A stretch of 64,000 nucleotides of DNA, taken from a phage. A program made the position numbers and the translations under genes. The notes under the pieces are model-generated. The model saw only the letters and a list, made by a program, of their open reading frames with translations, did not search any database and was not told the DNA's origin. Of this stretch, positions 1 to 64,000 are shown piece by piece. The DNA is taken from sequence record PZ809289.1; one strand, given 5' to 3'. Positions within the stretch are counted from its first letter, which is position 1. Every line of letters begins with the position of its first letter.

Positions 1-412
1 CGCCAGCAGCGATAGGGTCTTTACCATAAACTGCACGAAGGGCAAATACCTGGCCGGTAGGGTTATTCAGAGGCTGAACACCACAAATATCAAAAGCAAT
101 CAGATGAGGAATAGCACGACGAACCATACCCATTACTGCCGGCCCAATCTGAGTTACAGCACCAGAAGTCTGGCCAGCTGCGATATTGGTAGCATCATAA
201 CCGTGGTCACCACCAATTTCAGCTTCGGTCAGGAAAGAACCAAATGCTTCAGAGATTTTTTCATCACGATATTCCGGAGCAGTCAGGATGTCTTGTTCCT
301 GGTTTTCGAAAATTTTGGCGATGATAGCTTGTTTAGAAGCACCCACGATTTCAGGAAGGGCTTCGTTTTCCAGCAGAGCGGACCATTTTTGAACTAATGC
401 ATTCTTTTTCAT
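1..412 (-). CDS. 23: Major capsid protein gp23, N-terminal part; gene continues past window start
   Basis: Reverse translation from 412 gives MKKNALVQKWSALLENEALPEIVGASKQAIIAKIFENQ...GGDHGYDATNIAAGQTSGAVTQIGPAVMGMVRRAIP, recognisably T4 gp23 N-terminus; synteny with 22/21. Confidence 0.9.
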   Translation of the reverse strand, partial: MKKNALVQKWSALLENEALPEIVGASKQAIIAKIFENQEQDILTAPEYRDEKISEAFGSFLTEAEIGGDHGYDATNIAAGQTSGAVTQIGPAVMGMVRRAIPHLIAFDICGVQPLNNPTGQVFALRAVYGKDPIAAG

Positions 413-433
413 GTGTTGTATAACCTTATTAAA

Positions 434-1249
434 TTAAGAAATTCGTGATGCTGCGATTGCAGACAGGTCCGCGAAGGACAGGGTAGGCTTAGCGCCTTTT
501 TCTTCAACTGCTTCTGAAATGTAATTCAGTGCCGCAGCATCGTCTACATTTTTATTTATAGCGGCTTCGGTGATTGGGTTTCCAACGTCAGACTGACCTT
601 TAACCATTTCAACAATAGCGCCAATTTTTTTACCGAATGCATCGGAATAATCCATGCCTTCTACCAGAGAACTGACTTTTTCTTTTTGAGATTCGGTCAG
701 GTCTTTAGTTGCTTCCGTAACAGCAACTTCACGCTGTACGTAATTAATATACGCATCGCGCATACCAACTTCTTCGAACAGACGAGCGGTTTCATCTTTC
801 TGCTCTTGGAGCTCTTCTTCCATTTCAGCAACAACATCTACTGCTTCTTCTGGAACAACCACATTGTGTTCAACAAACAGTTCTTTCATACCCATCAACA
901 TGGATTCGAACAGTTCGGCTTTAATACCTTTATCAACAGCCAGCTGGTTTTCAGCCATCCATTCTTTAGCAACGTGGTCAAGGAAACGACCGGCAGCTTC
1001 TTGGATTTTCTTATCGGCTTTTTCTTCAGCTTCTTCTTTATTTTTCTCGACTTCTTCTTCCGCTTTTTCAGCGATTTTAGCGATGTGAGATTCAGCCAGT
1101 TTCACGGCGTGTTGCTTGACGGTAGCTTCGAATACAGTGCCGAAAGTTTCTTTTGCTTCCGGAGAAATATTAACTGATTCGAAAATACTGTCAAGAGCAA
1201 CGGAAGCATCAATATTCTGTGCTTCGGCGATCAGTTGTTCTTTAAGCAT
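434..1249 (-). CDS. 22: Prohead core scaffold protein gp22
   Basis: ORF-track protein MLKEQLIAEAQNIDASVALDSIFESVNISPEAKETFG... near-identical to remembered T4 gp22; acidic coiled coil. Confidence 0.9.
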   Translation of the reverse strand: MLKEQLIAEAQNIDASVALDSIFESVNISPEAKETFGTVFEATVKQHAVKLAESHIAKIAEKAEEEVEKNKEEAEEKADKKIQEAAGRFLDHVAKEWMAENQLAVDKGIKAELFESMLMGMKELFVEHNVVVPEEAVDVVAEMEEELQEQKDETARLFEEVGMRDAYINYVQREVAVTEATKDLTESQKEKVSSLVEGMDYSDAFGKKIGAIVEMVKGQSDVGNPITEAAINKNVDDAAALNYISEAVEEKGAKPTLSFADLSAIAASRIS

Positions 1250-1276
1250 TTTGTAGTCCTGTTGTTTAGATAATAA

Positions 1277-1284
1277 TATTTATA
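1277..1284 (-). promoter_or_regulatory. T4-type late promoter TATAAATA upstream of gene 22
   Basis: tatttata on plus strand, ~30 bp upstream of start at 1249. Confidence 0.6.
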
Positions 1285-1915
1285 ACGCTTTTTTCATGGC
1301 CTCTGCGAGAGCCATAAAGGCGTCATCGGCACTGGTATCGGTTTCTACCGTTTGTGATTCTGTAATTTGCTTCGGAGTTACATAAGCATCAGGAGCAGAT
1401 GGTCCCCATACTGCATCAACACCGACGGTTAATTTATAACCTTCGTTTACACGCTTATATCCTTTATTGGTTTCAGTTAAAGAACCAAGACCGCGAGAAC
1501 TAACACCAGGAACCCAGCCAGCTCGGATATTTGCAGCTAGTTTATCACCCGGGCCATGGTCACCTTCGATGATACGTGCACGTCCATAAACATCATTACC
1601 TTTCCACCACATATCTTCAATAATGATAGCAGCTTGCATAGGGTCAACGTTAGCACGAGGTGGGTGGTTTAATTCTCCTAAAGCTTGTTTAGTAGCAACC
1701 TGTTCTGCCATATAATCGGCAACGGCTTTTTCCAAAATAGGTTTTGGGTAAAGGCGTTTATTACGGTTAACTACCTCTGCTTGCATGAAAATGCCTTCTA
1801 TATAAAGGCCGGGAGCAAGCCCAGAATTTTTTCCATCATGAGATTCCAACATAGGAACCCCATCGATAATTTCACCTGGTTGTCCCCAATGTTCGATGAG
1901 CAATTCAGGTTTCAT
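1280..1915 (-). CDS. 21: Prohead protease gp21
   Basis: 211 aa; ...GELNHPPRANVDPMQAAIIIEDMWWKGNDVYGRARIIEGDHGPGDKLAANIRAGW... matches T4 gp21. Confidence 0.9.
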   Translation of the reverse strand: MKPELLIEHWGQPGEIIDGVPMLESHDGKNSGLAPGLYIEGIFMQAEVVNRNKRLYPKPILEKAVADYMAEQVATKQALGELNHPPRANVDPMQAAIIIEDMWWKGNDVYGRARIIEGDHGPGDKLAANIRAGWVPGVSSRGLGSLTETNKGYKRVNEGYKLTVGVDAVWGPSAPDAYVTPKQITESQTVETDTSADDAFMALAEAMKKAL

Positions 1916-2343
1916 TAGTTAAGTCCAAAAGCTTTACGTTTAGAACGGGCTTTCTTACGCTTACGTTCGGCACGTACTTGAGTAGACGGATTAGCACGTT
2001 TGGTTTTAGATGCTTTACGAGCAATCTGACGGCGTTTTGCTTTAGATAAACCTGTCGTTTGGAACGCATTACGTTGACGGGTTTTAATATCTTTAGTACG
2101 AGTAAGCTCACCTTTAGAGGAAACGTGTTTAACGATAAATTCGTTAAGAGCCATTGATTCATTTAAAGAACCAAGAGCGATAGCACATTCGATATCGCCT
2201 TCAGCAATCATGTTCTCTACAAGATTATTTATATCGCTTTTCTCGAGCGCTTCAGAAAGAGCAGCAAAACGTCCCTGTGCTTCTGGAATTTTGGCCTCTA
2301 CGCTTTCTAGAGTTAATTCGTAATCATCAGGGATAAGGAACAT
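1915..2343 (-). CDS. 68: Prohead core protein gp68
   Basis: 142 aa, basic C-terminus; position between 21 and 67 as in T4. Confidence 0.7.
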
Positions 2344-2588
2344 TATTCGTCGTCCTCGTCATCATCCGCATCGTCAGATTCTTTTTTGTCTTTCTTATCT
2401 GCTTTATCGGATTTTTCGTCGTCTTCGTCATCTTCGTCAGCTTCTTCGCCTTCAATCATAACGGAGCGAGCAATTTCTGCTTTACGGGCTTCAATCAAAG
2501 CGGTTACTCGAGATTCGATAAGCGGGGCTGCTGCTTTACGAACTGCTACGAGGTCGTTTGATTTAATAGCTTCGATTAAATCTTCCAT
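2343..2588 (-). CDS. 67: Prohead core protein gp67
   Basis: 81 aa with poly-acidic C-terminal tail; position between 68 and 20 as in T4. Confidence 0.7.
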
Positions 2589-4162
2589 TAGAAATCCTCT
2601 TCTTCTTCATCTGGGTTTTGGAAACGAGCCTCTTTAGACTCTTCTTCAATTTGCTTAGCTTCTTGATTAATTTCTTCGTCGGTCATTTGGAGGAAATCTT
2701 TCATAGCCGTTTGATGTGAAATATACTTACCAATAAATGGTTCAGCCATCGTTAGCATATTGATTCTGCGTTCCATGATTTCAGCATCTTTCATTTCACT
2801 GAAATAGCTATCACGGTTAAACGTAACTTTAATATTATTTATTTCCTTTTCCCACTCATCTTCTGTAATAATCTTTTTAAGAATGAGGTTTGTTTTTAAC
2901 GGGTCTAGGAAAATTTCTTCAAATTTGTTTTGTAGTTGACGAATCCATTTAGAGAATTTTAATTCGTCACGAGTGATTGCTGTACCGGCATCAAACATAA
3001 CACCAGAATTAGACTCGCTAGGGATACGTGATTCAGGAACACGCAACGCACGGTAAAGTGCTGTGCGGAAATAAAGAACGTCATCCATATCACTCATACC
3101 AGTAGCACCTGGCATTGTATCAACTTCTGTTACCGCTTTACCATCACGACGTTGCAACCAATAGTCTTCAGTCATGGACATATTGTGTTGTTGGTTTTTA
3201 ATTTTACCTGTCGAAGCATCATACACCACACGGTTTTTCATCGTGTTCATGATATGTTGCATTTGTGCTGCAGCCTTACGTGAAGGCATATTACCTGTAT
3301 CGATATAAAACACACGACGGTCAGGAGCACGTGTAATACGGTAGATGACCATTGCGTCTTCCATCAATTTAAGCTGGTTTGCAGGCTTAATAGCACGTTG
3401 CAAATAGCCAATGATGTTTTTACCACAACAATCTAATAATCCAGAATGAGCATAAACCACTGCAGCACGAGGAATTTTAACTTTAGTCCCGGCTGAATAA
3501 ATGCGTCCATCAGCGCAATAACTTTCATGGCCTGTATCATAAACGAAAAACTCGCGATATCCGTCTACAACTTTAACGCCATCTTCCATACGTGTAACGA
3601 TTTCACGAATATATTGGACCTGGCGTGGGTCTAAGCGACGAAGCTCTTGTACGCCATCTTTCATTTTTTTAGGGTTTATAATTTTATGAAAGAAAATTCT
3701 TGAGTCTACATACCAGCGTTGGAAATGGTCAGTACCTTTACGTTGGAAATTTAAAAGGTTTAAAACTTCACTGAATTCGGCCAAGATTTTATCTTTAATT
3801 GCTTGACTAAATTCTGTCCCGTCTAAATTCAATGCAACTACTTCTTTATCATCCTCATAGACAATAGCGTCAGACACAATTTCCTGTACGGCGTTGTCGA
3901 CTTCATAGTTGTTCATTAAATTACGGTAGGTATCAATAAGTTCCCTGGTATTTTTAACTTCAGGCTCATTACTACCAAACATCTGTTGCATAAGAGCATT
4001 ATAAGGAATATTTTGCTCTTGTGTCTCAATTTCGCGAGCGCCATCATCAAGCTTAGGTGCGGTGACAGACTCTAAATTGTTATTAATTTGTTGTTTATAT
4101 TCTTTTTCGTCTTCATTAGCCCATGGCTTAAGAAAACTTAATATTGTATTAAAGTTTGCCAT
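2588..4162 (-). CDS. 20: Portal vertex protein gp20
   Basis: 524 aa, same length as T4 gp20; synteny. Confidence 0.9.
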
Positions 4163-4210
4163 TAGAGTCTCCGATGAATGGGATAAGGAGCCGAAGCTCC
4201 TTGATAATTC

Positions 4211-4218
4211 TATTTATA
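4211..4218 (-). promoter_or_regulatory. Late promoter TATAAATA upstream of gene 20
   Basis: tatttata on plus strand. Confidence 0.6.
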
Positions 4219-4219
4219 C

Positions 4220-4711
4220 TCATTCCCACCAATCGATAGCGAACGTAGATTCGAAAGTTTCTACCTCGTTGTTGCTGTCCCAATCCATCTGGACTTCACC
4301 AACGTTAGTAGGCCATAAGCCGTAAATTGTAACTTCTTTGGTCACAGTCTTGCCGTCACGATGGAACTGGCGAACTACTGCTTGTTTCTTATATTCTGCA
4401 GGTGCTGCACCGGTAATTTCATTGGTCATACCGTGACAGAGATTCTGCCAATCGACAATTGCTTGACGGGTGTCATGTGCATCATCGTTATAAATGGTAA
4501 TGGTCCAATCATCAAACGTACGGTCACCGGCTACGTTAATTTTACGGTTCATGTAGCCAACCGGTACTTTTTCTACAATGCCTGCCGGCATAGGTGCTGC
4601 TTTACATTTAAAGCTAAAGTTTTTACCCAGAAATGGAATTTCCACTTCGAAAAGGTTAGGGCGTGCAAAGTCACCTGACTCAAACGCACGAGTGATATCT
4701 GTCAACTCCAT
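4220..4711 (-). CDS. 19: Tail tube protein gp19
   Basis: 163 aa, same length as T4 gp19; synteny. Confidence 0.9.
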   Translation of the reverse strand: MELTDITRAFESGDFARPNLFEVEIPFLGKNFSFKCKAAPMPAGIVEKVPVGYMNRKINVAGDRTFDDWTITIYNDDAHDTRQAIVDWQNLCHGMTNEITGAAPAEYKKQAVVRQFHRDGKTVTKEVTIYGLWPTNVGEVQMDWDSNNEVETFESTFAIDWWE

Positions 4712-4763
4712 GGGATGCCTCTTAAGTCAGTTCCTGGACACACCAGGAACGTTCTGATTAATT

Positions 4764-4771
4764 TATTTATA
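4764..4771 (-). promoter_or_regulatory. Late promoter TATAAATA upstream of gene 19
   Basis: tatttata on plus strand. Confidence 0.6.
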
Positions 4772-4848
4772 ACAGTTGATAAATCATATTCCTAAAGAAT
4801 AATCAATCCCAGGCGCAATTCTACGTGATGTACGCTGTAACCAAACTC

Positions 4849-4880
4849 ATGGTATAATGGTTTTAGGTTCTTTATATTAC
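4849..4880 (+). promoter_or_regulatory. Extended -10 promoter-like element on plus strand inside late-gene cluster
   Basis: ATGGTATAATGGTTTTAGGTTCTTTA; would read antisense through the HNH gene. Confidence 0.3.
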
Positions 4881-4918
4881 AGCCTGGGATAATAGATTAT
4901 ACTAATAATATAATTTAT

Positions 4919-5575
4919 TTAGGATAGTAAGTCCCATAAGTCTATTGAACTAGACTTACTTTTAGCTCTATTGGATTCCCAAGTGATTATTTCTAAATTT
5001 GATAATTGTCCAATTATCTCTGCTGGGATATGGTTATAGAACCCATAAGCTACTGAAACCTTATGGTCTAATTGGTAAGCACCTTCAACTCCACATAACC
5101 CTATTTTATCTGCATTTTCCCAAGCCATCCATTCATCTTTACAAGCATAAGTAACAGCTCTAACCTTTGCTGCGTAGGCAAAGTACTCTGATTTATTAGG
5201 GTTCCATCTTGGATGGTTTTCACCTTGCATATGAGGTAGAGTTTTACCTTTATTAGCTTTACCGTGGGTGTTACCTATAAGAGCTTCGTGACGCCTACAA
5301 GGATAACATACATCGGTATTTCTAGCAATCCTTTGTTTGAATTCTGTGCCACATTTATCGCAGATACATTGAACTTCTTTATTAGAACCATCCTTTAAAT
5401 CAGAAACTTTTGCTCGAATAGTTTGGCACTTATGCCCATGCTTCGGTGCTCCTAGAGGTTCCAACTCATACCCTAAGTCTAAGAAATAACTGTAATTGTT
5501 AGTATTTATTTTTACATCAACAAATTTAGTAATAATCACTTTAGAAATCCTTGCGCGTATTGTGTATACGCGCAT
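4919..5575 (-). CDS. Free-standing HNH-family homing endonuclease (mob-like) inserted between genes 19 and 18
   Basis: 218 aa; N-terminal Cys cluster (CICDKCGTEF...CYPCRRH) and C-terminal HNH/HNN-like motif (QLDHKVS...SNLEIITWESNRAKS); absent at this position in T4. Confidence 0.7.
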   Translation of the reverse strand: MRVYTIRARISKVIITKFVDVKINTNNYSYFLDLGYELEPLGAPKHGHKCQTIRAKVSDLKDGSNKEVQCICDKCGTEFKQRIARNTDVCYPCRRHEALIGNTHGKANKGKTLPHMQGENHPRWNPNKSEYFAYAAKVRAVTYACKDEWMAWENADKIGLCGVEGAYQLDHKVSVAYGFYNHIPAEIIGQLSNLEIITWESNRAKSKSSSIDLWDLLS

Positions 5576-5603
5576 TATACCATAAAGCTTAGAGCAAGTA
5601 AAC

Positions 5604-7586
5604 TTAAACTAGTGGTCCAATCAACTCGTCAAAATCTGCACCGGTAGAAGTAGCTACGAAATTAAGAGTGATATAATTTATCGATCTCGCCGGTTTGATG
5701 TATATATTAGCAATAAACTCGTTACGGTCGATAACCGCAGGGGTGTTCACTGTAGTATCACAAACCACACGTCCTTCATAAATCCCACCAAGTGCCTTAA
5801 TACCATCTAAGTACTGAGAAACTTCCATACGGAAGCTTGAACGAGTGAAGTTGTCGTTCAATTCAAACAGTTTATATTTAGAGGCATCACCGATATTTTT
5901 CTTAAGCATGTTGAACAGACGGCGAACGTTAATATGGTCCATCGGAGATGGAACTTTAGTTGCAGTCTTATCACCAAACAATACGAAACCATCGCCACCA
6001 GCAAAACCAACAACTGGGTTAATAGCTTCTTGGTACATGCGGTCACGTTGAGCTTGACGTGGTTCAATTGCCAATTTCAGAACGTTAAGAATCTGGCCAC
6101 GGTTATAACCTGCCGGGGACATCCAAGGCTGAGAAACATCATCTGTACGCGCACACAAACCAGCCATATCAGCGGCCAGAGGCACCCAACGGTTTACGTC
6201 ATTATATTTGTCATACTGATATTTATAGTTACCATCAATAGCAGCATAAGTGGTGCTAATGTTCATGTTGTTGGTATCGAAAGTACCTGCACCGGTACGC
6301 CAGTCGATAAGATTATCTACTGCACGAGTCAATGGAACGTTAACCAACAGTCCTTTAGGAGGAGAAATAAATGCCAAGCAATCCTGACGTTCATCAGCAA
6401 TACTAACAACGTGTTTCTGGACGGTAGAAGCAACTTCATCACCTTCACCGGCAACGGCACCAGCAATCAAAAGGTTAATATGGAGTGCTTCACGGTCGGC
6501 AAACAAATCCCAACCCTGCATCAAATCACTCGCAGTAACCTGATCGTTAGCAGATACACCACCCATAAGATTAATGATACCACTGAAGCCTTTAGGCCAG
6601 TTCAAAGAGGTAGCAAAAATATAGTTAGAAGTACCTTTAGCGAAATAGTCGTCAAGATAAATGTTATTACCGTAAACGTCTTTTTCACCTTCTTTGGTAG
6701 AAAGTACGACAGATTCTACGATAGCGCCATCACGACGAACAATAATTGCGTATTGGTCATCTGTTTGCGGGCCGTAGTTAAATACTGCCTTGGCAATAGA
6801 AGCACGGGTACCACCGCCAGGATAAATATCCAGCATTTTAGAAGAACCGACATCATAAGCTGCTTTAGAAACAATTTCTACTTCTAAGGTGCTGCCAATT
6901 TCACCAGGATAAAGAGCGACCACGCCAGGCATACCAAACTGTTTAAGAGACGCTTGGAATTCTAGGGAAGTAATAGCTTCTTCACTGTTCTCTGCTTCGG
7001 TCAAAAGAATACCGGAATCGGTTACGATTTTACCAACGGTAATAGTACCAGAAACACCTGAAGAGGCAGAAGTTACTTCAGCAGTCCATGCCGGGCCGAG
7101 GTTCGGATACTGGTTTAAAGAACGTGCATAAGCAATAATTTTTGCTGATGGGATAAACACGGAAAGAATTTTACCATCCGTATCTACAGAAGTCACACGA
7201 CCTTCAGATTCAACAACAGTCTGGTTATATTTGATATTAATTTTATCGCCTACCGCATAGTTAGAACCTGCAGTAGTAATAGTGGTTTGGACGTTACCCG
7301 CTACCGGAGACGCGTTTTTAGCGAATTCACGGTTAACAACACGAACAGTACGAAGGTCGTTACCATACTGGAGGAAGTTCATACCCGACATGAAGTAATC
7401 AGCAACTTCGTTATTAGGACCTCCAAATAAGTCGACCAGTTCAACTTCATTAGTAATCTGAGTTACCTGGAAAGCAGGGCCCCACTGGAATTTACCAACC
7501 AGCGCTGCACGACCCGTTGCGTTACGAACGACAGTACTCTGTACGGACGTTTCTTTGAGCTCAATGCCCGGTGATAATAAAGACAT
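5604..7586 (-). CDS. 18: Tail sheath protein gp18
   Basis: 660 aa; MSLLSPGIELKETSVQSTVV...RDGAIVESVVLSTK...NFVATSTGADFDEL matches T4 gp18. Confidence 0.9.
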   Translation of the reverse strand: MSLLSPGIELKETSVQSTVVRNATGRAALVGKFQWGPAFQVTQITNEVELVDLFGGPNNEVADYFMSGMNFLQYGNDLRTVRVVNREFAKNASPVAGNVQTTITTAGSNYAVGDKINIKYNQTVVESEGRVTSVDTDGKILSVFIPSAKIIAYARSLNQYPNLGPAWTAEVTSASSGVSGTITVGKIVTDSGILLTEAENSEEAITSLEFQASLKQFGMPGVVALYPGEIGSTLEVEIVSKAAYDVGSSKMLDIYPGGGTRASIAKAVFNYGPQTDDQYAIIVRRDGAIVESVVLSTKEGEKDVYGNNIYLDDYFAKGTSNYIFATSLNWPKGFSGIINLMGGVSANDQVTASDLMQGWDLFADREALHINLLIAGAVAGEGDEVASTVQKHVVSIADERQDCLAFISPPKGLLVNVPLTRAVDNLIDWRTGAGTFDTNNMNISTTYAAIDGNYKYQYDKYNDVNRWVPLAADMAGLCARTDDVSQPWMSPAGYNRGQILNVLKLAIEPRQAQRDRMYQEAINPVVGFAGGDGFVLFGDKTATKVPSPMDHINVRRLFNMLKKNIGDASKYKLFELNDNFTRSSFRMEVSQYLDGIKALGGIYEGRVVCDTTVNTPAVIDRNEFIANIYIKPARSINYITLNFVATSTGADFDELIGPLV

Positions 7587-7615
7587 TTTGAATCCTCTTG
7601 GTTATGCTTTATTGT

Positions 7616-9925
<2,310 letters not shown>

Positions 9926-9929
<4 letters not shown>

Positions 9930-10795
9930 GGGTTTCTCCTTGGTGCTGGAGGCGCTGGCTCGACAGGCACTGGAATATCTTGTGAATATGTTTGAATGGA
10001 CTTACCGTCCCATTCTTTTTCTTCTACACCTCTAGGAACCACTTCGCTATCAACCGATTCGAAATTACCTTCAGGAGCGAGTTCCTTTGAGTTGGCAAAG
10101 AAATCAAGATAAATGGTTTTAATTTCGCCTTCCATTTCCTTCACAGGAGGATATAACCAACCATTAACCTCAAACATCATAGACCACTCTAAGCGACGTC
10201 TAGAAGTGGTATCACCTTCTAATTGTTCATCCATTGCTATAGATTGGAACACAATACGGATATCACGGTCAAATTTAATTTCGTTTGTATAGAGTTCAGT
10301 GATAGTTGTATTGAAGTGAGGTTGGAAATAAGGCATAATCTGTTCTACAATTTGGAACATATCATCTTGGGTTCTAGTGTAAATACCCAGTTCGAAAATC
10401 ATTTTAACCGGAGTAGGAGAATATTGGCTGACACGCTTACGTGGGTCGCCATTCTCAAATTGAATTTGTGTTCTGTTTTGAAGGGCTGTTTTATATTGTG
10501 AGTTGTAAAGCATATCAACCATTTGGAGGTTCATACGCGGAAGAACTGTTTCCACTTTAGCTTTTTGTTCGGCCCGTTCTTTAGCTGTCATATTAGGATT
10601 TGGAATATTCTGTACTGCCGTCCATTTACCTAAGTTAGCCATAAATCTTTCTTTAGAAGCATATGTAATAGGAACCTTAATAAATTTAAGTCCTGTATCT
10701 TCTCTTTGACGTGCTACTTGAACATGGGAAAATAAATCACCCATCAAAACAATATAGCGACGTAGCGAACTATTATACCAATGTCCAAACATCAA
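9926..10795 (-). CDS. 15: Tail sheath stabiliser/terminator gp15
   Basis: 289 aa; position between 16 and 14. Confidence 0.8.
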
Positions 10796-10831
10796 ACCTC
10801 CTAAAATGGCGCACCATGCGCCATGTATTAT

Positions 10832-11605
10832 TTAATCATCTAAAAAAGCATCATCAAATGCTGTAGGAGGAGCATCCTCTCCTCGTCCATTAATTACAAC
10901 ATAAGGATGTACGAATTCCGCCGCTTCAGCATTAATCTCATTGACCTCTTCATATTGAATGTCGGAGATATCAGCCAATCCGTCGATATTCTTAACAGGC
11001 ATTAAATCAAGCTCACTAAACTCAGGGATATTAATACCTTCATTTCTCTGTAATTCAGGGCGAAGTTCTTCACCATTGTAAATGAACTTGGTAGCGGTGA
11101 TGCGCCGCTGGACGTTAGCTCCTACTTGATAGAATGGGTCGTAAGGTTGTACCCAGTTAATTTCGAATAGGCTGTTGTCCATTGGGAAATAAATCAAATC
11201 ACCTGAAACAGGTTCAGTGCCATTGCATTGATGTTTAAAAAGGTTAGGGTTAATTGTGATTGTTACTTCATCATTAACCATCATACCGAACTTACTGAAA
11301 TAAGTATTGTCACCGGAATAACCTTCAAAGGAATCCAAATAACCTGCAAATTTCCAGGCTTTAGTAAATTTGTTCTGAAGGTCTTCGCCAAATAGCTGGT
11401 CTGGATTAACGTATTCACGTGGTATATAATAAAGCTCAATACCACGCATTTGAATAGACTCAGCAACTAAAGCATCAGCCAATGTTTGGGTATTCTCATG
11501 CTTGTAGAAGTTGACGAACAGATTCATTATTTCAGTTTCGTTCGTGTTAGCATAGCCAGTATTATTTTCCAGCTTGGCAAATAAACTCGAATCGAAAGTA
11601 GCCAT
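10832..11605 (-). CDS. 14: Neck protein gp14
   Basis: 257 aa; synteny. Confidence 0.8.
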
Positions 11606-11607
11606 AA

Positions 11608-12543
11608 TTATCCAATTAAAATAGGTGTCGGTGGGTCGAGTAAATCTAATTCTTCGCGAAGGCGTTCTTTTTCTAAACGAGCTTCTTCAATCAATCGAAT
11701 ACCATCTACAGTGGTTCCACCCGCAAGTTGCATGCCTTGGTGTTTGGCCAAAATATTACCATTGACTTCTTTAACCAATGCCGTCGCATAATCTTTGACC
11801 CAACGGTTATTATATGAACCATCTTGCAAACCAAGGTCTTCACCTGCCCTCATACCTGAAATACGACGAGCCGGGTTATCCCAAATAGCTCCGGGGCTCC
11901 ATTCATTTTCGTCGCACCCACCAGAGGCATATCCATATCCTGCGGTATTTCCTACCATAGAATCGACCCCATTAAAAGAGCGAGTATAAACTTCAATTAC
12001 AATAAAATCGCCTTTAACAAAGTTACCCATTACCTTCAACTGTTCAGTGGCATCGTTATACCAATAATCAGGCAATGGAACCAAAAGGTCCTGCATCATA
12101 GAACGATATTGCATTAATTGTGTAAAATACCCGAGGTCAGCACCAAAGGCATTAGGCCCAAAGCTGTTACAAGAAGTTCCAAGACCGCCGTTAATACCAG
12201 CTAGGCCTAATACAAAATCAGTAAACCATGGATAAGTCGCTTGGCCATCCATAGATGTTAAAGAACCTACATTAGTTCTTAAAATTTGTGTTACTGCAAA
12301 TATATTACGGCCTTTAAGGTCAAATACGCCGTTACGGAATTTTTCTTCGTCATCATGGCCTATATAAAAAGCCTGATAACCTTTGTTATAGCCGTTATAA
12401 TGATACTCACCGTAGAGCTCCAGGGCGCGCTGGATGCAATCGTATACTTGGTCTGTAGTTACTTCAATATTCGTAATCGGTGCACCCAGGCGGCGCAGGA
12501 TTGCGTCCTTGAGTTGCTTAGGGTTATATGATTCACTTGCCAT
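11608..12543 (-). CDS. 13: Neck protein gp13
   Basis: 311 aa; synteny. Confidence 0.8.
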
Positions 12544-12564
12544 GGTTTATTCCTCTAATAACCG

Positions 12565-12572
12565 TATTTATA
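12565..12572 (-). promoter_or_regulatory. Late promoter TATAAATA upstream of gene 13
   Basis: tatttata on plus strand. Confidence 0.55.
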
Positions 12573-12574
12573 GC

Positions 12575-12597
12575 AAAAAAGGGCCGAAGCCCTTTTA
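12575..12597. terminator. Bidirectional hairpin terminator between wac and gene 13
   Basis: A6-GGGCCGAAGCCC-T4. Confidence 0.5.
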
Positions 12598-14187
12598 TTA
12601 TGGTGCTGGGTTTAAAGTCACAAAATCTGACAATAGCACCCACGCATTATCAACAAGAACATATGGAAGTCCATCAGCAACTGGAGCCACTGGTGGACGT
12701 TTAGCAAGTTCAGTTTCTAATGCAGTGATTTTATCTTCTGCTGTAGTAACTCTAGAAGTTAAAGCTGCCACATTACCATCGGTAACAACTAAATCAGCTT
12801 TAACGGTCCCTATTTCAGTAGAAACGTTAGGAACTTCGGTCCACGTAGCATTACGACGAGCATAAAGCTTACCATCGGAAGGGGCATCATTCAACTTACC
12901 TAACATCTGGGTTTCTAAAGAAGTAACCGCGTTAATAAGACCACGTTCTTCTACAGTAGTACCGTTAGGGTTTGTCCCGTCAACCTTATTGGTGAGTTTA
13001 AGTAAAGTACCCTTAATACCGGATTGGTTATTTCCAATTTCTACTTGAATATCCTGGATAGATGAAGTAGATTGGTTTGCTTGGATAATAACGTCATTTA
13101 AACGCTTATTAATGGTCCCAGCTGCCGGAGATACTTCACTACCTAAACGGCGGTTGATATCAGTAACTTGGAAACGTAAGCCATCACTTGAACTAACACC
13201 CACTATGGTTTTAAGGTCATTTACATCAGTACGAAGACCGCTTAAACGTCCATTAATAGAAGTAGGAGTTGATTCAGAACCTATTTGGGTTTCAATTGAT
13301 GTTACACGAGGTTTTAAATCAACGTTGACTGAATTTTCTAGGGTAAGAGTTTTGCTTTCTAAAGTAGTTACTCGGTCCTTTATAGGCATACCGGAGAAAT
13401 CAATATTAGTCTTAATTTCGTCGATAGATGTATTGAAATTAATTGCAGCCGTTTCTAATACAGAAATTCGGGTATAAGCCTGTTGTTTACCTACCGTATC
13501 GGAATGGGGCCCGAGTTCAGCACGAATTTCATTTAATTTAATACCTAGTTGCCCGACGTCAGAATCTTCATAATTCCTTTCAAGGGTATCAATGCGAAGA
13601 CGATGGTCGACCAATTGAGTGGTATTATCAATGATGCGACGTTTCATACCGGTGGCTTCGCTGGTTTCACCAGGAGGCAACGGATTGCCATTTATATCCT
13701 GGTTTTCATAATGACCTATTTCGGTTTTAAGAAGAACAATATTTTCACGTACAGTTAAATATGGGCCATCTTGTAAAGGGTCATGGTAACCAACGTCTTC
13801 TTTTAGGTGGTCTAAATTTATGGTTAAATTGTTTAGCCCAGTAGTGGTTTCGCCTTCTACTCTCTTAAGCTCTACGATATCAACACGGTTTTTCTCAATT
13901 TGTTGGATGACGGAAATATCCGTAGCCATTTCTAAGGCATCATTGATATTATTAACGTTTTCTACCAGTTCGTTAACTTTATCTGCGGTTTTCAAATCAT
14001 TCGCATCAAGAGCTTCAACGTTTTTCTGAACTCCTAAAGCAGCAGCGTTCAAATTACCTTCATTGCCGTATTTTGTTTTTGCTGCAGACATACAATCACC
14101 CTCGCGTATCCATTGGATACGCTTTTGAGGAGCATCAGGTACGCCGTCAACAAATGGTAACTCACTAAGTTCCAATTTGTTAATCAT
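12598..14187 (-). CDS. wac: Fibritin (whisker) Wac
   Basis: 529 aa; N-terminal ELPFVDGVPDAPQKRIQWI and C-terminal foldon-like ...YVLVDNAWVLLSDF resemble T4 Wac. Confidence 0.85.
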   Translation of the reverse strand: MINKLELSELPFVDGVPDAPQKRIQWIREGDCMSAAKTKYGNEGNLNAAALGVQKNVEALDANDLKTADKVNELVENVNNINDALEMATDISVIQQIEKNRVDIVELKRVEGETTTGLNNLTINLDHLKEDVGYHDPLQDGPYLTVRENIVLLKTEIGHYENQDINGNPLPPGETSEATGMKRRIIDNTTQLVDHRLRIDTLERNYEDSDVGQLGIKLNEIRAELGPHSDTVGKQQAYTRISVLETAAINFNTSIDEIKTNIDFSGMPIKDRVTTLESKTLTLENSVNVDLKPRVTSIETQIGSESTPTSINGRLSGLRTDVNDLKTIVGVSSSDGLRFQVTDINRRLGSEVSPAAGTINKRLNDVIIQANQSTSSIQDIQVEIGNNQSGIKGTLLKLTNKVDGTNPNGTTVEERGLINAVTSLETQMLGKLNDAPSDGKLYARRNATWTEVPNVSTEIGTVKADLVVTDGNVAALTSRVTTAEDKITALETELAKRPPVAPVADGLPYVLVDNAWVLLSDFVTLNPAP

Positions 14188-14196
14188 TTTTTACCC

Positions 14197-15723
14197 TTAT
14201 TCTACTTTAATAATAAAAAGAACGGACATTGTCCATGGACGTGTTTCGTTGGCAATAAGACCTTCACTATTCAATGTGGTATGTCCATCACGGTTCCAAG
14301 GATCGGTGGTCTCAAAACCTTCGTTGGTATAATAACTACGGTTATCCCAGTCAAGGCCTTTACGAGTACCAACATATCCGGAGTTAGCGGTGTTACCAAA
14401 AGCGCCATAGTTATCATGTTCACCAAAACCACCAGCATGTTTATGATAACGTAATGCTTGGGCTTGAACGGAAGATTGCGGGAAAGAACCAACACCATTA
14501 CCTAAACGGGCTTTACCTTTACCGTCTTCTCCTCGGTTACCGGCAATATGCGGGTTAACTTCGCCTTCAGAATATCCACCGACCATGTTAGCGCCACGAG
14601 GATATAATCCACGGAAATCTGGAATAGCACCCCACCATCCCCAACGCCCACCAACAGCATTTAAATATGCACCACCAGTGTAAGTCCCACCTACACAAGC
14701 ACGCCATTTACCAGGTATATTACCTTCATTGCCACCCCACATGCAAATAGTACCCACCGGAACGCTATCTGATAATTGGTCATGGGTAACAACATCAACA
14801 CCATTACGACGTAATGCTCCATTAACGTTTAAAGTACCCCATATTTCGCCGCCTGAAGTAGAAATAACGTTAGCATTATAAGCCAGCGCCGTATTACCAT
14901 CGCCTTGGCCTACAGTAGTAGATAAACGAACCAACCCAATACGTCCAGTATTACCTGTACGAGCTAACAAAGAAGCCGGTGTAACTGCGGCGGTATGGTC
15001 GGTACCATTAGATACCATATCCCAACCTGCGAGTTTAATAATACCGCTTCGTTCTTCGGTGGAAGTTAATGTGGCTAATCCTGCCGGAGAAATAGCGATA
15101 CCTACCGAAAGACTTCCATTACCAACCTCTGCATTGGTCGCTAAACGAACTAAACCTTCATTTGTAGTCGTTGCTGTAGAATAAACCGGTAACGCGGCCG
15201 TCGCTGCACCAATTGCCTGAGATACTTTAAGTGGGGTCATTGCTGTGGTATCATCGGTACCAGCTAATGCGGCAGGTGTAGTTGAAATCTTGATAACGCC
15301 TGTAGCGTTCTCTGTTGATAAACGGTTCTCAAATGTATAATCCATTACCGCTTTCAAAGAGGTTGCTACGATTGCAGCCTGGGGCTCTGTGCCTGCTATA
15401 GCTTCAGCGTTAGTAGCATAACGGGTGATACCTACATAAGTTTCTGTTGCCTGAGTAGGAATATCTAAACGGGCTTTTAAAGTTGCTGGAGTCACCGCAC
15501 TATAAGCATCCAATCCATCCATTACTTCTTGTGTGGTTGCAAGACGAATAATACCTTGGGATGTTTCTGTGGCTGAAGGAACATTACCTGTGACGCCGAT
15601 TAATGAAATAGTGGCCAATGCTTCTTGAACATTAGTAATATCAGGCGGGAAATTCGACCCAGTAGGGTCGAATGATTTGAATTCCGATTTATCACTAATG
15701 TGTTTTAGTGTGTTTGTTGACAT
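14197..15723 (-). CDS. 12: Short tail fibre gp12
   Basis: 508 aa; N-terminus ...FDPTGSNFPPDITNVQ and C-terminus YHKHAGGFGEHDNYGAFGN...GTRKGLDWDNRSY...GNETRPW match T4 gp12. Confidence 0.9.
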   Translation of the reverse strand: MSTNTLKHISDKSEFKSFDPTGSNFPPDITNVQEALATISLIGVTGNVPSATETSQGIIRLATTQEVMDGLDAYSAVTPATLKARLDIPTQATETYVGITRYATNAEAIAGTEPQAAIVATSLKAVMDYTFENRLSTENATGVIKISTTPAALAGTDDTTAMTPLKVSQAIGAATAALPVYSTATTTNEGLVRLATNAEVGNGSLSVGIAISPAGLATLTSTEERSGIIKLAGWDMVSNGTDHTAAVTPASLLARTGNTGRIGLVRLSTTVGQGDGNTALAYNANVISTSGGEIWGTLNVNGALRRNGVDVVTHDQLSDSVPVGTICMWGGNEGNIPGKWRACVGGTYTGGAYLNAVGGRWGWWGAIPDFRGLYPRGANMVGGYSEGEVNPHIAGNRGEDGKGKARLGNGVGSFPQSSVQAQALRYHKHAGGFGEHDNYGAFGNTANSGYVGTRKGLDWDNRSYYTNEGFETTDPWNRDGHTTLNSEGLIANETRPWTMSVLFIIKVE

Positions 15724-16388
15724 TAATATAATCTCTTATAGTAATATAAAGGAATCGTGCCGTTAACTGTACCACCTGCTAACGATTGGGTAGAGTTACC
15801 TAAGTATTCCCACTTACCGTATCCAGCCCTTGGCTGTTGGACTATAGTATGGGAAATTGTACAACCCGATTGTTTATATGGTGAAAAAATATGATTCTGA
15901 TAGTCATTGTATTTAATATTCAAGGTAGATTGGTCTAAGGCATCAATAGCAGTTTCGGCTAAAATATAGCTATTAGCAATAGCGTCTAAAAACACATCAT
16001 TTACTTTAGATGCAACCAATACAGATGAATCGCCAACTAAGACCTCTACAGGAAGTCCGAACACTTTAATAATAACCGGGTCGCCAAGTTCACCGCCTGA
16101 AGAAATAGAACCGGTAAATGTAATTTTATCAGATTGCTGGATAAATCCAGGTGCTCTGTTTTCTGTGGTAATAATAACAGAGTTCACAGGAAGCTCTGTT
16201 CTAAATGCAATATCATCTATTGCACTTTGGACTGTAGGAAAATAAACACCCTTCTGGGTTTGGTTTGCAGAAGGCCCACCGATAGGACGTTGGTCAGCGA
16301 CAGCAGTAGGCTTGTCACTAGTGTAAGATAATTCCAAATAATCGGCTAAGCGGGATTTTAACCCGCTTTTCATTTCAGTTAAAGTCAT
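15723..16388 (-). CDS. 11: Baseplate wedge protein gp11
   Basis: 221 aa; synteny. Confidence 0.8.
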   Translation of the reverse strand: MTLTEMKSGLKSRLADYLELSYTSDKPTAVADQRPIGGPSANQTQKGVYFPTVQSAIDDIAFRTELPVNSVIITTENRAPGFIQQSDKITFTGSISSGGELGDPVIIKVFGLPVEVLVGDSSVLVASKVNDVFLDAIANSYILAETAIDALDQSTLNIKYNDYQNHIFSPYKQSGCTISHTIVQQPRAGYGKWEYLGNSTQSLAGGTVNGTIPLYYYKRLY

Positions 16389-18199
16389 TATGCAATCCTC
16401 ATCCAGCGATGAACAGTTAAGTATGGTGGTAGAGTATTAACCGGGATAGGAGTGGTTCCTTGAGCCTTATTAATACTGGCTTTATCTTCACGATATTTTG
16501 TATAAGCCGGTCCTTGTGAATCAGGGTCAACTAAACACCCACCTACAAAAATAGGGCCATCGTTATCAGCAATAAGGACTTTATCATCGGTATTAAGTTC
16601 AGGGATATTCTCATATTTCAAATTAGCCACATGAGCGCCACCAGTACCGCCAGCAGTTGACTGTGGAATACCGGCAGAATCCAGATCGTTGTTATTTGCA
16701 TTAAACAAAGAACTAGCGTCAGGAGACCAACCTACCAAGAACACATCAGATAAACGCTTCCATGAACCAAAGCCCATATAAGTTTTAGGGTTATTAGGGT
16801 TCACCGTATTCTCATAGATGGTTCCTATTGGATAAACCAAATCAAAAAACGTTGCTGCTGTATCTATTGTAATATTGGACGCGGCGACCGGTTCAACGTT
16901 AGGTGCAAAAGGATTATCTACATCAGTAATACGAACCTGCCCTGTTATATCAATCGATGGGCCTTTAGAAATATAGATGTTGTTGGTATAATCCAAAATC
17001 TCATCAATTTCCATGGTAGTACCGATATCATTATTGTACCAAATTACTGTAAGAATATCGCCATGTTCAAAGTTACGTCCAAATTCGATGGATTCAATCT
17101 TGTCTTCAGGAGTCAAATTAAAAATATAGTCTGATTTAGATTGGGTCCATTGACCACCAGCATTAAAACACTCGGTAGCAGTACGACCATCAGCACCTTC
17201 ACAATAAAACGAAGGAAGTCCTGCCGTACCAGCTTGATGAAGTAATGTGCTATTCAGCATAACTTGGCAAGCATTTGGGTTGATAGGACTATTAACAGAA
17301 ATATTCAAATCTGCGGCCGATATAACATGCGAAGTATTCAAATCAGCCACGAAAGAAGAACCAGGAACAGAAACGTTTTTAGTCAATTCTGAACTTTGGA
17401 TTGTTATATCACGGCGGTTATAAGAACTGCGCCATTGAGCAAGCCCGTCATTATATGATTTGATAATAACAGTATCACCTGCTTCACAAGGATATTTTAA
17501 ACGGATGTCTTTACCATTCAAGGCAACCAATTCACCTGGTTGAGCACCCGGAGAACCGAACTCTGCAGTAGCCGCATCAAAAATATCATCAATACCGTAG
17601 AACAAATTGTTACCACGTTGCGAAACGCTTAAACTTGCTACGTTATAAGAAAGCCCTGGGAAAATGTCTAGAAAGTCTGTTTGACCTTCAGTGGCAATAA
17701 ACTGCTTAGTTGCTACAGTAGCGAGGTCGTTATTTGGAATACGGTTTACTTGCTTATTTTCAACGTATTCCCATCGTCCTGGGGCACAATAAACTAATTC
17801 AAGGTCCGAGAAGTTGCGAGCAATTTCTACTTGAGTAGCTGAACCCTTAATGGTATCACCCGTGGCAGGGATTAGGGTTACAGGGTTAGCTTGCCATGAG
17901 GAATACACATCACGTACACGGATAACAAAGTTATATTCTTCAGGAGAGCCTTTAGGAAGCTGAACGTTAATACGCCCACCTTGAGTATTAAGGGTATAGC
18001 TATGACCCATTACAGCGTTCAACAAAGCACCATCTGCAGTAGAATGCTGTTTCCAAGCGCCTGCTGCATGAGGGTTGTTGCCATCACCTAATTGGTAATA
18101 AAGCTCATTGAAGTTGTTATTAATTTTAAGACCACCTGCACGCAGGTAATCACCGGACCCGTCATCAACAGCGGAACCTACTTTTAAGTCTTGTTTCAT
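16388..18199 (-). CDS. 10: Baseplate wedge protein gp10
   Basis: 603 aa; synteny. Confidence 0.8.
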   Translation of the reverse strand: MKQDLKVGSAVDDGSGDYLRAGGLKINNNFNELYYQLGDGNNPHAAGAWKQHSTADGALLNAVMGHSYTLNTQGGRINVQLPKGSPEEYNFVIRVRDVYSSWQANPVTLIPATGDTIKGSATQVEIARNFSDLELVYCAPGRWEYVENKQVNRIPNNDLATVATKQFIATEGQTDFLDIFPGLSYNVASLSVSQRGNNLFYGIDDIFDAATAEFGSPGAQPGELVALNGKDIRLKYPCEAGDTVIIKSYNDGLAQWRSSYNRRDITIQSSELTKNVSVPGSSFVADLNTSHVISAADLNISVNSPINPNACQVMLNSTLLHQAGTAGLPSFYCEGADGRTATECFNAGGQWTQSKSDYIFNLTPEDKIESIEFGRNFEHGDILTVIWYNNDIGTTMEIDEILDYTNNIYISKGPSIDITGQVRITDVDNPFAPNVEPVAASNITIDTAATFFDLVYPIGTIYENTVNPNNPKTYMGFGSWKRLSDVFLVGWSPDASSLFNANNNDLDSAGIPQSTAGGTGGAHVANLKYENIPELNTDDKVLIADNDGPIFVGGCLVDPDSQGPAYTKYREDKASINKAQGTTPIPVNTLPPYLTVHRWMRIA

Positions 18200-19059
18200 T
18201 ATACTGGAACTCCAATAGTTTGGGTTTCTACGACCTTAATTGCAAGCCTCATAGGATTGACAGAAGAAGCGGTCGCGATAATATAGTTTGATGTATCGAA
18301 TTTAAAATCTAGGGAATAAATTTCGTCATCATCTGAAGTTTGCCCACGTTTAATAACAGCGTATTCGGTGGAATAAATCTTTTTAGCTTGGTTGTCGATA
18401 AATACAAGATATTCTGAAGCTTTGTAAATGGTTTCGTTGGCATTCACTGCCGTAACTAAAAGTTTGACCAATGAATACTGGCCGGAATAAACCACCGGAA
18501 TATCACGAGCGACAGAAGATATATTATATGTCTTATTTAATGGAACTCGTTTATCACCAAACATACTTTCAATTGAATAATCCCATACTGCAACGCCGTT
18601 TGTATCTGATACACACCATAAAAGAACTCGTGTATAAGGTGTTACGATACGCAAAGTCGAAGTTGAATGGCTTGCAAAAGTATCCAATATACGGATTTCA
18701 AGATAATTAGTGGAAGAAATACTCCCGTTAGAGTTGATAATCTCGATTCCTTCACCGACTGCACCTTTTACAGTGGTTAATACGATAGAACCGGTAGAAG
18801 CATCGATATCCACCAAAGAGCCTAAATCTACTGAGCTTGCTTGGTCCATATCACCAAATTTTTGATAATAACCTGTAGCGTGTAATTTCTGACCGGTTAA
18901 TTCACCAGTTAAAGCAGTTTTGCGTTGGTCGCCGAAAGTATTATATATGTTGTTTAAGTCAGTGTTCAGTTTAACACCGCCATCATAAAGAATGTCGCCG
19001 GTGCTGGCATTACCAATTTCACCGACGTCAATTAGTTCTTTACCAGTTTGCTTAATCAT
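18199..19059 (-). CDS. 9: Baseplate wedge protein gp9 (long tail fibre socket)
   Basis: 286 aa; synteny. Confidence 0.8.
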   Translation of the reverse strand: MIKQTGKELIDVGEIGNASTGDILYDGGVKLNTDLNNIYNTFGDQRKTALTGELTGQKLHATGYYQKFGDMDQASSVDLGSLVDIDASTGSIVLTTVKGAVGEGIEIINSNGSISSTNYLEIRILDTFASHSTSTLRIVTPYTRVLLWCVSDTNGVAVWDYSIESMFGDKRVPLNKTYNISSVARDIPVVYSGQYSLVKLLVTAVNANETIYKASEYLVFIDNQAKKIYSTEYAVIKRGQTSDDDEIYSLDFKFDTSNYIIATASSVNPMRLAIKVVETQTIGVPV

Positions 19060-19120
19060 AGGTATGCCTCATTATTGATATACTGTATTTATTAAACCCG
19101 AAAGGGCCTTGCGGCCCTTA

Positions 19121-20125
19121 TTAGAATTCGAAGATAATGTTAATTTCTTCTGTTTGGTCCATGGAACGAATAACCGGAGGACGGTTTTCCATATAAATCA
19201 TTTCACCTGAATGGCGGGAGAGGTCTATAACATCATAGTACTCTTTTTCGGCTTTAATGATCGGATCGGATGGGTGAGCTTTAGCTTCTAATGGATTAGA
19301 GATTATCGAAAGCTGTCTAAATCCTTTGTTACCAGGAAGACTAAATTCAGGGAAGTAAACTGAATCTAAGAATGCTTTAAAACGAATGGTATTGCCTTTA
19401 ATACGATAAATCAATCCATAATCGTCTTGCTGCCAAGTAAGGTTATTCTCGTATCCCCAACGTTCCGGGTCTTCGGCAATTTCTTCTGGCCATGGAACCA
19501 CGATATATTCATTAGTGCAACGGTTAATACTTACATCAGGTGGAATCTCATACAAATATTCCCAGAGATACCCATCACCCGTATCAACCATACCTTCCGT
19601 ATCACCTTGACCTGCTGGAGCTTTAACCGACTGTACATTTGAGGTCCATTTACCACCAAGTTTAATACACTCAGTTTTATTATCAAGGGACAAAATAGAA
19701 CATGTACCTGATTCTGGGATATCTACACAACGATAAACCATCCACCCGGCACCGACATCAGTACGGTTTTGCGGCTGGCTGTTCGCCACTACAATTTCAC
19801 CAATCTGGAAAGTAAACGGATTAGGATAAGAGGTATCGCCCCAGTCTTTGCGCGGGACAACACAATCCAACATGCTCTTATAAACCTTAACGCATCCCAT
19901 CATGTTTGTCCAGACGTCTTCTACGCCTTCAGAATCATCTACAGGATATGGCGGGGCAAAACCTGGGTCGTTTTCGTTATCGGCCCATGGTCGGGCCCTT
20001 CCGAAAGATACATACATGGTGTTCTGGTCTTCACCATCACCTATTGTTCTGTAAAAGTTGTACATTTTTTCCGTTCTAAATTTTGAAGTAACAATAGAAC
20101 GATAAACTACTGTAGAATTAATCAT
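19121..20125 (-). CDS. 8: Baseplate wedge protein gp8
   Basis: 334 aa, same as T4 gp8; synteny. Confidence 0.8.
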   Translation of the reverse strand: MINSTVVYRSIVTSKFRTEKMYNFYRTIGDGEDQNTMYVSFGRARPWADNENDPGFAPPYPVDDSEGVEDVWTNMMGCVKVYKSMLDCVVPRKDWGDTSYPNPFTFQIGEIVVANSQPQNRTDVGAGWMVYRCVDIPESGTCSILSLDNKTECIKLGGKWTSNVQSVKAPAGQGDTEGMVDTGDGYLWEYLYEIPPDVSINRCTNEYIVVPWPEEIAEDPERWGYENNLTWQQDDYGLIYRIKGNTIRFKAFLDSVYFPEFSLPGNKGFRQLSIISNPLEAKAHPSDPIIKAEKEYYDVIDLSRHSGEMIYMENRPPVIRSMDQTEEINIIFEF

Positions 20126-23100
20126 TAATTTTTACCTGAGTTGGAACTTTAGGGTCTCTAGGATTTCCAATATCGTCTTTAAGACGCTTATCAACCAGTG
20201 CACGCCAATTGGCAAAGGTCACAGCACTTTGGTCAAACAATGGACTATGCTTTTTAATACGTTCGTGTGGTAATTGACCTTGGAATACAGAGAAATCATT
20301 TTCCGCATCATAATCTGCAGGGATATCAAACGGTTCTCCTGCTTTAGGTCCAACGTTATAAACCGGAAGTCCTGTTCTAGGGTCTCGTTCTATATTACCA
20401 TCAAAACCTATTACAGCAACTCTATCATACCATTCAGATGGCAAACCTGAGTCCCATTTGTAGTTCTTAAGGATATTAATAATAGTTTCTGTATGTTTTA
20501 GCGTTAAACCTACGTTAACGAACATAGAAAGCAAAGTTATACCTACAAAGCCGAAACCTACTGGATGAACAAATCTCAAAACATCGTTGCGATAACGAGA
20601 AGTAGGGAGATTAGACTTAATGGTCATCACATAATAAGAACGGTTACGGTTGATATAGTCGATATTGTTACTCAAAAGCTCTTTACCACGTACGCCCTGA
20701 ACAATCATACCCTTGAACGAAGTACGTTCAGATTTAATTTCCTGTCCGACTATAAAACGACCTAAAAGATTATGAATGGTTAAACGCCATTGCAGTTTAC
20801 CATCTTTGTAATTTCGTTCTATATAAGTAACATTACTACGACCTGTAGGAGTATAAATCGTTTGGCCTACGATATCTTCACTGATATTATCAGATTCTAC
20901 GATGATATCATATTCGATAGAGTTCTTGGACTCGATATCAATTTCTACATCTTCATTGTAAAGCAATTTAAACAGGAATTTATATGAAGCTTCGGTACCT
21001 TTTGTAGACCAAAAATCGGTTTGGCGCGCCTGGAAAAAACGAACTACTTCGTCGCGTTTTTCTTTCGACAAATAGATATTACGCTTATAGATTTCCGACC
21101 ACAAATATTCCCATGAATCTTCTTCACGTGGGTATTGGTTACGAATAAGATTCAACAAATTATTATAGTGTGTACCTGAGCCATCACTAATAAATTGGAG
21201 ATAGTATTCACAGAATTTTTCAAAGTTGCTATCTTGAAGCAAATAACTATCTGGAATCATTTTAACCAGTAAAGGCTGGAGGTCCGGGTCTTGCTCACCA
21301 ACTTCCTCTTTAGGTTTCCACGGGATTTCATGTTCTTGGTTTTGCAATTCAGCCGTAAACATAATTTCTTTAGGCTTCCAAATAACACGGACTTCATCGC
21401 GTACACGATAGTCGAATTCAAAATATCCAACCAATTCACCTGTAGATTTGTGAATCATCATTCCAGAAGAATATTTCTTAAAGCCGTTGAACTCTATATT
21501 AGGAGATGTGACTTTACAAAAACCTTTACTCCAAATCTCATGAACAATACGTTCAGGTGAAGAACCACTGTTCAGGTCGATAATTTTCTGGTATAAAGCA
21601 TCGTTATAAACAACCATCGCATGGTCACCGGTGGTAATCCATGAACGGGTTCCATCGCGTCGAGACCAACTAAAGAATGGTTCGGCATAATAAGCCATAC
21701 GCCCAGGTTTAAATTCTTTGAAATCGGATTTAGAGTTAGACCTAAAACTCATCATCAAATAATGTTTATCGTGAATCCATTGTTCATCTTTAACATATTT
21801 AACGGCGTAGGTGACAATTTCAGGGTATTCCAAAGGAAGCTCAGAATCAACCTCTACTTCATATCTAAAGTTGCTTGAACTGAAAAATAATTCCTCTCCA
21901 TCAGTAGACATGCTGGTATATCCATGCTCTATACGACGACGTTCTTCTTCAGTGTTTCCAAATACACGGGTCCATGTATCAGTTGAAGTGTCTAACCAAT
22001 AAACACCTTTGGATTCAGAATCAACCACATTGGATTCGACCGTAGGGTCCATTTTTTCTTCTTTAACTTCACCTGTAATTAAAGCAAATGTATGGCCTTG
22101 GATAGAATCTAATTTATAACAAACAGCTTTAGGGTTCCCTGTGATAGTCGAATATCCGCTTTCAAATATCTTCTCTCCATAAGTCGGAGAACTAGGGTCG
22201 GTGTCTATAGGGGCCTCAGATGTTTTTGCTTTATAAACTCTGTCTCTACCTGCAACATAAATGAAATCATCAGAAGCGCATATAGCTTCAGCAATAGTGG
22301 AAATAGGCAAAGGAAGTTTTGCATATGACCCAAATATCTCGATTTCAAATGGAAGGTCGATATCACTACCTATTTTAGCAAATGTTATATCTTGGGAGCT
22401 AAAACGGACATCATCAGCAGACCAACGAATATCACTTGATTTACGTCCGTAAAATATTTGGTCATAACCTAGAACATACGTAGTAGTTTCAGTTTGGTAA
22501 TGTGCCGTACGTGAAACAGGGTTACCTACTCGGTCATTAAACAAACGGATATAATGCCAGTTCTGCCCTTTATCATTAGAAACCTTAGCGGTACTTTGGA
22601 ATCTTTCTAAAAGGTAAAGTACACCACCAAGTTCCATTAAAATAGAACGTTTAGGGTCTTTACAAACCGCTTGGATGCTTCCTTGGATTTCATGGAAACG
22701 GTCGGCTTTTAAAACATAATTTGATATAGATGACAAATGCGAATACGCTGGCGTAAAGTTAAAATCTTCCGTCATTAAGGAAGCCATAATGGCATCGGTA
22801 TTAAAGTTCACATAATTCTGATTATTTTTTGTGAATTTTTCTTCAATAAATTTATTAGACAAAGTGAATTCGCGCATATGCTCAAATGTATATGCGTTGG
22901 TAGAGAAAGTTTCAAATTCTTCAGTGTAAACCCATTCGGACTGCTCAAACCCCTGGGCGGCCACCGCAACTCGCATTTTATAAAATGAATTAGGAGAAAT
23001 GAATGCCTCTTCAAACCATTCGTTATTAGGGGTGTAACCTAAATTTCTCCAAAATAATCTATCGTCGGGAATTTCTACACCCGCATCCTTCGTTTGGGCC

Positions 23101-23213
23101 AGTTCTACGAAATAATAGAAGTTGGCGCCTACGTCATCCCAAAGAATGCTCACATGGTTAGCCGAGAGTTTATCAATTCTCAGACTAGTAACATAAGGCG
23201 CTTGTACAGACAT
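20118..23213 (-). CDS. 7: Baseplate wedge initiator gp7
   Basis: 1031 aa; synteny. Confidence 0.8.
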   Translation of the reverse strand: MSVQAPYVTSLRIDKLSANHVSILWDDVGANFYYFVELAQTKDAGVEIPDDRLFWRNLGYTPNNEWFEEAFISPNSFYKMRVAVAAQGFEQSEWVYTEEFETFSTNAYTFEHMREFTLSNKFIEEKFTKNNQNYVNFNTDAIMASLMTEDFNFTPAYSHLSSISNYVLKADRFHEIQGSIQAVCKDPKRSILMELGGVLYLLERFQSTAKVSNDKGQNWHYIRLFNDRVGNPVSRTAHYQTETTTYVLGYDQIFYGRKSSDIRWSADDVRFSSQDITFAKIGSDIDLPFEIEIFGSYAKLPLPISTIAEAICASDDFIYVAGRDRVYKAKTSEAPIDTDPSSPTYGEKIFESGYSTITGNPKAVCYKLDSIQGHTFALITGEVKEEKMDPTVESNVVDSESKGVYWLDTSTDTWTRVFGNTEEERRRIEHGYTSMSTDGEELFFSSSNFRYEVEVDSELPLEYPEIVTYAVKYVKDEQWIHDKHYLMMSFRSNSKSDFKEFKPGRMAYYAEPFFSWSRRDGTRSWITTGDHAMVVYNDALYQKIIDLNSGSSPERIVHEIWSKGFCKVTSPNIEFNGFKKYSSGMMIHKSTGELVGYFEFDYRVRDEVRVIWKPKEIMFTAELQNQEHEIPWKPKEEVGEQDPDLQPLLVKMIPDSYLLQDSNFEKFCEYYLQFISDGSGTHYNNLLNLIRNQYPREEDSWEYLWSEIYKRNIYLSKEKRDEVVRFFQARQTDFWSTKGTEASYKFLFKLLYNEDVEIDIESKNSIEYDIIVESDNISEDIVGQTIYTPTGRSNVTYIERNYKDGKLQWRLTIHNLLGRFIVGQEIKSERTSFKGMIVQGVRGKELLSNNIDYINRNRSYYVMTIKSNLPTSRYRNDVLRFVHPVGFGFVGITLLSMFVNVGLTLKHTETIINILKNYKWDSGLPSEWYDRVAVIGFDGNIERDPRTGLPVYNVGPKAGEPFDIPADYDAENDFSVFQGQLPHERIKKHSPLFDQSAVTFANWRALVDKRLKDDIGNPRDPKVPTQVKIND

Positions 23214-23240
23214 TAAATCTCCTTAAACCTCCGAAGAGGT

Positions 23241-25199
23241 TTATATTGTAATTGGTTCCAACTCTATAGTTGTGTACTGAGGACGAAGGTCATCTTCAAA
23301 TACGATTAAAGAACCGTCTTTGGTAAAGATGTTGTCTTGGTCTGGCCCTGCATAAAGTTCAATAGACTGGACTTCAAAACGGTCGGAAGTAAGGCCTATT
23401 GCGGCAATATCCCAGAAAATAAAATCTGAGTAATAATCAATTTCGCCAATAACATAGTAGACTGATTGGTCTGCAGGCGCTGCCATTTTATCAAAGTCAT
23501 CTCCGGTGTAAGGTTGGATGTATTGGTTTTCAATTACATCGCCAGGTCGGAAAGGACCTATAACCATTTTACCATCGCCTCGTTCGTCTTTATCTGTGGC
23601 AACAATACGTACGTTGTAAGATTTAACAACATCAGATACGTTTGTTGGGACGAACTCAAATTCACTAGAAGTTACAGAACGGTTGGTGTATTGATTATAG
23701 TATTTAATACCTGCTTCAGGTGTTTTGAAGAAGTTTAATACCTCGCGAACCATTGTTACCGTAGCCGAAGAGCCAAGGATACTGTGGTCTGCATTATCAA
23801 TATAAGTCAGCATTTTAGACTTGGCAAATCCGTGGTTGAATATTTCAACTTCGTTAATATAATAACGGTCTATTTGGGAAAGGATTTGGGCCGTTAACCA
23901 TTGTTCGGATTCCTGTAATTTGTTCAGTGCATATGAAACCTTAATTTTATGCTTCAAGAACAAGTAGTCAGGAGAAATAACCGAAGGGGTAATAGGTGCC
24001 AAGTTAAATTCTGAAAGATAATTTTGGATATCTTCGCGTTGAACCGCAGTCAAATACAATCCTGATTTAGGTTTAATGGTAACAAAGGCATAACCTGGTT
24101 TATTTGGGTCTGTAAAGGTTTGTACTGCTTGTACAATAGAACCAAATCGCTCCGAAACGAATGTATCGTAATCTGTACCAGTTACAGCACGCATCTGGGC
24201 TTCACGTTTAACTACAGCCAATTCACGAATACGTTCAATATCTTCAGGGTCACCACCACCATCAGCACCTACATAATCCGGGTTTTCATCGTAGTTTTCT
24301 GTAATTTTTTCAACTGTAATATACGCCAAAGAATCCGCATAACTAAAGTCCACCGCCCCGTTAGCAACTTCACCGTCTGTACGAAGGTATTCTATAACAA
24401 TGGTGGCATCTTTAACAGGTTTTAAACCGCCAATATAATTAGCTTCTAATACCCCACCTGCAACTGATTTTTCAGCAACACCTTCACCAAAGAAGAATTC
24501 AGTATTACCATCTACGGTTTCACGCATATAGTAAATTGTTGATGTACTACCAGCATGAACCATGGATTTATTAGTCCAGTTAGTCCATTCTGCGCCATCG
24601 ACATAAAGTTTAACTTCCTGTCTATCAATATCCGGGTCACGAATAAGAATAGGGGTTTTAGGGTCATACTTAAGTTCGGTACGAATAATACGGCCTTGTG
24701 CTAAAGATACGATAGGAAGATATTGGTTATTAACATCACGTACGGCAATAACGTTTTCCGTGGTAACAAAAGCGTATGGGTCCGCTGAAGTATCACGGGC
24801 ATAGGCCAAGAATTTAGTACCACGCGGGATACGAATATTCTTTTCATTCAGGGCTTGGGTACAGGTCAACATGATACTTGTTTTGGCTGCTGATTTAGAA
24901 CTTGGCAAATAGCCGTTATCCTGTGCAGCCTGGACGACGGAGGAACGCAAGTTAGCAGTACCGATGAAAGATTCATATACCGCGGTATTAGCAAACTGCT
25001 GCATATACAGGGTGTTGTAAGCTAACATGTCAATCAGGATATTCATTCGCGAACCAACGAAATCGTAATCCTTAAATTCGTCCTGGCTAGAAAGCCAATC
25101 GATAATATTCTTTTTAATCTCTTCAAACGTAGCTCCCACAAATACTTTTGGGATAGCGTTAACGGTTCTTGTTAATTGGTAATTCGTAGGAGTAGCCAT
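23241..25199 (-). CDS. 6: Baseplate wedge protein gp6
   Basis: 652 aa; synteny. Confidence 0.8.
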   Translation of the reverse strand: MATPTNYQLTRTVNAIPKVFVGATFEEIKKNIIDWLSSQDEFKDYDFVGSRMNILIDMLAYNTLYMQQFANTAVYESFIGTANLRSSVVQAAQDNGYLPSSKSAAKTSIMLTCTQALNEKNIRIPRGTKFLAYARDTSADPYAFVTTENVIAVRDVNNQYLPIVSLAQGRIIRTELKYDPKTPILIRDPDIDRQEVKLYVDGAEWTNWTNKSMVHAGSTSTIYYMRETVDGNTEFFFGEGVAEKSVAGGVLEANYIGGLKPVKDATIVIEYLRTDGEVANGAVDFSYADSLAYITVEKITENYDENPDYVGADGGGDPEDIERIRELAVVKREAQMRAVTGTDYDTFVSERFGSIVQAVQTFTDPNKPGYAFVTIKPKSGLYLTAVQREDIQNYLSEFNLAPITPSVISPDYLFLKHKIKVSYALNKLQESEQWLTAQILSQIDRYYINEVEIFNHGFAKSKMLTYIDNADHSILGSSATVTMVREVLNFFKTPEAGIKYYNQYTNRSVTSSEFEFVPTNVSDVVKSYNVRIVATDKDERGDGKMVIGPFRPGDVIENQYIQPYTGDDFDKMAAPADQSVYYVIGEIDYYSDFIFWDIAAIGLTSDRFEVQSIELYAGPDQDNIFTKDGSLIVFEDDLRPQYTTIELEPITI

Positions 25200-25207
25200 T
25201 TTAATTC

Positions 25208-25501
25208 CTATTTTATGAATACTTTAGATGAGGCTTGTGCGACTGTATCTCCGCACGAAATAGGGTCTGCCATCTGGACAGCCTTTTTGCCTGTAACATA
25301 CACCTTTGATGTTCTAGGTTGGGTTACCCCACCATGGGTTTCATATGGTTTTTTAATTTCTGTGTGTTCTGTAATAGGGTCCCCGTCAACTAACACAGGA
25401 ATACCACCTGTAAATACTTTACCTTGAGTGGCATTTATTACTGTAGGAGGCCACGCTTCATGACCTGCTGTTACGCATTGGTTATAACTTAAGCCTGACA
25501 T
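25208..25501 (-). CDS. 5.4: gp5.4-like PAAR-type spike tip protein
   Basis: 97 aa, same length as T4 gp5.4; position downstream of gene 5. Confidence 0.75.
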
Positions 25502-26023
25502 TTATGGCCTCGCATATACGTATTCTCTTAATTGGTCTCCCCAGCGACTCCAATTACCCACTATAACCTTGGTATAAACCTTAGTAAGGGTTTTTCTTAC
25601 AGGAGCCGGAGGTGGATCGGTTTCTGCGCCAGCTCTAGAGTTACTACCGCCTGAGTTCCCTGTATCACCTCCTGACGTCTCTTCCTGAAAGTCATAGATT
25701 AATGTGACTGTGTAAGAAAACGTCTTCTGGAGATTACTAGGAGCTTTCCAGAGGTATAATTGAGTGTTACTGTCGGCCGGTAGGTCTTTCCATGAACCGG
25801 CTGTTTTAAATCCATCGTTTAATCTATATTTCAAGGCATCTTCAGAGAATCCAAATACAGATTCGTAAGTTCCATATAAATGAGCTCCATCAACAATAAT
25901 GCCTTCTGTAGGCTCATATTCTGTTATATTTATTTCAACTAATGTTTCGTTTGTTTCTAATTGAGCAGTAAACGTAACATCGATTGAGGCTCCTTCCATG
26001 GAGTCTCCTAAATCTGTGCTCAT
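25502..26023 (-). CDS. 5.1: gp5.1-like conserved hypothetical protein
   Basis: ORF runs to 26083 but would overlap gene 5 stop; internal Met at 26023 is a more likely start. Confidence 0.5.
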   Translation of the reverse strand: MSTDLGDSMEGASIDVTFTAQLETNETLVEINITEYEPTEGIIVDGAHLYGTYESVFGFSEDALKYRLNDGFKTAGSWKDLPADSNTQLYLWKAPSNLQKTFSYTVTLIYDFQEETSGGDTGNSGGSNSRAGAETDPPPAPVRKTLTKVYTKVIVGNWSRWGDQLREYVYARP

Positions 26024-26033
26024 AGGTAAAATA

Positions 26034-27776
26034 TTAGCCAATGTCAATCCTCGAACCATCAATAGTATATTGACCAGATGCAATAGAACTCATTGAAGCC
26101 ATAGTCTCGGACCACGCACCTGCACAAGTCCAAGAAACGGTACCGTTTACTGTCCAATTTAAATTACCATTGGTCGTACGAGTTTCATTACCTTCAACTA
26201 AGGTAGTTGCATCACCCTTAACAGTAACATCAGCATTTCCTTCAACAATAACAGTAACATTACCTTTAACACGAAGGGTGCCATTACCTTCTACAGTTTT
26301 CTCTTCATTACCGCGAATATGGATGGTTTCGTTTCCATCAGTCTGACGACGCACGTTTGCCATATTATAATAGGTTTCATCTCCACCAACGTTGACTTTA
26401 TTATTACCACCAACATAAGTATTTGAATCGCCTTGGGTCATATAATAACCATCGGCTACCGTCTTAGAAGTTTTACGTCCATCAGGAGCAACTTCTTCAT
26501 AACTACCGGTAGGATGGATTAAACGATATCGTTCTTGCCCTGGGGTGTTATCAAATTCTTGGATATGCCCGCCTTCAGTTTGCATGGTTTGGACATATGG
26601 ATATTCGCCTTTATAACTAGAATCAGGTTCTTTAAAAAGAATCCTTGTGTCTTCTGGGGCCCACGGGTCAGCAGGGTCTGAATTTGTAGGGGCCACAAAG
26701 GTTTGAATCATTCTATACGAACGGCCATTAAATGACCTTTCTTTAGGGGCCATAATACCATATGATTCCATGTTACCTGTGAGGATAATCATTGACACCC
26801 TTGATGCGCGACCTTTAGTTTGGTTAAACCATACTGAATTACGAGCTTCCTCAAATGCCTTTTTATAATCGCCTATTAGCATTGCACTAAGCATTCCACG
26901 GAATTTAGCCAATCCACCTAATCCCATTTGGAAAGCCATGTTTTCAAGAGCCATTTGTCTTGAACGGTTTTCTTTATTGTAAACAGGACCTACAACACTA
27001 TGCCGACCTATATCGTTTTGGACTTTTTTAAGGTCTTCTTGGAATAATTTAGAAGCCTCATCCATTGATATTGCACCAGGGTTACCTTTAACTTCTCGTC
27101 CTACCTGATTAGATAATATTTTGTTTATTCGATTCATATCTCTAATAGGTTGTGGTGTGATAAGGTGGCCTATACCTATAGTAGGATAACCTTCGGTATC
27201 CCAATATACCTTCAGTCTAAGCCCTTCATCACGATGAAGCATGTTTTCTATTGTGAAATTAGGATTATCATCAGGCTTGACTTGGCTCAAATCCAAACCG
27301 TCTGGGTTAATACCTACATCGGTGTTTGCATCTTGTATTACGTTAGAAGTGGCATCGTATCCAACTTCACCACCTCGGTTTAGTGCTGCAGCATCATTAC
27401 CCAAATAAAGTGGGTATTGACCTGTCGGGTCACTAAAACCTTCATTAGGATTGGCCTTTTGTCTTGAAGCGGAACCATATGTACCGAGGACAAGCCCGTT
27501 TAATTTCCACTTATCAAGAAAGTGCCCATAAACCTGAGTACCTGGAACCATACCAGTCATAGCGGTTTGGATACCAGAAACAGAGGCAGAAGATGTAGGC
27601 ATTAATACGGACATCCACGGTAAATCCTCTGTACGAAGGCCTTTTACAGGACCTTGGACCTTTTCGTAAGGATGCAGGCCCCAGACACGAACTCGAACGC
27701 GTCCTTGTTGGAGTGGGTCCATACGGTCTTCAACCACCCCTACGAACCAACTGACATTATCAGACATGTTAATCAT
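26034..27776 (-). CDS. 5: Baseplate hub and tail lysozyme gp5
   Basis: 580 aa; N-terminal OB-fold region and central lysozyme-like region (ENMLHRDEGLRLKVYWDTEGYPTIGIGH) as in T4 gp5. Confidence 0.9.
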   Translation of the reverse strand: MINMSDNVSWFVGVVEDRMDPLQQGRVRVRVWGLHPYEKVQGPVKGLRTEDLPWMSVLMPTSSASVSGIQTAMTGMVPGTQVYGHFLDKWKLNGLVLGTYGSASRQKANPNEGFSDPTGQYPLYLGNDAAALNRGGEVGYDATSNVIQDANTDVGINPDGLDLSQVKPDDNPNFTIENMLHRDEGLRLKVYWDTEGYPTIGIGHLITPQPIRDMNRINKILSNQVGREVKGNPGAISMDEASKLFQEDLKKVQNDIGRHSVVGPVYNKENRSRQMALENMAFQMGLGGLAKFRGMLSAMLIGDYKKAFEEARNSVWFNQTKGRASRVSMIILTGNMESYGIMAPKERSFNGRSYRMIQTFVAPTNSDPADPWAPEDTRILFKEPDSSYKGEYPYVQTMQTEGGHIQEFDNTPGQERYRLIHPTGSYEEVAPDGRKTSKTVADGYYMTQGDSNTYVGGNNKVNVGGDETYYNMANVRRQTDGNETIHIRGNEEKTVEGNGTLRVKGNVTVIVEGNADVTVKGDATTLVEGNETRTTNGNLNWTVNGTVSWTCAGAWSETMASMSSIASGQYTIDGSRIDIG

Positions 27777-28375
27777 AGCGCTTTTTCCATTTCTCTAATT
27801 AAAGCGGAAACAAAGGACTCGATGTCATTAGGGTCTATAATCTTTATTTCGCGCTTATATTCATTTTTACGAATGGCGTCCTCGTAAATATCTACTGCAG
27901 CCAAAGGACCTTCATATTGAGGATAACGTTTTTCTGTATCACCTTTATCGTACCAAGTATAAGGATTTTCCGGAGTATTTACTAGATTCCAGAATTTCTC
28001 ACCCTTTTCATTGACATGATAAAGGACTTGGTTTCCGCCTGCAGTAGCATAACGTTGAATAGCTGCTTGATACGCAGATTCTTGGCCTGTAATCCAGCCG
28101 TAATAAGGGTCATAGATATTGTTACACATTAAAAGGACCCAATATAATTGCACGTTACCATAAAGTTGATGGGCTAATTCTTCTGGACGAGGGGCCCCAC
28201 TGATATAATATGTTTTAAGTGTATAATTTTTAGCCACTTTATCAAAATATTCTTTATAGTTTCTAAATATATCAGTCATCGGTACGCTCAGTACATCGGC
28301 ATCAGTTAATGAGCCGGAATCTGGCTTGACTGTTTTTGATTCGTAATTTATAGGATCGAAAAATGAGAAGAGCAT
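27773..28375 (-). CDS. 53: Baseplate wedge protein gp53
   Basis: 200 aa; synteny; divergent late promoters between 53 and 4. Confidence 0.8.
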   Translation of the reverse strand: MLFSFFDPINYESKTVKPDSGSLTDADVLSVPMTDIFRNYKEYFDKVAKNYTLKTYYISGAPRPEELAHQLYGNVQLYWVLLMCNNIYDPYYGWITGQESAYQAAIQRYATAGGNQVLYHVNEKGEKFWNLVNTPENPYTWYDKGDTEKRYPQYEGPLAAVDIYEDAIRKNEYKREIKIIDPNDIESFVSALIREMEKAL

Positions 28376-28387
28376 AGTGCCTCCGAG

Positions 28388-28395
28388 TATAAATA
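28388..28395 (+). promoter_or_regulatory. Late promoter TATAAATA upstream of gene 4
   Basis: tataaata 26 bp upstream of ATG. Confidence 0.6.
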
Positions 28396-28402
28396 ATATT
28401 AA

Positions 28403-28410
28403 TATTTATA
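28403..28410 (-). promoter_or_regulatory. Late promoter TATAAATA upstream of gene 53
   Basis: Divergent pair with gene 4 promoter. Confidence 0.6.
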
Positions 28411-28420
28411 AGGAGGCACT

Positions 28421-28870
28421 ATGGCCTACTCAGGGAAATTTAAACCTACAAACTTACAAAAATATAAAGGTGATTGGAAGAAAATCCAATATCGTTCCTC
28501 TTGGGAAGCATGGCTTATGCGTTGGCTTGACAACCATCCTAATGTCGTCCAGTGGAACTCGGAAGAGGTTGTGATTCCATATTTTAGTAACGCTGATGGA
28601 AAGAAACGTCGGTATTTTATGGACTTCTGGGTGAAGTTCGACAATGGTCAACAATTCTTTTTCGAAGTCAAACCTTTTAAAGAGACCCATCCTCCAGCGG
28701 CGCCTGCTAAAATGACTACAGCTGCTAAAAAGAGATATATCAACGAACATTATACATGGAGTGTAAATAAAGATAAATGGAAAGCTGCTAAAGCTACAGC
28801 AGATAAAATGGGAATTAATTTCAGATTGATTACCGAAAACTCACTGAAAAAATTAGGATGGAAAGGATGA
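28421..28870 (+). CDS. 4: Head completion protein gp4
   Basis: 149 aa; [18 protein letters not shown]...[10 protein letters not shown]...[13 protein letters not shown] matches T4 gp4. Confidence 0.85.
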
Positions 28871-29694
28871 GTATATTTTCTTACATCAACGAGGCTACTG
28901 AAACTACAAAAGGTTCCAAGCCTACTCGTTCAGAACAACAATGGATAACTTTAGGCGTTGAATATGCCAACGCTAAGGCTAAAGGTGTTTCGGCTAAGAA
29001 ATTCGCTGAAGATAAAGGCATCAAGTATTCTAGCTTTACATCTGCGATGTCTCGATACTCGAGTCGAATTAAAACTGCTGTACAGGTTGAAAAACTTCAG
29101 AAGAAACCTGGCAATAAATTAACCAAAGCCGAACGTCAATTAATTTTGGTGAATAGTTTTAGAAAGAGTATTCGCGATAAGATTGCTAACGAAGGCGCTG
29201 CCGTAAACAATAAATCAGCTAAATGGTTTACAGAAACATTAAAGAAAGGAATTCGTGGACACCAGGTATCTAAACCGTCTCCTGGTAAGCTTTATGCTTA
29301 TATCTATGATGCCAAACATAAGGATACCCTACCATACTGGGACAAATATCCTTTAATAATTTATCTTGGGTTAGGTAAGCATAATTTAATGTACGGACTG
29401 AACTTACACTATATTCCACCTAAAGCACGTCAGCAATTTCTGGAAGAATTGCTGAAGCAATACGCGAGTACGCCTACCATTACGAACTCGACTAAATTAA
29501 AAATCGATTGGAGTAAGGTAAAAGGATTCGCTGGCGCCGACGTGATGATTAAGGCTTATATCCCTGGAAATATTAAGGGACCTTTAGTAGAGATAAAACC
29601 GTCTGATTGGGCTAATGTAATAGGATTACCACTTCAACAATTTGTATCTAAAGGCAAGCGTTATTCAGCTCAGAAAGTATGGAAGAATTCATAA
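28858..29694 (+). CDS. 2: DNA end protector protein gp2
   Basis: 278 aa; synteny 4-2-3. Confidence 0.8.
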
Positions 29695-29776
29695 TCTATT
29701 ATCCCAGCCAGTTATTGAATGGAACAGACCTAGGACCATTATACACTGGCTAGGACTTAAGCAATATAGGAACCCT

Positions 29777-30367
29777 ATGAACGGTTTATTTAACCAAACT
29801 AACACTACTAACTTTATCTTAGAGGTTAGTGACGCAGGAATGACGCAGGCATTCAAATTGAACGTGCAAGATGTAACACTACCTGGTATCCATATTCCGG
29901 TCTCAGACGTCCCAGGATCGACCCAGGGTATACATCGTGCTAAGCTGCCAGGTTCTACTGTAGAATTCGACCCATTGATTGTGAACTTTCTTGTGGACCG
30001 TGAATTGAAGTCATGGCTTGACGTTTATAAGTGGATGTTGTCATTAAACAACTATGTAACCCATGATTCAGAAGCCTGGCATCCTAAAGGTCAACCGGAA
30101 GCTATCACCCTCCACATCCTTGATAACAACAAACAGAAAATCGTAATGAGCATTCATTACTACGGTGGTTGGCCATCCGACCTCTCGGAAATCCAGTACT
30201 CTTATAAAGAGGATTCTGACCCGGCGATTATCGCCACAGCAACATTCAACTTCAAATCGTTTGCTGTAGAAATAGATGGTACAATAGTTACAGGTCGTCC
30301 ACAAATTGATTCGTATGCCGAACAACGAGTGGCTCGTATGTCTATGCATCCATCTATGAGAAAATAA
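29777..30367 (+). CDS. 3: Tail completion and sheath stabiliser gp3
   Basis: ORF track begins at 29642 overlapping gene 2; ATG at 29777 (MNGLFNQT...) chosen. Confidence 0.7.
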   Translation: MNGLFNQTNTTNFILEVSDAGMTQAFKLNVQDVTLPGIHIPVSDVPGSTQGIHRAKLPGSTVEFDPLIVNFLVDRELKSWLDVYKWMLSLNNYVTHDSEAWHPKGQPEAITLHILDNNKQKIVMSIHYYGGWPSDLSEIQYSYKEDSDPAIIATATFNFKSFAVEIDGTIVTGRPQIDSYAEQRVARMSMHPSMRK

Positions 30368-31120
30368 TGAAACTAATATCAATTGTAGGAATCAAACGTA
30401 GCGGTAAGGATACCGTTGCTAACTATGTAATCGAAAATATGGATTCGGTAAAATTTCAGCTCGCAGGTCCTATTAAAAAGTATCTGGCTGAAGCCTATGA
30501 ATACATCTCTGATGACCCTGTATTCGACCGTAGTTACATGCCTAAACTAGATTTTAACTGTTTTGAAGGTATCGGTTACGACCGTGAAGAAATCATTCCT
30601 TTAAAACCATATGATGTGATTGATATCTTTGAAAATGCTATTGTCAAACTGAATAATATCCTTCCTATTCCAGGAATGGACGTTCGTACCGCATATCATT
30701 ATGGTCTTACCCCAGTCCAGTATCTGTCTGAAGAAACAAAAGACCAACTGTTTGAAGTAATAAATAAAAATAACAATTGGTCAGTACGTCGTCTCATGCA
30801 GACCCTTGGGACTGATATTATTGTTAACCAATTTGATAAGATGTATTGGGTTAAGTTGTTCGCTTTAGACTATTTTGATAAAATATACTCTGATGCGAAA
30901 TACTATGTCGTACCTGATGTTCGTCAAACACACGAAATTGATTCGCTCAGAGCGATGGGTGCTACGATTATTCATGTAGTTCGCGCTGAAACCGGTCAAG
31001 TACAAGACTCGCACATCACTGAAGCGGGTCTACCAATTTTACCTGGTGACGTTGTTGTTGAAAATAACGGCACTCTTTCTGAACTATACACCACTATTGA
31101 TAAATTATTAGGAAATAAAA

Positions 31121-31128
<8 letters not shown>
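30367..31128 (+). CDS. 1: Deoxynucleoside monophosphate kinase gp1
   Basis: 253 aa; P-loop GIKRSGKDT; WSVRRLMQTLGTDIIVNQFDKMYWVKLFALDYFD matches T4 gp1. Confidence 0.9.
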
Positions 31129-31821
<693 letters not shown>

Positions 31822-31832
31822 TTTAAAAAGTT

Positions 31833-31861
31833 GTTTACAAGGTCTATAGGCATGATACTAT
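31833..31861 (+). promoter_or_regulatory. Early promoter cassette (GTTTAC, 17 bp, TACTAT)
   Basis: IR AGGTCTATAG/CTATAGACCT; conserved TACTATAGACCTATCAA. Confidence 0.6.
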
Positions 31862-31898
31862 AGACCTATCAAAACAAACTAACCAAACGGAAATCAAA

Positions 31899-32123
31899 AT
31901 GAAAACTTATCAAGAATTTATCACCGAAGCTAAAAGACATGAAGATGAACTGCCAATTGTTACAAAAACCTTTGATGGCACACTGGCCGATTTTAAAAAA
32001 GTCCCTAGTGATAAGCTTGCTAAATTGACTGGCTCTATCAATGAAAAAGGTGGCAAGGTCACGTTTTCTGCTGGCGGCATAGCCAATCTTAAAAAACTTT
32101 TGAAAGCCGCTGGCGCTGAATAA
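31899..32123 (+). CDS. Internal-protein-like, capsid-targeting leader MKTYQEFITE
   Basis: N-terminal MKTYQEFITEA matches the T4 internal-protein capsid targeting sequence; early promoter upstream. Confidence 0.6.
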   Translation: MKTYQEFITEAKRHEDELPIVTKTFDGTLADFKKVPSDKLAKLTGSINEKGGKVTFSAGGIANLKKLLKAAGAE

Positions 32124-32124
32124 A

Positions 32125-32397
32125 ATGAAATCATACCAAGAATTTATCGCTGAATCTATTCTTAATGAGGAAGTAAAAATTAACAAATCTGTTAAGACTA
32201 TGATTGATGATATAAATCATCTCTATAACATCGATTTGACTAATCACGTAACTTTAGGCAATAAGCGAAACTTTTTTGTTTTTGATACTTCAGAACTCGA
32301 CCAGAATCAAATTAACAATATTGAACGTTTTGCTAATGAAAAAGGGTTGCGTCACGAAACAGCTGGTTATAAAAAGTATGCAATTTATCTAAAATAA
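32125..32397 (+). CDS. Internal-protein-like, leader MKSYQEFIAE
   Basis: CTS-like N-terminus. Confidence 0.55.
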   Translation: MKSYQEFIAESILNEEVKINKSVKTMIDDINHLYNIDLTNHVTLGNKRNFFVFDTSELDQNQINNIERFANEKGLRHETAGYKKYAIYLK

Positions 32398-32399
32398 TT

Positions 32400-32428
32400 G
32401 TTTACAAGGTCTATAGGTGTGATACTAT
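32400..32428 (+). promoter_or_regulatory. Early promoter cassette
   Basis: Same architecture as 31833. Confidence 0.6.
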
Positions 32429-32464
32429 AGACCTATCAAAACAAATGAGTGATTGGAGAATAAA

Positions 32465-32650
32465 ATGAAACGTTGTGAATTAATTAGAAATGTTACTGCA
32501 CTGGTCGCCGTTACTGCTTTTGGCTTTAGTATGTTTGCAGGATTCATGCTCGATATGCTTTCAACTTCCGAGAATATAATCTCTTTAGTAGTGGCATTTT
32601 TAATTGGTTCAATCTCTTTTGTTATGGATAAAATCTCTAAAGGTGAATAA
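32465..32650 (+). CDS. Small membrane protein
   Basis: Two hydrophobic segments; ATG 32465 with conserved leader GGAGAATAAAATG. Confidence 0.45.
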   Translation: MKRCELIRNVTALVAVTAFGFSMFAGFMLDMLSTSENIISLVVAFLIGSISFVMDKISKGE

Positions 32651-33057
32651 TGAACGTTGAATATTATGTATATGCGGATTATGAAAATAACCCGTCTAAA
32701 GATGAAGATAACCGTTTAGGTGTAGATGCTTTTGAATCCCCTTCTGCAGCTTGGCAATGGGTTGAAAGTACTGATATCCCTTATCGTTATATTGAAGTGG
32801 TAGACCAAGCAGGAAACAAGTATCCTAAGGAAGCATATGTTCCTTCTGGTAAAGTAAATTTCCTTCTGTTCGCAGGTGACAACTATTACCCACGTGGCGG
32901 CTATACCGATTTAATCGCTAAAGCATTTTCTGAAGACGAACTACGTGATATTATTAACGAAAATGAGAAAAAGCCTCGTTACGGTTCTAATCGTTTTGAC
33001 TGTGACTGGTGGCAGATTGTTAATGCTAATACCCATACTATTGTAGACGAGGGTTAA
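32650..33057 (+). CDS. Hypothetical protein
   Basis: 135 aa ORF, start overlaps upstream stop. Confidence 0.5.
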   Translation: MNVEYYVYADYENNPSKDEDNRLGVDAFESPSAAWQWVESTDIPYRYIEVVDQAGNKYPKEAYVPSGKVNFLLFAGDNYYPRGGYTDLIAKAFSEDELRDIINENEKKPRYGSNRFDCDWWQIVNANTHTIVDEG

Positions 33058-33348
33058 ATGCTATACGTTAAGGTTACTAATCCAGAGAATGGCTATAATT
33101 CAGACCAGGTTGCAGCAGAGCTACTGATTCGCAACTTTGGCAAAGGTGCTGTGCTTGATGTTCAACAGGTTAACATAGGTCGTAGTTCAAGCGATGTTAA
33201 ACTCAAAGTTAACAGCCATCGTTATAATTCTGTTAACTTTACTTTTTATACCGCAACTGAAAACGGATTGGTCGAATATGACATCTTTAAAAATCCTTTG
33301 AAGATTGCTTCTATTAAACTTGATTACATTAATATGTGGCCACAATGA
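33058..33348 (+). CDS. Hypothetical protein
   Basis: 96 aa ORF. Confidence 0.45.
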   Translation: MLYVKVTNPENGYNSDQVAAELLIRNFGKGAVLDVQQVNIGRSSSDVKLKVNSHRYNSVNFTFYTATENGLVEYDIFKNPLKIASIKLDYINMWPQ

Positions 33349-33521
33349 ATCAAATTTGACCAGACTATTCCTAAAAATAGTAATATGCTTTAAGAGTAAT
33401 GTGTTATTATTACTCTAACATTATTAAGTAACCCTCTATTACCAAAGGTTCTTCCCTCAAAGAACCTTTCATAATAGACAAGGTCTATTAATCAAACTTA
33501 CTTTACTTAATTTTATTTGAG

Positions 33522-33794
33522 GTGTTTATGTTAGTATTAAAATTAGCTTTTTACGACCCAGAAACCAAGACAACAACTACCAAACGTTGTTCTATTTCAT
33601 ATGAATGTCAATTTGGCGAAGTTGAGACTGATGGCGAGCCCTTTATGGCAATTGCCGATAGCACATTCGCTAAACCAAAAATAATTCCACTAGTTAACGC
33701 TGCGGCTTATCTGGTTGCTCCTGAAGAAATGACTTATCATACAATTCAGCACATGGCTAAAGATGATAATGCTCCTGCTGGATTTGTAGTTTGA
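33522..33794 (+). CDS. Hypothetical protein
   Basis: 90 aa ORF ending just before tRNA. Confidence 0.4.
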   Translation: MFMLVLKLAFYDPETKTTTTKRCSISYECQFGEVETDGEPFMAIADSTFAKPKIIPLVNAAAYLVAPEEMTYHTIQHMAKDDNAPAGFVV

Positions 33795-33799
33795 TTTAA

Positions 33800-33870
33800 G
33801 GCCCTGTAGCTGGACGGTCGAGCGAGCGACTCATAATCGCTGGATGGTGGTTCGATTCCACCCAGGGCCA
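33800..33870 (+). tRNA. tRNA with CAU anticodon (Met/Ile2-type)
   Basis: Hand-folded cloverleaf: acceptor GGCCCTG/CAGGGCC, anticodon stem AGCGA/TCGCT with loop CTCATAA, T-arm GGTGG-TTCGATT-CCACC. Confidence 0.65.
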
Positions 33871-33911
33871 TATTTTGAGAACATAAATACTCTTAGAAAT
33901 AGGAGATATTT

Positions 33912-34577
33912 ATGTTCCATTACACTTATAAAATAACAAACAAAATTAATAATAAAATCTATATAGGTGTCCATTCAACCGAAAATTTGAATGATGCATA
34001 TTTTGGTTCCGGTAAACTCTTGAAAAGGGCCCAGGCCAAATACGGTATAGAAAATTTCTCTAAAGAAATATTAGAGTTCTTTGACGATAAAATCTCTATG
34101 TTTGAGTCAGAAAAGAATATTGTGACTGAAGAGTTTTTAAAGCGCCCCGATGTTTATAATTTGAAATTAGGCGGTGAAGGTGGTTGGGACCATTTAAACA
34201 CCGAAGAATATTTAGATAAAAAGAAAGAAGCTTCCTTAAAAGGAGTTGCTGCTTTTAAAACCAGATTTGAGAACGACCCAGACCTTAAAGAAAAATATCG
34301 TAAAATGGGTTCAGAAAGGTTTAAACAACTTTGGGATAATCCTAAGTATAGAGAGAAATTTTCAAATACTAAATCTTTCTTGGGTAAGACCCATTCAGAT
34401 GAAACCAAAAATAAAATTAAAGAATCTCACGCCAGAAATAAACACCAACAAGGTGAAAATAATTCCGGATATGGAAAAATGTGGATTCATTCTTTAGAAG
34501 AAAAAGTTTCTAAACGTATTAACAAAACGGATATTATTCCTGAAGGTTGGAATAAAGGCCGTAAAATAAAATTTTGA
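33912..34577 (+). CDS. segB: GIY-YIG homing endonuclease, segB-like
   Basis: 221 aa; GIY-YIG motif (KIYIGVHS...YFGSG); between two tRNA genes as T4 segB. Confidence 0.7.
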   Translation: MFHYTYKITNKINNKIYIGVHSTENLNDAYFGSGKLLKRAQAKYGIENFSKEILEFFDDKISMFESEKNIVTEEFLKRPDVYNLKLGGEGGWDHLNTEEYLDKKKEASLKGVAAFKTRFENDPDLKEKYRKMGSERFKQLWDNPKYREKFSNTKSFLGKTHSDETKNKIKESHARNKHQQGENNSGYGKMWIHSLEEKVSKRINKTDIIPEGWNKGRKIKF

Positions 34578-34582
34578 ATTAC

Positions 34583-34657
34583 GTCCCGCTGGTGTAATGG
34601 ATAGCATACGATCCTTCTAAGTTTGCGGTCCTGGTTCGATCCCAGGGCGGGATACCA
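34583..34657 (+). tRNA. tRNA-Arg (anticodon UCU)
   Basis: Acceptor GTCCCGC/GCGGGAT + A + CCA, T-arm CCTGG-TTCGATC-CCAGG, anticodon loop CTTCTAA. Confidence 0.7.
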
Positions 34658-34659
34658 AA

Positions 34660-35000
34660 TGAAGACTATTATATAGTCAAGCCGTCGTATGAAGACTGAT
34701 TACCAGCATTCACCGGCGCAACAAACAAGAAACCGGGTCGCTACCGGTAAGTCGTCGGACTGATGTTCCCTGAGTAAGGACTGGCATTAACAAATCTTTA
34801 CGATCTGTTAACGTCCCCTTACATCACAGCAGAAACGGCGCACCGAATTATCGATTCGAGGAAATATCTTTGCCGTAAGCCGAGTAGCGTTTTTGACGGA
34901 ACGTTCGGATATGGTCGAGATATGGCCTTTTAAAAATATTGAGTGGCGTCAACTACTTAATAACCGGGTTCGAATCCCGGCGTTTCGTACAAACACTTGC
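34660..35000 (+). ncRNA. Possible tRNA-associated stable RNA region (T4 rnaC/rnaD-like)
   Basis: No ORF; T-arm-like CCGGGTTCGAATCCCGG at ~34966; by analogy with T4 species RNAs downstream of tRNA-Arg. Confidence 0.25.
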
Positions 35001-35039
35001 CTAGCAGGTGGAACCCCGACAAGGTTACCCTAGGTTAAA

Positions 35040-35067
35040 GGCCCTTCCGAAAGGTTGGGCCTTTTTT
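35040..35067 (+). terminator. Rho-independent terminator, repeat copy 1
   Basis: GGCCCTTCCGAAAGGTTGGGCC + T6. Confidence 0.6.
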
Positions 35068-35068
35068 G

Positions 35069-35076
35069 TATAAATA
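35069..35076 (+). promoter_or_regulatory. Late promoter TATAAATA upstream of 35104 membrane-protein gene
   Basis: tataaata immediately after terminator. Confidence 0.5.
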
Positions 35077-35103
35077 TGTAGTTAAACTAACCTAGGAAAT
35101 AAT

Positions 35104-35658
35104 ATGAAACTTTTAAAATATTTGAGTTGGGTACTGTTGGTTCCTCTAGATTTTATCTCTATGGTTCTGGCTGTTATCCTTGCACCATTTGTGGTTCCTT
35201 TCCACAATAAAAAGACCGGTAAATTGCCTTATGGCTTTGATTGGATGATGACATACGATAATCCAATTGACGGTGACAAAGGTCATATTAAACGTTGGGC
35301 TAAAATCAGGAAAATGCCAGGTGGTGTTTATCTCCAGAGAGTAGCCTGGTTATGGCGAAATAAAGCTTATAACTTTGCTTATCATAAACTTGGACGCGAT
35401 TGTAGTTCGGAATTCCATTATCGTGGTAATCCTGACGTAGAATCAGGTTCTCCTGATAAAGCTCATCATGGGTGGCTATGGATGTGGAATGACGACGCCT
35501 GGGGTGTATTTGCTTCAGTTCCTTATCTTAAGGTTGGTGGAATCACATTTTACCTTCGAGTGTACTGTGGCTGGAAGCTTAAAAGTCTTTTGTCTCGTAA
35601 AATCCCTAAGGCTATGTTAGCCTTCCACATAAACCCATTCCGGTTCTACAAGAACTGA
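35104..35658 (+). CDS. Membrane protein, late-promoter driven
   Basis: 184 aa, N-terminal TM segment, Trp/basic-rich; TATAAATA 27 bp upstream; flanked by identical terminator hairpins. Confidence 0.5.
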   Translation: MKLLKYLSWVLLVPLDFISMVLAVILAPFVVPFHNKKTGKLPYGFDWMMTYDNPIDGDKGHIKRWAKIRKMPGGVYLQRVAWLWRNKAYNFAYHKLGRDCSSEFHYRGNPDVESGSPDKAHHGWLWMWNDDAWGVFASVPYLKVGGITFYLRVYCGWKLKSLLSRKIPKAMLAFHINPFRFYKN

Positions 35659-35663
35659 TTCTA

Positions 35664-35692
35664 GGCCCTTCCGAAAGGTTGGGCCTTTTTTT
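35664..35692 (+). terminator. Rho-independent terminator, repeat copy 2
   Basis: Identical hairpin + T7. Confidence 0.6.
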
Positions 35693-35716
35693 GTTTCTAA
35701 AAGGTTTAAAAAAGAT

Positions 35717-35745
35717 GTTTACTCTTTCGTAGAACATGATACTAT
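35717..35745 (+). promoter_or_regulatory. Early promoter cassette
   Basis: GTTTAC, 17 bp, TACTATAGACCTATCAA. Confidence 0.55.
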
Positions 35746-35780
35746 AGACCTATCAAAACAACAGAGTGAAGGAGAGTAAA

Positions 35781-36044
35781 ATGGATAATTATGGTGAAGT
35801 GTTTAATTTCTTTATGAAATGCGTTCCTGAAGAATTTGGTGCTACTGTTAACGATATTAAAGTTATCGGCCCTGAACACCCGGTGTATGAAACCTATGCA
35901 GTAATGGGTAATGAAGATGGACAGTGGTATACAATTAAAGTTGTGATTAATATGTTCTCAGCTGAAGGTTACGCCAAATCGTCTACCAAAGTTTACCATG
36001 GTAATGATTTTGATGCAGAAAATTATTTCAATAATATGAAATAA
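35781..36044 (+). CDS. Hypothetical protein
   Basis: ATG 35781 after SD GGAGAG; early promoter upstream. Confidence 0.5.
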   Translation: MDNYGEVFNFFMKCVPEEFGATVNDIKVIGPEHPVYETYAVMGNEDGQWYTIKVVINMFSAEGYAKSSTKVYHGNDFDAENYFNNMK

Positions 36045-36047
36045 AAC

Positions 36048-36076
36048 GTTTACATGGGCTCATGATTAAGATATTA
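36048..36076 (+). promoter_or_regulatory. Early promoter-like cassette
   Basis: GTTTAC, 17 bp, ATATTA; IR TGGGCTCAT/ATGAGCCCA. Confidence 0.4.
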
Positions 36077-36102
36077 TGAGCCCATAATTTGAGGAGAACA
36101 TA

Positions 36103-36501
36103 ATGAATATCGAAGATAAAGAAATGCAAGAGTTGTATAATTCATTAACACCTGAACAACAAAAATATGCCAAAGAACTAGAGAAAGCTCTTACTTTCAA
36201 CTTGGCAAAAACTGATTGGGCCGCTATGTATGAAGAAAAAACTAGATTAGAACTTGAAGCCGTCGAAAGAAATGAATGGATTGTCGAAACCAAGATTTCT
36301 GATGGTGGTTGCTCTGTTGAGGTGTCAGCTGTAGTTAAAGGTACTCATGGTGAAAAATCATGGGGCTGGCATAATGAAGCAAACAAACATATTGTTCTCT
36401 CAACGTCAAAAACTTATGGCCAAAGGGCTCCTGTATCCAAAGCTATTATTAAGCAAGCTCAATGGGAAGCCAATGAAATTTGCCTCGCAAAAATGAAATA
36501 A
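36103..36501 (+). CDS. Hypothetical protein
   Basis: 132 aa ORF; early promoter upstream. Confidence 0.5.
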   Translation: MNIEDKEMQELYNSLTPEQQKYAKELEKALTFNLAKTDWAAMYEEKTRLELEAVERNEWIVETKISDGGCSVEVSAVVKGTHGEKSWGWHNEANKHIVLSTSKTYGQRAPVSKAIIKQAQWEANEICLAKMK

Positions 36502-36504
36502 AAT

Positions 36505-36534
36505 GTTTACAAACCTCAGAGGACAGGGTATAAT
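36505..36534 (+). promoter_or_regulatory. Early promoter cassette
   Basis: GTTTAC, 18 bp, TATAAT; IR GAGGACA/TGTCCTC. Confidence 0.5.
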
Positions 36535-36577
36535 GTCCTCATGGATTACAAAACGTTAACCAACTGAAGGAAATACT

Positions 36578-37171
36578 ATGAACACTTTAAAGAAAATCGT
36601 TGAATTCATCCGTTCTAAACTGGGTACTGCAATGGCTCAGAACCTGTCAATCGAAGACCAGTATACTAAAGCTGCTTCTACCCTGATTGATAAAATCACT
36701 GAACTCCAGACTGCTCATGTTAAGTCTGTGAATGAAGAAAAACGTATTCGTGCGTTGGCTAATGAAAAAGACCAACTGGCTGCTTCTAAAGAACGTGAAA
36801 TTCGTAAACTGATTGCCGAAGGCGCTGATGTCCAGGTACATGCTAAACTTGGCCTCCTTTATCGTCGTACAGCTACTCAGCTTCGTAAGAAAGCTGATGA
36901 TTATATCGAAATGCGTAATGAAATTAAACTGAAGGTTAAGGAACTTGATGACTCTCGTCAGGAACTGGCTGTTAAGCTCGAGTACATCCGTGAAACTCGT
37001 AATATGGCTGCCCTTGGTATTGCTACTGCCGATGATGTTGTTGAAATCGCTGCACTGACTAAGATTGATATTGAAGACACCCTACTGCGTGTAGAAACGT
37101 TTAAAGGCCCGCAAGTTGGAATGGATACGACTTCTGCCGATATCGACGACTACATTAATTCACTTAAGTAA
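36578..37171 (+). CDS. Coiled-coil protein (weak PspA/IM30-like pattern)
   Basis: 197 aa, charged heptad-rich sequence; similarity to PspA is impressionistic. Confidence 0.45.
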
Positions 37172-37219
37172 TGTTATTGGGAGACTTCGGTCTCCCTATT
37201 TGGAGGAGAGGAGAATATT

Positions 37220-37756
37220 ATGAGTTTATATGATAACCTTATATCAAATATTGATTGGTTTAAAAATAGTGGTCTTTCCCATGAAACCAATGCAGTTCTT
37301 TATAGAATTCGCCAAGACCTAGGCTATTCAAACGATTTCTTAAGCAGAACATCTAGCCGTGGCGATACTACCAAATTACCTTTTATTTTTGCTTTAGCTG
37401 AAGACCTTTCTTTTGAAGATGCTTTGGAAATTATTGACGTAAATCTGGCTATTCAACGAGTGGAATTCGCTGGACTACGTTATTCAGTATATTCTTTAAA
37501 CGAGAGCGCTGATTGTGTGCTTCTTAATATGGCAGACGATGATTACCATTTAGTATGCTATGTAGCTTTAGAAAATGGTGATGTATTTGGAATGGTTGAC
37601 CGTCGCCCATCTTACTCTGATATTAAAAATTACGATAAAGATGAGCTTATTATTTTGGCTAATGAGTACACATTAGAAAGTCGTAAACAACAACGTAAGC
37701 TTAATCGTTTTATTGCTGAATGTCGCGAATACGCTAAAGAGGTTCAAAATGCATAA
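37220..37756 (+). CDS. Hypothetical protein
   Basis: 178 aa ORF. Confidence 0.5.
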   Translation: MSLYDNLISNIDWFKNSGLSHETNAVLYRIRQDLGYSNDFLSRTSSRGDTTKLPFIFALAEDLSFEDALEIIDVNLAIQRVEFAGLRYSVYSLNESADCVLLNMADDDYHLVCYVALENGDVFGMVDRRPSYSDIKNYDKDELIILANEYTLESRKQQRKLNRFIAECREYAKEVQNA

Positions 37757-38102
37757 GCCTAGTAAAACCGACCCTGGTTACGCATTAGCAGATTACGATA
37801 TCTCTATTTCATTATTCCTCGGCATTGCTACTAGTATGACTGCAGGGATAATTGGATTTCTTGTCGGTGGGATTATTAATGGTATGCCTCGCCATCCGTT
37901 TGAAGATATGAGCCTCGCGTGGATTTGGGTTCCGGCTTTAATAGGATTTTTTATCCCATGGGTCTTTGATATTGCCCAAACTAATAAAATAAACAAGCCA
38001 CGTAAAAAGAGATATGCTTTAGCTATGGCTAATTATAATGAGTATGTAAAACAAACTAAACGTAATGACCTTGAAACCTTTATTAAGGAATGTAAATCAT
38101 GA
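37749..38102 (+). CDS. Membrane protein with C-terminal ...FIKECKS tail
   Basis: ATG 37749; hydrophobic segments; shares C-terminal motif with 41973..42566. Confidence 0.5.
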   Translation: MHKPSKTDPGYALADYDISISLFLGIATSMTAGIIGFLVGGIINGMPRHPFEDMSLAWIWVPALIGFFIPWVFDIAQTNKINKPRKKRYALAMANYNEYVKQTKRNDLETFIKECKS

Positions 38103-38389
38103 ATAAAATTGAAATTGAAATCCCGGAACACAATGACGAGAAATCTGCAGAAAAGGCTATCTATGCTCTTCTGAATAAAGTGAATACCATCGAACATGAA
38201 TGTGAAGCTATTGCCGATAAGTATGGTATCCAATTCGGTACTGGTGATTATGGTTCAGGCCGTACATATTATCCTGTCGGTTATGAATGCTCCCAGTGGT
38301 TTAAAGATGAAATTGAAAACAACGGTGGTGAAGTTGAAAATGGCGTCGTTACAGTTGGTGCTTGGATCTCCTCTTCGGCAATGTGCTAA
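38099..38389 (+). CDS. Small protein, paralogue A of C-terminal-Cys family
   Basis: 96 aa; ends WISSSAMC. Confidence 0.55.
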   Translation: MNKIEIEIPEHNDEKSAEKAIYALLNKVNTIEHECEAIADKYGIQFGTGDYGSGRTYYPVGYECSQWFKDEIENNGGEVENGVVTVGAWISSSAMC

Positions 38390-38398
38390 GGAAATTTT

Positions 38399-38680
38399 AT
38401 GATGAATGATTACCATAAAAATAAAGAGCTGGCTGACGCAGTAAATGATATCCACAAAGCTATTCGTCGTGCTGAGGAAATTGCTGACAAATATGAGACT
38501 CATTTTAATATATACCCTGCTCGCGGTATGGGCGGTGACTATTATTCTCCTGGCGCCTTGAAAGCCGACCTTGCCCACTGGGAAGAATACGGTGAAGCTC
38601 AGTACGCTATTGTAAACCAACATGATTACACTACCAGCCTAGAAAATGGTGGTTGGGTGTCCTCTTCTTCTGAATGTTAA
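38399..38680 (+). CDS. Small protein, paralogue B of C-terminal-Cys family
   Basis: 93 aa; ends WVSSSSEC. Confidence 0.55.
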   Translation: MMNDYHKNKELADAVNDIHKAIRRAEEIADKYETHFNIYPARGMGGDYYSPGALKADLAHWEEYGEAQYAIVNQHDYTTSLENGGWVSSSSEC

Positions 38681-38689
38681 GGAAATAAA

Positions 38690-38902
38690 ATGACTATTGA
38701 TGAAATTGAAAACCAAATCCGTGAATTAGTACGTAAAGGCCAGTCTGTGGCTGACGAAACGGGTGAAGAGTTCCGTGTTTCTGGTCGTGGAGAATACATT
38801 TCTCCAAAGAACCCGGAATATGATGATTACGAATGGGTCCGTGATGACTACGGTATTCCGGAAGGTGAAGGTTTCTGGTTTACATCCTCTATGTCTTGCT
38901 AA
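38690..38902 (+). CDS. Small protein, paralogue C of C-terminal-Cys family
   Basis: 70 aa; ends WFTSSMSC. Confidence 0.55.
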   Translation: MTIDEIENQIRELVRKGQSVADETGEEFRVSGRGEYISPKNPEYDDYEWVRDDYGIPEGEGFWFTSSMSC

Positions 38903-38913
38903 GGTGATAAAAA

Positions 38914-39138
38914 ATGTCTGATATTAATGAATTAGAAAAAGCTGCACTTGAACTGGCTGCACTGTATAAGAAAGTAAAAGATATGGCTTCTGCTCAAAGT
39001 TTTGGTGTTGAGCTCGACGATTATGACGGTGAAGTTCGTCTCGAAGATTGGCTGAATAGCTCGTGTTATGGCGAAGAAGCTGGTCGCACCTTCGTTGCTC
39101 GGGCCGATGGTAAAATCTGGTATCCGAGCTCATGCTAA
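38914..39138 (+). CDS. Small protein, paralogue D of C-terminal-Cys family
   Basis: 74 aa; ends WYPSSC. Confidence 0.55.
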   Translation: MSDINELEKAALELAALYKKVKDMASAQSFGVELDDYDGEVRLEDWLNSSCYGEEAGRTFVARADGKIWYPSSC

Positions 39139-39359
39139 AATTAAAGAAAAGATACATTCGTAAAATAAATGGTCTTCGCGATTATGCCAAAGGTTGGCCG
39201 TTAAGTATTATTATGGCTGATAGACACCCGCGTTATAATACTGAGATGACTTATTACAAAAAGTACGATTCATATTGTCGGTCTAAAGCAGGTCGTTTAG
39301 ATGGTTCTTATGAAGACTATTTCGGTAAAAAACCTACTCGTATTTCGTTAGGAAAATAA
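39132..39359 (+). CDS. Small basic hypothetical protein
   Basis: 75 aa ORF. Confidence 0.4.
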   Translation: MLKLKKRYIRKINGLRDYAKGWPLSIIMADRHPRYNTEMTYYKKYDSYCRSKAGRLDGSYEDYFGKKPTRISLGK

Positions 39360-39368
39360 TTTAACCAC

Positions 39369-39719
39369 ATGGATGTGGTAGGAGGACTTATGCATAAAGA
39401 TTCAGTATTCAAATATCTTTTGAAAACAAATAAAGAATTCTATATGAATGGACAGGCCTTCTTGTTCGTTCGTGGTAAACGTGAGATGTTTTACAAATGC
39501 GACCTCTCAATGCACCATCATATGTATCACACCCGCGGTGAGCCTATACTGGGGTTCTCTGGTGACGAGACTAGACACATAGCTATGTACTACGACCATT
39601 TTAAGCTCAATGATTGTGGTGACAACGCTTTGGTCTGGAACCCGTCTTGGCGTCGTTGGGATACAGTAGACAATGATAAATTATTTTTAGAATATTGCAG
39701 AAGTGATGTACAACTCTAG
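39369..39719 (+). CDS. Hypothetical protein
   Basis: 116 aa ORF. Confidence 0.45.
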   Translation: MDVVGGLMHKDSVFKYLLKTNKEFYMNGQAFLFVRGKREMFYKCDLSMHHHMYHTRGEPILGFSGDETRHIAMYYDHFKLNDCGDNALVWNPSWRRWDTVDNDKLFLEYCRSDVQL

Positions 39720-39762
39720 AAAATCATGTTACTATTACCCTACACAAACATGAGGAGAACAT

Positions 39763-40002
39763 ATGTGGTATTACGCTCCGATGTCCGATAAGTCTAATGA
39801 ACCGGTACGCATTACTCGCGCCAAGTTTAAAAAGATTTATGGCTTCTCTTATAAGAAGTCTGATTACGGTGTTCGTTTTGAAGATGCCCACTGTATCAAT
39901 GACCCTTATGCTGAAGAAATCTCTAATGAGATAATTCCTATCATTAAGAATAATTCTGATGATATGTGGGAATTGCATAACGATTACGTCGCTGAAATTT
40001 AA
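39763..40002 (+). CDS. Hypothetical protein
   Basis: 79 aa ORF with SD. Confidence 0.45.
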   Translation: MWYYAPMSDKSNEPVRITRAKFKKIYGFSYKKSDYGVRFEDAHCINDPYAEEISNEIIPIIKNNSDDMWELHNDYVAEI

Positions 40003-40021
40003 GTTTACTGAGGAAAATATT

Positions 40022-40981
40022 ATGATGTTAGTTATTGGTTCTCGTGCACTGCACCACGCTGGTCTGATTGAAAGTAAGCATATCGAAAATTCTGATTGGG
40101 ATTTCATTGCCGACCAAGGCTCATGGAATCACTTTAAAGCACGTATGTTCGGCGCCCATGTACACGTTGACAATCCTGATGTCCAGGCTTTCAAATGTAT
40201 GCATAATGGTAAAGAAACCTATTTTGAAGCTTATATCGTTCGTGCTCTGACTAACGTACGAGAAATTACCGGTGAGCTTCAAGACGAAGATTTCACTTCA
40301 AGCTATCGTCTCCTGAAATATGCTGAAAATCATATTAAAAAGGACCGTCTTACTGGTTTCTATTGGGCCACCCCTGATATCTGTCTGGCTATCAAAACCT
40401 CTCATCGTTTCCTTAAGAATAATCCGTTCTTCTTGAAAACCATGTCCCACATCAAATACCTTCGTAATAAAGGTATCACCCTTAACGAAGAACTCCAGGA
40501 AATTATGTTGCAACGTCAAAAAGAAACGTTGAGCTATTCCCACCCTAAATTGGATGTAAACAAATCATCGTTCTTTAATGATACCATTTATACGCTGGAC
40601 CATGACTCTATTCATGAAGCAGTGGCATTGGCAGGGCGCCCTGCATATACCTTTTATATGAAGGAAGGTTCTGAAGTCATGACCTCTCGTGAGAAGTTCG
40701 AGGCTTTGCCTGAAGCTATTAAACTGGCTGGTGTATATGAAGAAACTTGTGTCCTGGCACTAGAACGTTCACAGGTTCCTAATGACTTCAATATTTCACC
40801 ATCATTAAGTTTTTATATGGCTCTTGAGAAAGTGTGTACCTCAATCACTTCAGGTTGGTTCCGCGAGTACGCCTGGGAAAACTACCAAGCTGTAGTGAAT
40901 ATGTATAAGACTTTAGGTGAAAACGACTACATTGAACGGTTTAAGCGTAACCAACATTTAATTCGTCCTTTCGAAAAATAA
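40022..40981 (+). CDS. Hypothetical protein with possible N-terminal nucleotidyltransferase-like motif
   Basis: ATG 40022 after SD GAGGAAAA; N-terminus VIGS...SDWDF loosely resembles GS...DxD; weak. Confidence 0.5.
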   Translation: MMLVIGSRALHHAGLIESKHIENSDWDFIADQGSWNHFKARMFGAHVHVDNPDVQAFKCMHNGKETYFEAYIVRALTNVREITGELQDEDFTSSYRLLKYAENHIKKDRLTGFYWATPDICLAIKTSHRFLKNNPFFLKTMSHIKYLRNKGITLNEELQEIMLQRQKETLSYSHPKLDVNKSSFFNDTIYTLDHDSIHEAVALAGRPAYTFYMKEGSEVMTSREKFEALPEAIKLAGVYEETCVLALERSQVPNDFNISPSLSFYMALEKVCTSITSGWFREYAWENYQAVVNMYKTLGENDYIERFKRNQHLIRPFEK

Positions 40982-40993
40982 TTGCACAAAACA

Positions 40994-41022
40994 GTGTACA
41001 AGGTCTATAGGTGTGATACTAT
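40994..41022 (+). promoter_or_regulatory. Early promoter cassette (-35 variant GTGTAC)
   Basis: Same body as 31833 and 32400. Confidence 0.5.
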
Positions 41023-41059
41023 AGACCTATCAAAACAACAGAGTGAAATGGAGAATAAA

Positions 41060-41272
41060 ATGAAACTTTCTAACCAAGCAATCAACATGTTAAACGAAGT
41101 TCGTGCAGCTGGTGCTAAATGCCTGATGGTTAACACTCGTGACGGTGACCTTCGTCAAGCATTTGGTGAATTGAAATCTGCTGACCTGGTTAAATGTTCA
41201 GTTGGTATTGGTAACGCACTTCGTGTATCCTTATCTCCTAAAGGTAAAATGTACTTTTTCAACAAAAAGTAA
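41060..41272 (+). CDS. Small hypothetical protein
   Basis: ATG 41060 after conserved leader GGAGAATAAAATG; early promoter upstream. Confidence 0.45.
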   Translation: MKLSNQAINMLNEVRAAGAKCLMVNTRDGDLRQAFGELKSADLVKCSVGIGNALRVSLSPKGKMYFFNKK

Positions 41273-41286
41273 GTGAGGAAAATATT

Positions 41287-41973
41287 ATGAACGGTCCGAA
41301 AACTTTTAATTCTAAAGCTCGTGCAGTAGGTGGTTTTGCAGGTCATATTTCTAATGATGATATTAAAAACGAGCCTATGTTCTTTAACTGTGATTTGAAT
41401 TTTGCTGCACAAAATGGTGGTCCTATTACTCGTAGCTTTATTACTAATCTCCCTGATGAGTGGAAAGCCGTTGAATGCGTATTTGATTCCCGTGTACACA
41501 TGTTAATGCCCGGCTGGTACCCTGCAATTCCAGGCTTCCACCATGATGATGTACCCCGTCCGGATATTCCGGTTGGTCAACACTTTATTACCGCAGGGCA
41601 ACCTGATTATGATAATCCTCGATACCATTCTGAACATATTCTTGGTCTTGTTAACGCTGATGTGTGTCCTACTCATTTTGCAACCGGAACTGCCCAGTTC
41701 AGTCAGATTCCTGAAGGCGAACTTATCTATCGCCAGTGGCATAAAGAAGTTCTGGAAAAAATTGAGTCTAATGAATTAACTAAGTGGGATGCTCCTGACC
41801 GCACGTTGCTCCAGTTTGATTGGCAGACATGGCATACAGGTTCTCGTGCAGTAAGTAACGGTTGGCGCTGGTTTGGTCGTGTGTCTCGTAATACAGACCG
41901 TGTTAAAAAGATTACAAATGAAATCCGCGTTAATGCTCAAGTATATCTGGAATTTCCTATGGAGGGCTGGTAA
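41287..41973 (+). CDS. Hypothetical protein
   Basis: 228 aa ORF. Confidence 0.5.
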   Translation: MNGPKTFNSKARAVGGFAGHISNDDIKNEPMFFNCDLNFAAQNGGPITRSFITNLPDEWKAVECVFDSRVHMLMPGWYPAIPGFHHDDVPRPDIPVGQHFITAGQPDYDNPRYHSEHILGLVNADVCPTHFATGTAQFSQIPEGELIYRQWHKEVLEKIESNELTKWDAPDRTLLQFDWQTWHTGSRAVSNGWRWFGRVSRNTDRVKKITNEIRVNAQVYLEFPMEGW

Positions 41974-42566
41974 TGGCCCTTTATGAACCTGGATGTATGG
42001 GTATTGATACAAACTTCATCCGTCGGTCGGAAAATGCCGGAATTATTATCCCAAGTGGTGAACATATGATTATTAAAAAGTCCTGGCGAAATATCGATGA
42101 CGGTGATGAAGGAATTTCAGCCAGTACAATAGATTGGTCAGGTTGTACTGCCGAAATGAAACAGCTTTTAATTGAGGAGTTCAGAATGGGTTATATCGTA
42201 AATGGTTGGCAACCGGTAAAGAAAATCACCCGCACTGACGATAAGTATATTTGTCTCCAAGATGGAAAGGCTAAGCTCATTGATACTGAATGGCTTACGT
42301 TCGGACGATATGTTGTAGCGTATTTTATTACTTTACTTCCAATGATAGTGTTGAGTTCATTTTTAATCGACGCCAATTGGAATGATGCGCTAGAACGAAC
42401 TATTATTGGTGCGGGATTAATGAACCTTTTCACCGCTGGAGCTGCTTTAAGTATTTGGTGCTTGGCTATTGAAATGCCATGGCGTTTACGTCGTCAACAA
42501 CGTCTTTACGACGAAGGTAAAAACAAACATAATTTAAATGAGTTTATTAAGGAATGCCGTAAATGA
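41973..42566 (+). CDS. Membrane protein with C-terminal ...FIKECRK tail
   Basis: 197 aa; C-terminal TM segments and same tail motif as 37749..38102. Confidence 0.5.
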   Translation: MALYEPGCMGIDTNFIRRSENAGIIIPSGEHMIIKKSWRNIDDGDEGISASTIDWSGCTAEMKQLLIEEFRMGYIVNGWQPVKKITRTDDKYICLQDGKAKLIDTEWLTFGRYVVAYFITLLPMIVLSSFLIDANWNDALERTIIGAGLMNLFTAGAALSIWCLAIEMPWRLRRQQRLYDEGKNKHNLNEFIKECRK

Positions 42567-42799
42567 GTATTGCAATTTATATTAAATCTGAGTCATGTGA
42601 TTCTTATCTGTATTCCTATGATACCGGAACGTCAGAAGAGAAAATCAAAGAAGATTTAGAAAGCGACTTGGGTATGTTCTGTCCTATTGGTGACTATATG
42701 CTTCAAGTGTCTGATAGTGAAAGTCCATCATCAGAAAATAGACTTCAAATTATTATGCAAGATATTTTTAAACAATCATGGGAACGAGACGATGAGTAA
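42563..42799 (+). CDS. Small acidic hypothetical protein
   Basis: 78 aa ORF; start overlaps upstream stop. Confidence 0.45.
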   Translation: MSIAIYIKSESCDSYLYSYDTGTSEEKIKEDLESDLGMFCPIGDYMLQVSDSESPSSENRLQIIMQDIFKQSWERDDE

Positions 42800-43241
42800 G
42801 AAAGCTAAGGAATTATCGGCAGGTATTTTGTTCATGACCGTTGATAAAGAACTGGTCATGGGTCGTGTAACAGGCTCTCGTAATCCAGAGAACATGCGTC
42901 ATAAATGGGACATTCCTAAAGGCCATGTCGAACCAGGCGAAGAGCCTATTCAAGCGGCAATGCGCGAAACCGAAGAAGAGATTGGATTCACAGCATACGA
43001 TCCTGCATTCCTGAAAGACCTAGGTGAGTTCAAATATTCAAGCAATAAGAATCTACATCTGTTCTTATATACGGTGCCTGTGGAACACGAGCAGTTCAAG
43101 GATTGCAAATGTACGGCTTACCATACGTTCCCTGATGGTCGTACTATTCCTGAATTCGATGCTTTTGCCTTGATTAAACGTCCGCAATGGGAATATGTCA
43201 TGGGCCCGTCGATGTTTAAGGTTTTAGATTCGCTCTTTTGA
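42792..43241 (+). CDS. nudE: Nudix hydrolase NudE (e.1-like)
   Basis: Nudix box GHVEPGEEPIQAAMRETEEEIG; immediately upstream of e as in T4; start ATG 42792. Confidence 0.8.
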   Translation: MSKKAKELSAGILFMTVDKELVMGRVTGSRNPENMRHKWDIPKGHVEPGEEPIQAAMRETEEEIGFTAYDPAFLKDLGEFKYSSNKNLHLFLYTVPVEHEQFKDCKCTAYHTFPDGRTIPEFDAFALIKRPQWEYVMGPSMFKVLDSLF

Positions 43242-43269
43242 TATAAATACCTCCTATACTCAGGAGGTA
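43242..43269 (+). promoter_or_regulatory. Late promoter TATAAATA plus SD-sequestering hairpin upstream of e
   Basis: tataaata followed by inverted repeat CCTCCT...AGGAGG containing the SD. Confidence 0.65.
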
Positions 43270-43271
43270 TT

Positions 43272-43766
43272 ATGGATATTTTTGATATGTTACGCCTTGA
43301 TGAAGGCTGTAAATTAGACTTATATAAGGATACTGAGGGATACTATACTATTGGTATTGGCCAATTGATTACTAAGAATCCTTCTAAAGATGTTGCTCGG
43401 GCTGAACTTGATAAGCTTATGGGCCGGGTTTGTAACGGACGTATTACTATGGCTGAAGCCGAACAACTTTTTAACAGGTCGGTTGAAAATGCTCGTAGAG
43501 CTATTCTGCGTAATCCTAAATTGAAACCTGTTTATGATGTACTGGACGAAGTTCGTCGTTGTGCTTTAATTAACATGGTATTCCAAATGGGTGAAGCAGG
43601 TGTAGCTGGGTTCACTAACTCTTTACGTATGCTCCAACAGAAACGTTGGAATGATGCGGCAGTTAACCTGGCTCAATCCCGTTGGTATAAACAAACCCCT
43701 AATCGTGCTAAGCGCGTGATTTCTACATTTAAAACAGGTACTTGGAAAGCATATGAAAACTTATAA
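43272..43766 (+). CDS. e: Endolysin (T4 lysozyme E)
   Basis: 164 aa; [32 protein letters not shown]...[22 protein letters not shown] matches T4 lysozyme. Confidence 0.95.
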
Positions 43767-44151
43767 TGAATTTATCGCAGAGAATGTAATTCCTGCATCT
43801 AAAGAACTTTTGGCAATGTTCGAATCTGAAGAGTTCACTGAAGAACTGAATGAGAATCTGACCCAGGCCACTCCTCAGGTTATTCGCGTTCGTAATGCCC
43901 TTCAGACAGGCATGCAGGCTCGCGTCTCTAAGACTATGAAGCTGGCCTTCACCACTTCTAAAAATGAAGACTACGGTGATGGTATTGCAATGAACACTGG
44001 ACAGTATTATGTTGAGTGGAATGGCGAAACCGGTACTGCTAAGATTCGCCAAACCAGAGCAGCGGGTGGTAAAATGTTGGACATTAAACTGAACGTTAAA
44101 GAGAAAGACGTCGCGGCTTTGTTCAAGAATTGGATGAAGACCTATAAATAA
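43753..44151 (+). CDS. Internal-protein-like, leader [10 protein letters not shown]
   Basis: CTS-like N-terminus; adjacent to e where T4 carries ipIII/ipII. Confidence 0.6.
44143..44150 (+). promoter_or_regulatory. Late promoter TATAAATA upstream of ipIII-like gene
   Basis: tataaata adjacent to early promoter. Confidence 0.45.
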
Positions 44152-44180
44152 GTTTACATCTCCTAGAATTGTGATAGTAT
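44152..44180 (+). promoter_or_regulatory. Early promoter cassette
   Basis: GTTTAC, 17 bp, TAGTAT. Confidence 0.45.
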
Positions 44181-44233
44181 ATCTACAGTTACTTGAACAG
44201 ACCAATTAAAATATTTTCCTTTAAGGAACCCGT

Positions 44234-44830
44234 ATGAAAACGTATAAAGAATTTATCGCCGAAGCTTCTGTAGGAAAGGTCCAAGGCATTAATAAAGATG
44301 AGTGGACTTACAAAGGAAACGGCGTTGACAACCCAGGAAACGGTTTTGACGCTAAAACAGCTCCTATTGAACGGTACTTGGCTACAAAAGCTTCCGACTT
44401 TAAAGCTTTCGCCTGGGAAGGACTTCGCTGGCGTAACGACCTAAATATTGAAGCTGATGGACTTAAATTTGCCCATATCCAAGATGTTGTTGCTAGTAAC
44501 TTGGACGCAGCTTTTGTTAAAGCTGACGGTGACCTTCGTCGCTGGAATTTAAAACTGTTCTCTAAACAGAAAGGTCCTGTATTTGTACCTAAAGCAGGTA
44601 AATGGACTATTGATAATAAATTGGCTAAAGCAGTTAACTTCGCTGGTCTTGAATTTGCCAAGCATAAATCCGCATGGAAAGGTCTTGATGCAATGACTTT
44701 CCGTAAAGAATTTGCCGATGTTATGGCTAAAGGCGGCTTTAAGGCAGAAATAGATACCTCTAAAGGTACGTTTAAAGACGCTAATATTCAGTACGCTTAC
44801 GCCGTTGCTAATGCAGCCCGTGGTAATTAA
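44234..44830 (+). CDS. Internal-protein-like, leader MKTYKEFIAE (ipIII-sized)
   Basis: 198 aa, CTS-like N-terminus, basic; late and early promoter motifs upstream. Confidence 0.6.
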   Translation: MKTYKEFIAEASVGKVQGINKDEWTYKGNGVDNPGNGFDAKTAPIERYLATKASDFKAFAWEGLRWRNDLNIEADGLKFAHIQDVVASNLDAAFVKADGDLRRWNLKLFSKQKGPVFVPKAGKWTIDNKLAKAVNFAGLEFAKHKSAWKGLDAMTFRKEFADVMAKGGFKAEIDTSKGTFKDANIQYAYAVANAARGN

Positions 44831-44854
44831 TAAAGCCGATACTTGATAAAAGTT

Positions 44855-44905
44855 GTTTACATCTCCTGTAGTCATGATACTATAGACCTATCAACTACAG
44901 GAGAT
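44855..44905 (+). promoter_or_regulatory. Early promoter cassette with flanking IR, upstream of denV
   Basis: Arms ATCTCCTGTAG/CTACAGGAGAT; second arm contains SD. Confidence 0.6.
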
Positions 44906-44910
44906 TAAAA

Positions 44911-45318
44911 ATGACTCGTATCAACCTTACCTTAGTATCTGAATTGGCTGACCAACACTTAATGGCTGAATATCGTGAATTACCACGTGTTTTCGGTGCA
45001 GTTCGTGAACGTATTGCCAAAGGGCAAGGCTTCTCTGATATCCCTAAAGACTTCCGCCTTGGTTCAGGGCACGTCAAGTTCTTTTATGACAAAATTGGTT
45101 TTTTGTTCTTGCGACAAAATGCAATAATTGAGGAACTTCTGAAGCGTGGTTACCAGATTCAAAATACCCATGTAGACGTAGCGGATATTCCATTACGGCT
45201 TATGAACGATTTCACTCCAACCGAAGCTGATATAGCTTTAAGCCAAGCTCGTCTGGATGAAAAAATTGCACAGCGTCCTACCTGGTACAAACATTATGGC
45301 AAGGCTATTTACGCTTAA
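44911..45318 (+). CDS. denV: Endonuclease V (pyrimidine dimer glycosylase) DenV
   Basis: 135 aa; [32 protein letters not shown]...[26 protein letters not shown] near-identical to T4 DenV. Confidence 0.95.
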
Positions 45319-45361
45319 TTAAATCCGTGATAGAATACTTCTATCAACTTAAGGAATAACA

Positions 45362-45661
45362 ATGAAAACTTATCAAGAATTTATCACAGAAGCCAAAGCT
45401 CCTAAAGCATTTCAAATTGGAGTTCAAGGCAATTTAGACCAAGAATATGTTGATGCTATTGTAGCAAGCCTCGGTAAACAGGGCGTACAAGTCGATTTTG
45501 TTGATTTTACCAAAGGTAATACTTTTAATATTGTTACATCTAAAGGTTCTTTAGCTAAAGTTAAAAAGGCCTTTGGCGTAGCACAAGCATATGAAATCGA
45601 CCACTCCGAATTAGAAAATAAAGGTCGCCAGAACACAATTAGAGGTTCTGGTTCTTTCTAA
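45362..45661 (+). CDS. Internal-protein-like, leader MKTYQEFITE
   Basis: CTS-like N-terminus. Confidence 0.55.
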   Translation: MKTYQEFITEAKAPKAFQIGVQGNLDQEYVDAIVASLGKQGVQVDFVDFTKGNTFNIVTSKGSLAKVKKAFGVAQAYEIDHSELENKGRQNTIRGSGSF

Positions 45662-45765
45662 TAAAGGCAAGCCGGCCCTCTCCTCATGAACGTCTAGTCC
45701 TCTGGGTGATGAACCCAAGGATGAATTATGTGCCAAGGATTAGTCCATAACTTAAAGAGTCAAAA

Positions 45766-46125
45766 ATGAAAACATATCAGCAATTTATTACTGAATCTAC
45801 CCAACGTATTAACGAAGCTATGTCGCCTGAACAGTTGGCTAAAGCTAAAGAAGGCCTGAACCCATCTGAAGTTTTTAAAGTTACAGGTAAAGACTTTGCT
45901 TCTATGGCCACTAACCAAAGCCTGGCTAAAGAACTTAAATCTAAATCTAACTTCATTCATGCTACATGGAATGGTGATTCTCTTACTTCAATAAGTGTGT
46001 ACAATAAAAAAGGTCTCCTTAAGAGTTCTTATGGCGCGGATGCCATCCGTGTTTCTAAATCAGATTGGCATAAAAACACTACTAAAGCAGAAAAACCTCA
46101 TAACCCGGCACTAGACCATCTTTAA
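45766..46125 (+). CDS. Internal-protein-like, leader MKTYQQFITE
   Basis: CTS-like N-terminus. Confidence 0.55.
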   Translation: MKTYQQFITESTQRINEAMSPEQLAKAKEGLNPSEVFKVTGKDFASMATNQSLAKELKSKSNFIHATWNGDSLTSISVYNKKGLLKSSYGADAIRVSKSDWHKNTTKAEKPHNPALDHL

Positions 46126-46133
46126 GGCTTAAT

Positions 46134-46391
46134 ATGAAAACTTACCAAGAATTTATTACAGAATCCACTTTAGTTTCTAAACGTTGGAATATGATTGTAA
46201 ACGTTAAACCTTCCGGCACTGAAGTTTCTATGGCCGACCCTAATGATGACGAACTTGAGCACGCTTTTAGCTCTAAAGAAACTGACGAGAAAGTGGTTAA
46301 GCAACTGGTTGCTGATGCAGATCAACTTCGTAAAGTAGCAGATGTTGTTAAGCTGTTTACTAAGAAAGGTTTTAAACACGAAGAACGTTAA
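46134..46391 (+). CDS. Internal-protein-like, leader MKTYQEFITE
   Basis: CTS-like N-terminus. Confidence 0.55.
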   Translation: MKTYQEFITESTLVSKRWNMIVNVKPSGTEVSMADPNDDELEHAFSSKETDEKVVKQLVADADQLRKVADVVKLFTKKGFKHEER

Positions 46392-46507
46392 TTAGCATTT
46401 TAAATGGGAGCAACCTGGACCTCACAATTCTGTGAGGGACTCCCGCCAACCTGTAATAAGGTCGAGCCCAAGTGCGGTAATGGGTAAATGCAGAAAGGGA
46501 CGAATTA

Positions 46508-47068
46508 ATGTGCCAAGGAACGGCCCTCAAAGGAAATACTATGAAATTTTTAACCCCTATTTATCTAACCTTAATGCACGCCTTCGCTGAACGCGCCATT
46601 GAACGTTTAGACTCAGACCAATATACCTGGTATGAACCTACTTCACGAATGCAAGAGTTTGGTACTCTTCGTCTTGATGGCGGTCGACAAACGGGTAAAA
46701 CAAGTGCCATTGCGCAGTTTGCTGCGGATTGGGTTTCCAAAGGTAATGATGTGATTGTTATGTCGAGTTCTTCGCATCGCTCGCGAGAAATTTGTAATAT
46801 AATAAAACAGGTTTCTAAGGCACACCCACATCTCCAAGTCGAAGGTCCCGGTTTTGTTGTCTATGATACCGTGCGCAGTTTCCTTGATGAAGACAATTTC
46901 CATAAGTATCGTGGACTATCTGTTACTCGATTATTGATTATTATCGAAGAGCCAATGCGCCTTCCAACGATGGATAAGTTCTATGAAGCTTACCAGGTAA
47001 TGATTAATAAATTTATGTGCCAAGGCGACAAGCCTTTGCCTCTGTTCTTTGTGATAGGAATGCAATGA
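46508..47068 (+). CDS. Small P-loop NTPase
   Basis: Walker A GGRQTGKTS and Walker B-like LLIIIEEP; alternative start MKFLT at 46541. Confidence 0.55.
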   Translation: MCQGTALKGNTMKFLTPIYLTLMHAFAERAIERLDSDQYTWYEPTSRMQEFGTLRLDGGRQTGKTSAIAQFAADWVSKGNDVIVMSSSSHRSREICNIIKQVSKAHPHLQVEGPGFVVYDTVRSFLDEDNFHKYRGLSVTRLLIIIEEPMRLPTMDKFYEAYQVMINKFMCQGDKPLPLFFVIGMQ

Positions 47069-47361
47069 TGACCGATGAAGAACTTTTTGAGTTCTGTTAT
47101 TTCTCACGTAAGGTCCGAAGAGAGGACCTTACTGCAAATTTCGAATATGCTTATTTCTACCCACTAGAATACGTGTTCATGACAGGGCCCTTTAAGGGCT
47201 CTCGTTTTAGATGTCATGCTCCTAGTATCCGATTAATGAAACAGGTTCCTTACTTCACTCTCGAGTTCATCTCAGGGCCTTGTAAGGGTATTATTACTCG
47301 TAGTCTCTTGACTTATGACCAAGAGATTCATATGATTTCTGACTGGAAAAAATATGTCTAA
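47065..47361 (+). CDS. Hypothetical protein with internal repeat
   Basis: Repeat LEYVFMTGPFKG / LEFISGPCKG; ATG 47065. Confidence 0.45.
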   Translation: MMTDEELFEFCYFSRKVRREDLTANFEYAYFYPLEYVFMTGPFKGSRFRCHAPSIRLMKQVPYFTLEFISGPCKGIITRSLLTYDQEIHMISDWKKYV

Positions 47362-47572
47362 ATTGACAATTGAAGGCTCTGATGAAGCTCTGAAGATGTT
47401 TGTTGACTGGTTCCATGAACAAGGCGAGCATGGCTTTATGGAATGTTGGGATGGCGGACAATGGAATGGTAAAGAAACCGTTTATCCTAGCACATATATC
47501 TCTGTTCGTGGTGGATATGATGGGATTCATTTAGTTGAATATGATATTGCATCTGATGAGGAAGTGAAATGA
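47354..47572 (+). CDS. Hypothetical protein
   Basis: 72 aa ORF. Confidence 0.45.
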   Translation: MSKLTIEGSDEALKMFVDWFHEQGEHGFMECWDGGQWNGKETVYPSTYISVRGGYDGIHLVEYDIASDEEVK

Positions 47573-47847
47573 TTGAAGATATCAAGGGTTATAAACCGCA
47601 TACCGACGATAAAATCGGTAAAGTGAATGCTATCAAAGATGCTGAAGTTCGTCTTGGGTTAATGTTTAAAGCTCTAGAAGAAGAACATGTTACCTATTAT
47701 ATGAACTTAGATACCGAAGAGGTTTCTGAACAAGAACTAGACCAGGCTCATGAACGCATTACCCAGATTCGTAATGCAATTGACCGTCTTAAAGAAGCTA
47801 GTATGTGGGCTTGTCGCTCTGTGTTCCAACCAGAAGAAAAGTACTAA
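47569..47847 (+). CDS. Hypothetical protein
   Basis: 92 aa ORF. Confidence 0.45.
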   Translation: MIEDIKGYKPHTDDKIGKVNAIKDAEVRLGLMFKALEEEHVTYYMNLDTEEVSEQELDQAHERITQIRNAIDRLKEASMWACRSVFQPEEKY

Positions 47848-47851
47848 AGCA

Positions 47852-47902
47852 GTTTACATCTCCTGTAGGTATGATACTATAAACCTATCAACTACAGGAG
47901 AT
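47852..47902 (+). promoter_or_regulatory. Early promoter cassette with flanking IR
   Basis: Near-identical to denV cassette. Confidence 0.6.
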
Positions 47903-47909
47903 TACAAAA

Positions 47910-48367
47910 TGTCAGAAATTAATTCAGAAGTATTCATCCGCCGCAACAAATTACGTCGTCAGTTCGAAACCGAATTCCGTGAACTGAATGCGTCCATCAA
48001 AAAAGCCGCCATTAAGAGCGGAGTCCCAGCCTTCTTTATTAAGTACTCTAATCACTTGTTGGACCGTGCTATCCAACGTGAAATCGACGAAAAATACGTT
48101 TTTGCTTTATTCAAGCAACTCCATAACCATGTTAAAGAAATTCATGAATTTTTAATCCAGGAACCTCTACCTGATGTAGAATCCGAAATTGTCCCTGGTA
48201 AAGTGTATCGTCCATTGCGTCTCGAAATTACCGATAAAACCTTATGGCTAGGTATGACAGTAGACCGTAAACATCCTGATAAAGGATACTCATTAAAATG
48301 TCGTATGGCATTTGTTAACTCTAAACGTTTAGAAGGTAAAACCAGCACGAAAGTAATCTATCTTTAA
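47910..48367 (+). CDS. Hypothetical protein
   Basis: ATG 47910 (MSEINSEVF...) downstream of early promoter. Confidence 0.5.
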
Positions 48368-48379
48368 TAATGAGGTCTC

Positions 48380-48919
48380 ATGAAAAAAGTATTAGCCACT
48401 TTACTATTGACAGTTAGTATGTCTGCCTATAGCGTAGAGCCTACTTTCAACAGTGAGCAACTCGACAATTTGCATTATGCATATGCTTTCGGTGAACAAT
48501 ACCAAAAGTCGGGAAAGTTCAAAGAAACCCCTAATCAAAAAGGATTAGGATATATTATGGCCGGATTACTATGGCAGGAATCATCCGCCGGAATTAATCA
48601 AGGTTTAAATAAAGATAAGCACCATGCTTATGGCATGTTCCAAAATTACTTGCCTACGTTAAGAAGTCGTGTTCAACAGGTAGGTTGGAAGATGTCTGAC
48701 AAAGAAATAATTCGTATGGTCCAAAAACGACAGAACAGTGCCTCTTGGGCCTACATTGAGCTGTCTTATTGGATTGATGTTCACAAAGGTGACCTGAGAA
48801 AAGCGATTGCTTCTTATAATGCGGGCTGGAACGTCAAAGCAGGCAGTAAATATGCTTCTGAAGTTCTAGAAAAGGCCAATTATCTAAAATCTAAAAAGAT
48901 GTTTGAGGCGGTGTATTAA
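48380..48919 (+). CDS. Secreted lytic-transglycosylase-like (SLT-domain) protein
   Basis: 179 aa; N-terminal signal peptide; motifs WQESS...YGMFQ...SYNAG resemble the SLT family. Confidence 0.55.
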   Translation: MKKVLATLLLTVSMSAYSVEPTFNSEQLDNLHYAYAFGEQYQKSGKFKETPNQKGLGYIMAGLLWQESSAGINQGLNKDKHHAYGMFQNYLPTLRSRVQQVGWKMSDKEIIRMVQKRQNSASWAYIELSYWIDVHKGDLRKAIASYNAGWNVKAGSKYASEVLEKANYLKSKKMFEAVY

Positions 48920-49276
48920 ATGATTAAGCAGATGACTATAGCGCTTATGTTGATTGCTCCGGGAGTATTAGCGTCACAAGTTGGTGATAGTAATAATTCA
49001 ATTGTCGAGTATGCTACCCGTACAGCAAAAGATTATTGTCATCCGAGCAATACTGAATGCATTATCGAATTCAGTTCAAAAATCACAGCTGCTTTTAAAG
49101 ATGGCCAGAACGACGTAGAGCATCGCCGAATGAAAGAGAAAACTCTTTCTAAAAGATACGAGCAACGTCTAAACGTTACTGAATGTATTCCATCTGATAA
49201 AAAGTACAAAGAAATGTGCGCGTCTATGGTAGACAGACTCGTTGACTCATACAACCGAGGATTAAACTCTAAATGA
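48920..49276 (+). CDS. Small secreted Cys-containing protein
   Basis: 118 aa; signal peptide MIKQMTIALMLIAPGVLAS; four Cys. Confidence 0.5.
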   Translation: MIKQMTIALMLIAPGVLASQVGDSNNSIVEYATRTAKDYCHPSNTECIIEFSSKITAAFKDGQNDVEHRRMKEKTLSKRYEQRLNVTECIPSDKKYKEMCASMVDRLVDSYNRGLNSK

Positions 49277-49740
49277 TTATTGATTATATTAAGGGCGATA
49301 TCGTCGCCCTGTTTCTTCAAGGTAATAATGTTGCACACGGGTGCAACTGTTTCCACACAATGGGTTCAGGTGTAGCTGGGCAATTGGCTAAGGCTTATCC
49401 GCCTATTCTCGCTATCGATAAAACTACTTATTTAGGCAATTTGGCAAAACTTGGCACGTTTACTCAAGCTACAGGTAATAATGGCCAAATTTGCTATAAT
49501 TTATATACCCAATACGAACCAGGCCCTAATCTTGATTATGGTGCTTTAGTAAACTGTATGATAGAATTAAATCAACAAGCAAAAGGTCTTTTGTTTAAAC
49601 CAAGAATTTATATCCCTCGCATTGGTTGTGGTATTGCTGGTGGTGATTGGGACAAGGTTTATCAATTGATTAATTTGTTTACTCCTGATATTAATTTAGT
49701 GGTGGTAGATTATGAAAGCCCATTACCCGCATCCGTTTGA
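49273..49740 (+). CDS. Macro-domain protein (ADP-ribose binding/processing)
   Basis: 155 aa; GDIV...NNVAHGCNCFHTMGSGVAGQLAKAYP and IPRIGCGIAGGDW resemble macro-domain signatures. Confidence 0.55.
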   Translation: MIIDYIKGDIVALFLQGNNVAHGCNCFHTMGSGVAGQLAKAYPPILAIDKTTYLGNLAKLGTFTQATGNNGQICYNLYTQYEPGPNLDYGALVNCMIELNQQAKGLLFKPRIYIPRIGCGIAGGDWDKVYQLINLFTPDINLVVVDYESPLPASV

Positions 49741-49924
49741 CCCTAAAAACAAAGCGGAAATTATTCGACGCTGGACCGAAACACGAGTAACTAAATGCCC
49801 TATAAAAAGTCAACACAACACCGATAAATGGTATATTGGTGAATATGTTGAATATACTTTTATAGATAAAAATAAACGTAAACAGCATGTAGAAGAATAT
49901 TGCTTAAAGGTGCAATGGTTATGA
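49712..49924 (+). CDS. Small basic hypothetical protein
   Basis: 70 aa ORF. Confidence 0.4.
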   Translation: MKAHYPHPFDPKNKAEIIRRWTETRVTKCPIKSQHNTDKWYIGEYVEYTFIDKNKRKQHVEEYCLKVQWL

Positions 49925-50106
49925 GTCTGAGTAAAGAACAGAAAGATAAATTGTTTGAGCTTATCCATGAACTTCTAGATGAGCATGCAGAAGCAAATTC
50001 TTTTTATGATGAATATGGCCCGCTATCTCCCGAACATCAGGAAGAATTTGTCAATCGATTTGATGAGAAAGAAAACGAATTAATAGCTTATGTGAATACG
50101 CTTTAA
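49900..50106 (+). CDS. Small acidic hypothetical protein
   Basis: 68 aa ORF. Confidence 0.4.
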   Translation: MLKGAMVMSLSKEQKDKLFELIHELLDEHAEANSFYDEYGPLSPEHQEEFVNRFDEKENELIAYVNTL

Positions 50107-50115
50107 GAAGGTAAT

Positions 50116-50853
50116 ATGGCAAAGGAATTCCATTATAATTACTTGACTGTAATAAAAACCCATAAGGCAAATTATTACTATGTAGGTAAACACTCCACTG
50201 ATAATCTTTCAGACGGGTATTATGGAAGTGGTACGGTAGTTAAAAATATTTGTAAAAAGCATCCTTATAAAACTCGTATATTAGAATTCTTCGAATCTGA
50301 AGAAGAGGCGTATGCCGCCGAAATTCCTTTAGTTGAAAAGGCTAAATTAAAATATGGTAAGCATTCTTTAAATTTTGCTGATGGCGGAAGAGGTAAAAAG
50401 AAAGGAACCAAATTATCTAATTTAACTAAACAGAAAATGTCTAGGTCTAGAAAAGGAGTTAAATGGAGCAAAGCCAGAATAGAAGCTTCTAAATTCACCA
50501 CTTCTAATAAAGGTTTAAACCATTATTCCAATAGAATAGGATTTAGTGATGAGCATAAAGCTAAAATAGGATTAGCCTCTAAAAAATTAAAAGGATTTAA
50601 ACATAGCGCTGAAACCATAGAAAATATGAGTAACGCCAAAAAGGGCAAAAAGAATCCCATGTACGGTAAAAAGGGCGCTATGGCAGGAAAACCTTCTCCT
50701 ATAAGAAACGAATCTTGGAAATTTTACGATGAATTAAAACTCTTATGGGAAGAATCCAATAAGCCTTCAGCATATATGTTTAAAAAGATAGCTATAAGCA
50801 AAGGTTATCCTAATTGCTCTTATAGAGGAGTTGTATTTAAATGGCAAGCTTGA
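50116..50853 (+). CDS. GIY-YIG homing endonuclease (seg-like)
   Basis: 245 aa; YYVGKHS...YYGSG GIY-YIG motif; Lys-rich C-terminal region; 3' end overlaps tk start. Confidence 0.75.
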   Translation: MAKEFHYNYLTVIKTHKANYYYVGKHSTDNLSDGYYGSGTVVKNICKKHPYKTRILEFFESEEEAYAAEIPLVEKAKLKYGKHSLNFADGGRGKKKGTKLSNLTKQKMSRSRKGVKWSKARIEASKFTTSNKGLNHYSNRIGFSDEHKAKIGLASKKLKGFKHSAETIENMSNAKKGKKNPMYGKKGAMAGKPSPIRNESWKFYDELKLLWEESNKPSAYMFKKIAISKGYPNCSYRGVVFKWQA

Positions 50854-51413
50854 TGTTTCACTATGCGGCGATGAATTCCGGGAAAACCGCTTCATTGCTA
50901 ACGGCAGCTCATAACTACAAAGAACGTGGTATGGGCGTACTCCTTTTAAAGCCTGCGATAGACAATAGAGAATCAAGCCATAGCATTTCGTCTCGTATAG
51001 GGATTAGTCAAGAGGCTAATGCCGTGACTCCGGATATGGACCTATACGAGTTCTATCGTTGGGCTGAATCTCAAAAAGATATCCACTGTGTATTTGTGGA
51101 TGAAGCACAGTTCTTAGAACCTGCACAGATAAAACAACTGGCAAAGATAGTAGACAATTATAATGTTCCGGTTATGTGCTATGGACTAAGAACTGATTTT
51201 CAGGGTAAACTGTTTCCTGGCTCTGCTGAATTACTCGCTACAGCAGATAAACTCGTTGAGTACAAAGGTGTGTGCCATTGCGGCCGTAAAGCTACTATGA
51301 CGGCTCGTATCCAGGATGGTATCGCAATTAAGGACGGCGCCCAAGTTTCTATAGGTGGCAACGATTCTTACGTGTCATTGTGCAGGAAGCACTGGATAGA
51401 AATAACGAGTTGA
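50841..51413 (+). CDS. tk: Thymidine kinase
   Basis: 190 aa; P-loop AAMNSGKTASL; C-terminal Cys pattern CHCGRKAT...VSLCRKHW; matches T4 tk. Confidence 0.9.
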   Translation: MASLMFHYAAMNSGKTASLLTAAHNYKERGMGVLLLKPAIDNRESSHSISSRIGISQEANAVTPDMDLYEFYRWAESQKDIHCVFVDEAQFLEPAQIKQLAKIVDNYNVPVMCYGLRTDFQGKLFPGSAELLATADKLVEYKGVCHCGRKATMTARIQDGIAIKDGAQVSIGGNDSYVSLCRKHWIEITS

Positions 51414-51420
51414 GGGTATT

Positions 51421-51699
51421 ATGGACCTAAATTCAAAGATTTTAATTCTAGCGTTCGCTGTGGCCATTTCTTATATTGTTCTTTCGCCTATCATGGATGA
51501 TGTGGCTTACAAAAGAGAGATAGAGGTTGTAGCAGCGACGTATAATGCTAATAATAAAGAGTGTCCTAATAAAAATGGGATGGATTTAATTAAAGCGCAT
51601 TATATGCTTTCCATTACCTCGCCTATACAGAGGAATTGGGTTGAATATAATTTTAACGACGTGTTCTATTCTTATTGTCGTAAGCTTAAAAAGCTATAA
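51421..51699 (+). CDS. Small membrane/secreted protein
   Basis: 92 aa with N-terminal hydrophobic segment. Confidence 0.45.
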   Translation: MDLNSKILILAFAVAISYIVLSPIMDDVAYKREIEVVAATYNANNKECPNKNGMDLIKAHYMLSITSPIQRNWVEYNFNDVFYSYCRKLKKL

Positions 51700-51791
51700 A
51701 TAATAATACTAACCGTAGAGCTTTAGCTTTTGGTAATCGCTATCGGTTAAGGCCGAAAGGCAAATAGTATAAAACAACAAAGGACTTTTGT

Positions 51792-52085
51792 ATGGATATT
51801 TTCCGTACAGCGGCTTGTATCCTTATGGCGGGATGTTTAAGCCCTACAGTTTCACTAGCAAATAATACCAATGATAAATTGATGGATGCATTTGCTAGTA
51901 GTGCGATGCCTGTTTATGCGCAAATGAGTAGACCCAGCGTAAAGGCCTCCGAAGACTATTGGGCCTATGTTACGGCTTCCTGGAAGATTTCAAGTTGTCG
52001 GACTATAGAAGCGTGCTCAATTGAAGGTCGGGCCATCGGAGAGCGTTATGTAAAACTAATGAAGGTGGAAGATGAAGTTCAATGA
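51792..52085 (+). CDS. rI: Lysis-inhibition regulator rI-like
   Basis: 97 aa (T4 rI is 97 aa), N-terminal signal/anchor, motif C...ACSIEGRA resembling T4 rI CxxxxECIERGA. Confidence 0.6.
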   Translation: MDIFRTAACILMAGCLSPTVSLANNTNDKLMDAFASSAMPVYAQMSRPSVKASEDYWAYVTASWKISSCRTIEACSIEGRAIGERYVKLMKVEDEVQ

Positions 52086-52455
52086 TTTCGTACCCGGTCG
52101 AGGGTCTGAAGTGGATTCTTATATTGGTTGGCTACTGGTTTCTTTAGCCTATTTTAAGTCAGCCCATTTAGAAACCAAAAGCTATGCAAGACACAAAGCG
52201 TATGACTTCTATTATGTAGAAGTTCAAGGACCGCTGGACCAATTTAGTGAGCAATATCTTGGGTTCAGTGGCAAAGAATATAAAGCATCATTACCGTCTG
52301 CTTCAGACTTGCCTAAGGACCCGGTAGATTTTCTTGACGAGCTTCTTAAAGCATCTGATAAAATCTATGACACCCTTCCTAAGGCCATCCAGTCGACTTT
52401 GGACGATATCACTGGCGTCTTTTACCAGACTAAGTATTTGCTGACGTTAGAATAA
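52072..52455 (+). CDS. Hypothetical protein
   Basis: 127 aa; followed by rho-independent terminator. Confidence 0.5.
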   Translation: MKFNDFVPGRGSEVDSYIGWLLVSLAYFKSAHLETKSYARHKAYDFYYVEVQGPLDQFSEQYLGFSGKEYKASLPSASDLPKDPVDFLDELLKASDKIYDTLPKAIQSTLDDITGVFYQTKYLLTLE

Positions 52456-52460
52456 TCAAA

Positions 52461-52486
52461 GGTCTCACTTCGGTGGGACCTTTTTT
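52461..52486 (+). terminator. Rho-independent terminator
   Basis: GGTCTCAC-TTCG-GTGGGACC + T6. Confidence 0.6.
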
Positions 52487-52495
52487 CGTTTAGGT

Positions 52496-52524
52496 GTTTA
52501 CATCCTCTAGGAACATGATACTAT
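52496..52524 (+). promoter_or_regulatory. Early promoter cassette
   Basis: GTTTAC, 17 bp, TACTATAGACCTATCAA. Confidence 0.55.
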
Positions 52525-52552
52525 AGACCTATCAACTAATGAGGAGAACAGT

Positions 52553-52789
52553 ATGAAACTTACAAGTACTACGGTTTCATTAGAATATGAAATCAACGGT
52601 CGTATCCTTGAGATTAAGATATTCGACGACCGAAGTATCTTCGCTGATTATCGAGGATACAGAATTCGTCTAGAAAAGGACGAGCTCAAGGAACCGTGGC
52701 TCCTTAAAGACACATTAAAGGGTTGTGGATGTAAACTGAATACTACTCAAGCCCAAGAATTAATTTCTACTATCAACAAATACTGGTGA
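52553..52789 (+). CDS. Hypothetical protein
   Basis: 78 aa; early promoter upstream. Confidence 0.45.
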   Translation: MKLTSTTVSLEYEINGRILEIKIFDDRSIFADYRGYRIRLEKDELKEPWLLKDTLKGCGCKLNTTQAQELISTINKYW

Positions 52790-52793
52790 TATT

Positions 52794-52976
52794 ATGTTAA
52801 CTACTGAACAGATTGAACAAATCCTTAAACTAGCTACTGCTATTGAACGTGATTCTTATGATAGTGCAGTAGAACATTGCGAAGGCTATTCATATTCCGC
52901 AATAGAGCAGTGTAAACGAGATTTGGATAACTCTAAAGCGGCATTGGTTGAGTATCTTAATGAGTTGAAAGCATAA
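52794..52976 (+). CDS. Hypothetical protein
   Basis: 60 aa ORF. Confidence 0.4.
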   Translation: MLTTEQIEQILKLATAIERDSYDSAVEHCEGYSYSAIEQCKRDLDNSKAALVEYLNELKA

Positions 52977-53097
52977 TGGCTGATGGCACAGGAACATGAA
53001 GATGATTTATTACTTAGAACCCTGGGCTTGGTCAACAATGATTATAGGCCCTATTTTAATCGGTTTATTCTTTTCATGGTTAGTGAGGAAATTGTAA

Positions 53098-53295
53098 ATG
53101 TTATACGATCCAAATGGTTGTTCTGAAGATGGTGTGATTGCCCTTTTAGCAGATGTTGAAGAATCTGACGATGACGTCTTTGTTAAAGATTGGGAAGAAA
53201 AAGGTGGAATCACGCTCCAACAAGAAAATGATATGATTTGTCTGAATGCAGACCAAGTCGAAGAGCTTTATAGTATTTTAAAACATAACCGTTGA
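53098..53295 (+). CDS. Small acidic protein
   Basis: 65 aa, Asp/Glu-rich. Confidence 0.4.
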   Translation: MLYDPNGCSEDGVIALLADVEESDDDVFVKDWEEKGGITLQQENDMICLNADQVEELYSILKHNR

Positions 53296-53305
53296 GGAAT
53301 AGAAA

Positions 53306-53866
53306 ATGATTATTGAAACAACTGAATTGTTTGGCGAACTGTCCGCTGAAGTAGTTAATAACGCAATTGAGCTTTCACAAGAAGACGATAAAATCGTACT
53401 GACTATCGCTGATATTAAACCGCTTTATGATTTAATGGTTTTAGATAGACACGATTATCTTAACGGTCGGGCTAGTGCTCCTATCGATATCAATGATGAT
53501 ATGTTTGCCTATATCTATAAAAATGAAACCGGGTTTAATCTGGAAAATGGTATTGAATGTCTGAGCATCAGCGATTCTGATAAATTCTTTGATTGTATTT
53601 TCAAACTGTTCCAGGAAGAATGCAAGCCGGAAGTTGAATGGAAAGTCCCTGGCCAAGATGCCGTGATTCGTTCTAGTGAAACCTTTGAAGGTGATGAAGA
53701 AGAACTGAATTATGATACTGAATTAACCGTGTATCAACATCAGGGCCGTGATTTGTTATCCTTGACCCAAAGACACGATGGTGAAAGTGAAGTGGTATTT
53801 ACTAAAGACGAACTAAAAGTTTTAGTCTCTTATCTGAACTCTGTTATCCCAACTATGAACTCTTAA
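53306..53866 (+). CDS. Acidic protein
   Basis: 186 aa, strongly Asp/Glu-rich. Confidence 0.5.
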   Translation: MIIETTELFGELSAEVVNNAIELSQEDDKIVLTIADIKPLYDLMVLDRHDYLNGRASAPIDINDDMFAYIYKNETGFNLENGIECLSISDSDKFFDCIFKLFQEECKPEVEWKVPGQDAVIRSSETFEGDEEELNYDTELTVYQHQGRDLLSLTQRHDGESEVVFTKDELKVLVSYLNSVIPTMNS

Positions 53867-53876
53867 GGAAAATATT

Positions 53877-54329
53877 ATGATTATCAATGCAAACTCTTGG
53901 CACGCTAAACTTCATGACCGTTTTTATGACAGTCATTCTCGACCGCACTCTTTATGTGCTTACTTCTGGAAAATGGTTTGGGCTTGTTTTGCTTGTGCTG
54001 TTGTTGCAGGTAGTACGCTTTTTGGATTAACTGTTGCAGGTGTTGGTGTATTAGAGCATTTCTTTGTATTAAGTACCCCTGTTCTGTTGAGTCTAGGGTT
54101 TGTTTTAGGATTGGTTGCAATAGCTCTTATTATTGCGCTATCCATTGGTTTGGCATTAGGTGTGATGAATTTACACGCATGGTATGATGCACGTAGAGAA
54201 GAAAAGGAATGGCAACGTATTCAAGCTGAGCGTGAAGGCCGAGAAACTAAAGAAAATATCGTTATTCAATACATTAAAGCTCGTAAATCTAAGGTCTGTC
54301 CGGTAATCCACTTCGAGGACAAAGAATGA
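53877..54329 (+). CDS. Membrane protein
   Basis: 150 aa with about three hydrophobic helices; stop overlaps next start (ATGA). Confidence 0.5.
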   Translation: MIINANSWHAKLHDRFYDSHSRPHSLCAYFWKMVWACFACAVVAGSTLFGLTVAGVGVLEHFFVLSTPVLLSLGFVLGLVAIALIIALSIGLALGVMNLHAWYDARREEKEWQRIQAEREGRETKENIVIQYIKARKSKVCPVIHFEDKE

Positions 54330-55336
54330 GAACAGTTATGAAAGGCTACTTCGGTAGCCACCTTTATGGAACAAGTACTCCGGAATCTGACGTCGATTTT
54401 AAAGAAATCTTTGTTCCACATCCGCGTGATATTCTGTTAGGTACGGCTATGAACCATACCAACCTGAATACGAATAACACTGCTTCCAAAAACACTAAAG
54501 ATGATGTTGACCATGAGCTTTACAGCCTGAAATATTTCTTTAAACTAGCGGCTGAAGGCGAAACCGTTGCTCTGGACATGATTCATACTCCACCTGAACT
54601 GGTGGTTAAATCTGATTTACCTGATGTATGGAAATTTATCCAAGACAATCGTTCTCGGTTCTATACGACTAACATGAAAGCCTATTTAGGGTACGTCCGT
54701 AAGCAAGCTTCTAAATATGGTGTTAAGGGTTCTCGACTAGCTGCACTGCGTGGTGTACTGGCTATTGTTAACCAGATTCCTGAACAGTGGGTCGATTATC
54801 AAGAAGATGGTTCGACTAAACAACGTCGTACTAAGGTAGAAGATATTAAACATCGACTCCCTGAAAATGAGTTCTGTGAATGGGTATTCCATAACCATGA
54901 GAAAACAGGCCCTCAAACGTTCTATACTGTTCTAGGACGTAAGTACCAAACTACTTTGTCTTTAATCGAGCTCAAGCAATCTCTGAATAAGCTTGATGCT
55001 GAATATGGCGAACGTGCTCGTAAGGCTGAAGCTAATGAAGGTATTGACTGGAAAGCTCTGAGCCATGCTTATCGGGCTGGATATCAATTGTTGGAAATCT
55101 ACCAAACAGGCGACCTGGTATTCCCATTGCGCGAAGCCTCTATCATTAAGCTGATTAAGGCCGGTGAACTTCCATTTAAAGAGGTCCAAGAACTTCTTGA
55201 AGACACTGTTGATTTAGTCGAAGTACTGGCTATCCAGGCTCATAAGAACGGTATGCCTGCTAAGGTAGATATGAAGTTCTGGGACAAGTTTGTTGAAGAG
55301 GTATACCTTGACAACCACAACTCTTATTATCGATAA
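54326..55336 (+). CDS. Nucleotidyltransferase-fold protein (Pol-beta superfamily)
   Basis: 336 aa; N-terminal GSHLYGTSTPESDVDF fits hG[GS]x9-13Dh[DE] with a later acidic residue (VALDMIH). Confidence 0.55.
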   Translation: MRTVMKGYFGSHLYGTSTPESDVDFKEIFVPHPRDILLGTAMNHTNLNTNNTASKNTKDDVDHELYSLKYFFKLAAEGETVALDMIHTPPELVVKSDLPDVWKFIQDNRSRFYTTNMKAYLGYVRKQASKYGVKGSRLAALRGVLAIVNQIPEQWVDYQEDGSTKQRRTKVEDIKHRLPENEFCEWVFHNHEKTGPQTFYTVLGRKYQTTLSLIELKQSLNKLDAEYGERARKAEANEGIDWKALSHAYRAGYQLLEIYQTGDLVFPLREASIIKLIKAGELPFKEVQELLEDTVDLVEVLAIQAHKNGMPAKVDMKFWDKFVEEVYLDNHNSYYR

Positions 55337-55343
55337 CGAAGAA

Positions 55344-55532
55344 ATGAAGGTCTTTTTATCATATGGAAGACCCCATAAAACCCGACGTTGGTATCTTGAA
55401 GCTGTCTGTAAAGAAACCGGACGTCGAGTCAATATCAAGTACGTGTGCAAACCTACGCCTAAACAGACAAGACAATTTGTTAACTGGGCTATAAATGATA
55501 TACGCTTCCATAATTTTTGGAGCGCAATTTAG
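55344..55532 (+). CDS. Small basic protein
   Basis: 62 aa from ATG 55344; followed by terminator. Confidence 0.4.
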   Translation: MKVFLSYGRPHKTRRWYLEAVCKETGRRVNIKYVCKPTPKQTRQFVNWAINDIRFHNFWSAI

Positions 55533-55553
55533 GAACCTTCGGGTTCCTTTTTT
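55532..55553 (+). terminator. Rho-independent terminator
   Basis: GGAACC-TTCG-GGTTCC + T6. Confidence 0.6.
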
Positions 55554-55573
55554 GGGTTTAGTGCAAAAAAAGA

Positions 55574-55602
55574 GTTTACACCTTCGTAGAGCATGTTATT
55601 AT
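55574..55602 (+). promoter_or_regulatory. Early promoter cassette
   Basis: GTTTAC, 17 bp, TATTAT. Confidence 0.5.
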
Positions 55603-55639
55603 GGACCTATCAAATCTACTGAGTGAAATGGAGAATATA

Positions 55640-56620
55640 ATGTTAACTATCAAAATCAACAAAGGTATCTATCGCGGTAATGTAATCTCCGGTACGTTCA
55701 TGAGTTCAGGTAAAACCTGGTTCCCTAATAAAATTCATGAATCCGAAGCTCACCTCGGTGATGGTAAGGTATTTGTACAGATTGATGGTGTTGAACGTGG
55801 TGTATGGGTGTTCAAATGTGACGTTGAAATGGAAGGTGCTGAAGCTCCTGCAGTTGTTACTGAATCCGCTGAAGAAATGAAACATCGCATTAACAAACGT
55901 TTTAAAGTAATGAACATGATGACTAGTGGAATCATCGATGGTAAAATTCGTTCCCTTATCATCTCTGGTGCCGCAGGTATTGGTAAAACATATTCTTTGG
56001 ATAAAGCATTACAGAATGCCCACGAAAATGAAACTATCGAATATAAATCAATCAACGGAAAGATTAGTGGAATCGGTCTTTACGAGCAGCTTTGGAATAA
56101 CCGCGGCCCTAATAGTGTTCTTCTTATTGATGATGTTGATGTATTCTCTGATATGGATATCCTGAACCTGTTAAAAGCAGCATTGGATACTGGTGAAAAA
56201 CGTAAGGTGTGCTGGAGCACTTCAAGTTCTTATCTTGATGATAAAAATATCGATAAAGAATTTGAGTATGAAGGCACCATCGTGTTCATCACCAACGTTG
56301 ATATTGACCGTGAATTAGAGCGTGGAACTAAACTTGCTCCACACCTCCAGGCTTTAGTATCTCGTTCAGTTTACTTAGACCTCGGAGTTCACTCTAACGA
56401 AGAGATTATGGTTCGTGTTGAAGACGTTATCCTGTCCACTGATATGATGCAAAACCGTGGTCTGACTGATGCCGAGACTTACCAAGCTTTAGCATGGATG
56501 AAGGCTAATGTATCTCGTCTTCGTAACGTATCATTACGTACAGCTCTTTATCTGGCGGACTTCATTGCCACCGATAAAAATGACTGGAGCGAAATCGCTG
56601 AAGTTACACTTCTGAAATAA
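55640..56620 (+). CDS. AAA+ family ATPase
   Basis: Walker A GAAGIGKTY, Walker B VLLIDDVD; ATG 55640 after conserved leader. Confidence 0.6.
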   Translation: MLTIKINKGIYRGNVISGTFMSSGKTWFPNKIHESEAHLGDGKVFVQIDGVERGVWVFKCDVEMEGAEAPAVVTESAEEMKHRINKRFKVMNMMTSGIIDGKIRSLIISGAAGIGKTYSLDKALQNAHENETIEYKSINGKISGIGLYEQLWNNRGPNSVLLIDDVDVFSDMDILNLLKAALDTGEKRKVCWSTSSSYLDDKNIDKEFEYEGTIVFITNVDIDRELERGTKLAPHLQALVSRSVYLDLGVHSNEEIMVRVEDVILSTDMMQNRGLTDAETYQALAWMKANVSRLRNVSLRTALYLADFIATDKNDWSEIAEVTLLK

Positions 56621-56629
56621 GGGTGAATT

Positions 56630-56971
56630 ATGTTTGAACAATTTAGTTATGACCTTATAAAAGCAGAGTTGAAGTACTCTAATGCCGTGAAACAGTCCGT
56701 CGAGGACTATGATAAAGAACTTATCGATGGATATACTAATAGAGTTTATAAAACTGATTGTGAAGAAGGAGACTACAAGAGACTGCTCTTGGCCGCGAAG
56801 ACCCAGGCCTTAATAAATCTAGACCGCAAGCAGGTAAAGTTGGCAGGCGACTTCCGAGATGAACTCTGCGCCATCAGGAATGAATATCGCATTCGTATTG
56901 AACACCAACGGAAAGAGAACACCCAATCCGCCTGGTTTAGTGGTCAAGCCGGTGAAAAAAGTTTCTATTAG
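56630..56971 (+). CDS. Hypothetical protein
   Basis: 113 aa ORF. Confidence 0.45.
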   Translation: MFEQFSYDLIKAELKYSNAVKQSVEDYDKELIDGYTNRVYKTDCEEGDYKRLLLAAKTQALINLDRKQVKLAGDFRDELCAIRNEYRIRIEHQRKENTQSAWFSGQAGEKSFY

Positions 56972-56973
56972 TT

Positions 56974-57024
56974 GTTTACATCTCCAGTAGAAATGATACT
57001 ATAGACCTATCAACTACTGGAGGT
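56974..57024 (+). promoter_or_regulatory. Early promoter cassette with flanking IR
   Basis: Arms ATCTCCAGTAG/CTACTGGAGGT, compensatory relative to denV cassette. Confidence 0.6.
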
Positions 57025-57028
57025 TAAC

Positions 57029-57553
57029 ATGAACGCTAAAGATATTTTTTCACTCATCAATTATAACAATGGTAATTTCAAATCCGAAAAACAAAGCAAG
57101 TTCTTTAACGACGTTGCTTGTGGTAATGAGATTACTGTATCTGGAGGAGAGATTTACAAAAGCCGTTGGAACTGGATTGTTGTCATCGATTCAGTTGGTA
57201 TTGTAGAGCTCTATAAAAACACTAACAAAAAACGTACTCTTCACTGGAGTCGTGAAACCAATCAAGCTTATCAAGCTGAACGTAACAAACGTTTAATGCC
57301 TACCGAATCTGACCTGGCAAACGTTAAATCTGATATCGCTTATTTCGATAATCTGATTGCTGAACAACAAGCAGTTATTGATAAGTTTGACGAAATCAAA
57401 GCTTGTAAAGAGATTCCTGAATTTATGCGGGAATCAGTAAACGAACAGTACGCCCTCACTTCAGGTCGTATCGAGCAGTACAAATCACAACGAGCTGAAC
57501 GCCAAGCTCTGCTTCATAAATTTGAAGAGCGTTTAAAGACGGTTCTCGCATAA
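57029..57553 (+). CDS. Hypothetical protein
   Basis: 174 aa; early promoter upstream. Confidence 0.5.
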   Translation: MNAKDIFSLINYNNGNFKSEKQSKFFNDVACGNEITVSGGEIYKSRWNWIVVIDSVGIVELYKNTNKKRTLHWSRETNQAYQAERNKRLMPTESDLANVKSDIAYFDNLIAEQQAVIDKFDEIKACKEIPEFMRESVNEQYALTSGRIEQYKSQRAERQALLHKFEERLKTVLA

Positions 57554-57570
57554 ACGCTTTATACCAAGGA

Positions 57571-57600
57571 TGGTATAATGGTTCTAGGTTCTTAATTACT
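57571..57600 (+). promoter_or_regulatory. Extended -10 promoter-like element (TGGTATAAT)
   Basis: Near-identical copy at 4849-4880. Confidence 0.4.
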
Positions 57601-57616
57601 TACTGAGGAAATTATT

Positions 57617-58459
57617 ATGTCACAGGCAATTAATCAAATTCGTTCTGAAGTTAAAAAAGTTATTAAATTTGGTCGTATTCCACTGAATAAAGAAGTGGTT
57701 GAAAAGGTTTTGGCCATGATGTGGGAAAAGTTTGAAGTTTGTATTTCTGTAGATGAATTCACTAAAATATTTGACAAGACTAAAGGTTTGTTTACGTTAG
57801 AAGACCGAGTCATGAAATCTCTTCACAGGGCCGGTATGTTGACTCGTGCTAACGCCAGAATTATTCTTAGAAATTATAACAAAGGCTATGACCTCTATGG
57901 TCGTTTAATTCCAGCGATGTCATTTGATGAAGTTGTTAAAGACCTTCGTACTAACCAACGTCGTTTACTAGCACTGGGTGCTCGCCTTGCAAAAGGTCAA
58001 GATAAGCAAATGCCATTTAAGACTAATGGTTCAGGCGATTGGATTATCTTTAATATTGTCAACCAACCAGGTAACGAAAACGAGTATCTTACTTCAACTT
58101 TTAGTGGTTGTCAATATGACAACTGGAAATTCCATCTTCGATTGGCTTTGTCCGAACTCGAACGTAGTGGTATTCTTACCTTCGATAATGTTAATACCAG
58201 TACAGGCTGGCGTATTAAACTTGTTAAGCCAGGTAATGATGTTAAGAGTCATTCAGAAGCTCCTAAACCGGAACCTGTACCAGTGCGCAGCAATGAGAAG
58301 CACCAAGCTCAAATCGAGTATTTTAGCAATTTGCTTACTTGTCTTAATGTTACAATTCAACAACAAGATGATGAGATTTTCCGACTCTCTGGTCTGAATG
58401 CTAAAGCCAAGGCTGAACGTCAAAAATATATCGATATCCTAAATCTTCTTAAGGATTAA
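57617..58459 (+). CDS. Hypothetical protein
   Basis: 280 aa ORF. Confidence 0.5.
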   Translation: MSQAINQIRSEVKKVIKFGRIPLNKEVVEKVLAMMWEKFEVCISVDEFTKIFDKTKGLFTLEDRVMKSLHRAGMLTRANARIILRNYNKGYDLYGRLIPAMSFDEVVKDLRTNQRRLLALGARLAKGQDKQMPFKTNGSGDWIIFNIVNQPGNENEYLTSTFSGCQYDNWKFHLRLALSELERSGILTFDNVNTSTGWRIKLVKPGNDVKSHSEAPKPEPVPVRSNEKHQAQIEYFSNLLTCLNVTIQQQDDEIFRLSGLNAKAKAERQKYIDILNLLKD

Positions 58460-58461
58460 TT

Positions 58462-58677
58462 ATGGAAATTATTGGTTTTATTCTTGCTTATCTTGTGATA
58501 GGATTTATTACTGCTTTGATTGCGCATAAAACAGGCGCGTGGAACCCGGTTAAAATTGAATCAAGCTATGATGCGGTATTCATTACATTTGTATGGCCAG
58601 TATTTTGCTTTGCCTGGTTATGTATGCTAATTCTGTGGCCTATCGCTAAACTCTATGAAAAATTATTTGGACTCTGA
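58462..58677 (+). CDS. Small membrane protein
   Basis: 71 aa, two hydrophobic helices. Confidence 0.45.
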   Translation: MEIIGFILAYLVIGFITALIAHKTGAWNPVKIESSYDAVFITFVWPVFCFAWLCMLILWPIAKLYEKLFGL

Positions 58678-59548
58678 TATGAACATTAAAACACGTAAAG
58701 AATATTCCATCTATGACCATGACACGACTCGTCGTATCGCTATCGATCGGCTGGCAGACTTTGGCCATATTTGTAATGGTAATTATACTTATGGTGTAGG
58801 TCGTAAAGGGACTTATATTAGTTCTTTGAACGATTATTGCCGTTGCCCTGCTCATTTATTTGGTGCAACACTGCGAGCTAATATCAAAGACCTCTTGGCT
58901 ACCGCAGGACGTATTTCTACGGTTCCTGTCAATATCAAGAATATTAATTTTACGGCTCGTAACCTAGTCATTAATATTCTGCCTGACGGTATTCAAGTTC
59001 GTTTCCGTCCTACCTCAAAAGGTAATAAGGCCCTTCGTGAAGCATTCGAAACCTTATTCAGAGAGGCAATGACCCGTATTAAGGCAGTAGAATCATATAA
59101 AGTTACAACCGATGAATATGCTGATTGTTTTGAGCGGGCTGATGCAGTGTATTTTAATGTTAAACTAACTCGTGAATATCTTTTGTCTTATGCCCCTTAT
59201 CAATCCCAACAAAAGGACCCACAAATGGAACGTCGTATCTCTACCGCATCATATGGGCCCGTAGGCCAGTATGCAGCCTATGACAAATTCAAAACCACTG
59301 CTGTACCAAGCCCATTCAATTCCGAACCGTATCATTGGAAAATTAAACCCGAGAATTCTTTGGTGGTTACTAACCCTACGATGAAACCTATCGAGAAGTA
59401 TCATGAGGACCACCTCCAGGAATCAATCCACCGTTTAAACGGTCAGATCGAAGATGAGAAAAAGAGTATCCAAGACGTATTGATTCGCATCAAGAACATG
59501 GAACTCCAGCGTGACAAGCTCCGCGCGGCAGTATTAGCTCTAAAATAA
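58655..59548 (+). CDS. Hypothetical protein
   Basis: ORF-track coordinates; alternative start ATG 58679; coiled-coil C-terminus. Confidence 0.5.
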   Translation: MKNYLDSDMNIKTRKEYSIYDHDTTRRIAIDRLADFGHICNGNYTYGVGRKGTYISSLNDYCRCPAHLFGATLRANIKDLLATAGRISTVPVNIKNINFTARNLVINILPDGIQVRFRPTSKGNKALREAFETLFREAMTRIKAVESYKVTTDEYADCFERADAVYFNVKLTREYLLSYAPYQSQQKDPQMERRISTASYGPVGQYAAYDKFKTTAVPSPFNSEPYHWKIKPENSLVVTNPTMKPIEKYHEDHLQESIHRLNGQIEDEKKSIQDVLIRIKNMELQRDKLRAAVLALK

Positions 59549-59549
59549 T

Positions 59550-59579
59550 GTTTACATCCAAGGATGGATGGAGTATAAT
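59550..59579 (+). promoter_or_regulatory. Early promoter cassette
   Basis: GTTTAC, 18 bp, TATAAT; palindrome CATCCAAGGATGGATG in spacer. Confidence 0.5.
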
Positions 59580-59605
59580 CTTTTAAATCTACTGAGGAGA
59601 ATATC

Positions 59606-60616
59606 ATGACTCGTACTGAATACATCAATGCCTTTACTACGTATATCACTACCAACACCCCTCCGTTAACCCCATACGAGGTAATAGTTTCTAATATCAA
59701 TAAATGGGTCGACCAAATTGATGATGCATTATCGCGCTGTTTCAAAGCTGAAATCGAAAAGATTGCAGGCCGTTTGTGCATTCATGATATCATTAAAACA
59801 TTTAAAGGTTCTCGACTGCTTTCGCGCCTGGTCAATAAGGACATCCTTTCTGAGTTCGGTAAAGAGAAATATCCAGGTTCCAACCGTGTTGTTAACTACA
59901 AATGGTTTGGTGATACCATAAAAGGTTATATCAAAATTAAAGGTATGGACCCTAATAGTTTATTTCCGCAACGTTGGGTTAGCGAATTCAAGGCTAACTC
60001 TGCATTAATTCTCAAAGCGGCCTCTAAAACTATAGTTTCCGGTGATTGTCGTACTATTCACCCGATGGCTAATTGCATGATTAAAACAAATAGTTATAAA
60101 GGAAAAGCTATTATTTCTGTTATTTGGTCACCTAATAGGAAACCTAAAGATGATGTGGAAGTTGTAAAGTATCAAGATATTGCTTACGATACCTTGAATA
60201 CTATCGAACAAGCTTTAGCTCTGATGGATACCGTAGAGAAATATGAGACCCAAGAAGTTAAACACCACTTAGGCTGGAAAGGATATGAAGTCTTAGTAAC
60301 AGTCCGTGAAATCAAATGTACCGTTCCAAAAACTGATGCTGAAATTTACAAAGAAAAATGTGAGGAAATTGTGAACACTGATAAAGAGCCTGCTACATTA
60401 GAAGATTTGATTAACGACTTGAACAGCCCTATCATGGCCCCTACACCAATTACTAAATCCAAGTTACCGGAAGTCGTTGCCTTGGAAAAAGCGTATAAAG
60501 ACGCCCTTGCTATCAACAAAAAACTGGCCGGGCAATATACTGCTGCCAAGAAACTTTGGGAAGAGTCTACCAATCGTTTAGACCGTCTTGAACAAGCTCT
60601 GGAGCTGTTGAAATGA
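59606..60616 (+). CDS. Hypothetical protein
   Basis: 336 aa; coiled-coil C-terminus; early promoter upstream. Confidence 0.5.
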   Translation: MTRTEYINAFTTYITTNTPPLTPYEVIVSNINKWVDQIDDALSRCFKAEIEKIAGRLCIHDIIKTFKGSRLLSRLVNKDILSEFGKEKYPGSNRVVNYKWFGDTIKGYIKIKGMDPNSLFPQRWVSEFKANSALILKAASKTIVSGDCRTIHPMANCMIKTNSYKGKAIISVIWSPNRKPKDDVEVVKYQDIAYDTLNTIEQALALMDTVEKYETQEVKHHLGWKGYEVLVTVREIKCTVPKTDAEIYKEKCEEIVNTDKEPATLEDLINDLNSPIMAPTPITKSKLPEVVALEKAYKDALAINKKLAGQYTAAKKLWEESTNRLDRLEQALELLK

Positions 60617-60834
60617 AATACCAATTAGCTGAAGATATTGACCAAACTATTCCTGATTGGAATGCCATTATTAAAATTGTCGAACGTCGTGAAAAAGCTT
60701 CTAAGAACGTTCCGAACTGTCCGGAATGTGGAACTGAACAGGTTCAATTGGTCCATTGGCAGACTAGTAATCTTCGTTACAAATGCCGCCATTGTAAACA
60801 TAAATTTGAGCGAGAAGAAAATGGCAAAGCGTAA
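60613..60834 (+). CDS. Zinc-ribbon protein
   Basis: 73 aa; CPECG...CRHCKHKF. Confidence 0.5.
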
Positions 60835-60839
60835 AGAAT

Positions 60840-61057
60840 ATGTAGAGGCTGCCGATAAGGCAGTCCGCGAACTTACTCTAGCTTATTATAAAGAGCACGG
60901 TAAATTTCCGGACAGTTATTCAGTATTGAAATCTGCTTTAACTCGCTCGTATAATAATATACTATCTGATGTGTATAATTTAAAATATGAGCACATGGAA
61001 AAATATGGAACAGAACTTGACCGTTCTGAAGCATTCAAACAAATATTAGGAATTTAA
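60840..61057 (+). CDS. Hypothetical protein
   Basis: 72 aa from ATG 60840. Confidence 0.4.
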
Positions 61058-61058
61058 A

Positions 61059-61322
61059 ATGTTTAAAGTTTATGGTTATGATTCAAATATTCACCGTTGT
61101 GTTTTCTGTGATAATGCCAAACGACTGCTTGATGTTAAGAAACAACCTTACGAATTCATTAACGTGATGCCGGAAAAAGGTGTATTTGATGATGAGAAGA
61201 TTGCTCAACTCCTGGCTGCGCTTGGTCGCGAATCTCAAATCGGTTTGACCATGCCGCAAGTATTTGCTCCGGACGGAACTTCTATTGGTGGCTTTGACCA
61301 ACTGCGAGCGTATTTCAAATGA
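61059..61322 (+). CDS. nrdC: Glutaredoxin/thioredoxin NrdC
   Basis: 87 aa; MFKVYGYDSNIHRCVFCDNAKRLL... CxxC active site; matches T4 nrdC. Confidence 0.85.
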   Translation: MFKVYGYDSNIHRCVFCDNAKRLLDVKKQPYEFINVMPEKGVFDDEKIAQLLAALGRESQIGLTMPQVFAPDGTSIGGFDQLRAYFK

Positions 61323-61480
61323 TTGAATTAATGTTGGTTGTTTTGTATCTTATCATCGGTATTGGTTATGCTAAGACCCTAGCTAAATTAGATGATTCAG
61401 GTGACTTTTGTTGGTGGTTGACGTCTATGATTTGTTGGCCTTTATTTCTGGTTGGTGCTTCATTCTGGAACTTCAAATGA
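61319..61480 (+). CDS. Small membrane protein (53 aa, below ORF-track cut-off)
   Basis: ATGATTGAATTA start; hydrophobic MIELMLVVLYLIIGIGYAK... Confidence 0.35.
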   Translation: MIELMLVVLYLIIGIGYAKTLAKLDDSGDFCWWLTSMICWPLFLVGASFWNFK

Positions 61481-61785
61481 TTGAATTAAACGAACAAACC
61501 ATTTTTCTAGGTGATGGTACCGAAGATGACCTGGAATATAAACTATACGAATATATGGTTTGGTTGGCTAAAGCAGAAGGTATAGACTTTGCTGTAGCCC
61601 ATCCATATGGCGAGAACACTGTTGTAATCGGCGGCACCGCTTACGAAGTCCAATGGCAATACGTTGGCCTTGAATCTGAAGAATTTGAAGAAGATGAACA
61701 CGGTGATTGGCATCCAGTCGGTCCTTGGTACTGGGAACACGGTGAACCTGATTTTGAAGTAAGTAGTTGGTGGTGTGACCGTTAA
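61477..61785 (+). CDS. Acidic hypothetical protein
   Basis: ATG 61477 (MIELNEQTIF...), same first 4 codons as preceding small gene. Confidence 0.4.
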   Translation: MIELNEQTIFLGDGTEDDLEYKLYEYMVWLAKAEGIDFAVAHPYGENTVVIGGTAYEVQWQYVGLESEEFEEDEHGDWHPVGPWYWEHGEPDFEVSSWWCDR

Positions 61786-61892
61786 GCCATGGTATGTCGC
61801 TCGGTGGGATACGATAGAACCTACCGAGCCAGAGGAACCCGTTTACAACGATTCCGAAATAGAGTATAATGAACCTTCAAACAATGATTTAA

Positions 61893-62102
61893 TTGATATG
61901 GAATATGGGTTTTACTATGAAAACTGAACTGATTTATACTGAAAAGTTAAATGGCGGTAAAGTCTGGAAACTTCTTATTAAAGGAAGTCCTACTGATCAG
62001 TTTATGGCCACTTGTGTAGGGTTATACACCCGTCCTACTAAAAAGATGATTCGTCAATTTAAACGGTTGCATCGCTCGTTTTATAGTACATTTGAAAAAT
62101 AA
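61893..62102 (+). CDS. Hypothetical protein
   Basis: 69 aa ORF. Confidence 0.4.
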   Translation: MIWNMGFTMKTELIYTEKLNGGKVWKLLIKGSPTDQFMATCVGLYTRPTKKMIRQFKRLHRSFYSTFEK

Positions 62103-62137
62103 TAAATACCCTTATCTAATAATGGTAAGGGTTTATT

Positions 62138-62611
62138 ATGTTGTTGACCGGCAAATTATACAAAGAAGAAAAACAAAAACTTTATGATGCACAATGTGGT
62201 AAGTGTTTGATTTGTAAACGTGAATTAAACCCTGATGTTCAAAGTAACCACCTTGACCACGACCATGAATTGAACGGGCCAAAAGCCGGTAAGGTTCGTG
62301 GTTTACTATGTAACCTGTGCAATGCTGCAGAAGGACAAATGAAGCATAAGTTCAACCGTTCTGGTCTTAAAGGTCAAAACGTTGACTACCTCGAATGGTT
62401 AGAGAATTTGCTGGTCTATCTGAAAGCTGATTATACTGAAAACAATATTCATCCTAATTTCGTTCCTGATAAAACCAAAGAGTTCAGCAGGTTGGGTAAG
62501 GAAGAAATGATTGCTGAAATGCTTTCACACGGAATGACTTATAATGAATCTGCCACTAAGAAACAAATGGTGGATTCATTCAAAAAACAACTGAGGAAAT
62601 CGCTTAAATGA
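62138..62611 (+). CDS. 49: Endonuclease VII (Holliday junction resolvase) gp49
   Basis: 157 aa; MLLTGKLYKEEKQKLYDAQCGKCLICKRELNPDVQSNHLDHDHELNGPKAGKVRGLLCNLCNAAEG near-identical to T4 Endo VII. Confidence 0.95.
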   Translation: MLLTGKLYKEEKQKLYDAQCGKCLICKRELNPDVQSNHLDHDHELNGPKAGKVRGLLCNLCNAAEGQMKHKFNRSGLKGQNVDYLEWLENLLVYLKADYTENNIHPNFVPDKTKEFSRLGKEEMIAEMLSHGMTYNESATKKQMVDSFKKQLRKSLK

Positions 62612-62720
62612 TTAATTTTTATGGCTACACATTTTATGCTTTAGCCGAATCTCTGAATGATGCGGTGCGTATTATGGGTGTTGAGTATCCTGCTCAATGG
62701 TTATTTGTTGTAACTAACAT

Positions 62721-62948
62721 GTGGGTTCTTTAATGAATAAATTTCGTAATGCTGTTTCTGATATCCTGGCTAATATAACATTGGTTCTGTTTATCGTATG
62801 CCTTTTAATCCTGGCTATTCCGTTTGGATTGCTGTTCATGATTATTGGTGCTCTGAGTACTGAAAAAGGTCTTGAAGGGTCCGAGTTCGACAAACGAATC
62901 CAGGCTGTTCATAGTGTTATTGCAAAAATGATGAAGGTGAAAGAATGA
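62721..62948 (+). CDS. Small membrane protein
   Basis: 75 aa, hydrophobic core. Confidence 0.4.
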   Translation: MGSLMNKFRNAVSDILANITLVLFIVCLLILAIPFGLLFMIIGALSTEKGLEGSEFDKRIQAVHSVIAKMMKVKE

Positions 62949-63241
62949 AACGTTTTGAAGAATATGTAGCTTTGAATTGGACCGCTTGGGACAAGTTTGG
63001 TGATGATTGGTACTTCCATGACTGTGACCTGAACCCTGAATTCTTTAAAGGTAAGGAAGACGACCTCAAGGACATCTATGCTCTGTCAGAGATTCATGGT
63101 ATTAAACCTACTGTCTATTTCTCTTTTGATGATACCGGGTTCCTTATCCAGATTTACGTCCCATACGGAACTAATGAAGACGAAGTTCTAAAAACTTGGG
63201 ACTACCAAGGAGTTATTTCCTGTGGACCAAAAGTTAACTAA
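62945..63241 (+). CDS. Hypothetical protein
   Basis: 98 aa ORF. Confidence 0.4.
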   Translation: MKRFEEYVALNWTAWDKFGDDWYFHDCDLNPEFFKGKEDDLKDIYALSEIHGIKPTVYFSFDDTGFLIQIYVPYGTNEDEVLKTWDYQGVISCGPKVN

Positions 63242-63539
63242 AATTGAGATTTACGGTATCCCTGAGACAGTCATGCGCTGTCCAGGGTGCATTGCTGTTC
63301 TATCGCTCCTAAATTCCCTTTCTATCCCACATACTTTCTATCCTGTGATTAATCAGACGCCGTCAGGCGCAGTATATGACAAGCCTCTTATAGTATCATT
63401 GGCCAAACGTGCAGGCTTCAAGAGCTTAGCGATACGCTATCCTGTCATATTTGTCGATAATAAGAAAATAGAAAATATTCCTGCCTTCAAATCGCTTTTG
63501 ATTGAACTTGGTTATGACCAAGATTTAATTGAAGATTAG
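63222..63539 (+). CDS. Hypothetical protein
   Basis: 105 aa ORF. Confidence 0.4.
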   Translation: MDQKLTKIEIYGIPETVMRCPGCIAVLSLLNSLSIPHTFYPVINQTPSGAVYDKPLIVSLAKRAGFKSLAIRYPVIFVDNKKIENIPAFKSLLIELGYDQDLIED

Positions 63540-63598
63540 TATTTACTTCCTCTCCTCACGTGTTATAGTCTATCCTATCAACACATGAGGAGAACATT

Positions 63599-63781
63599 AT
63601 GACTATCCAAGATAAAGAAATTAAAGCCGACCAGTATTATTCAGTAAATGGCTACCCTGTTCAAGTAACAAAGGTAACAAATCTCGATGTATGGTATCAA
63701 CCTTTGACTCACCCTGATGCTCCATTGATGGTGTGTGACCGTTCTTTATTTTGTTCAGTAGCTAAGGAAATTAAATCATGA
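63599..63781 (+). CDS. Hypothetical protein
   Basis: 60 aa ORF with SD GAGGAGAAC. Confidence 0.4.
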   Translation: MTIQDKEIKADQYYSVNGYPVQVTKVTNLDVWYQPLTHPDAPLMVCDRSLFCSVAKEIKS

Positions 63782-64000
63782 GTCTGAAATTACATTCAAT
63801 GAAAAATATCATTACCCTTAATCTGGATGATGAGCGCCTGATTTTTCTCACCGTCACTGATAAGAATATTGAAATTGCAAATGGTCCTAAGACTTATTGT
63901 TGCCCGGTGAAGAATTGGAAACATGTAACCTTTTTGACCCTGTGCGACCGTCTGAAAGATATTAAGTTAGATTTGGATGTCAAAGATGTCCAATACATTA

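Follow-up and report, generated by a model that had tools for sequence, protein, structure and literature searches.

The window analyzed here, a 64,000-nt stretch of phage DNA (sequence record PZ809289.1), carries an array of four small genes in tandem, and the four ORFs predicted from the sequence were found exactly as claimed, in length, strand and C-terminal ending (Table 1). The window contains 120 plus-strand ORFs of 60 aa or longer, and the only 4 that end in Cys are the genes of the array. The array lies directly behind a membrane protein gene, between the tRNA genes (at 33800 and 34583) and nudE and e (at about 42.7-43.8 kb), in agreement with the original prediction, and the membrane protein was identified as a homologue of T4 e.3. 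The window comes from a Dhakavirus, a phage of T4-like type; the region is 99.5% identical to that of the Dhakavirus phages vB_EcoM-E33 and WG01, and all its genes carry the annotation 'hypothetical'.

Table 1. The array and its neighboring genes in the window
Feature	Position	Strand	Remarks
T4 e.3-like membrane protein	37749..38102	+	PHROG 2330; VR7 annotation 'e.3'; stop overlaps copy 1 start (ATGA)
Copy 1, type A, 96 aa	38099..38389	+	Ends ...GAWISSSAMC; motif GDYGSGRTYYP; PHROG 899 E 2.8e-23; AF2 pLDDT 91; dN/dS 0.15-0.21
Junction of copies 1 and 2, TGC-TAA-GGAAATTTT-ATG	38384..38401	+	Stop overlaps ribosome-binding site; like design at 38675-38692 and 38897-38916
Copy 2, type B, 93 aa	38399..38680	+	Ends ...GGWVSSSSEC; motif ARGMGGDYYSP; PHROG 899 E 1.5e-20; dN/dS 0.15-0.16
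Copy 3, type C, 70 aa	38690..38902	+	Ends ...GFWFTSSMSC; PHROG 899 E 6.2e-14; dN/dS 0.17
Copy 4, type D, 74 aa	38914..39138	+	Internal DWLNSSCYGEE and terminal IWYPSSC; PHROG 899 E 1.8e-9; dN/dS 0.08-0.09
Three lineage-specific small genes between array and enzyme gene	39132-39359, 39369-39719, 39763-40002	+	PHROGs 7065, 9796
DUF7277 + DUF7275 protein (enzyme), 319 aa	40022..40981	+	Pfam PF23942 E 2e-27, PF23940 E 2e-77; about 0.9 kb after array
e.2-like gene	41973-42566

At each junction within the array, the codons for Ser-Ser...Cys are followed by a TAA stop codon, with which a TAAGGA ribosome-binding site overlaps, and the next ATG comes 9-11 nt later; the Cys codon of copy 4 overlaps the ATG of the next gene. 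The same design is kept in UGJNEcP3, VR7 and moha. The repeated junction nucleotides noted earlier are real, but they are simply these codons and the TAA/TAAGGA element. No DNA-level repeat longer than the short junction was found in the array, which is therefore not the product of a recent duplication.

The four proteins are true paralogues with a common architecture, as had been proposed, and the profile of PHROG 899 matched all of them (E 2.8e-23 to 1.8e-9). PHROG 899 is a phage protein family without assigned function, whose members include RB69ORF139c, JS98 ORF126c-129c and PHG31ORF064c. Copy 4 is the remote one: an HMM built without its subtype scored it at 2.3 bits, no better than shuffled controls, and it was the profile-profile comparison that linked the copy-4 subtype with the other members (hhalign probability 96.2%, E 2.3e-9), with P0089 as an intermediate between the two. 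An exhaustive HMMER search (E<=1e-3) gave a family of at least 301 clusters at 50% identity, in which the matches reach the last residue and nearly all members are 64-138 aa long; a 2212-aa match, P0156, was discarded as a spurious repeat match. The median pI of the family is 4.5. Searches of the small proteins against Pfam, NCBIfam, PADLOC and PDB sequences returned no matches, and no literature was found on PHROG 899, on RB69ORF139c and related names, on the terminal-Cys motif, on the subtypes or on the linkage to the enzyme described below. The family to which the four genes belong is a large one in phages, and its proteins are small (about 60-140 aa), strongly acidic, folded and cytoplasmic.

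The most conserved part of these proteins is the C-terminal tail, with the consensus G-x-W-x-[S/A/P]-S-S-x-x-C, in which the Trp, both Ser and the Cys hardly ever vary. The invariance of the terminal Cys, first proposed from four copies, was borne out on a far larger scale, with Cys as the last residue in 171 of the 181 short family sequences used as representatives, and this was not imposed by the search because a local HMM cannot enforce a terminal Cys. A few of the 181 carry one residue extra, and members without the Cys are few (Henu6 ends ...SSENS and the marine contig L020 ends ...SSSQN). When the tail was defined for this analysis as G-x-W-x-[SAP]-S-S-x(0-2)-C at the last residues, all four copies were found to carry it. 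Of 177 members, 167 have the spacing W-6-C between Trp and Cys and 6, among them the copy-4 subtype, have W-4-C; the shortened spacing of type D indicates that a fixed Ser-Cys geometry is not essential. In copy 4 the internal motif D-W-L-N-S-S-C-Y-G-E is a second copy of the tail motif. Few protein families have a nearly invariant residue at their extreme C-terminus, and where one occurs it usually points to chemistry or docking at that end. The suggestion of metal binding was not supported as far as a site within one chain is concerned: as a family feature, such an intramolecular site is unlikely because the terminal Cys is the sole Cys in 100 of the 177 members and 42 of the 177 have no His, and two or more conserved Cys/His ligands per chain were not found among them.

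Upstream of the tail, the family consensus shows a helix ending in ...A-E-x-I-A-D-E-x-G-x-x-F and the motif (A)YGMGG-x-YYP. The central Gly/Tyr-rich stretch of the original prediction corresponds to this motif in copies 1-3 but is missing from copy 4, while the acidic helical N-terminus was supported by pI values of 4.2-4.9 (net charge -7.5 to -10.5) for all four proteins and by a modeled helix at residues 14-42 of copy 1. In the AF2 model of copy 1 (pLDDT 91, pTM 0.78) this helix spans 29 residues and is accompanied by a small sheet with a single short helix, and the tail is modeled with lower confidence; the BFVD models of PHROG 899 members share the fold. The models show a new predicted fold for the small proteins, made up of a long helix at the N-terminus, a small beta unit and a C-terminal tail that is exposed.

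Comparison of orthologues on the plus strand gave dN/dS values of 0.08-0.21 across the four copies; the four are therefore genuine genes under constraint, and the ORFs of the opposite strand are noise. The copy-4 subtype, recognized by its internal W-x-S-S-C-Y-G-E motif, was found in Aeromonas phage CC2, in the Phapecoctavirus Schickermooser, in Shewanella phage Thanatos-1 and in a marine contig. Because the copy types recur from Dhakavirus to phages of Aeromonas, Shewanella and the Phapecoctavirus group, the paralogues are ancient, subfunctionalized and individually maintained under purifying selection. The description of the family as diversifying was accordingly abandoned, given these dN/dS values and the conservation of copy types across phage groups.

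The content of the array shifts by whole cassettes between close relatives. The array of the window is made up of types A-D. There are 5 copies in UGJNEcP3 and VR7, where a further member of 65 aa (...WVSSSYEC) stands between B and C, and 3 in Mosigvirus moha, so that the expected variation in array size was indeed seen. With respect to T4, the array occupies the same slot as the accessory genes e.2-e.8, between the tRNA cluster and nudE/e, and is flanked by homologues of e.3 and e.2; the T4 region itself contains neither the small-protein family nor the enzyme. In T4, e.3 is directly followed by e.2, and T4 e.2 is unrelated to the small proteins. When all 1012 ORFs of the T4 genome (NC_000866) were searched with the family HMMs, the best hit for the small proteins was tk.1 (E 0.018, not Cys-terminal) and nothing significant was obtained for the enzyme, so both families are absent together. 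It is clear from these searches that the earlier view that T4 has no counterpart was justified, for the T4 locus as for every ORF of the genome, and that the genes are not ordinary conserved T4 e.x-region genes. An e.3-like gene was absent beside the arrays of the other phage groups examined, outside Tevenvirinae; it is flanking context in Tevenvirinae only and stands outside the conserved module.

A gene for a MenT-like nucleotidyltransferase, about 0.9 kb downstream of the array, had been overlooked in the earlier sequence-only reading. Its product belongs to DUF7277/DUF7275, which has no assigned function and on which no literature was found. An alignment of 41 homologues revealed an invariant G-S, a D-x-D and a third acidic residue (E), the signature of pol-beta nucleotidyltransferases, together with many invariant residues in the helical C-domain. 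The AF2 model was confident (pLDDT 91.9) and showed a MenT-type nucleotidyltransferase fold; the figures listed with it are 10.3 for the MenT1 toxin, 8.8 for ANT(2''), 8.6 for TglT/MenT3, 7.9 for MenT4, 7.8 for a JHP933-like NTase and 7.4 for LnuA. The DUF1814/AbiEii signature was absent, Pfam at E<=0.01 giving PF23940 and PF23942 only; motif I (GS...DxD) is present, and for motifs III and IV no alignment was obtained. The enzyme profile had no match among PDB sequences, MenT included. The protein is thus predicted to be an active nucleotidyltransferase of MenT/AbiEii-like fold, with its likeness to MenT at the level of fold only. Homologues occur in at least 734 phage records and form more than 2000 protein clusters, and a search through 185,579 species of bacteria and archaea, by their genomes, turned the gene up in no more than five MAG contigs, all phage-like, so that the enzyme is essentially confined to lytic phages. 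Frequent neighbors of the gene in phages are genes for tRNA or RNA ligase.

The linkage between the array and the enzyme gene was determined from both sides. Starting from the small proteins, all 5 independent metagenome contigs (L006, L007, L025, L027 and L028) were found to carry the enzyme gene 8-17 nt downstream, and no array without it was met among these five loci. In L006, a high-GC contig, four tandem members precede a gene beginning MIAIIGSRAL..., in the 142-kb phage contig L007 three members precede the DUF7277/DUF7275 gene, and in L028 five tandem members precede the enzyme gene. Starting from the enzyme, family members lay upstream in 3/3 divergent metagenome contigs and in 5/5 MAG contigs, and they were nearby in 6 of 10 phage records picked for maximal divergence, upstream in five and downstream in IME-SM1. 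The six positive records are Phapecoctavirus, Otagovirus, Zedzedvirus, Menderavirus, Shewanella and Aeromonas phages. No array was found near the DUF7275 homologues of Vibrio nt-1, Gordonia, Streptomyces and DSS3_VP1, which are the most distant homologues (25-33% identity, or DUF7275 only). Overall, 19 of 23 other loci had family members nearby, all on the same strand and upstream with the exception of IME-SM1. A gap of 8-17 nt between array and enzyme gene is the rule in most other phages, whereas three unrelated genes lie between the two in the window.

This linkage is not mere shared synteny, because it is kept across unrelated phage families whose neighboring genes are otherwise different. 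No conservation from phage to phage was seen among the genes that come after the enzyme gene, and the module therefore has two parts only. Together, the loci show that the array and the enzyme gene form a conserved two-part phage module with near-obligate linkage.

The nearest known architecture is that of a small partner with a MenT-type nucleotidyltransferase, and the partner here is new. MenT toxins add nucleotides to tRNA 3' ends (PMC7450476), and the MenT1 gene lies downstream of the gene for a 68-aa helical antitoxin that blocks the MenT1 active site (PMC10435456). MenT-family enzymes can also transfer phosphate to an active-site Ser or Thr, and MenA1 induces auto-phosphorylation of the active-site Thr of MenT1 (PMC11375011). 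The order of array and enzyme gene is like that of MenA1-MenT1, in which the gene of the small helical partner stands directly upstream of the NTase gene (PMC7450476, PMC10435456). A same-strand partner gene upstream, as in MenAT and AbiE, was thus found here too, though three small genes intervene in the window. tRNA 3' ends are the substrate of MenT, and the phage enzyme gene is frequently near tRNA genes. On the other hand, the phage enzyme lacks sequence-level membership of MenAT/AbiE (DUF1814), and instead of MenA1, MenA3 or AbiEi it is accompanied by an array of 1-5 folded acidic paralogues that end in W-x-S-S-S-x-x-C and are unrelated to them.

We infer that the small proteins work with the enzyme as partners, either as clients modified on the tail or as inhibitors. 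The reading that we prefer, with a probability of about 0.45, is that they are clients of the downstream enzyme, recognized and probably modified by it on their common tail. It is favored because there is one enzyme gene per locus and up to five ancient, conserved paralogues that share only the tail. The invariant tail, found in every paralogue, would be the handle recognized by the single enzyme, with the thiol or carboxylate of the terminal Cys helping in docking, and the modification would most plausibly be the transfer of a nucleotide or phosphate onto one of the two invariant Ser hydroxyls. Each copy could then have a different downstream target by virtue of its body, which diverges among the paralogues (types A-E). 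In GlnD-PII and in the MNT-HEPN type VII toxin-antitoxin systems, an enzyme of pol-beta fold nucleotidylylates a small protein on a hydroxyl, the acceptor being Tyr; the logic is the same as that proposed for the Ser-Ser of the phage tail, by analogy only, as the phage proteins are not homologous to PII or HEPN. Some observations go against the client model: the array of the window is parted from the enzyme gene by three unrelated small genes, four distant DUF7275 homologues have no array, a few family members lack the Cys, the distance from Trp to Cys is shorter in type D, and the enzyme resembles MenT in fold but not in sequence.

As the main alternative, the small proteins might be antitoxin-like inhibitors or regulators. 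The downstream NTase would in that case be a MenT-like toxin or a host-shutoff enzyme with tRNA 3' ends as its substrate, and the small proteins would bind it so as to block its activity or set its timing; the tail would then plug the active site, perhaps mimicking the CCA end of tRNA or inducing auto-phosphorylation as MenA1 does on MenT1. The MenA1-MenT1 gene order, the acidic character and long N-terminal helix that the small proteins have in common with MenA1, and the tight, translationally coupled linkage all speak for such a role. We nevertheless consider it rather unlikely, since one inhibitor would suffice and yet the arrays hold 2-5 anciently diverged, conserved paralogues, a number that several clients fit better. 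Moreover, MenA1 is largely helix with a dispensable disordered tail whereas the tail is the most conserved part of the phage proteins, which resemble no antitoxin in sequence or fold, and the enzyme is not a DUF1814 member at the sequence level. The host-interaction or counter-defence role suggested in the earlier sequence-only reading is improbable in the form in which each small protein acts alone on a host target or defence, for example by inhibiting abortive-infection toxins of the NTase type, and merely shares a mobile accessory cassette with the enzyme gene. The location in a hyperplastic early region, the gain and loss by cassette between close relatives, the small acidic format common among anti-defence proteins and the three genes intervening in the window would suit independent effectors of this kind; the persistence of the linkage among different neighbors in unrelated phage families, the enzyme gene at all five loci reached from the small proteins, the purifying rather than diversifying selection and the absence of any match in PADLOC or in any anti-defence-related family would not.

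The end of the tail also resembles the S-x-x-C of AviCys-forming peptides, with its fixed C-terminal Cys and Ser at -3/-4, and several precursor paralogues beside one enzyme would be RiPP-like logic. However, no gene for an HFCD/LanD decarboxylase, a dehydratase, a cyclase or a radical-SAM enzyme was found in any neighborhood examined, the Ser-Cys spacing varies (WYPSSC, WQSSSC), and the proteins, as modeled for copy 1, are confidently folded domains and not leader-core peptides. RiPP-like precursors of AviCys/lanthionine type, or the release of a Cys-derived molecule, are thus very improbable, and so are oligomers that bind metal through the terminal Cys, the Cys and His counts given above leaving no intramolecular site. 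Mimicry of phosphopantothenoylcysteine was dropped like AviCys/RiPP, for want of matching enzymes nearby and in view of the variable spacing and the folded domain.

If the small proteins are clients or regulators of the enzyme, a function would be given to a widespread block of the dark matter of T4-like phages, and a new phage route to manipulate tRNA, translation or defence could be revealed. A stronger version of the client reading, which we regard as doubtful, is a previously unrecognized one-enzyme, many-substrates activation, in which a MenT-like NTase would tag the Ser-Ser-x-x-Cys tails covalently, by nucleotidylylation or phosphorylation, and so switch on a battery of effectors. Such a post-translational activation module would be spread over Straboviridae, Phapecoctavirus, Otagovirus and other large lytic phages, and its effectors would differ in their targets, probably within the contest over tRNA and translation. 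That the module probably acts in a conflict over tRNA and translation is suggested by its frequent position beside tRNA and RNA ligase genes. It would be expressed early. In a promoter and terminator scan, the sites were no more numerous than in shuffled sequence, and the only good promoter-like site was located at 36506.

In the four-copy array family of small proteins, the terminal Cys was found to be missing from two otherwise typical members, one from Acinetobacter phage Henu6 (C-terminus ...EWSASSENS) and the other from a marine contig (...EWTSSSQN); these could represent natural variants or reflect sequencing or stop-codon differences. In some relatives the W-x-S-S-x-C motif was placed internally (NWKSSAGSCGW, LWESSGSCEW and DWMHSTISCSGYD), and the motif is thus not strictly tied to a free C-terminus. 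A 122-aa antisense ORF extends across copies 1 and 2 of the array; it is probably spurious, because it lacked support from any family and the pattern of substitutions favoured the + strand genes.

The DUF7277/DUF7275 gene, which encodes the predicted MenT-like nucleotidyltransferase, repeatedly adjoined genes for tRNA (Thanatos-1, Gordonia Toniann and the window) or for RNA ligase (DSS3_VP1, Blueeyedbeauty and CC2), and these neighbours hint at a tRNA or RNA-end function for the protein. At two loci resembling Phapecoctavirus, and also in Vibrio nt-1, SIR2-family genes were located ~3 kb downstream of the DUF7277/DUF7275 gene, and nicotinamide phosphoribosyltransferase genes were seen nearby in two further phages; such proximity may be a coincidence or a tie to NAD metabolism. 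In all four distant phages without the Cys-terminal array, a different small family (...GGEGQG...F.K.GYY.SY.G...VEV.P.EKT...) adjoined the DUF7275 homologue and may be its alternative partner.

Features described in the window and at related loci
Locus	Position	Strand	Feature
Window	33800-34657		tRNA genes
L015, L016, L017, L018, L019			tRNA/RNA ligase neighbourhood
Window	38255-38623	-	antisense ORF
Window	41973-42566		e.2-like ORF, 197 aa
Window	43753-44151		IP-like gene
Window	44234-44830		IP-like gene
Window	45362-45661		IP-like gene
L012	2372-2560		Cys-less member
L020	4202-4384		Cys-less member
L027	970-1386		internal motif
L024	4652-5053		internal motif
L025	1220-1540		internal motif
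L010	7200-8015		SIR2/nicotinamide phosphoribosyltransferase
L023	7861-8673		SIR2/nicotinamide phosphoribosyltransferase
L014	7159-7920		SIR2/nicotinamide phosphoribosyltransferase
L013	1-785		SIR2/nicotinamide phosphoribosyltransferase
L018	8185-8813		SIR2/nicotinamide phosphoribosyltransferase
L014	3708-4004		different small family
L015	4600-5360		different small family
L016	4630-5328		different small family
L018	5217-5612		different small family

The N-terminal part of the e.2-like ORF resembled T4 e.2 (WRNIDDGDEGISASTIDWSGC...EEFRMGY), and its C-terminus, NLNEFIKECRK, was similar to DLETFIKECKS, with which the e.3-like protein ends; the ORF may be an e.2/e.3-type chimera, or the two may have a C-terminal module in common. 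Just beyond e lies an IP-like set of three genes, each starting with MKTY(N/K/Q)EFI(A/T)E, which we take to be the capsid-targeting sequence of T4 internal proteins.

What the first reader, a model, noticed from the sequence alone, without database searches (positions are those of the whole stretch)
45723..47027. Three copies of TTATGTGCCAAGG delimiting gene modules
The 13-mer TTATGTGCCAAGG (T/A at position 2) occurs at 45726-45738, 46506-46518 and 47014-47026. The first copy starts a 13-codon micro-ORF upstream of an IP-like gene. The second is the start codon region of the P-loop NTPase ORF (MCQG...). The third lies in the last codons of that same ORF (...KFMCQGDKPLPLFFVIGMQ). The NTPase coding region is therefore bracketed by direct repeats, and the two IP-like genes are bracketed by copies 1 and 2. 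The intergenic regions before copies 1 and 2 are relatively GC-rich, lack the usual early-promoter cassette and contain hairpins (for example CCTCACA-ATTC-TGTGAGG at about 46415-46432). This could be a recombination or target site, or a translational operator shared by several genes.
Basis: seen in the sequence. Interest (0 to 1): 0.45.

Follow-up and report, generated by a model that had tools for sequence, protein, structure and literature searches.

The report
Conserved structured RNA upstream of vs.8
Two of the three 13-mers are the tail ends of one intact and one broken copy of a conserved, folded non-coding RNA element that T4-like phages and several other phage families carry (elsewhere usually beside their tRNA genes) and that Rfam does not contain; the third 13-mer is a coincidence inside a protein-coding gene.

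Summary
They are not one system.

- **Copy 3** lies in vs.8 codons F-M-C-Q-G. In relatives it drifts at wobble positions. Isolated 13-mer repeats are expected by chance in 64 kb.
- **Copy 2** is the 3' tail of an intact ~120-nt element (46406-46526) between an internal-protein (IP) gene and vs.8.
- **Copy 1** is the tail of a broken second copy (45663-45765) that has lost a 57-nt core.

The element is conserved in more than 1000 phage records, including T4 (denV–vs.8 spacer). Its 56-nt core also occurs in Vequintavirus, N4-like, Aeromonas and Vibrio phages, and there mostly inside or beside tRNA arrays.

Covariation supports a three-way junction (P3/P2/P2b with a GUAA linker), a 5' hairpin P1, and a pseudoknot from the P1 internal loop. 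There is no Rfam match, no hit in E. coli genomes, and no paper holding the sequence.

The tail box is specific to T4-like phages and always sits 20-35 nt upstream of vs.8. Tail duplicates flank IP genes in several lineages, so the recombination idea is partly right. The breakpoints, however, are not at the 13-mer.

Function is unknown. My best guess is a stable structured small RNA, with the tail acting as a vs.8 leader box.

The parts
46406..46526 (+). Intact RNA element ('type A' 5' domain, as in T4), from the P1 5' strand to the end of the tail-box hairpin
   Evidence: Conserved in 1067 phage records. The core scores 71.7 bits, E about 3e-21, with model R1 and is the only hit in the window. 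Coordinates.
46406..46444 (+). P1 domain: GGGAG (46406-10) pairs with CUCCC (46440-44). It encloses the internal loop CAACCUGGA (46411-19) and the inner hairpin CCUCACA-AUUC-UGUGAGG (46420-37).
   Evidence: RNAalifold on 13 type-A sequences. P1 pair 14/44 is AU:9 GC:4; inner-hairpin pairs are CG:12/UA:1 and UA:8/CG:3/UG:1.
46445..46484 (+). Three-way-junction core: P3 GCCA (46445-48) / UGGG (46481-84); P2 ACCU-GUAAUA-AGGU (46449-62); P2b CGAGC-CCAA-GUGCG (46463-76); linker GUAA (46477-80).
   Evidence: Pair counts on 62 distinct sequences: 89.4% paired, 7 of 12 pairs with compensatory change, 0/500 shuffles reach the covariation score. P3 closing pair is AU33/UA13/CG8/UG5/GC2 with no unpaired cell.
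46485..46501 (+). Segment after P3 (UAAAUGCAGAAAGGGAC). By homology it holds the 3' strand of the pseudoknot with the P1 internal loop (here only CUG/CAG, possibly plus CC/GG).
   Evidence: The pseudoknot is well supported in type B/CC31 relatives. In type A it is inferred by position only, because there is no informative variation.
46498..46526 (+). Tail box GGAC-N-AAUGUGCCAAGGAACGGCCC, containing 13-mer copy 2 (46506-46518) and the hairpin GCC-AAGGAAC-GGC (46512-46524). It ends 15 nt before the vs.8 ATG.
   Evidence: Present upstream of vs.8 in all T4-like loci examined, with two GGA motifs 17-19 nt apart. The GCC/GGC pairs are invariant.
45663..45765 (+). Degenerate second copy ('type B' 5' domain, JS98/JS10-like). 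It has the 5' domain (45663-45715), a 57-nt deletion junction at 45715/45716, tail-box remains (45716-45740, including 13-mer copy 1 at 45726-45738), and a decayed vs.8-type leader now serving IP119.
   Evidence: Alignment with the JS98 element shows the core is deleted, the GGCCCC hairpin arm has mutated to GUCCAU, and homology runs through ATGAAAAC. The core model finds no hit here.
47013..47025 (+). 13-mer copy 3, inside vs.8 codons (K)F-M-C-Q-G. It is not part of the element.
   Evidence: Relatives carry TGC/TGT, CAA/CAG and GGC/GGT at these codons, and T4-type vs.8 has a different C-terminus.
45362..45661 (+). Internal head protein gene (99 aa, phrog_2667) upstream of the degenerate copy
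45766..46391 (+). Two IP-like genes (119 aa at 45766-46125; 85 aa at 46134-46391) with MKTYQ(Q/E)FITES leaders. This is the cassette lying between the two element copies.
46541..47068 (+). vs.8 (175 aa; phrog_1488, unknown function, weak P-loop similarity)
45308..45336 (+). Nearest upstream promoter-like site. IP99, both spacers, the IP cassette and vs.8 would be co-transcribed from it.
   Evidence: consensus match only

Best explanation
**What is shown**
- The window is a Dhakavirus (T4-like) genome.
- Between the IP genes and vs.8 lies one intact copy of a conserved non-coding element, transcribed on the + strand.
- Its RNA folds into a 5' hairpin domain (P1) followed by a compact three-way junction. 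The junction consists of P3, the near-invariant hairpin P2 (ACCU-GUAAYA-AGGU), the irregular hairpin P2b (CGAGC-N4-GYGCG) and a GUAA linker.
- The 8-9-nt internal loop of P1 forms a pseudoknot with the sequence just 3' of P3.
- T4-like phages add a 3' 'tail box' (GGAY-N-AYGYGCCANGGAAYGGCC) that always sits 20-35 nt upstream of the vs.8 start codon.
- Copy 2 is the tail of the intact element.
- Copy 1 is the tail of a second copy of the other 5'-domain type. A recombination event joined an IP99–element–leader unit to the IP119–IP85–element–vs.8 unit at the ATGAAAAC start-codon microhomology. That second copy then lost its 57-nt core and its tail hairpin.
- Copy 3 is a chance identity within vs.8 codons.

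**What is inferred**
- The core is a stable, structured small RNA. It is free-standing in other phages and probably excised from the polycistronic mRNA in T4-likes.
- It acts through its fold, most likely by binding a protein or host factor connected with tRNA biology.
- The tail box acts in cis on vs.8 expression or on processing.
For: **Identity and gene order**
-.

**Homology of the spacers**
- Spacer 2 matches 1067 phage records, including T4, RB69 and Klebsiella/Enterobacter T4-likes. Its core also matches Vequintavirus and a 45-kb phage, always in intergenic DNA.
- Spacer 1 aligns with the JS98-type element except for a 57-nt deletion.
- The core model finds one hit only in the window.

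**Structure**
- Core pairs: 62 distinct sequences, 89.4% paired, 7/12 pairs with compensatory changes, covariation score 0.212 against 0.097 for shuffles (0/500). Slid controls give 0.009-0.093.
- The P3 closing pair shows five pair types and no unpaired cell.
- P1 covaries in both domain types.
- P2b covaries in divergent copies: GUC/GAC and GCC/GGC.
- The pseudoknot takes at least 8 different complementary sequences at the same place: CCG/CGG, CCGA/UCGG, ACACG/UGUGU, CGCCGA/UCGGUG, CGC/GCG, CCUGG/UCAGG, ACCA/UGGU and AAACCG/CGGUUU. Cognate helices average 4.36 bp against 3.48 bp for non-cognate; permutation p<5e-5.
- Many G-U pairs fit only the + strand.

**Not coding**
- Reading frames through the element differ between phages.

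**Stand-alone RNA elsewhere**
- The element lies inside or beside tRNA arrays, on the same strand, in Vequintavirus, Schitoviridae, Aeromonas AhSzw-1 and metagenomic phages.
- It has its own terminator in L268 and L186.
- It is followed by a TTGACA-type promoter in FFH2, Ivi and L031.

**Copy 3**
- Wobble variation in relatives and chance expectation.

**Tail box tied to vs.8**
-.
Against: - There is no expression or probing data, so a stable RNA species is inferred only.
- Single-sequence folding energies are not better than shuffles (z -0.06 to -1.1).
- P2 and part of P2b are nearly invariant in my set, partly because homologues were fished with patterns that fix them. Those helices therefore rest on few compensatory changes.
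- Position 26/37 of P2b is often A-C or U-C, so P2b is not a plain helix.
- The sequences are phylogenetically related, so shuffle-based p-values overstate support.
- In type A (the window's intact copy) the pseudoknot is only 3 bp and is untested by variation.
- In T4-likes the element is 5-12 kb from the tRNA genes, so the tRNA link is indirect there.
- Copies 2 and 3 share 15 of 16 nt, which is somewhat more than a bare 13-mer.
- Function is unknown.
Confidence: 0.75

Rival explanations
1. The 13-mer is a dedicated recombination or target site (att-like, homing-endonuclease or cassette site) that moves gene modules.
For: - Copies 1 and 2 bracket the two IP-like genes.
- Tail-box duplicates flank an IP gene in L014/L020/L145, L022 and L096.
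- The locus is mosaic among relatives, with megablast hits broken into 2-6 pieces.
Against: - In the window the junctions are at ATGAAAAC and at a 57-nt internal deletion, not at the 13-mer.
- The ATG-containing half of the motif varies freely between phages.
- Copy 3 drifts synonymously.
- No recombinase or endonuclease gene is adjacent.
- The conserved sequence extends over about 120 nt, with RNA-type covariation.
- T4 recombination needs only short homology (PMC2839356 discussion), so no special site is required.
Confidence: 0.1
2. The motif is a translational operator shared by several genes and bound by a repressor (T4 RegA-like or host CsrA-like).
For: - The box always lies 20-35 nt upstream of the vs.8 start.
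- It carries two GGA motifs 17-19 nt apart, the second in the loop of a GCC/GGC hairpin.
- From my own knowledge, this resembles CsrA dual sites, and GAAUUAUGU resembles the rIIB RegA operator.
Against: - Only vs.8 consistently has the box.
- Before IP119 the box is decayed, and copy 3 is coding.
- The AUG of the motif is not the start codon and is missing in some phages.
- The AU-rich RegA-like part is the least conserved part.
- No binding data exist.
Confidence: 0.15
3. The core is a cis-acting riboswitch or a self-cleaving ribozyme that processes the transcript.
For: - The architecture is a compact three-way junction plus pseudoknot, with near-invariant junction and loop nucleotides (GUAAYA, CGAGC, GCGGUAA) and variable helices. 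This is typical of aptamers and small ribozymes.
- The position between cistrons, or between tRNAs, would suit a processing element.
Against: - There is no match to any Rfam ribozyme or riboswitch, even at E<=10.
- Downstream genes differ between phage families, and some copies are followed by a promoter or their own terminator. That argues against a riboswitch.
- Cleavage was not tested.
Confidence: 0.15
4. All three copies are chance matches or compositional artefacts.
For: About 63 repeated 13-mer pairs are expected in a simulated window of this composition.
Against: - Copies 1 and 2 sit in segments that each align over tens of nucleotides with the same element in other phages.
- Exactly this pattern occurring three times is far above its own expectation.
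Confidence: 0.02

Closest known systems
PeSL cassettes (promoter-early stem-loops) that mediate modular shuffling in T4-type phages (PMC2839356, PMC4122927)
   Same: - Repeated intergenic sequence in a hyperplastic region.
- Copies flank small variable genes (here IP genes).
- Copies provide homology for insertion and deletion.
   Different: - No sigma-70 promoter and no terminator-like stem-loop in either spacer.
- The element is about 120 nt, GC-richer, with RNA-type covariation and a pseudoknot.
- It is normally single-copy per genome and conserved far beyond T4-likes.
Small stable RNAs and large ornate RNAs encoded beside phage tRNA genes (T4 rnaC/rnaD; ROOL and GOLLD). Recalled from my own knowledge, not tested by sequence except through Rfam.
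   Same: - Non-coding, structured and of unknown function.
- Encoded in or next to phage tRNA arrays, on the same strand.
   Different: - ROOL and GOLLD are over 500 nt and did not match.
- The core model finds nothing near the window's tRNA genes, where rnaC/rnaD-type RNAs would lie.
- In T4-likes this element sits between denV/IP genes and vs.8, not in the tRNA cluster.
Translational operators in T4 leaders (RegA sites, gene 32 pseudoknot) and CsrA dual GGA sites. Recalled from my own knowledge.
   Same: - Conserved leader sequence close to a start codon.
- A GGA motif in a hairpin loop, with a second GGA about 18 nt away.
   Different: - It does not overlap the vs.8 SD or AUG.
- Binding is untested.
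- The core upstream is also found without any tail box or vs.8 in other phage families.
Small three-way-junction RNAs with pseudoknots or loop contacts (hammerhead, twister-sister, purine/TPP aptamers)
   Same: Overall size, a junction with near-invariant nucleotides, and a long-range tertiary pairing.
   Different: - None of their covariance models matches.
- The junction has a single 4-nt linker (GUAA) and two zero-length joints.
- The genomic context is not uniformly a 5' UTR.

Membership tests
PeSL regulatory cassette | Strong sigma-70-like early promoter (-35, -10, AT-rich upstream region) inside the cassette | tested here: not met
   No promoter-like site in 45662-45765 or 46392-46540. 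The nearest are at 45308-45336 and 47308-47336. Definition from PMC2839356.
PeSL regulatory cassette | Stem-loop acting as terminator or attenuator (often GGGG...CCCC) | tested here: not met
   No terminator-like site in either spacer. The hairpins present are parts of a larger covarying fold.
PeSL regulatory cassette | Copies flank variable ORFs and coincide with indel junctions between related phages | tested here: inconclusive
   Tail-box copies flank IP genes in the window and in L014, L022 and L096. However, the window's junctions map to ATGAAAAC and to an internal deletion.
RegA-type translational operator | AU-rich site overlapping the SD or initiation codon of the repressed gene | tested here: not met
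   The motif's AUG is 33 nt upstream of the conserved vs.8 start. It is out of frame or absent in relatives, and the AU-rich part is variable.
RegA-type translational operator | Specific binding by RegA | not testable with these tools
   Needs a gel shift or footprint.
CsrA binding-site pair | Two GGA motifs 10-63 nt apart, at least one in a hairpin loop | tested here: met
   The proximal GGA-to-GGA distance is 17-19 nt in T4-like tails; one variant, L032, has UGA instead of the first GGA. The second GGA lies in the GCC-ANGGAAY-GGC loop. This is a sequence pattern only; the criterion is recalled from memory.
CsrA binding-site pair | One site overlaps the SD of the regulated gene; CsrA binds | not tested
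   The box ends about 15 nt before the vs.8 ATG, and the SD is separate. There is no binding assay.
Any Rfam 15 family (riboswitches, ribozymes, sRNAs, ROOL/GOLLD, Y RNA-like) | Covariance-model match at or near the gathering score | tested here: not met
   No match over the element at the gathering threshold or at E<=10 in the window. None in 21 loci from other lineages.
tRNA / tmRNA | Cloverleaf detectable by ARAGORN or the tRNA covariance model | tested here: not met
   Only flanking genuine tRNAs are called; none overlaps the element.
Riboswitch | Consistent position in the 5' UTR of a functionally coherent gene set | tested here: not met
   Downstream features differ: vs.8, IP genes, tRNAs, promoters, terminators.
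Self-cleaving ribozyme | Site-specific self-scission in vitro | not testable with these tools
   Needs in vitro transcription and cleavage assays.
Evolutionarily conserved structured RNA (generic) | Helices maintained by compensatory changes above controls, on one strand, without a conserved ORF | tested here: met
   structure; no common frame.

The most novel reading that the evidence does not exclude
The core is a previously unnamed class of phage small RNA: a three-way junction plus pseudoknot of about 100 nt. It is native to tRNA arrays of at least five phage lineages (Straboviridae including T4, Vequintavirinae, Schitoviridae, Aeromonas siphoviruses, Vibrio phages).

It may have an active role in tRNA-centred phage-host conflict or tRNA processing. 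Two examples:
- a decoy for anticodon nucleases or tRNA-modifying enzymes. Its invariant P2 loop CUGUAAU resembles the tRNA-Tyr anticodon loop (a resemblance recalled from memory only);
- a new small ribozyme.
Probability: 0.2. Interest if true: 0.85.

Novelty: new variant of a known kind. Interest (0 to 1): 0.55.

Why it matters
T4 is among the best-annotated genomes. Even so, its denV–vs.8 spacer holds a strongly conserved, apparently structured RNA that is unannotated. In some records, including a T4 record, it is partly swallowed by an over-extended vs.8 ORF.

The same core sits in the tRNA arrays of unrelated phage families. That points to a general, portable function, and it gives a concrete and easily deleted target in a genetically tractable phage.

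For annotation, it explains GC-rich 'empty' spacers and corrects the vs.8 start. For genome evolution, it shows that a conserved RNA leader, like PeSLs, can serve as a homology patch for shuffling internal-protein genes.

Tried and rejected
- **Rfam.** Gathering and E<=10 searches of the window and of 21 related loci found nothing over the element.
- **tRNA/tmRNA detection.** Negative.
- **Protein-coding reading.** This covers the micro-ORF, the MCQG... extension of vs.8 and the 27-52-aa ORFs in spacer 2. Frames and stops are not conserved between phages.
- **Helix UACAU/AUGUG.** It would pair the 13-mer's 5' half with the segment after P3. JS10 and L012 seemed to covary, but L017, L194b, L089 and L035 break it without compensation. 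Not supported.
- **Outer stem GUG...CAC around the tail hairpin.** GUG-to-GCG variants are not compensated. Not supported.
- **Pseudoknot between the type-A loop CCUGG and the tail CCANGG.** No covariation; in type B the loop varies while the tail does not. Rejected.
- **Co-variation of GYGC in P2b with AUGYGCC in the tail.** T4 suggested it; L010 and L013 contradict it.
- **Generic duplex searches with wide windows.** Noisy: perm p 0.003 and 0.037. I rely instead on the loop-defined test.
- **Genome-contig scan.** All 42 hits lack the GYGCGGTAA continuation, and their number is within what chance would give for a pattern of this length (my estimate).
- **E. coli genomes.** No match.
- **Literature.** No paper holds the sequence. 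T4 searches found nothing on this spacer. The 2023 catalogue of 8,495 unnamed viral csRNAs (PMC10690425) could not be checked because its supplements are not held. It may list this motif.
- **Pfam for neighbouring proteins.** No family found.
Full report
**1. Observation**

The pattern TWATGTGCCAAGG has exactly three perfect matches in the window, all on the + strand: 45726-45738, 46506-46518 and 47013-47025.

The repeat finder extends the family to 16 nt: GAATTATGTGCCAAGG, AATTAATGTGCCAAGG and AATTTATGTGCCAAGG.

Several other parts of the observation also hold:
- The 13-codon micro-ORF at copy 1 is real.
- Both spacers are richer in G+C than their surroundings (0.45 and 0.48 against 0.395).
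- Neither spacer has a promoter-like or terminator-like site.

Two points need correction:
- The 'NTPase' ORF is vs.8. Its conserved start is ATG 46541 (MKFLTPIYL...), as annotated in all close relatives.
- The upstream ATG inside the 13-mer is out of frame in JS10 and absent in other T4-likes.

**2. Setting**

The window is a Dhakavirus (JS10/WG01/ABTNLS3 relatives).

| Feature | Coordinates (+ strand) |
|---|---|
| IP gene | 44234-44830 |
| denV | 44911-45318 |
| IP99 | 45362-45661 |
| spacer 1 | 45662-45765 |
| IP119 | 45766-46125 |
| IP85 | 46134-46391 |
| spacer 2 | 46392-46540 |
| vs.8 | 46541-47068 |
| vs.7 | 47065-47361 |

Sources. The nearest upstream promoter-like site is at 45308-45336, so both spacers lie inside one transcription unit.

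**3. Copy 3 is a coincidence in codons**

Copy 3 encodes F-M-C-Q-G near the vs.8 C-terminus. In relatives the same codons read TGC or TGT, CAA or CAG, and GGC or GGT. Some have CLCQG or YMCQL, and T4/RB69-type vs.8 has an unrelated C-terminus. This is variation of the kind expected for codons, not for a nucleotide motif.

Simulated sequences with the window's dinucleotide statistics contain about 63 repeated 13-mer pairs. An isolated extra copy is therefore unremarkable.

**4. Copies 1 and 2 are tails of a conserved element**

Spacer 2 finds 1067 phage records, including:
- T4, where it fills the denV–vs.8 gap;
- RB69;
- Klebsiella, Enterobacter, Cronobacter, Edwardsiella and Salmonella T4-likes.

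A 40-50-nt core also matches Vequintavirus and a 45-kb coliphage, always in DNA without a credible gene. Pattern scans of viral and metagenomic contigs added many more copies.

By contrast, all 42 hits in bacterial and archaeal genomes lack the rest of the motif, and their number is within what chance would give for a pattern of this length (my estimate). Complete E. coli genomes have no match.

A covariance model of the core (R1) finds exactly one copy in the window, at 46439-46494 (71.7 bits). Spacer 1 has none.

**5. Structure**

Two 5'-domain types exist in T4-likes.
- *Type A* (T4 and the window's spacer 2): GGGAR / YUCCC closing an internal loop CAACCUGGA and an inner hairpin. Compensatory changes occur in both helices.
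- *Type B* (JS10, JS98, RB69 and the window's spacer 1): a long irregular hairpin closed by AAAGG / CCUUU. Covarying pairs are GC/CG/AU at alignment columns 10/57 and CG/AU at 19/55.

After P1 comes a three-way junction.
- *P3* is 3-5 bp. Examples are CCCU/AGGG, CCA/UGG, CCCC/GGGG, CUGGU/GCCAG, CGCG/CGCG and ACAC/GUGU.
- *P2* is ACCU-GUAAYA-AGGU. It is nearly invariant, with GCCU/AGGC and GCCA/UGGU in rare variants.
- *P2b* is CGAGC-N4-GYGCG and contains a purine-purine mismatch. Divergent copies have GUC/GAC, GCC/GGC or GG/UC instead.
- A *GUAA linker* joins P2b back to P3.

On 62 distinct sequences:
- 89.4% of cells are paired.
- 7 of 12 pairs show compensatory change.
- No shuffle out of 500 reaches the covariation score (0.212 against 0.097).
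- Slid controls give 0.009-0.093.
- The P3 closing pair is AU33/UA13/CG8/UG5/GC2, with no unpaired case.

The 8-nt P1 internal loop pairs with a segment 8-14 nt after P3. Across type B/CC31 phages this pseudoknot is spelled CCG/CGG, CCGA/UCGG, ACACG/UGUGU, CGCCGA/UCGGUG, CGC/GCG, CCUGG/UCAGG, ACCA/UGGU and AAACCG/CGGUUU. Cognate helices average 4.36 bp against 3.48 bp for non-cognate pairs (permutation p<5e-5).

By inspection, the same kind of pairing recurs in other lineages (sequences):
- CUCCGG/CCGGAG in Ivi;
- GUGAGG/CCUUAC and UGAGG/CCUCA in two Vequintavirus types;
- CGGAA/UUCCG in N4-likes;
- GGGU/ACCC in a marine group;
- ACCAA/UUGGU in L253;
- GCCUA/UAGGU in L241.

Numerous G-U pairs fit only the + strand. 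Reading frames across the element differ between phages, so it is not coding.

Caveats:
- Single-sequence folding energies are unremarkable.
- P2 is invariant partly by ascertainment.
- The related sequences inflate the shuffle statistics.

**6. Context outside T4-likes**

In every non-Straboviridae lineage with enough flanking sequence, the core lies on the same strand as tRNA genes, within or beside them. Examples:
- Vequintavirus;
- Schitoviridae, Pylasvirus KpCHEMY26;
- Aeromonas phage AhSzw-1, where it sits between tRNA-Glu and tRNA-Ile in a 32-tRNA array;
- several metagenomic phages.

Further features point to a free-standing RNA:
- L268 runs tRNA-Ser, then the element, then an intrinsic terminator. 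L186 also ends in a terminator.
- In FFH2, Ivi and L031 the element is followed directly by a TTGACA-type promoter.
- N4-like copies are closed by an extra helix, GUUGUGAC/GUCACAAC. It covaries in L125 as GUUGUGAA/UUCACAAC.

These features describe a free-standing small RNA gene, not a leader of a particular protein gene.

No Rfam 15 family matches any version, and no paper in the library holds the sequence. A 2023 catalogue of thousands of unnamed viral structured-RNA candidates could not be checked.

**7. The tail box and the 13-mer**

T4-likes add GGAY-N(5-8)-AYGYGCCANGGAAYGGCC after the pseudoknot strand.
- Invariant parts: GCCA-N-GGAA-Y-GGCC (a 3-bp hairpin with GGA in its loop) and an upstream GGA 17-19 nt away.
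It reads CAUGCG in T4, ACGUG in L017 and UUGAG in CC31.

The box always lies 20-35 nt before the vs.8 start. This holds even where an IP gene separates it from the core (L014/L020/L145, L022, L096). In those phages a second box remains attached to the core.

PEi20-like phages carry two tandem elements. Only the vs.8-proximal one has the box.

The box therefore belongs functionally to the vs.8 leader.

**8. History of spacer 1**

Spacer 1 aligns base for base with the JS98-type element and vs.8 leader, with three differences:
- A 57-nt deletion removes the P1 3' strand, P3, P2, P2b and the pseudoknot strand. The junction is at 45715/45716.
- The tail hairpin arm has decayed: AAUGGCCCC has become UUAGUCCAU.
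- Homology ends at ATGAAAAC. That sequence is shared by JS98-type vs.8 (MKTF...) and by IP genes (MKTY...).

Relatives show the component arrangements separately: denV–IP119–IP85–elementA–vs.8 in ABTNLS3 and E33, and IP99–elementB–vs.8 in JS10.

The window is thus a recombinant carrying both, with the redundant upstream copy degenerating.

This matches the logic of PeSL-mediated shuffling, in which repeated intergenic homology flanks variable genes (PMC2839356). But the element lacks the defining promoter and terminator, and the junctions are not at the 13-mer.

**9. Mechanism**

Shown:
- a conserved fold;
- one intact and one broken copy;
- the coding coincidence at copy 3;
- the association with tRNA arrays elsewhere;
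- the link between the tail box and vs.8.

Inferred (about 0.35 confidence for each clause):
- The core is a stable structured RNA that works through its three-way junction and pseudoknot by binding a protein or host factor related to tRNA metabolism or tRNA-targeted defence.
- In T4-likes it is transcribed within the denV/IP–vs.8 mRNA and is either excised or acts as a folded 5' domain.
- The tail box modulates vs.8 translation or marks a processing site.

Rival readings are weighed in the fields above: a dedicated recombination site, a shared translational operator, a riboswitch or ribozyme, and pure chance.

**10. Verdict**

The finding as written is only partly right and, taken alone, of modest interest. 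What lies beneath it is more interesting: an unannotated, widely conserved structured RNA present even in T4. It is directly testable by deletion and RNA mapping.

Noticed in passing
L005 1227-1877 (T4 MT984581, vs.8 CDS): The T4 record starts vs.8 at an ATG inside the inner hairpin of the RNA element, giving a 216-aa product. The start conserved across phages is MRTFLTG, about 40 codons downstream. The extension is in frame in T4 but out of frame in the window. Several other records place 'hypothetical protein' CDSs over the element.
   Followed up: partly
L189 5087-5253 (minus strand); L194 9018-9185: PEi20-like phages carry two tandem copies of the element. The second has covarying P2 (GCCU/AGGC) and P2b (CAGUC/GACGG, CAGCC/GGCGG), and it alone carries the tail box before vs.8.
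   Followed up: partly
window 31853, 32420, 35737, 41014, 44875, 47872, 52516, 56994 (+ strand): The 19-mer TGATACTATAGACCTATCA occurs 8 times (7 exact) against 0 expected.
   Followed up: partly
window 45763-45800 and 46131-46168: A 38-nt direct repeat (82% identity) covers the start codons and the MKTYQ(Q/E)FITES leader codons of the two IP-like genes. This is another homology patch in the locus. ATGAAAAC is also shared with JS98-type vs.8.
   Followed up: partly
L031 about 55-90 and 185-215; L007 about 1135-1170: Vequintavirus copies are flanked by a second repeated motif, CCCYUAGAGGGCUUGAWAGUGC (a small hairpin CCCU-UAG-AGGG). It lies upstream, and in one subtype downstream as well. It may be a processing signal or another RNA.
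   Followed up: no
L175 5230-5470 (minus), L177, L193, L204, L125, L217 1480-1660: N4-like (Schitoviridae) copies have an additional terminal helix GUUGUGAC/GUCACAAC enclosing the whole RNA. It covaries in L125 (GUUGUGAA/UUCACAAC).
   Followed up: partly
window 46498-46520 and 45719-45739; T4-like loci generally: There are two GGA motifs 17-19 nt apart in the tail (AUGGAY ... CCANGGAA), the second in a hairpin loop. In JS10-type tails AUACAUGGAUGA resembles the CsrA SELEX consensus. This resemblance is recalled from memory and was not tested.
   Followed up: partly
window 46451-46458 (P2 loop) and homologues: The near-invariant CCUGUAAU/CCUGUAAC of P2 resembles the tRNA-Tyr anticodon loop (CUGUAAA, from memory). 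Variants have GUG (as in the His anticodon) or AUA. Given the tRNA-array context this may be meaningful or may be coincidence.
   Followed up: no
window 46395-46400 and 46486-46491: GCAUUU upstream of P1 is perfectly complementary to AAAUGC just after P3. T4 and L010 have AUUUA/UAAAU-type complements, but L013 does not. The sequences are AU-rich, so this may be chance.
   Followed up: partly
L031 3115-3418; L186 12784-13079: Group I introns (Rfam RF00028; 81 and 54 bits) lie in two of the phage contigs that carry the element.
   Followed up: no
window 33800-33870 and 34583-34657: tRNA-Met(CAT) and tRNA-Arg(TCT) genes lie about 12 kb upstream of the element. The core model finds nothing near them.
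   Followed up: yes
window 47306-47334: A weak Mu-gpT-DE-like match (18.8 bits, E 0.35, far below the gathering score of 49) lies just before the next small ORF. It is probably chance.
   Followed up: no

Follow-up and report, generated by a model that had tools for sequence, protein, structure and literature searches.

Among the closest described systems for the phage macro protein studied here are the macrodomains DarG, TARG1, and SCO6735, in which DarG K80, TARG1 K84, and SCO6735 Q85 are equivalent positions (PMC9411070). SCO6735 is without the Lys/Asp dyad and has Gln85 in the Lys position; its Q85A variant is inactive, and its activity also depends on Asn27 and Gly128 (PMC9411070). The enzyme efficiently cleaves the thymidine-linked ADP-ribose that DarT makes on DNA, and it shields cells from DarT (PMC9411070). 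For phages, Aravind and colleagues have argued that most macro domains are aimed at small ADP-ribose (ADPr) derivatives (PMC9503650). In phage T4, tk.4 was the single significant hit when a transposon library was grown on a DarTG2 host, a clean tk.4 knockout was DarTG2-sensitive, and the gene was renamed adfM; in the same study, a T4 vs knockout grew poorly on minimal medium (preprint, bioRxiv 10.1101/2025.11.20.689424). T4 without adfA and adfN remains DarTG2-resistant (PMC11825919), and a role of tk.4/adfM as a DarTG2 protector fits this continued resistance.

Orthology and synteny with T4-like phages

We analyzed a stretch of 64,000 nucleotides of phage DNA (PZ809289.1), hereafter the window, for which orthology, synteny, fold, active-site residues, and signal-like N-termini were computed. 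Table 1 lists the region of interest, an early-gene block that is conserved in T4-like (Straboviridae) phages and is carried here by a Dhakavirus-type genome. The DNA at 47700-51500 was 97-98% identical to that of the Dhakavirus-type coliphages IME540, WG01, QL01, and Bp7, and the macro protein of QL01 was 100% identical to that of the window. The T4-type gene order regB-vs.1-vs-tk.4-tk.3-tk.2-tk was kept in T4, Bp7, and the window, with the block located at 59763-62740 in T4 (NC_000866) and the genes of Bp7 carrying these very labels. The regB gene, which also had a PHROG endoribonuclease match, occupied an equal position in Bp7 and T4, and its place just upstream of the triplet anchors the synteny with T4. 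Besides the DUF7202, DUF7438, and thymidine kinase genes, the Pfam and PHROG scans found a NUMOD3 homing endonuclease downstream.

Table 1 Features of the conserved early-gene block in the window.
Feature	Position	Strand	Basis
regB, site-specific endoribonuclease	47909..48367	+	Pfam REGB_T4, E 1.5e-68; start 47909 inferred
vs.1 orthologue, SLT-like, 179 aa	48380..48919	+	T4 orthology; PHROG 600
vs orthologue, "valyl-tRNA synthetase modifier", 118 aa	48920..49276	+	T4 identity; PHROG 1256, E 3e-34
tk.4/adfM orthologue, stand-alone macrodomain, 155 aa	49273..49740	+	T4 identity; Pfam Macro; AF2; Foldseek
tk.3 orthologue (DUF7202)	49712..49924	+	Pfam DUF7202, E 2.5e-37; tk.3 in Bp7
tk.2 orthologue (DUF7438)	49915..50106	+	Pfam DUF7438, E 1.4e-18; start inferred from Bp7 length
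tk, thymidine kinase	50841..51413	+	ORF; annotated tk in all close relatives; end of conserved block

Two starts in Table 1 were inferred: the REGB_T4 alignment begins at residue 57 of the ORF at 47750, and the DUF7438 alignment at residue 10 of the ORF at 49900, with tk.2 of Bp7 being 192 nt long. The vs.1, vs, and tk.4 ORFs are genuine genes. The initial annotation had described them as three packed or overlapping genes on one strand, and their coordinates, starts, stops, and quoted motifs were all present. The vs.1 stop TAA (48917-48919) directly abuts the vs ATG (48920), the vs TGA (49274-49276) and the tk.4 ATG (49273-49275) form an ATGA overlap, and the tk.4 and tk.3 ORFs overlap by 29 nt. 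The vs.1 orthologue contained the motifs WQESS, GMFQN, and SYNAG, and the tk.4 orthologue contained GDIV, GSGVAG, and IGCGIAGG; the motif residues were invariant among homologues of the Vs.1, Vs, and Tk.4 proteins of the window. Related sequences were found in 2013 phage records for vs.1, 796 for vs, and 2734 for the macro gene. A promoter and terminator scan of 47000-51600 found promoter-like sites no more commonly than in shuffled sequence, and the terminator-like matches were all inside coding sequence.

Pairwise identities to the T4 proteins were 66% for Vs.1, 45% for Vs, and 53% for Tk.4, the Tk.4 alignment being full-length (155 aa vs 155 aa). The initial annotation had started from the premise that T4 has no macro domain, a view that is contradicted by T4 tk.4 itself, which is labelled "phosphatase; contains A1pp phosphatase motif" in RefSeq. 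It had also regarded a periplasmic transglycosylase with a possible partner protein as unusual, but the matches of vs.1 to SLT and of tk.4 to A1pp were already published in 2006 (PMC1524935). The macro finding is genuine but already known, and the claim of novelty is rejected.

Fold and family placement of the macro protein

The third ORF of the triplet passed the Pfam threshold for the Macro family (PF01661) with 33.4 bits, the cut-off being 22 bits, and an E-value of 4.9e-8 over profile positions 2-117 of 118, and matched PHROG 335, "phosphatase", in the PHROG scan. The AlphaFold2 model, which was built with 50 homologues as input, had a pLDDT of 94.2 and a pTM of 0.88. In a Foldseek search against the PDB, this model gave 121 matches at E<=0.001, and the top ones were all macrodomains. 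The best matches were TARG1, Poa1p, Bacteroides BT1257, and the DarG proteins of M. tuberculosis and T. aquaticus, with E-values from 1e-8 to 1e-6 and TM-scores of about 0.75. The predicted structure confirmed a three-layer alpha/beta/alpha macro fold for the Tk.4 orthologue, as the initial annotation had proposed from motifs. Poa1p, a near structural relative, acts on ADP-ribose-1''-phosphate.

When the family profile was searched against the PDB, the E-values were 9e-20 for BT1257, 4e-17 for TARG1, 4e-17 for SCO6735, and 7e-15 for Poa1p, while DarG scored more weakly (4e-10 to 2e-8). These scores suggest that the Tk.4 family is nearer to the BT1257/TARG1/SCO6735 group than to DarG. The Tk.4 orthologue is classed here with the SCO6735/BT1257/TARG1 (ALC1-like) macrodomains as a putative ADP-ribosylglycohydrolase, which would be active on DNA carrying thymidine-linked ADP-ribose (dT-ADPr). 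A heuristic for Sec signals was positive for none of the 50 macro homologues, and the protein would act as a stand-alone macrodomain in the cytoplasm.

The closest described protein is T4 Tk.4 (AdfM, anti-DarT factor Macrodomain; NP_049723), which has the same length and the same position between vs and tk.3, and which shares 15 of the 15 family-invariant residues. The two proteins differ in the second phosphate-binding loop, which reads GAGIGKG in T4 Tk.4 but GCGIAGG in the protein of the window, where it matches the consensus of the family.

A Gln-type active site

The 15 residues that were invariant across the 50 homologues included H22, N25, Q80, G118, and G120. Alignment of the family profile with TARG1 by hhalign (probability 98.7%; the TARG1 sequence used was identical to that of PDB 2lgr) placed K84 opposite the invariant Q80 and D125 opposite A122. 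The Lys84/Asp125 dyad of TARG1/OARD1 was therefore absent from the macro protein, which has Gln80 and Ala122 in the aligned positions. In a HMMER alignment to SCO6735 (5e3b), H24, N27, and G128 stood opposite H22, N25, and G120, and the equivalence of SCO6735 Q85 with Q80 is transitive through TARG1 instead of coming from a direct alignment. The match of Q80, H22, N25, and G120 with SCO6735 points to an active site of the SCO6735 type in Tk.4. The two proteins belong to the same macrodomain class, with Gln in place of Lys, the His, Asn, and Gly residues kept, and a near-identical PRIGCGxAGGxW loop. SCO6735 differs in being a bacterial housekeeping or protective enzyme and in having a longer mobile loop. 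The overall similarity was low: the profile comparison reached 4e-17, yet the single-sequence search aligned two short stretches only.

DarG, the DarTG2 antitoxin (5m3i, 5m31, 7omu), has the same fold as the macro protein (Foldseek E about 1e-6, TM 0.70-0.73), and DarG and Tk.4 probably share the same substrate, thymidine-linked ADP-ribose on single-stranded DNA. The catalytic Lys of DarG (Lys80) was absent and replaced by Gln80, which was invariant across the 50 homologues. The C-terminal DarT-binding domain was also absent, the 155-aa protein consisting of the macro domain only according to Pfam. The macro gene lies between vs and tk.3 (DUF7202) with no darT next to it, and the Pfam scan revealed no ART domain. 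With the catalytic Lys, the DarT-binding domain, and a neighbouring darT all missing, membership of the DarG family was ruled out.

A probable role against DarTG2

We consider it likely that the tk.4/adfM macrodomain counters DarT2 by de-ADP-ribosylating DNA with chemistry of the SCO6735 type, and that Vs.1 and Vs have separate functions and are linked to it by synteny. In the proposed mechanism, the DarT2 toxin of the host would attach ADP-ribose to thymidines in the single-stranded DNA of the phage, from which Tk.4 would strip it, and the removal of ADP-ribose would restore replication in hosts carrying DarTG2. Q80, held by N25, would orient the substrate so that an activated water can attack it; the chemistry is probably SCO6735-like and probably not Lys-based as in DarG and TARG1. 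The DarTG2 phenotype is taken from the literature and comes entirely from T4 genetics, and the window protein is 53% identical to T4 Tk.4; the role of the window gene against DarTG2 is suggested by its orthology with T4 tk.4. The initial annotation had already suggested a reversal of DarT-type DNA ADP-ribosylation, in agreement with the tk.4/adfM genetics of the 2025 preprint.

The yeast enzyme Poa1p, an ADP-ribose-1''-phosphate phosphatase, was among the best fold and profile matches and has an HxCNC motif in common with the macro protein. Together with the RefSeq label of T4 Tk.4 ("phosphatase; A1pp motif") and the comparative argument made for phage macro domains (PMC9503650), this counts in favour of a macrodomain that mainly handles small soluble ADPr derivatives and not ADP-ribosylated DNA; O-acetyl-ADP-ribose, the ADPr-1''-phosphate of RNA repair, and immune signals or toxins derived from ADPr are candidate substrates. 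A sponge gene of the Acb2/Tad1 family lies two genes upstream, which indicates that anti-signalling functions are present in the neighbourhood and adds to this possibility. The T4 orthologue nevertheless has a specific DarTG2 phenotype, having been the only significant hit of the screen, and the constellation of H, N, Q, and G is that of SCO6735, an enzyme with high activity on dT-ADPr DNA. We therefore consider a main role in handling small ADPr derivatives rather unlikely, and activities on small ADPr derivatives and on ADP-ribosylated DNA are not mutually exclusive.

The phage ADP-ribosyltransferases Alt, ModA, and ModB target arginine, but the esters that TARG1 and SCO6735 cleave are those of Glu and Asp, a difference that weighs against a macrodomain that reverses or tunes the ADP-ribosylation (or RNAylation) of host proteins by these phage enzymes. 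T4-like phages do encode three ARTs (PMC9503650), and TARG1 and SCO6735, the nearest solved relatives, act also on Glu/Asp-linked ADP-ribose on proteins (PMC9411070). On the other hand, Tk.4-like macro genes also occur in records of Pseudomonas, Vibrio, Campylobacter, and Felix-O1-like phages, from which Alt or Mod systems are not known, and the phenotype of the T4 knockout is defence-specific. A role in reversing Alt or Mod modification thus seems very unlikely, and de-ADP-ribosylation of phage DNA remains our preferred explanation.

Vs.1 as a putative exported SLT-like enzyme

The closest described systems for Vs.1 are the Family 1 lytic transglycosylases of GH23 (Slt70, MltF, MltE, EtgA) and the g-type lysozyme. 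Compared to these enzymes, Vs.1 is very divergent: it has one small domain and an SLT score below the Pfam threshold (16 bits vs 21.3 for the window protein), and neither single-sequence nor profile searches against PDB sequences gave a useful match to a solved structure. Among the homologues, 45 of 51 matched Pfam SLT at E<=0.01, the best with an E-value of 1.3e-7. The alignment showed that the catalytic Glu67-Ser, GxxQ, and YNAG motifs were invariant, and the structure prediction supported an SLT fold, lysozyme-like and with the catalytic Glu in the E-S motif. A signal peptide was predicted at about residues 1-18. Every Vs.1 homologue had a signal-like start, and the crude Sec-signal heuristic was positive in 49 of 51; when 98 ORFs of the window were taken as background, 5 scored positive, vs.1 and vs among them. 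The reading of this gene as an SLT-like protein with a signal peptide is supported by the heuristic, the invariant motifs, and the predicted fold, with the Pfam score sub-threshold. Vs.1 is most likely an exported peptidoglycan glycosidase of the GH23/SLT type, either a lytic transglycosylase or a lysozyme-like enzyme.

Export-type features of Vs

For fifty years, Vs has carried an assignment as a factor that binds and modifies the cytoplasmic valyl-tRNA synthetase (ValRS) of the host. Compared to T4 Vs (tau peptide, PF26829), the window protein is 45% identical, has the same size, and shows the same overlap or abutment with vs.1 and tk.4, and no feature separates the two; homologues of Vs carry PF26829 (ValRS_modifier). 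A Sec signal peptide was predicted at about residues 1-18, with cleavage between VLA and SQ. The N-terminus in the window reads MIKQMTIALMLIAPGVLA followed by SQ, and all 28 homologues had a variable hydrophobic N-terminus with a small-x-small end. The Sec-signal heuristic was positive in 27 of the 28 Vs homologues, as against none of the 50 members of the macro family. Four Cys residues were invariant in the 28 homologues (here C40, C47, C89, and C100), with spacings of C-x6-C and C-x10-C in the window, which bears out the initial description of a small protein that has four Cys and a signal peptide.

The predicted mass of mature Vs was about 11.5 kDa. The tau factor purified by Müller and Marchin in 1977 was reportedly roughly 10 kDa, to which the predicted mass is close.

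Distant relatives showed similar features. One distant Vs homologue (P0252) had an N-terminal lipoprotein lipobox (LSGC); its gene is flanked by a vs.1-like SLT gene on one side and by macro and tk genes on the other. In Acinetobacter phage AC4, vs.1 is abutted by the gene of a 109-aa protein that has a signal peptide and four Cys, and an hhalign comparison of this protein with Vs aligned all four Cys (probability 81%, E = 1e-5). The vs gene abutted or overlapped vs.1 wherever the two were compared, that is, in the window, T4, Bp7, GiZh, mogra, G8, AC4, and a very distant T4-like contig (L008). The Vs family is small and phage-only: a profile scan of 1.84 billion proteins picked up 8 representatives, with no functionally assigned cellular homologue among them. 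A search of Vs against PDB sequences gave nothing useful, and literature searches on Vs/ValRS and on the function of Vs.1 turned up the 2025 screen and the domain note of 2006 but no other recent work.

Set against the assignment as a ValRS modifier, the signal-like N-terminus, the four invariant Cys residues, and the lipobox variant point to export; judged by sequence, export looks like a property of the entire Vs family, which conflicts with the cytoplasmic target assigned to it. Vs might be an exported, disulfide-bonded periplasmic protein that acts with Vs.1, for instance as a regulator or inhibitor like Ivy or Spackle, an idea that we hold tentatively and regard as unlikely overall. Alternatively, the N-terminus of Vs may have another role.

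Relationship of the three genes

The cluster idea of the initial annotation would make the three genes a single functional module, in which the macro domain acts jointly with an exported transglycosylase and a small partner protein. The three genes are closely packed, coupling of their translation is probable, and the order SLT-Vs-(x)-macro is retained in the very distant T4-like contig L008. In the unrelated Ounavirinae phage Sf18, vs.1-like and Tk.4-like macro genes lie on the same strand 2.7 kb apart (the Sf18 macro protein is 33% identical), an arrangement that indicates a looser linkage of vs.1 and macro genes beyond the T4-like phages. The view that the vs.1-like and macro genes are distant outside T4-like phages was dropped in light of this one complete Ounavirinae genome.

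Against a single module, the predicted compartments differ, with the signal heuristic positive for 0 of 50 macro proteins compared to 49 of 51 for Vs.1 and 27 of 28 for Vs, and the family sizes are far apart (2734, 2013, and 796 records for the macro gene, vs.1, and vs, respectively). Because the whole T4 early region keeps its gene order, synteny says little in favour of a module. The phenotypes are also independent, tk.4 alone explaining the DarTG2 phenotype and vs alone the minimal-medium phenotype. The triplet turned out to be part of a conserved T4 block in which vs has an unrelated assigned function, an outcome that the initial annotation had itself named as refuting its cluster idea, and nothing supports a joint action of the macro gene with the two exported proteins. 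We regard a single module as the least likely of the readings considered here, and the macro gene is probably not part of a functional unit with vs.1 and vs. Vs.1 and Vs would instead have separate functions and accompany the macro gene by synteny.

Implications

For the macro gene, our results are a confirmation and not a discovery, and they indicate that Dhakavirus-type phages carry it with every family-invariant residue intact. The mechanistic addition is that phage Tk.4/AdfM belongs to the Gln-type (SCO6735/BT1257) branch of macrodomains and not to the Lys-type DarG branch, suggesting that Tk.4/AdfM proteins are not simply captured DarG antitoxins. Q80, N25, and H22 are indicated as targets for mutagenesis. 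The export-type features of Vs and the constancy of its pairing with Vs.1 form the sole point that could change textbook annotation, and the sole real potential for novelty at this locus. If Vs were an exported partner of Vs.1, the ValRS assignment would need to be re-examined, or Vs would have two lives.

Organization of the vs.1-vs-tk.4 region and its relatives

The gene order regB-vs.1-vs-tk.4-tk.3-tk.2-tk in the window matched that of T4. An additional ORF of the NUMOD3 homing endonuclease family overlapped the tk start by 13 nt and was missing from the close Dhakavirus-type relative Bp7 and from most relatives. Only 13 of the 685 matching records in a DNA search covered at least 80% of positions 47700-51500. 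The endonuclease gene has the appearance of a mobile-element polymorphism that occupies the T4 tk.1 position. The mechanically called regB ORF spans 47750-48367, with the RegB profile alignment beginning only at residue 57; translation probably begins instead with the ATG at 47909 (MSEINSEVF...). Two tRNA genes were also identified in the window.

The ORF at the T4 vs.4 position matched the Acb2_Tad1_hairpin family, whose members are anti-CBASS/anti-Thoeris signal sponges, and therefore places an anti-defence gene upstream of the block with the macro gene, at a distance of two genes.

In Shigella phage Sf18 (MF158044.1 42261-46323), a Felix-O1-like phage (Ounavirinae), a vs.1-like SLT gene with a predicted exported product follows rIIA and rIIB. 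A gene for a protein with a Tk.4-like N-terminal domain lies 2.7 kb downstream, with polynucleotide kinase and spanins in between. In Aeromonas phage avDM3, the order was regB, vs.1, a 75-aa ORF, a 146-aa ORF and a Tk.4-like macro gene, with no recognizable Vs at this locus.

Coordinates of features in the window and in other phages
Feature	Location	Strand	Details
tRNA genes	33800-33870 and 34583-34657		tRNA-Met (CAT) and tRNA-Arg (TCT); ARAGORN
Acb2/Tad1-type ORF	47569-47847	+	92 aa; Pfam Acb2_Tad1_hairpin, E 1.3e-15
vs	48920-49276	+	vs family, as is T4 vs
NUMOD3 homing endonuclease	50116-50853	+	245 aa; between tk.2 and tk
vs family, another locus	L005 2495-2824
vs family, very distant T4-like contig	L008 3001-3327
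avDM3 146-aa ORF	L004 2929-3369		lipoprotein-like; begins MKKTIAALFALSVYGC
avDM3 macro gene	L004 3366-3848		Tk.4-like
Sf18 SLT gene	L009 42261-42809		vs.1-like
Sf18 264-aa protein	L010 530-1324		N-terminal domain Tk.4-like (33% identity)

Export-type features of Vs

In Vs, which carries the annotation 'valyl-tRNA synthetase modifier', the N-terminus resembles a Sec-type signal and this character is conserved. Four Cys are invariant, and one distant homologue carries a lipoprotein lipobox. The vs gene always abuts vs.1, which encodes a predicted exported SLT-like protein. These sequence features and this adjacency are in conflict with Vs acting purely in the cytoplasm.

Follow-up and report, generated by a model that had tools for sequence, protein, structure and literature searches.

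The window analysed here, a 64,000-nucleotide stretch of phage DNA (record PZ809289.1), derives from a Dhakavirus, a T4-like phage whose DNA is 97% identical to that of its nearest relative, phage IME281; an earlier reading made from the letters alone (the sequence-only reading) had taken the source for a T-even phage. The genes and signals of the locus under study are listed in Table 1. Judged by sequence conservation, the nucleotidyltransferase (NTase), membrane protein and small ORFs are real genes rather than chance ORFs, since tblastn searches recovered them in 1547, 712 and 212 phage records, respectively.

Table 1. Genes and transcription signals at the nrdC.11 locus, with positions in the window
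Feature	Position	Strand	Basis
Membrane protein gene, 150 aa, phrog_944	53877..54329	+	phrog_944 E=5.9e-57
nrdC.11 orthologue, RlaP-family nucleotidyltransferase, 336 aa	54326..55336	+	Pfam PF10127, T4 orthology
Small basic protein gene, 62 aa, DUF7279 / phrog_8921	55344..55532	+	Pfam, PHROG
Intrinsic terminator	55531..55558	+	7-bp stem, 4-nt TTCG loop, T-run
T4-early-type sigma-70 promoter for nrdC.10	55567..55602	+	A-run, TTTACA, 16-nt spacer, TG-extended TATTAT
nrdC.10 orthologue, AAA+ ATPase, 326 aa	55640..56620	+	phrog_1250, fold

RlaPs are RNA-ligase-associating Pol-beta nucleotidyltransferases (PF10127). The NTase encoded at this locus carries FGSHLYGTSTPESDVDF at residues 9-25, and with 43.7 bits (E=3.6e-11) it clears Pfam's gathering score of 23 bits for the RlaP family. 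The match is partial, with NTase residues 8-134 lying on profile positions 25-142 of 249 and the C-terminal half of the profile unaligned, and it is shared by T4 NrdC.11 (46.6 bits). Among 76 sequences reaching down to 34% identity, G10-S11, D22 and D24 vary little or not at all, and D62 is kept in at least 90%. In a profile comparison with canonical RlaPs, residues 5-132 aligned and D62 fell on the third catalytic aspartate, which makes D62 most likely the third catalytic carboxylate of the enzyme. The Pol-beta signature noticed at the outset is borne out by the catalytic residues (G-S, DxD and a further D) together with an above-threshold RlaP match. The sequence-only reading had also held that the family could not be assigned from sequence; it can, and both RefSeq and the literature already contained an assignment, the IME281 counterpart being annotated as "NrdC.11 ... 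nucleotidyltransferase" in RefSeq and T4 NrdC.11 being named as a member of RlaP-family cluster 5 (PMC12776372). On these comparisons, the 336-aa protein is a long-form RlaP-family Pol-beta nucleotidyltransferase and the Dhakavirus orthologue of NrdC.11. No second RlaP paralogue was found within the window, and NCBIfam and PADLOC searches with the NTase returned sub-threshold motif matches only.

An AlphaFold2 (AF2) model of the NTase (pLDDT 91) likewise contains a Pol-beta nucleotidyltransferase core, joined to a helical domain. The model predicts an NTase core at approximately residues 1-112, helices at 118-149, a beta-rich insert at approximately 150-212 and a helical C-terminal domain at 213-335. 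The approximately 250 residues after the core had been expected to be helical; this agrees with the model for residues 118-149 and 213-335 and fails for the beta-rich insert. The conserved basic residues R230, K243, H247 and R250 fall within the predicted C-terminal helical bundle. D84 is likewise conserved, and Tyr131 is invariant within the NrdC.11 clade. By sequence, no solved relative was retrieved from the PDB, whether the query was the NTase, the 76-sequence profile or a canonical RlaP from bacteria.

The T4 orthologue (NP_049709; COG3541 / PF10127) is also 336 aa long, is 83% identical over its full length and lies in the corresponding place, flanked by the mobD.1/y05I-like gene and by nrdC.10. 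It is labelled "nucleotidyltransferase". Conservation of the gene extends to more than 1500 sequenced phages, T4-like and related. Two differences from T4 are apparent: there, the HNH homing endonuclease gene mobD lies directly upstream of nrdC.11, whereas the membrane gene takes this place here, and T4 is without the small DUF7279 ORF that is present in this phage. In T4 itself, nrdC.11 is among the genes missing from viable genome-reduced mutants (PMC9825161), which counts against the repair role proposed below.

The small ORF that follows nrdC.11 is basic, as had been claimed, with 13 K+R against 3 D+E. It matches Pfam DUF7279 above the cutoff (E=9.2e-10) and phrog_8921 (E=5.8e-34), and its homologues in the 212 phage records are 37-100% identical. 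In 12 loci from several genera the frame is free of stops, indels come in multiples of three and the start lies 8-11 nt after the NTase stop. This pattern is that of a real gene, and one that is often unannotated; a search for homologues of the small ORF returned 2 proteins only. It shares a transcription unit with nrdC.11, its stop codon lying at the foot of the terminator that closes this unit. Within 53000-57200, no terminator-like site was found besides this one, whose hairpin (55531-55548, then the T-run) is conserved in T4 and in two further loci (L028 and L015), with compensatory stems GGAACC/GGTTCC, GGAGCC/GGCTCC and GGGACC/GGTCCC. Behind it, the promoter has its TTTACA at 55575 and a -10 element ending at 55602; it is the best match in the region (10/12), and its -35, its extended -10 and the GGAG-ATG downstream are conserved in the same three loci. 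The succession of a terminator and an early promoter had been recognized correctly from the letters. The DUF7279 gene is probably a syntenic neighbour of the NTase gene, and it is possible that it encodes an accessory of the enzyme.

The gene served by this promoter, nrdC.10, ends at 56620. An ATG at 55601 was rejected as its start, as it lies inside the -10 element; the real start is an ATG in the same frame at 55640, which has GGAG ahead of it and agrees with homologues as annotated and with the PHROG profile, phrog_1250 aligning from residue 14 of the 55601 ORF (E=2.2e-162). RefSeq carries the note "NrdC.10" for this gene. The predicted AAA+ ATPase is well founded: a Walker A (GAAGIGKTY) and a Walker B (VLLIDDVD) are present, and the AF2 model (pLDDT 89.4) shows an AAA+ core with a helical lid behind an N-terminal beta domain (residues 1-64). 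Foldseek returned 180 matches at E<=0.001; the listed ones, 50 in number and at E<=1.3e-4, are AAA+ proteins, among them RuvB, RFC, ORC/Cdc6, Hda, PspF and dynein; Pfam AAA_14 and AAA_22 fell just under the cutoff. A link between this gene and the NTase found no support, since nrdC.10 forms a separate conserved transcription unit and follows nrdC.11 in 37 of the T4-like loci but in no distant one.

The same applies to the membrane gene, to which the NTase had been described as coupled. A three-helix membrane protein had been proposed, and the continuous hydrophobic stretch at approximately residues 26-102 of the ORF is long enough for about three helices. The ATGA overlap is also real, the NTase ATG at 54326 overlapping the TGA of the membrane gene. 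However, a functional coupling through this overlap was rejected as unsupported, as 4-nt overlaps link 11 of the 38 neighbouring gene pairs annotated for this region in IME281, and as homing endonucleases sit at the junction in T4 and in a 92%-identical relative (L005), where an HNH-type ORF is inserted between the membrane gene and the NTase gene. The overlap is routine T4 gene packing. The membrane gene is syntenic with nrdC.11 in many enterobacterial T4-like phages, lying at most 2 kb upstream in most T4-like loci and abutting the NTase gene in only some; it is missing in T4 and wherever the NTase identity is 47% or less and is not an obligate partner. The membrane gene and nrdC.10 are ordinary syntenic neighbours of the NTase gene.

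What NrdC.11 might do is best approached through its relatives. Two Pseudomonas enzymes, PfRlaP and PaRlaP, transfer one or two NMPs onto the 3'-OH of RNA, favour a cleaved-tRNA mimic, accept all four NMPs and are inactive on DNA and protein (PMC12776372; Carruthers, Fatma & Huang, bioRxiv Dec 2025). When a tRNA mimic lacking one anticodon-loop nucleotide was treated with RlaP and GTP before ligation, aminoacylation increased markedly (PMC12776372). An earlier paper predicts that RlaPs replace, before ligation, the nucleotides taken off by RloC-type RNases (PMC7824862). The gene neighbourhoods that we examined point in the same direction. In 32 distant phage loci, the neighbours of NrdC.11 relatives include ATP-dependent ligase domains (8), RtcB (4), T4-type RNA ligase (3) and polynucleotide-kinase-type AAA_33 (3), besides a PNKP phosphatase domain, Metallophos and HD. 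In approximately 75 cellular loci, they include a second full-length RlaP (14), AAA_33 (5), the Pnkp ligase domain (4), Hen1 (2) and Ro60/TROVE (2). The association with RNA repair genes is thus one of the relatives of the NrdC.11 clade and not a local one, rnlA and pseT being approximately 85 kb away in IME281.

Taken together, family membership, the activity of the RlaPs and the repair-gene context of the relatives make RNA or tRNA end repair the best-supported role for NrdC.11, and of the roles listed in the sequence-only reading it is repair countering anticodon nucleases that is favoured. By analogy, we infer that the phage enzyme has the activity of its Pseudomonas counterparts and that nuclease-trimmed tRNA is its target, and we assign a probability of roughly 0.6 to NrdC.11 being an RlaP-type enzyme that adds NMPs to broken RNA 3' ends in the repair of such tRNA. 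We propose that two divalent metal ions and an NTP bind in the Pol-beta core at the N-terminus (G10-S11, D22, D24 and D62) and that the enzyme would attach one or two NMPs, in a template-independent manner, to the 3'-OH of broken RNA. This step would fall between end healing by PseT and sealing by RNA ligase 1, and it would put back the nucleotides that RloC-type host anticodon nucleases trim after cutting the tRNA, such that ligation can yield a functional tRNA. Since RlaP adds any of the four NMPs, only a fraction of the repaired tRNA would be correct.

It is unlikely, albeit worth weighing, that NrdC.11 is instead a tailing enzyme of host takeover, which would block charging or alter stability and repair no damage. 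Bacterial RlaPs label full-length tRNA and rRNA in total E. coli RNA with little NTP specificity (PMC12776372), the T4 early/middle region around nrdC.11 is rich in host-takeover genes (alc, regB, pin and the y05I-like gene), and no repair gene adjoins nrdC.11 in this phage. However, on the cleaved-tRNA mimic the RlaPs prefer the broken end over the acceptor end (PMC12776372), clade relatives reside in Pnkp/Hen1, RtcB and RNA-ligase repair operons of both phages and cells, and the gene is without a toxin-antitoxin-like partner.

Much less probable is a resemblance to the Hailong system, in which NrdC.11 would make free or protein-primed oligo(deoxy)nucleotides in the manner of HalB, possibly primed on the clade-invariant Tyr131, and would thereby steer the membrane protein or, as a decoy, keep the DNA-gated HalA-type channels of the host shut. 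HalB (PDB 9dbh) is the closest solved structure to the NTase; the two proteins are just 13% identical, and no relationship between their sequences was detected, neither HalB nor HalA being matched at E<=10. HalB has approximately 217 aa, forms tetramers and makes protein-primed oligo-dA instead of repairing RNA. Pfam, by contrast, places NrdC.11 among the RlaPs, of which the two tested members (from Pseudomonas and another cluster) label neither DNA nor protein, and the best match to a PADLOC defence model (E=0.004) covers a 17-residue motif only. The gene contexts of the relatives also argue against the Hailong-like reading. Moreover, whereas Hailong pairs HalB with the membrane channel HalA, conservation of the NTase does not extend to the membrane gene at this locus: as set out above, the latter is missing in T4, split from the NTase gene by homing endonucleases in close relatives and absent from distant ones. 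A comparison of the membrane protein with the PDB gave noise only and no HalA, and a HalA-HalB two-gene unit was thus not found at this locus.

The suggestion that the enzyme makes or decoys a signalling nucleotide, as a CD-NTase or cGAS-type synthase acting against CBASS-like defence, has hardly any probability left: beyond the shared Pol-beta superfamily fold and the earlier proposal itself, nothing pointed to it, as neither Pfam, NCBIfam nor PADLOC gave a CD-NTase match, no CD-NTase match to the NTase was found by fold either, and the relatives' neighbourhoods hold RNA repair genes and not an effector with a cyclase. Equally remote is a small-molecule or antibiotic-modifying enzyme of the ANT or kanamycin-NTase type, or an MNT-type antitoxin, since no HMM of these families (NTP_transf_2, MntA, KNTase) exceeded its cutoff, the matches cover the 17-residue G-S...DxD motif only (15 versus 21 bits and 15.2 versus 60 bits) while RlaP scores above threshold, no HEPN toxin partner is present and the conserved basic residues do not make a HEPN Rx4-6H motif. 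CCA-adding enzymes and poly(A) polymerases gave no PolyA_pol-type match in Pfam or NCBIfam at E<=0.1, and no CCA-adding enzyme was among the fold matches listed.

The repair hypothesis as such is already in the literature, with the bacterial enzymology dating from late 2025, and the window adds no new kind of system. What we add here is that relatives of the phage clade lie in repair contexts and, in cellular genomes, often in tandem with a canonical RlaP; that nrdC.11 is closely accompanied, in several genera, by a DUF7279 gene that annotation frequently misses; and that neither the membrane gene nor the AAA+ gene is a partner of the NTase.

Compared with PfRlaP and PaRlaP, NrdC.11 belongs to the same Pfam family, has three conserved aspartates and is predicted to have a similar layout of an N-terminal Pol-beta NTase and a C-terminal helical domain, which in the PfRlaP crystal structure form a conserved basic cleft; both share the family's association with genes of RNA repair (RNA ligase, RtcB and Pnkp). 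However, the Pseudomonas enzymes fall in cluster 1a and NrdC.11 in cluster 5, NrdC.11 is approximately 60-80 residues longer and carries the beta-rich insert, only its first ~130 residues align with bacterial RlaP by profile, and its gene in this phage is without a ligase in the operon. Because the C-terminal half and the insert are clade specific, the substrate could differ from that of RlaP.

The second comparison is with the T4 defence against PrrC by PseT (Pnk) and RnlA, which is the setting proposed for NrdC.11. PseT is a polynucleotide kinase / 3'-phosphatase. IME281 encodes both enzymes elsewhere in its genome, and their 5'-phosphate / 3'-OH chemistry fits an RlaP product, so that these 5'-phosphate-type repair enzymes can take its 3'-OH end. 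Experiments have established the PseT/RnlA pathway for a single clean cut, whereas the nucleotide-restoring step of NrdC.11 is hypothetical and its gene is unlinked to theirs. If NrdC.11 does restore the nucleotides trimmed by RloC-type anticodon nucleases, it would complete the classic T4 tRNA-repair pathway (PseT + Rnl1) and account for the response of these phages to nucleases that have evolved a way around simple re-ligation.

With a probability of about 95%, the NTase (336-amino-acid ORF; residues 9 to 25, FGSHLYGTSTPESDVDF) is the orthologue of T4 NrdC.11 and a Pol-beta nucleotidyltransferase of the RlaP family. It is 83% identical to T4 NrdC.11, which is also 336 amino acids long and annotated as a nucleotidyltransferase, and matches Pfam RlaP (PF10127, "RNA repair pathway DNA polymerase beta family") over residues 8 to 134 with 43.7 bits (curated threshold, 23); the RlaP match of the T4 protein is partial likewise. 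It also matches phrog_388, "nucleotidyltransferase" (E=3.5e-132), and in profile-profile alignments residues 5 to 132 align with canonical bacterial RlaPs, whose third catalytic aspartate corresponds to D62. When 1.84 billion cluster representatives were searched exhaustively with HMMER, 3208 related clusters emerged, and the best 150 of these were nearly all full-length (~300 to 350 amino acids; 36 to 54% identity). Across a 76-sequence alignment spanning identities down to 34%, G10, G15, S21, D22, D24, Y131, R230, K243, H247, R250, P267, and G280 are invariant, and S11, D60, D62, and D84 are nearly so.

The gene neighborhoods of relatives were surveyed at 78 IMG/VR loci (Pfam families in three ORFs of ≥120 amino acids per side) and 80 cellular-genome loci (two ORFs of ≥150 amino acids per side). 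Next to the 32 phage relatives with ≤47% identity, the families seen most often were ATP-dependent ligase domains (8), RtcB (4), T4-type RNA ligase (3), and polynucleotide-kinase-type domains of AAA_33 (3), with a PNKP phosphatase domain, Metallophos, and HD also present. Cellular relatives, with 35 to 51% identity across nearly the whole protein, occur in Desulfobacterales, Nitrospirota, Alphaproteobacteria, and some archaeal MAGs. Their commonest neighbor, at 14 loci, is a second RlaP gene directly downstream, whose match covers the whole Pfam profile (E as low as 1e-81); others are AAA_33 (5), the Pnkp ligase domain (4), Metallophos (3), Hen1 (2), and Ro60/TROVE (2). Thus, the NrdC.11 clade itself, and not just the family at large, is found in RNA-repair neighborhoods. 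That two different RlaPs stand in tandem suggests that they divide the labor, an idea not encountered in two papers on RlaP.

A December 2025 bioRxiv preprint characterized two Pseudomonas RlaPs whose genes lie between rtcB and rtcA (PMC12776372). With Mn2+ as the favored metal, these enzymes extend the 3'-OH of RNA by one or two NMPs; any base is accepted, dNMP is used as well, and neither DNA nor protein is a substrate (PMC12776372). In a cleaved-tRNA mimic, the preferred site is the broken anticodon-loop end. A tRNA-Asp mimic without one anticodon-loop nucleotide was aminoacylated to <10% of the intact control, and incubating it with RlaP plus GTP ahead of ligation brought a significant increase (PMC12776372). 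By analogy, the NTase probably extends RNA 3'-OH ends by one or two nucleotides without a template. Its natural job might be, at somewhat less than even odds, the rebuilding of tRNA ends that RloC-like anticodon nucleases have trimmed, before repair by PseT/Rnl1. The prediction that RlaP puts back, ahead of ligation, the nucleotides that RloC-type RNases remove is given in an earlier comparative-genomics review (PMC7824862), and RNA or tRNA repair, the role listed first in the sequence-only reading, agrees with the family biochemistry and with the repair neighborhoods of relatives. The 5'-phosphate/3'-OH chemistry of RnlA/PseT is compatible with the RlaP product, and that of RtcB is not (discussed in PMC12776372). 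nrdC.11 is not linked to its repair partners in the lineage of this phage: in Enterobacteria phage vB_EcoM_IME281, the nearest relative, RnlA (33.7 kb) and PseT (36.5 kb) lie ~85 kb away. An unlikely alternative to tRNA repair is that the enzyme tails intact host RNAs to serve takeover. It is of note that nrdC.11 is among the genes missing from viable genome-reduced T4 mutants (PMC9825161).

The AlphaFold2 model of the NTase, built from the 76-sequence alignment, has a pLDDT of 91.3 and contains a Pol-beta-type core, the feature for which a fold check had been proposed. The helical sequence expected after this core is present as helices and a C-terminal helical domain, interrupted by a beta-rich insert that had not been foreseen. 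Tyr131 (nt ~54716 to 54718), one of the invariant residues, sits in the lowest-confidence loop. Sequence searches of the PDB found no solved relatives, nor the PfRlaP crystal structure (PMC12776372). The closest solved structure is HalB, whose oligo-dA synthesis is tyrosine-primed. A HalB-like oligonucleotide synthase or a Hailong decoy is nevertheless very improbable, and a part in cyclic-nucleotide signaling still more so, with cGAS, CD-NTases, and CCA-adding enzymes all absent from the fold matches listed. A small-molecule or MNT-type transferase is as improbable as signaling, as the matches to MntA and NTP_transf_2, like that to PADLOC PDC-S09, were sub-threshold and confined to the 17-residue G-S...DxD motif.

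Features of the locus, the NTase model, and homologous loci (L002, T4; L005, phage; L111 and L132, cellular)
Feature	Position	Strand	Source
Membrane gene, hydrophobic protein, 150 aa	53877-54329	+	ORF listing, raw sequence
NTase ORF, 336 aa, ATG overlapping upstream TGA	54326-55336	+	ORF listing, raw sequence
Small ORF, 62 aa, very basic	55344-55532	+	ORF listing, raw sequence
Terminator-like GC-rich hairpin with T-run	55531-55548	+	raw sequence
Promoter-like site: A-run, TTTACA, 16 nt, TG-extended TATTAT	ends 55602	+	best match in region
P-loop ORF with GAAGIGKTY and VLLIDDVD	ends 56620	+	ORF listing
Terminator-to-promoter stretch (also L028, L015)	55531-55602	+	comparison
Same stretch, T4	L002 11312-11445	-	comparison
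Pol-beta-type alpha/beta core	NTase residues ~1-112		AlphaFold2 model
Two long helices	NTase residues 118-149		AlphaFold2 model
Beta-rich insert, least conserved stretch	NTase residues ~150-212		AlphaFold2 model
Helical C-terminal domain	NTase residues 213-335		AlphaFold2 model
Tandem long RlaP + canonical RlaP	L111 5001-5972 and 5976-6743		
Tandem long RlaP + canonical RlaP	L132 5001-5984 and 5981-6802		
Homing endonuclease at junction, T4 mobD	L002 12430-13209	-	
HNH-motif ORF at junction	L005 4198-5001		

All the elements described in the sequence-only reading are borne out by the ORF listing and the raw sequence. Over its 3.7 kb, the region shares 97% identity with IME281 and QL01 (both Dhakavirus, Tevenvirinae). 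RefSeq labels in IME281 run y05I-like hypothetical protein, membrane protein, "nucleotidyltransferase (NrdC.11)," "NrdC.10," DUF7203 protein, NrdC.8, and NrdC.6; the order in T4 is mobD.1, mobD (an HNH homing endonuclease), nrdC.11, nrdC.10, nrdC.9, and nrdC.8, and the locus is the T4 mobD-to-nrdC early region. The gene immediately 5' of the membrane gene (53306-53866, +) matches both Pfam domains of the y05I-like putative transcription factor, and its product is 32% identical to T4 MobD.1 (y05I-like). Two phage tRNA genes, tRNA-Met (CAT; 33800-33870, +) and tRNA-Arg (TCT; 34583-34657, +), lie ~20 kb upstream. Many GenBank/UniRef homologues of NrdC.11 and NrdC.10 are named "thioredoxin," a label that apparently spread from the locus name nrdC.x; a thioredoxin domain or fold is absent from both proteins.

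The ATGA overlap between the membrane-gene stop and the NTase start is present in the raw sequence, and coupling of the two had been proposed from it. Overlaps of four nucleotides are commonplace in this region, occurring in 11 of 38 adjacent gene pairs (counted from IME281 annotation coordinates). In most T4-like loci of enterobacterial phages, the membrane gene (phrog_944) is found within the 2 kb upstream of nrdC.11; it abuts nrdC.11 directly in some genera only and has only 23 to 38% identity outside Dhakavirus. It is missing from T4, where mobD takes the junction, and from every locus with ≤47% NTase identity; at L005 (NTase identity, 92%), the membrane gene and the NTase are separated by an HNH-motif ORF. 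HNH-type homing endonucleases recur at this junction (54326) in T4 (mobD), L005, and phage NRG-P0074. In a PDB search, the membrane protein showed no likeness to HalA or any solved protein. The pair is a case of conserved synteny with no sign of a two-gene system, and the proposed coupling does not hold.

Coupling of the AAA+ gene to the NTase does not hold either. The predicted terminator, the only such site in 53000-57200, and the early promoter are conserved in T4, L028, and L015 (a Serratia phage): the stem shows compensatory changes between phage genera that keep the hairpin, and the A-run, -35, extended -10, and downstream SD are retained. nrdC.10 is therefore a separate transcription unit, and it follows nrdC.11 at 37 T4-like loci and at none of the distant ones. 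The AAA+ assignment stands on Walker motifs and fold (pLDDT 89.4; N-terminal beta domain, generic AAA+ core, and lid, resembling RuvB, RFC, ORC/Cdc6, Hda, and PspF roughly equally). Its longest-ORF start, ATG 55601, lies within the -10 element; the true start is the in-frame ATG 55640 behind GGAG, giving 326 amino acids as in annotated homologues.

The small basic ORF (DUF7279, phrog_8921), already remarked on, is, judging by its conservation as a protein, a genuine gene: at 12 loci in several genera it is stop-free with in-frame indels, starts 8 to 11 nt past the NTase stop, and encodes SYGRP...RRWYLEAVCRETGRR...KPT.KQ, exact in most (L016, L030, and L039 diverge slightly). By tblastn it occurs in 212 phage records, chiefly Klebsiella phages and Dhakaviruses, and is often unannotated, as in IME281 and QL01. 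It is the neighbor most tightly attached to nrdC.11 and may encode an NTase accessory, at most an optional one, since T4 and many other phages do not have it.

nrdC.11 is a very widespread phage gene. Databases and papers already contain the gene, its family assignment, the repair hypothesis, and the biochemistry of the family; its COG3541 nucleotidyltransferase match and the AAA match of nrdC.10 were reported in 2006 (PMC1524935). In the RlaP structure, an N-terminal NTase domain is joined to a helical C-terminal domain, and the cleft is conserved and partly basic; the family network places T4 NrdC.11 in cluster 5 and the characterized Pseudomonas enzymes in cluster 1a (PMC12776372). Compared with those enzymes, the C-terminal half and the insert of the NTase are clade specific.
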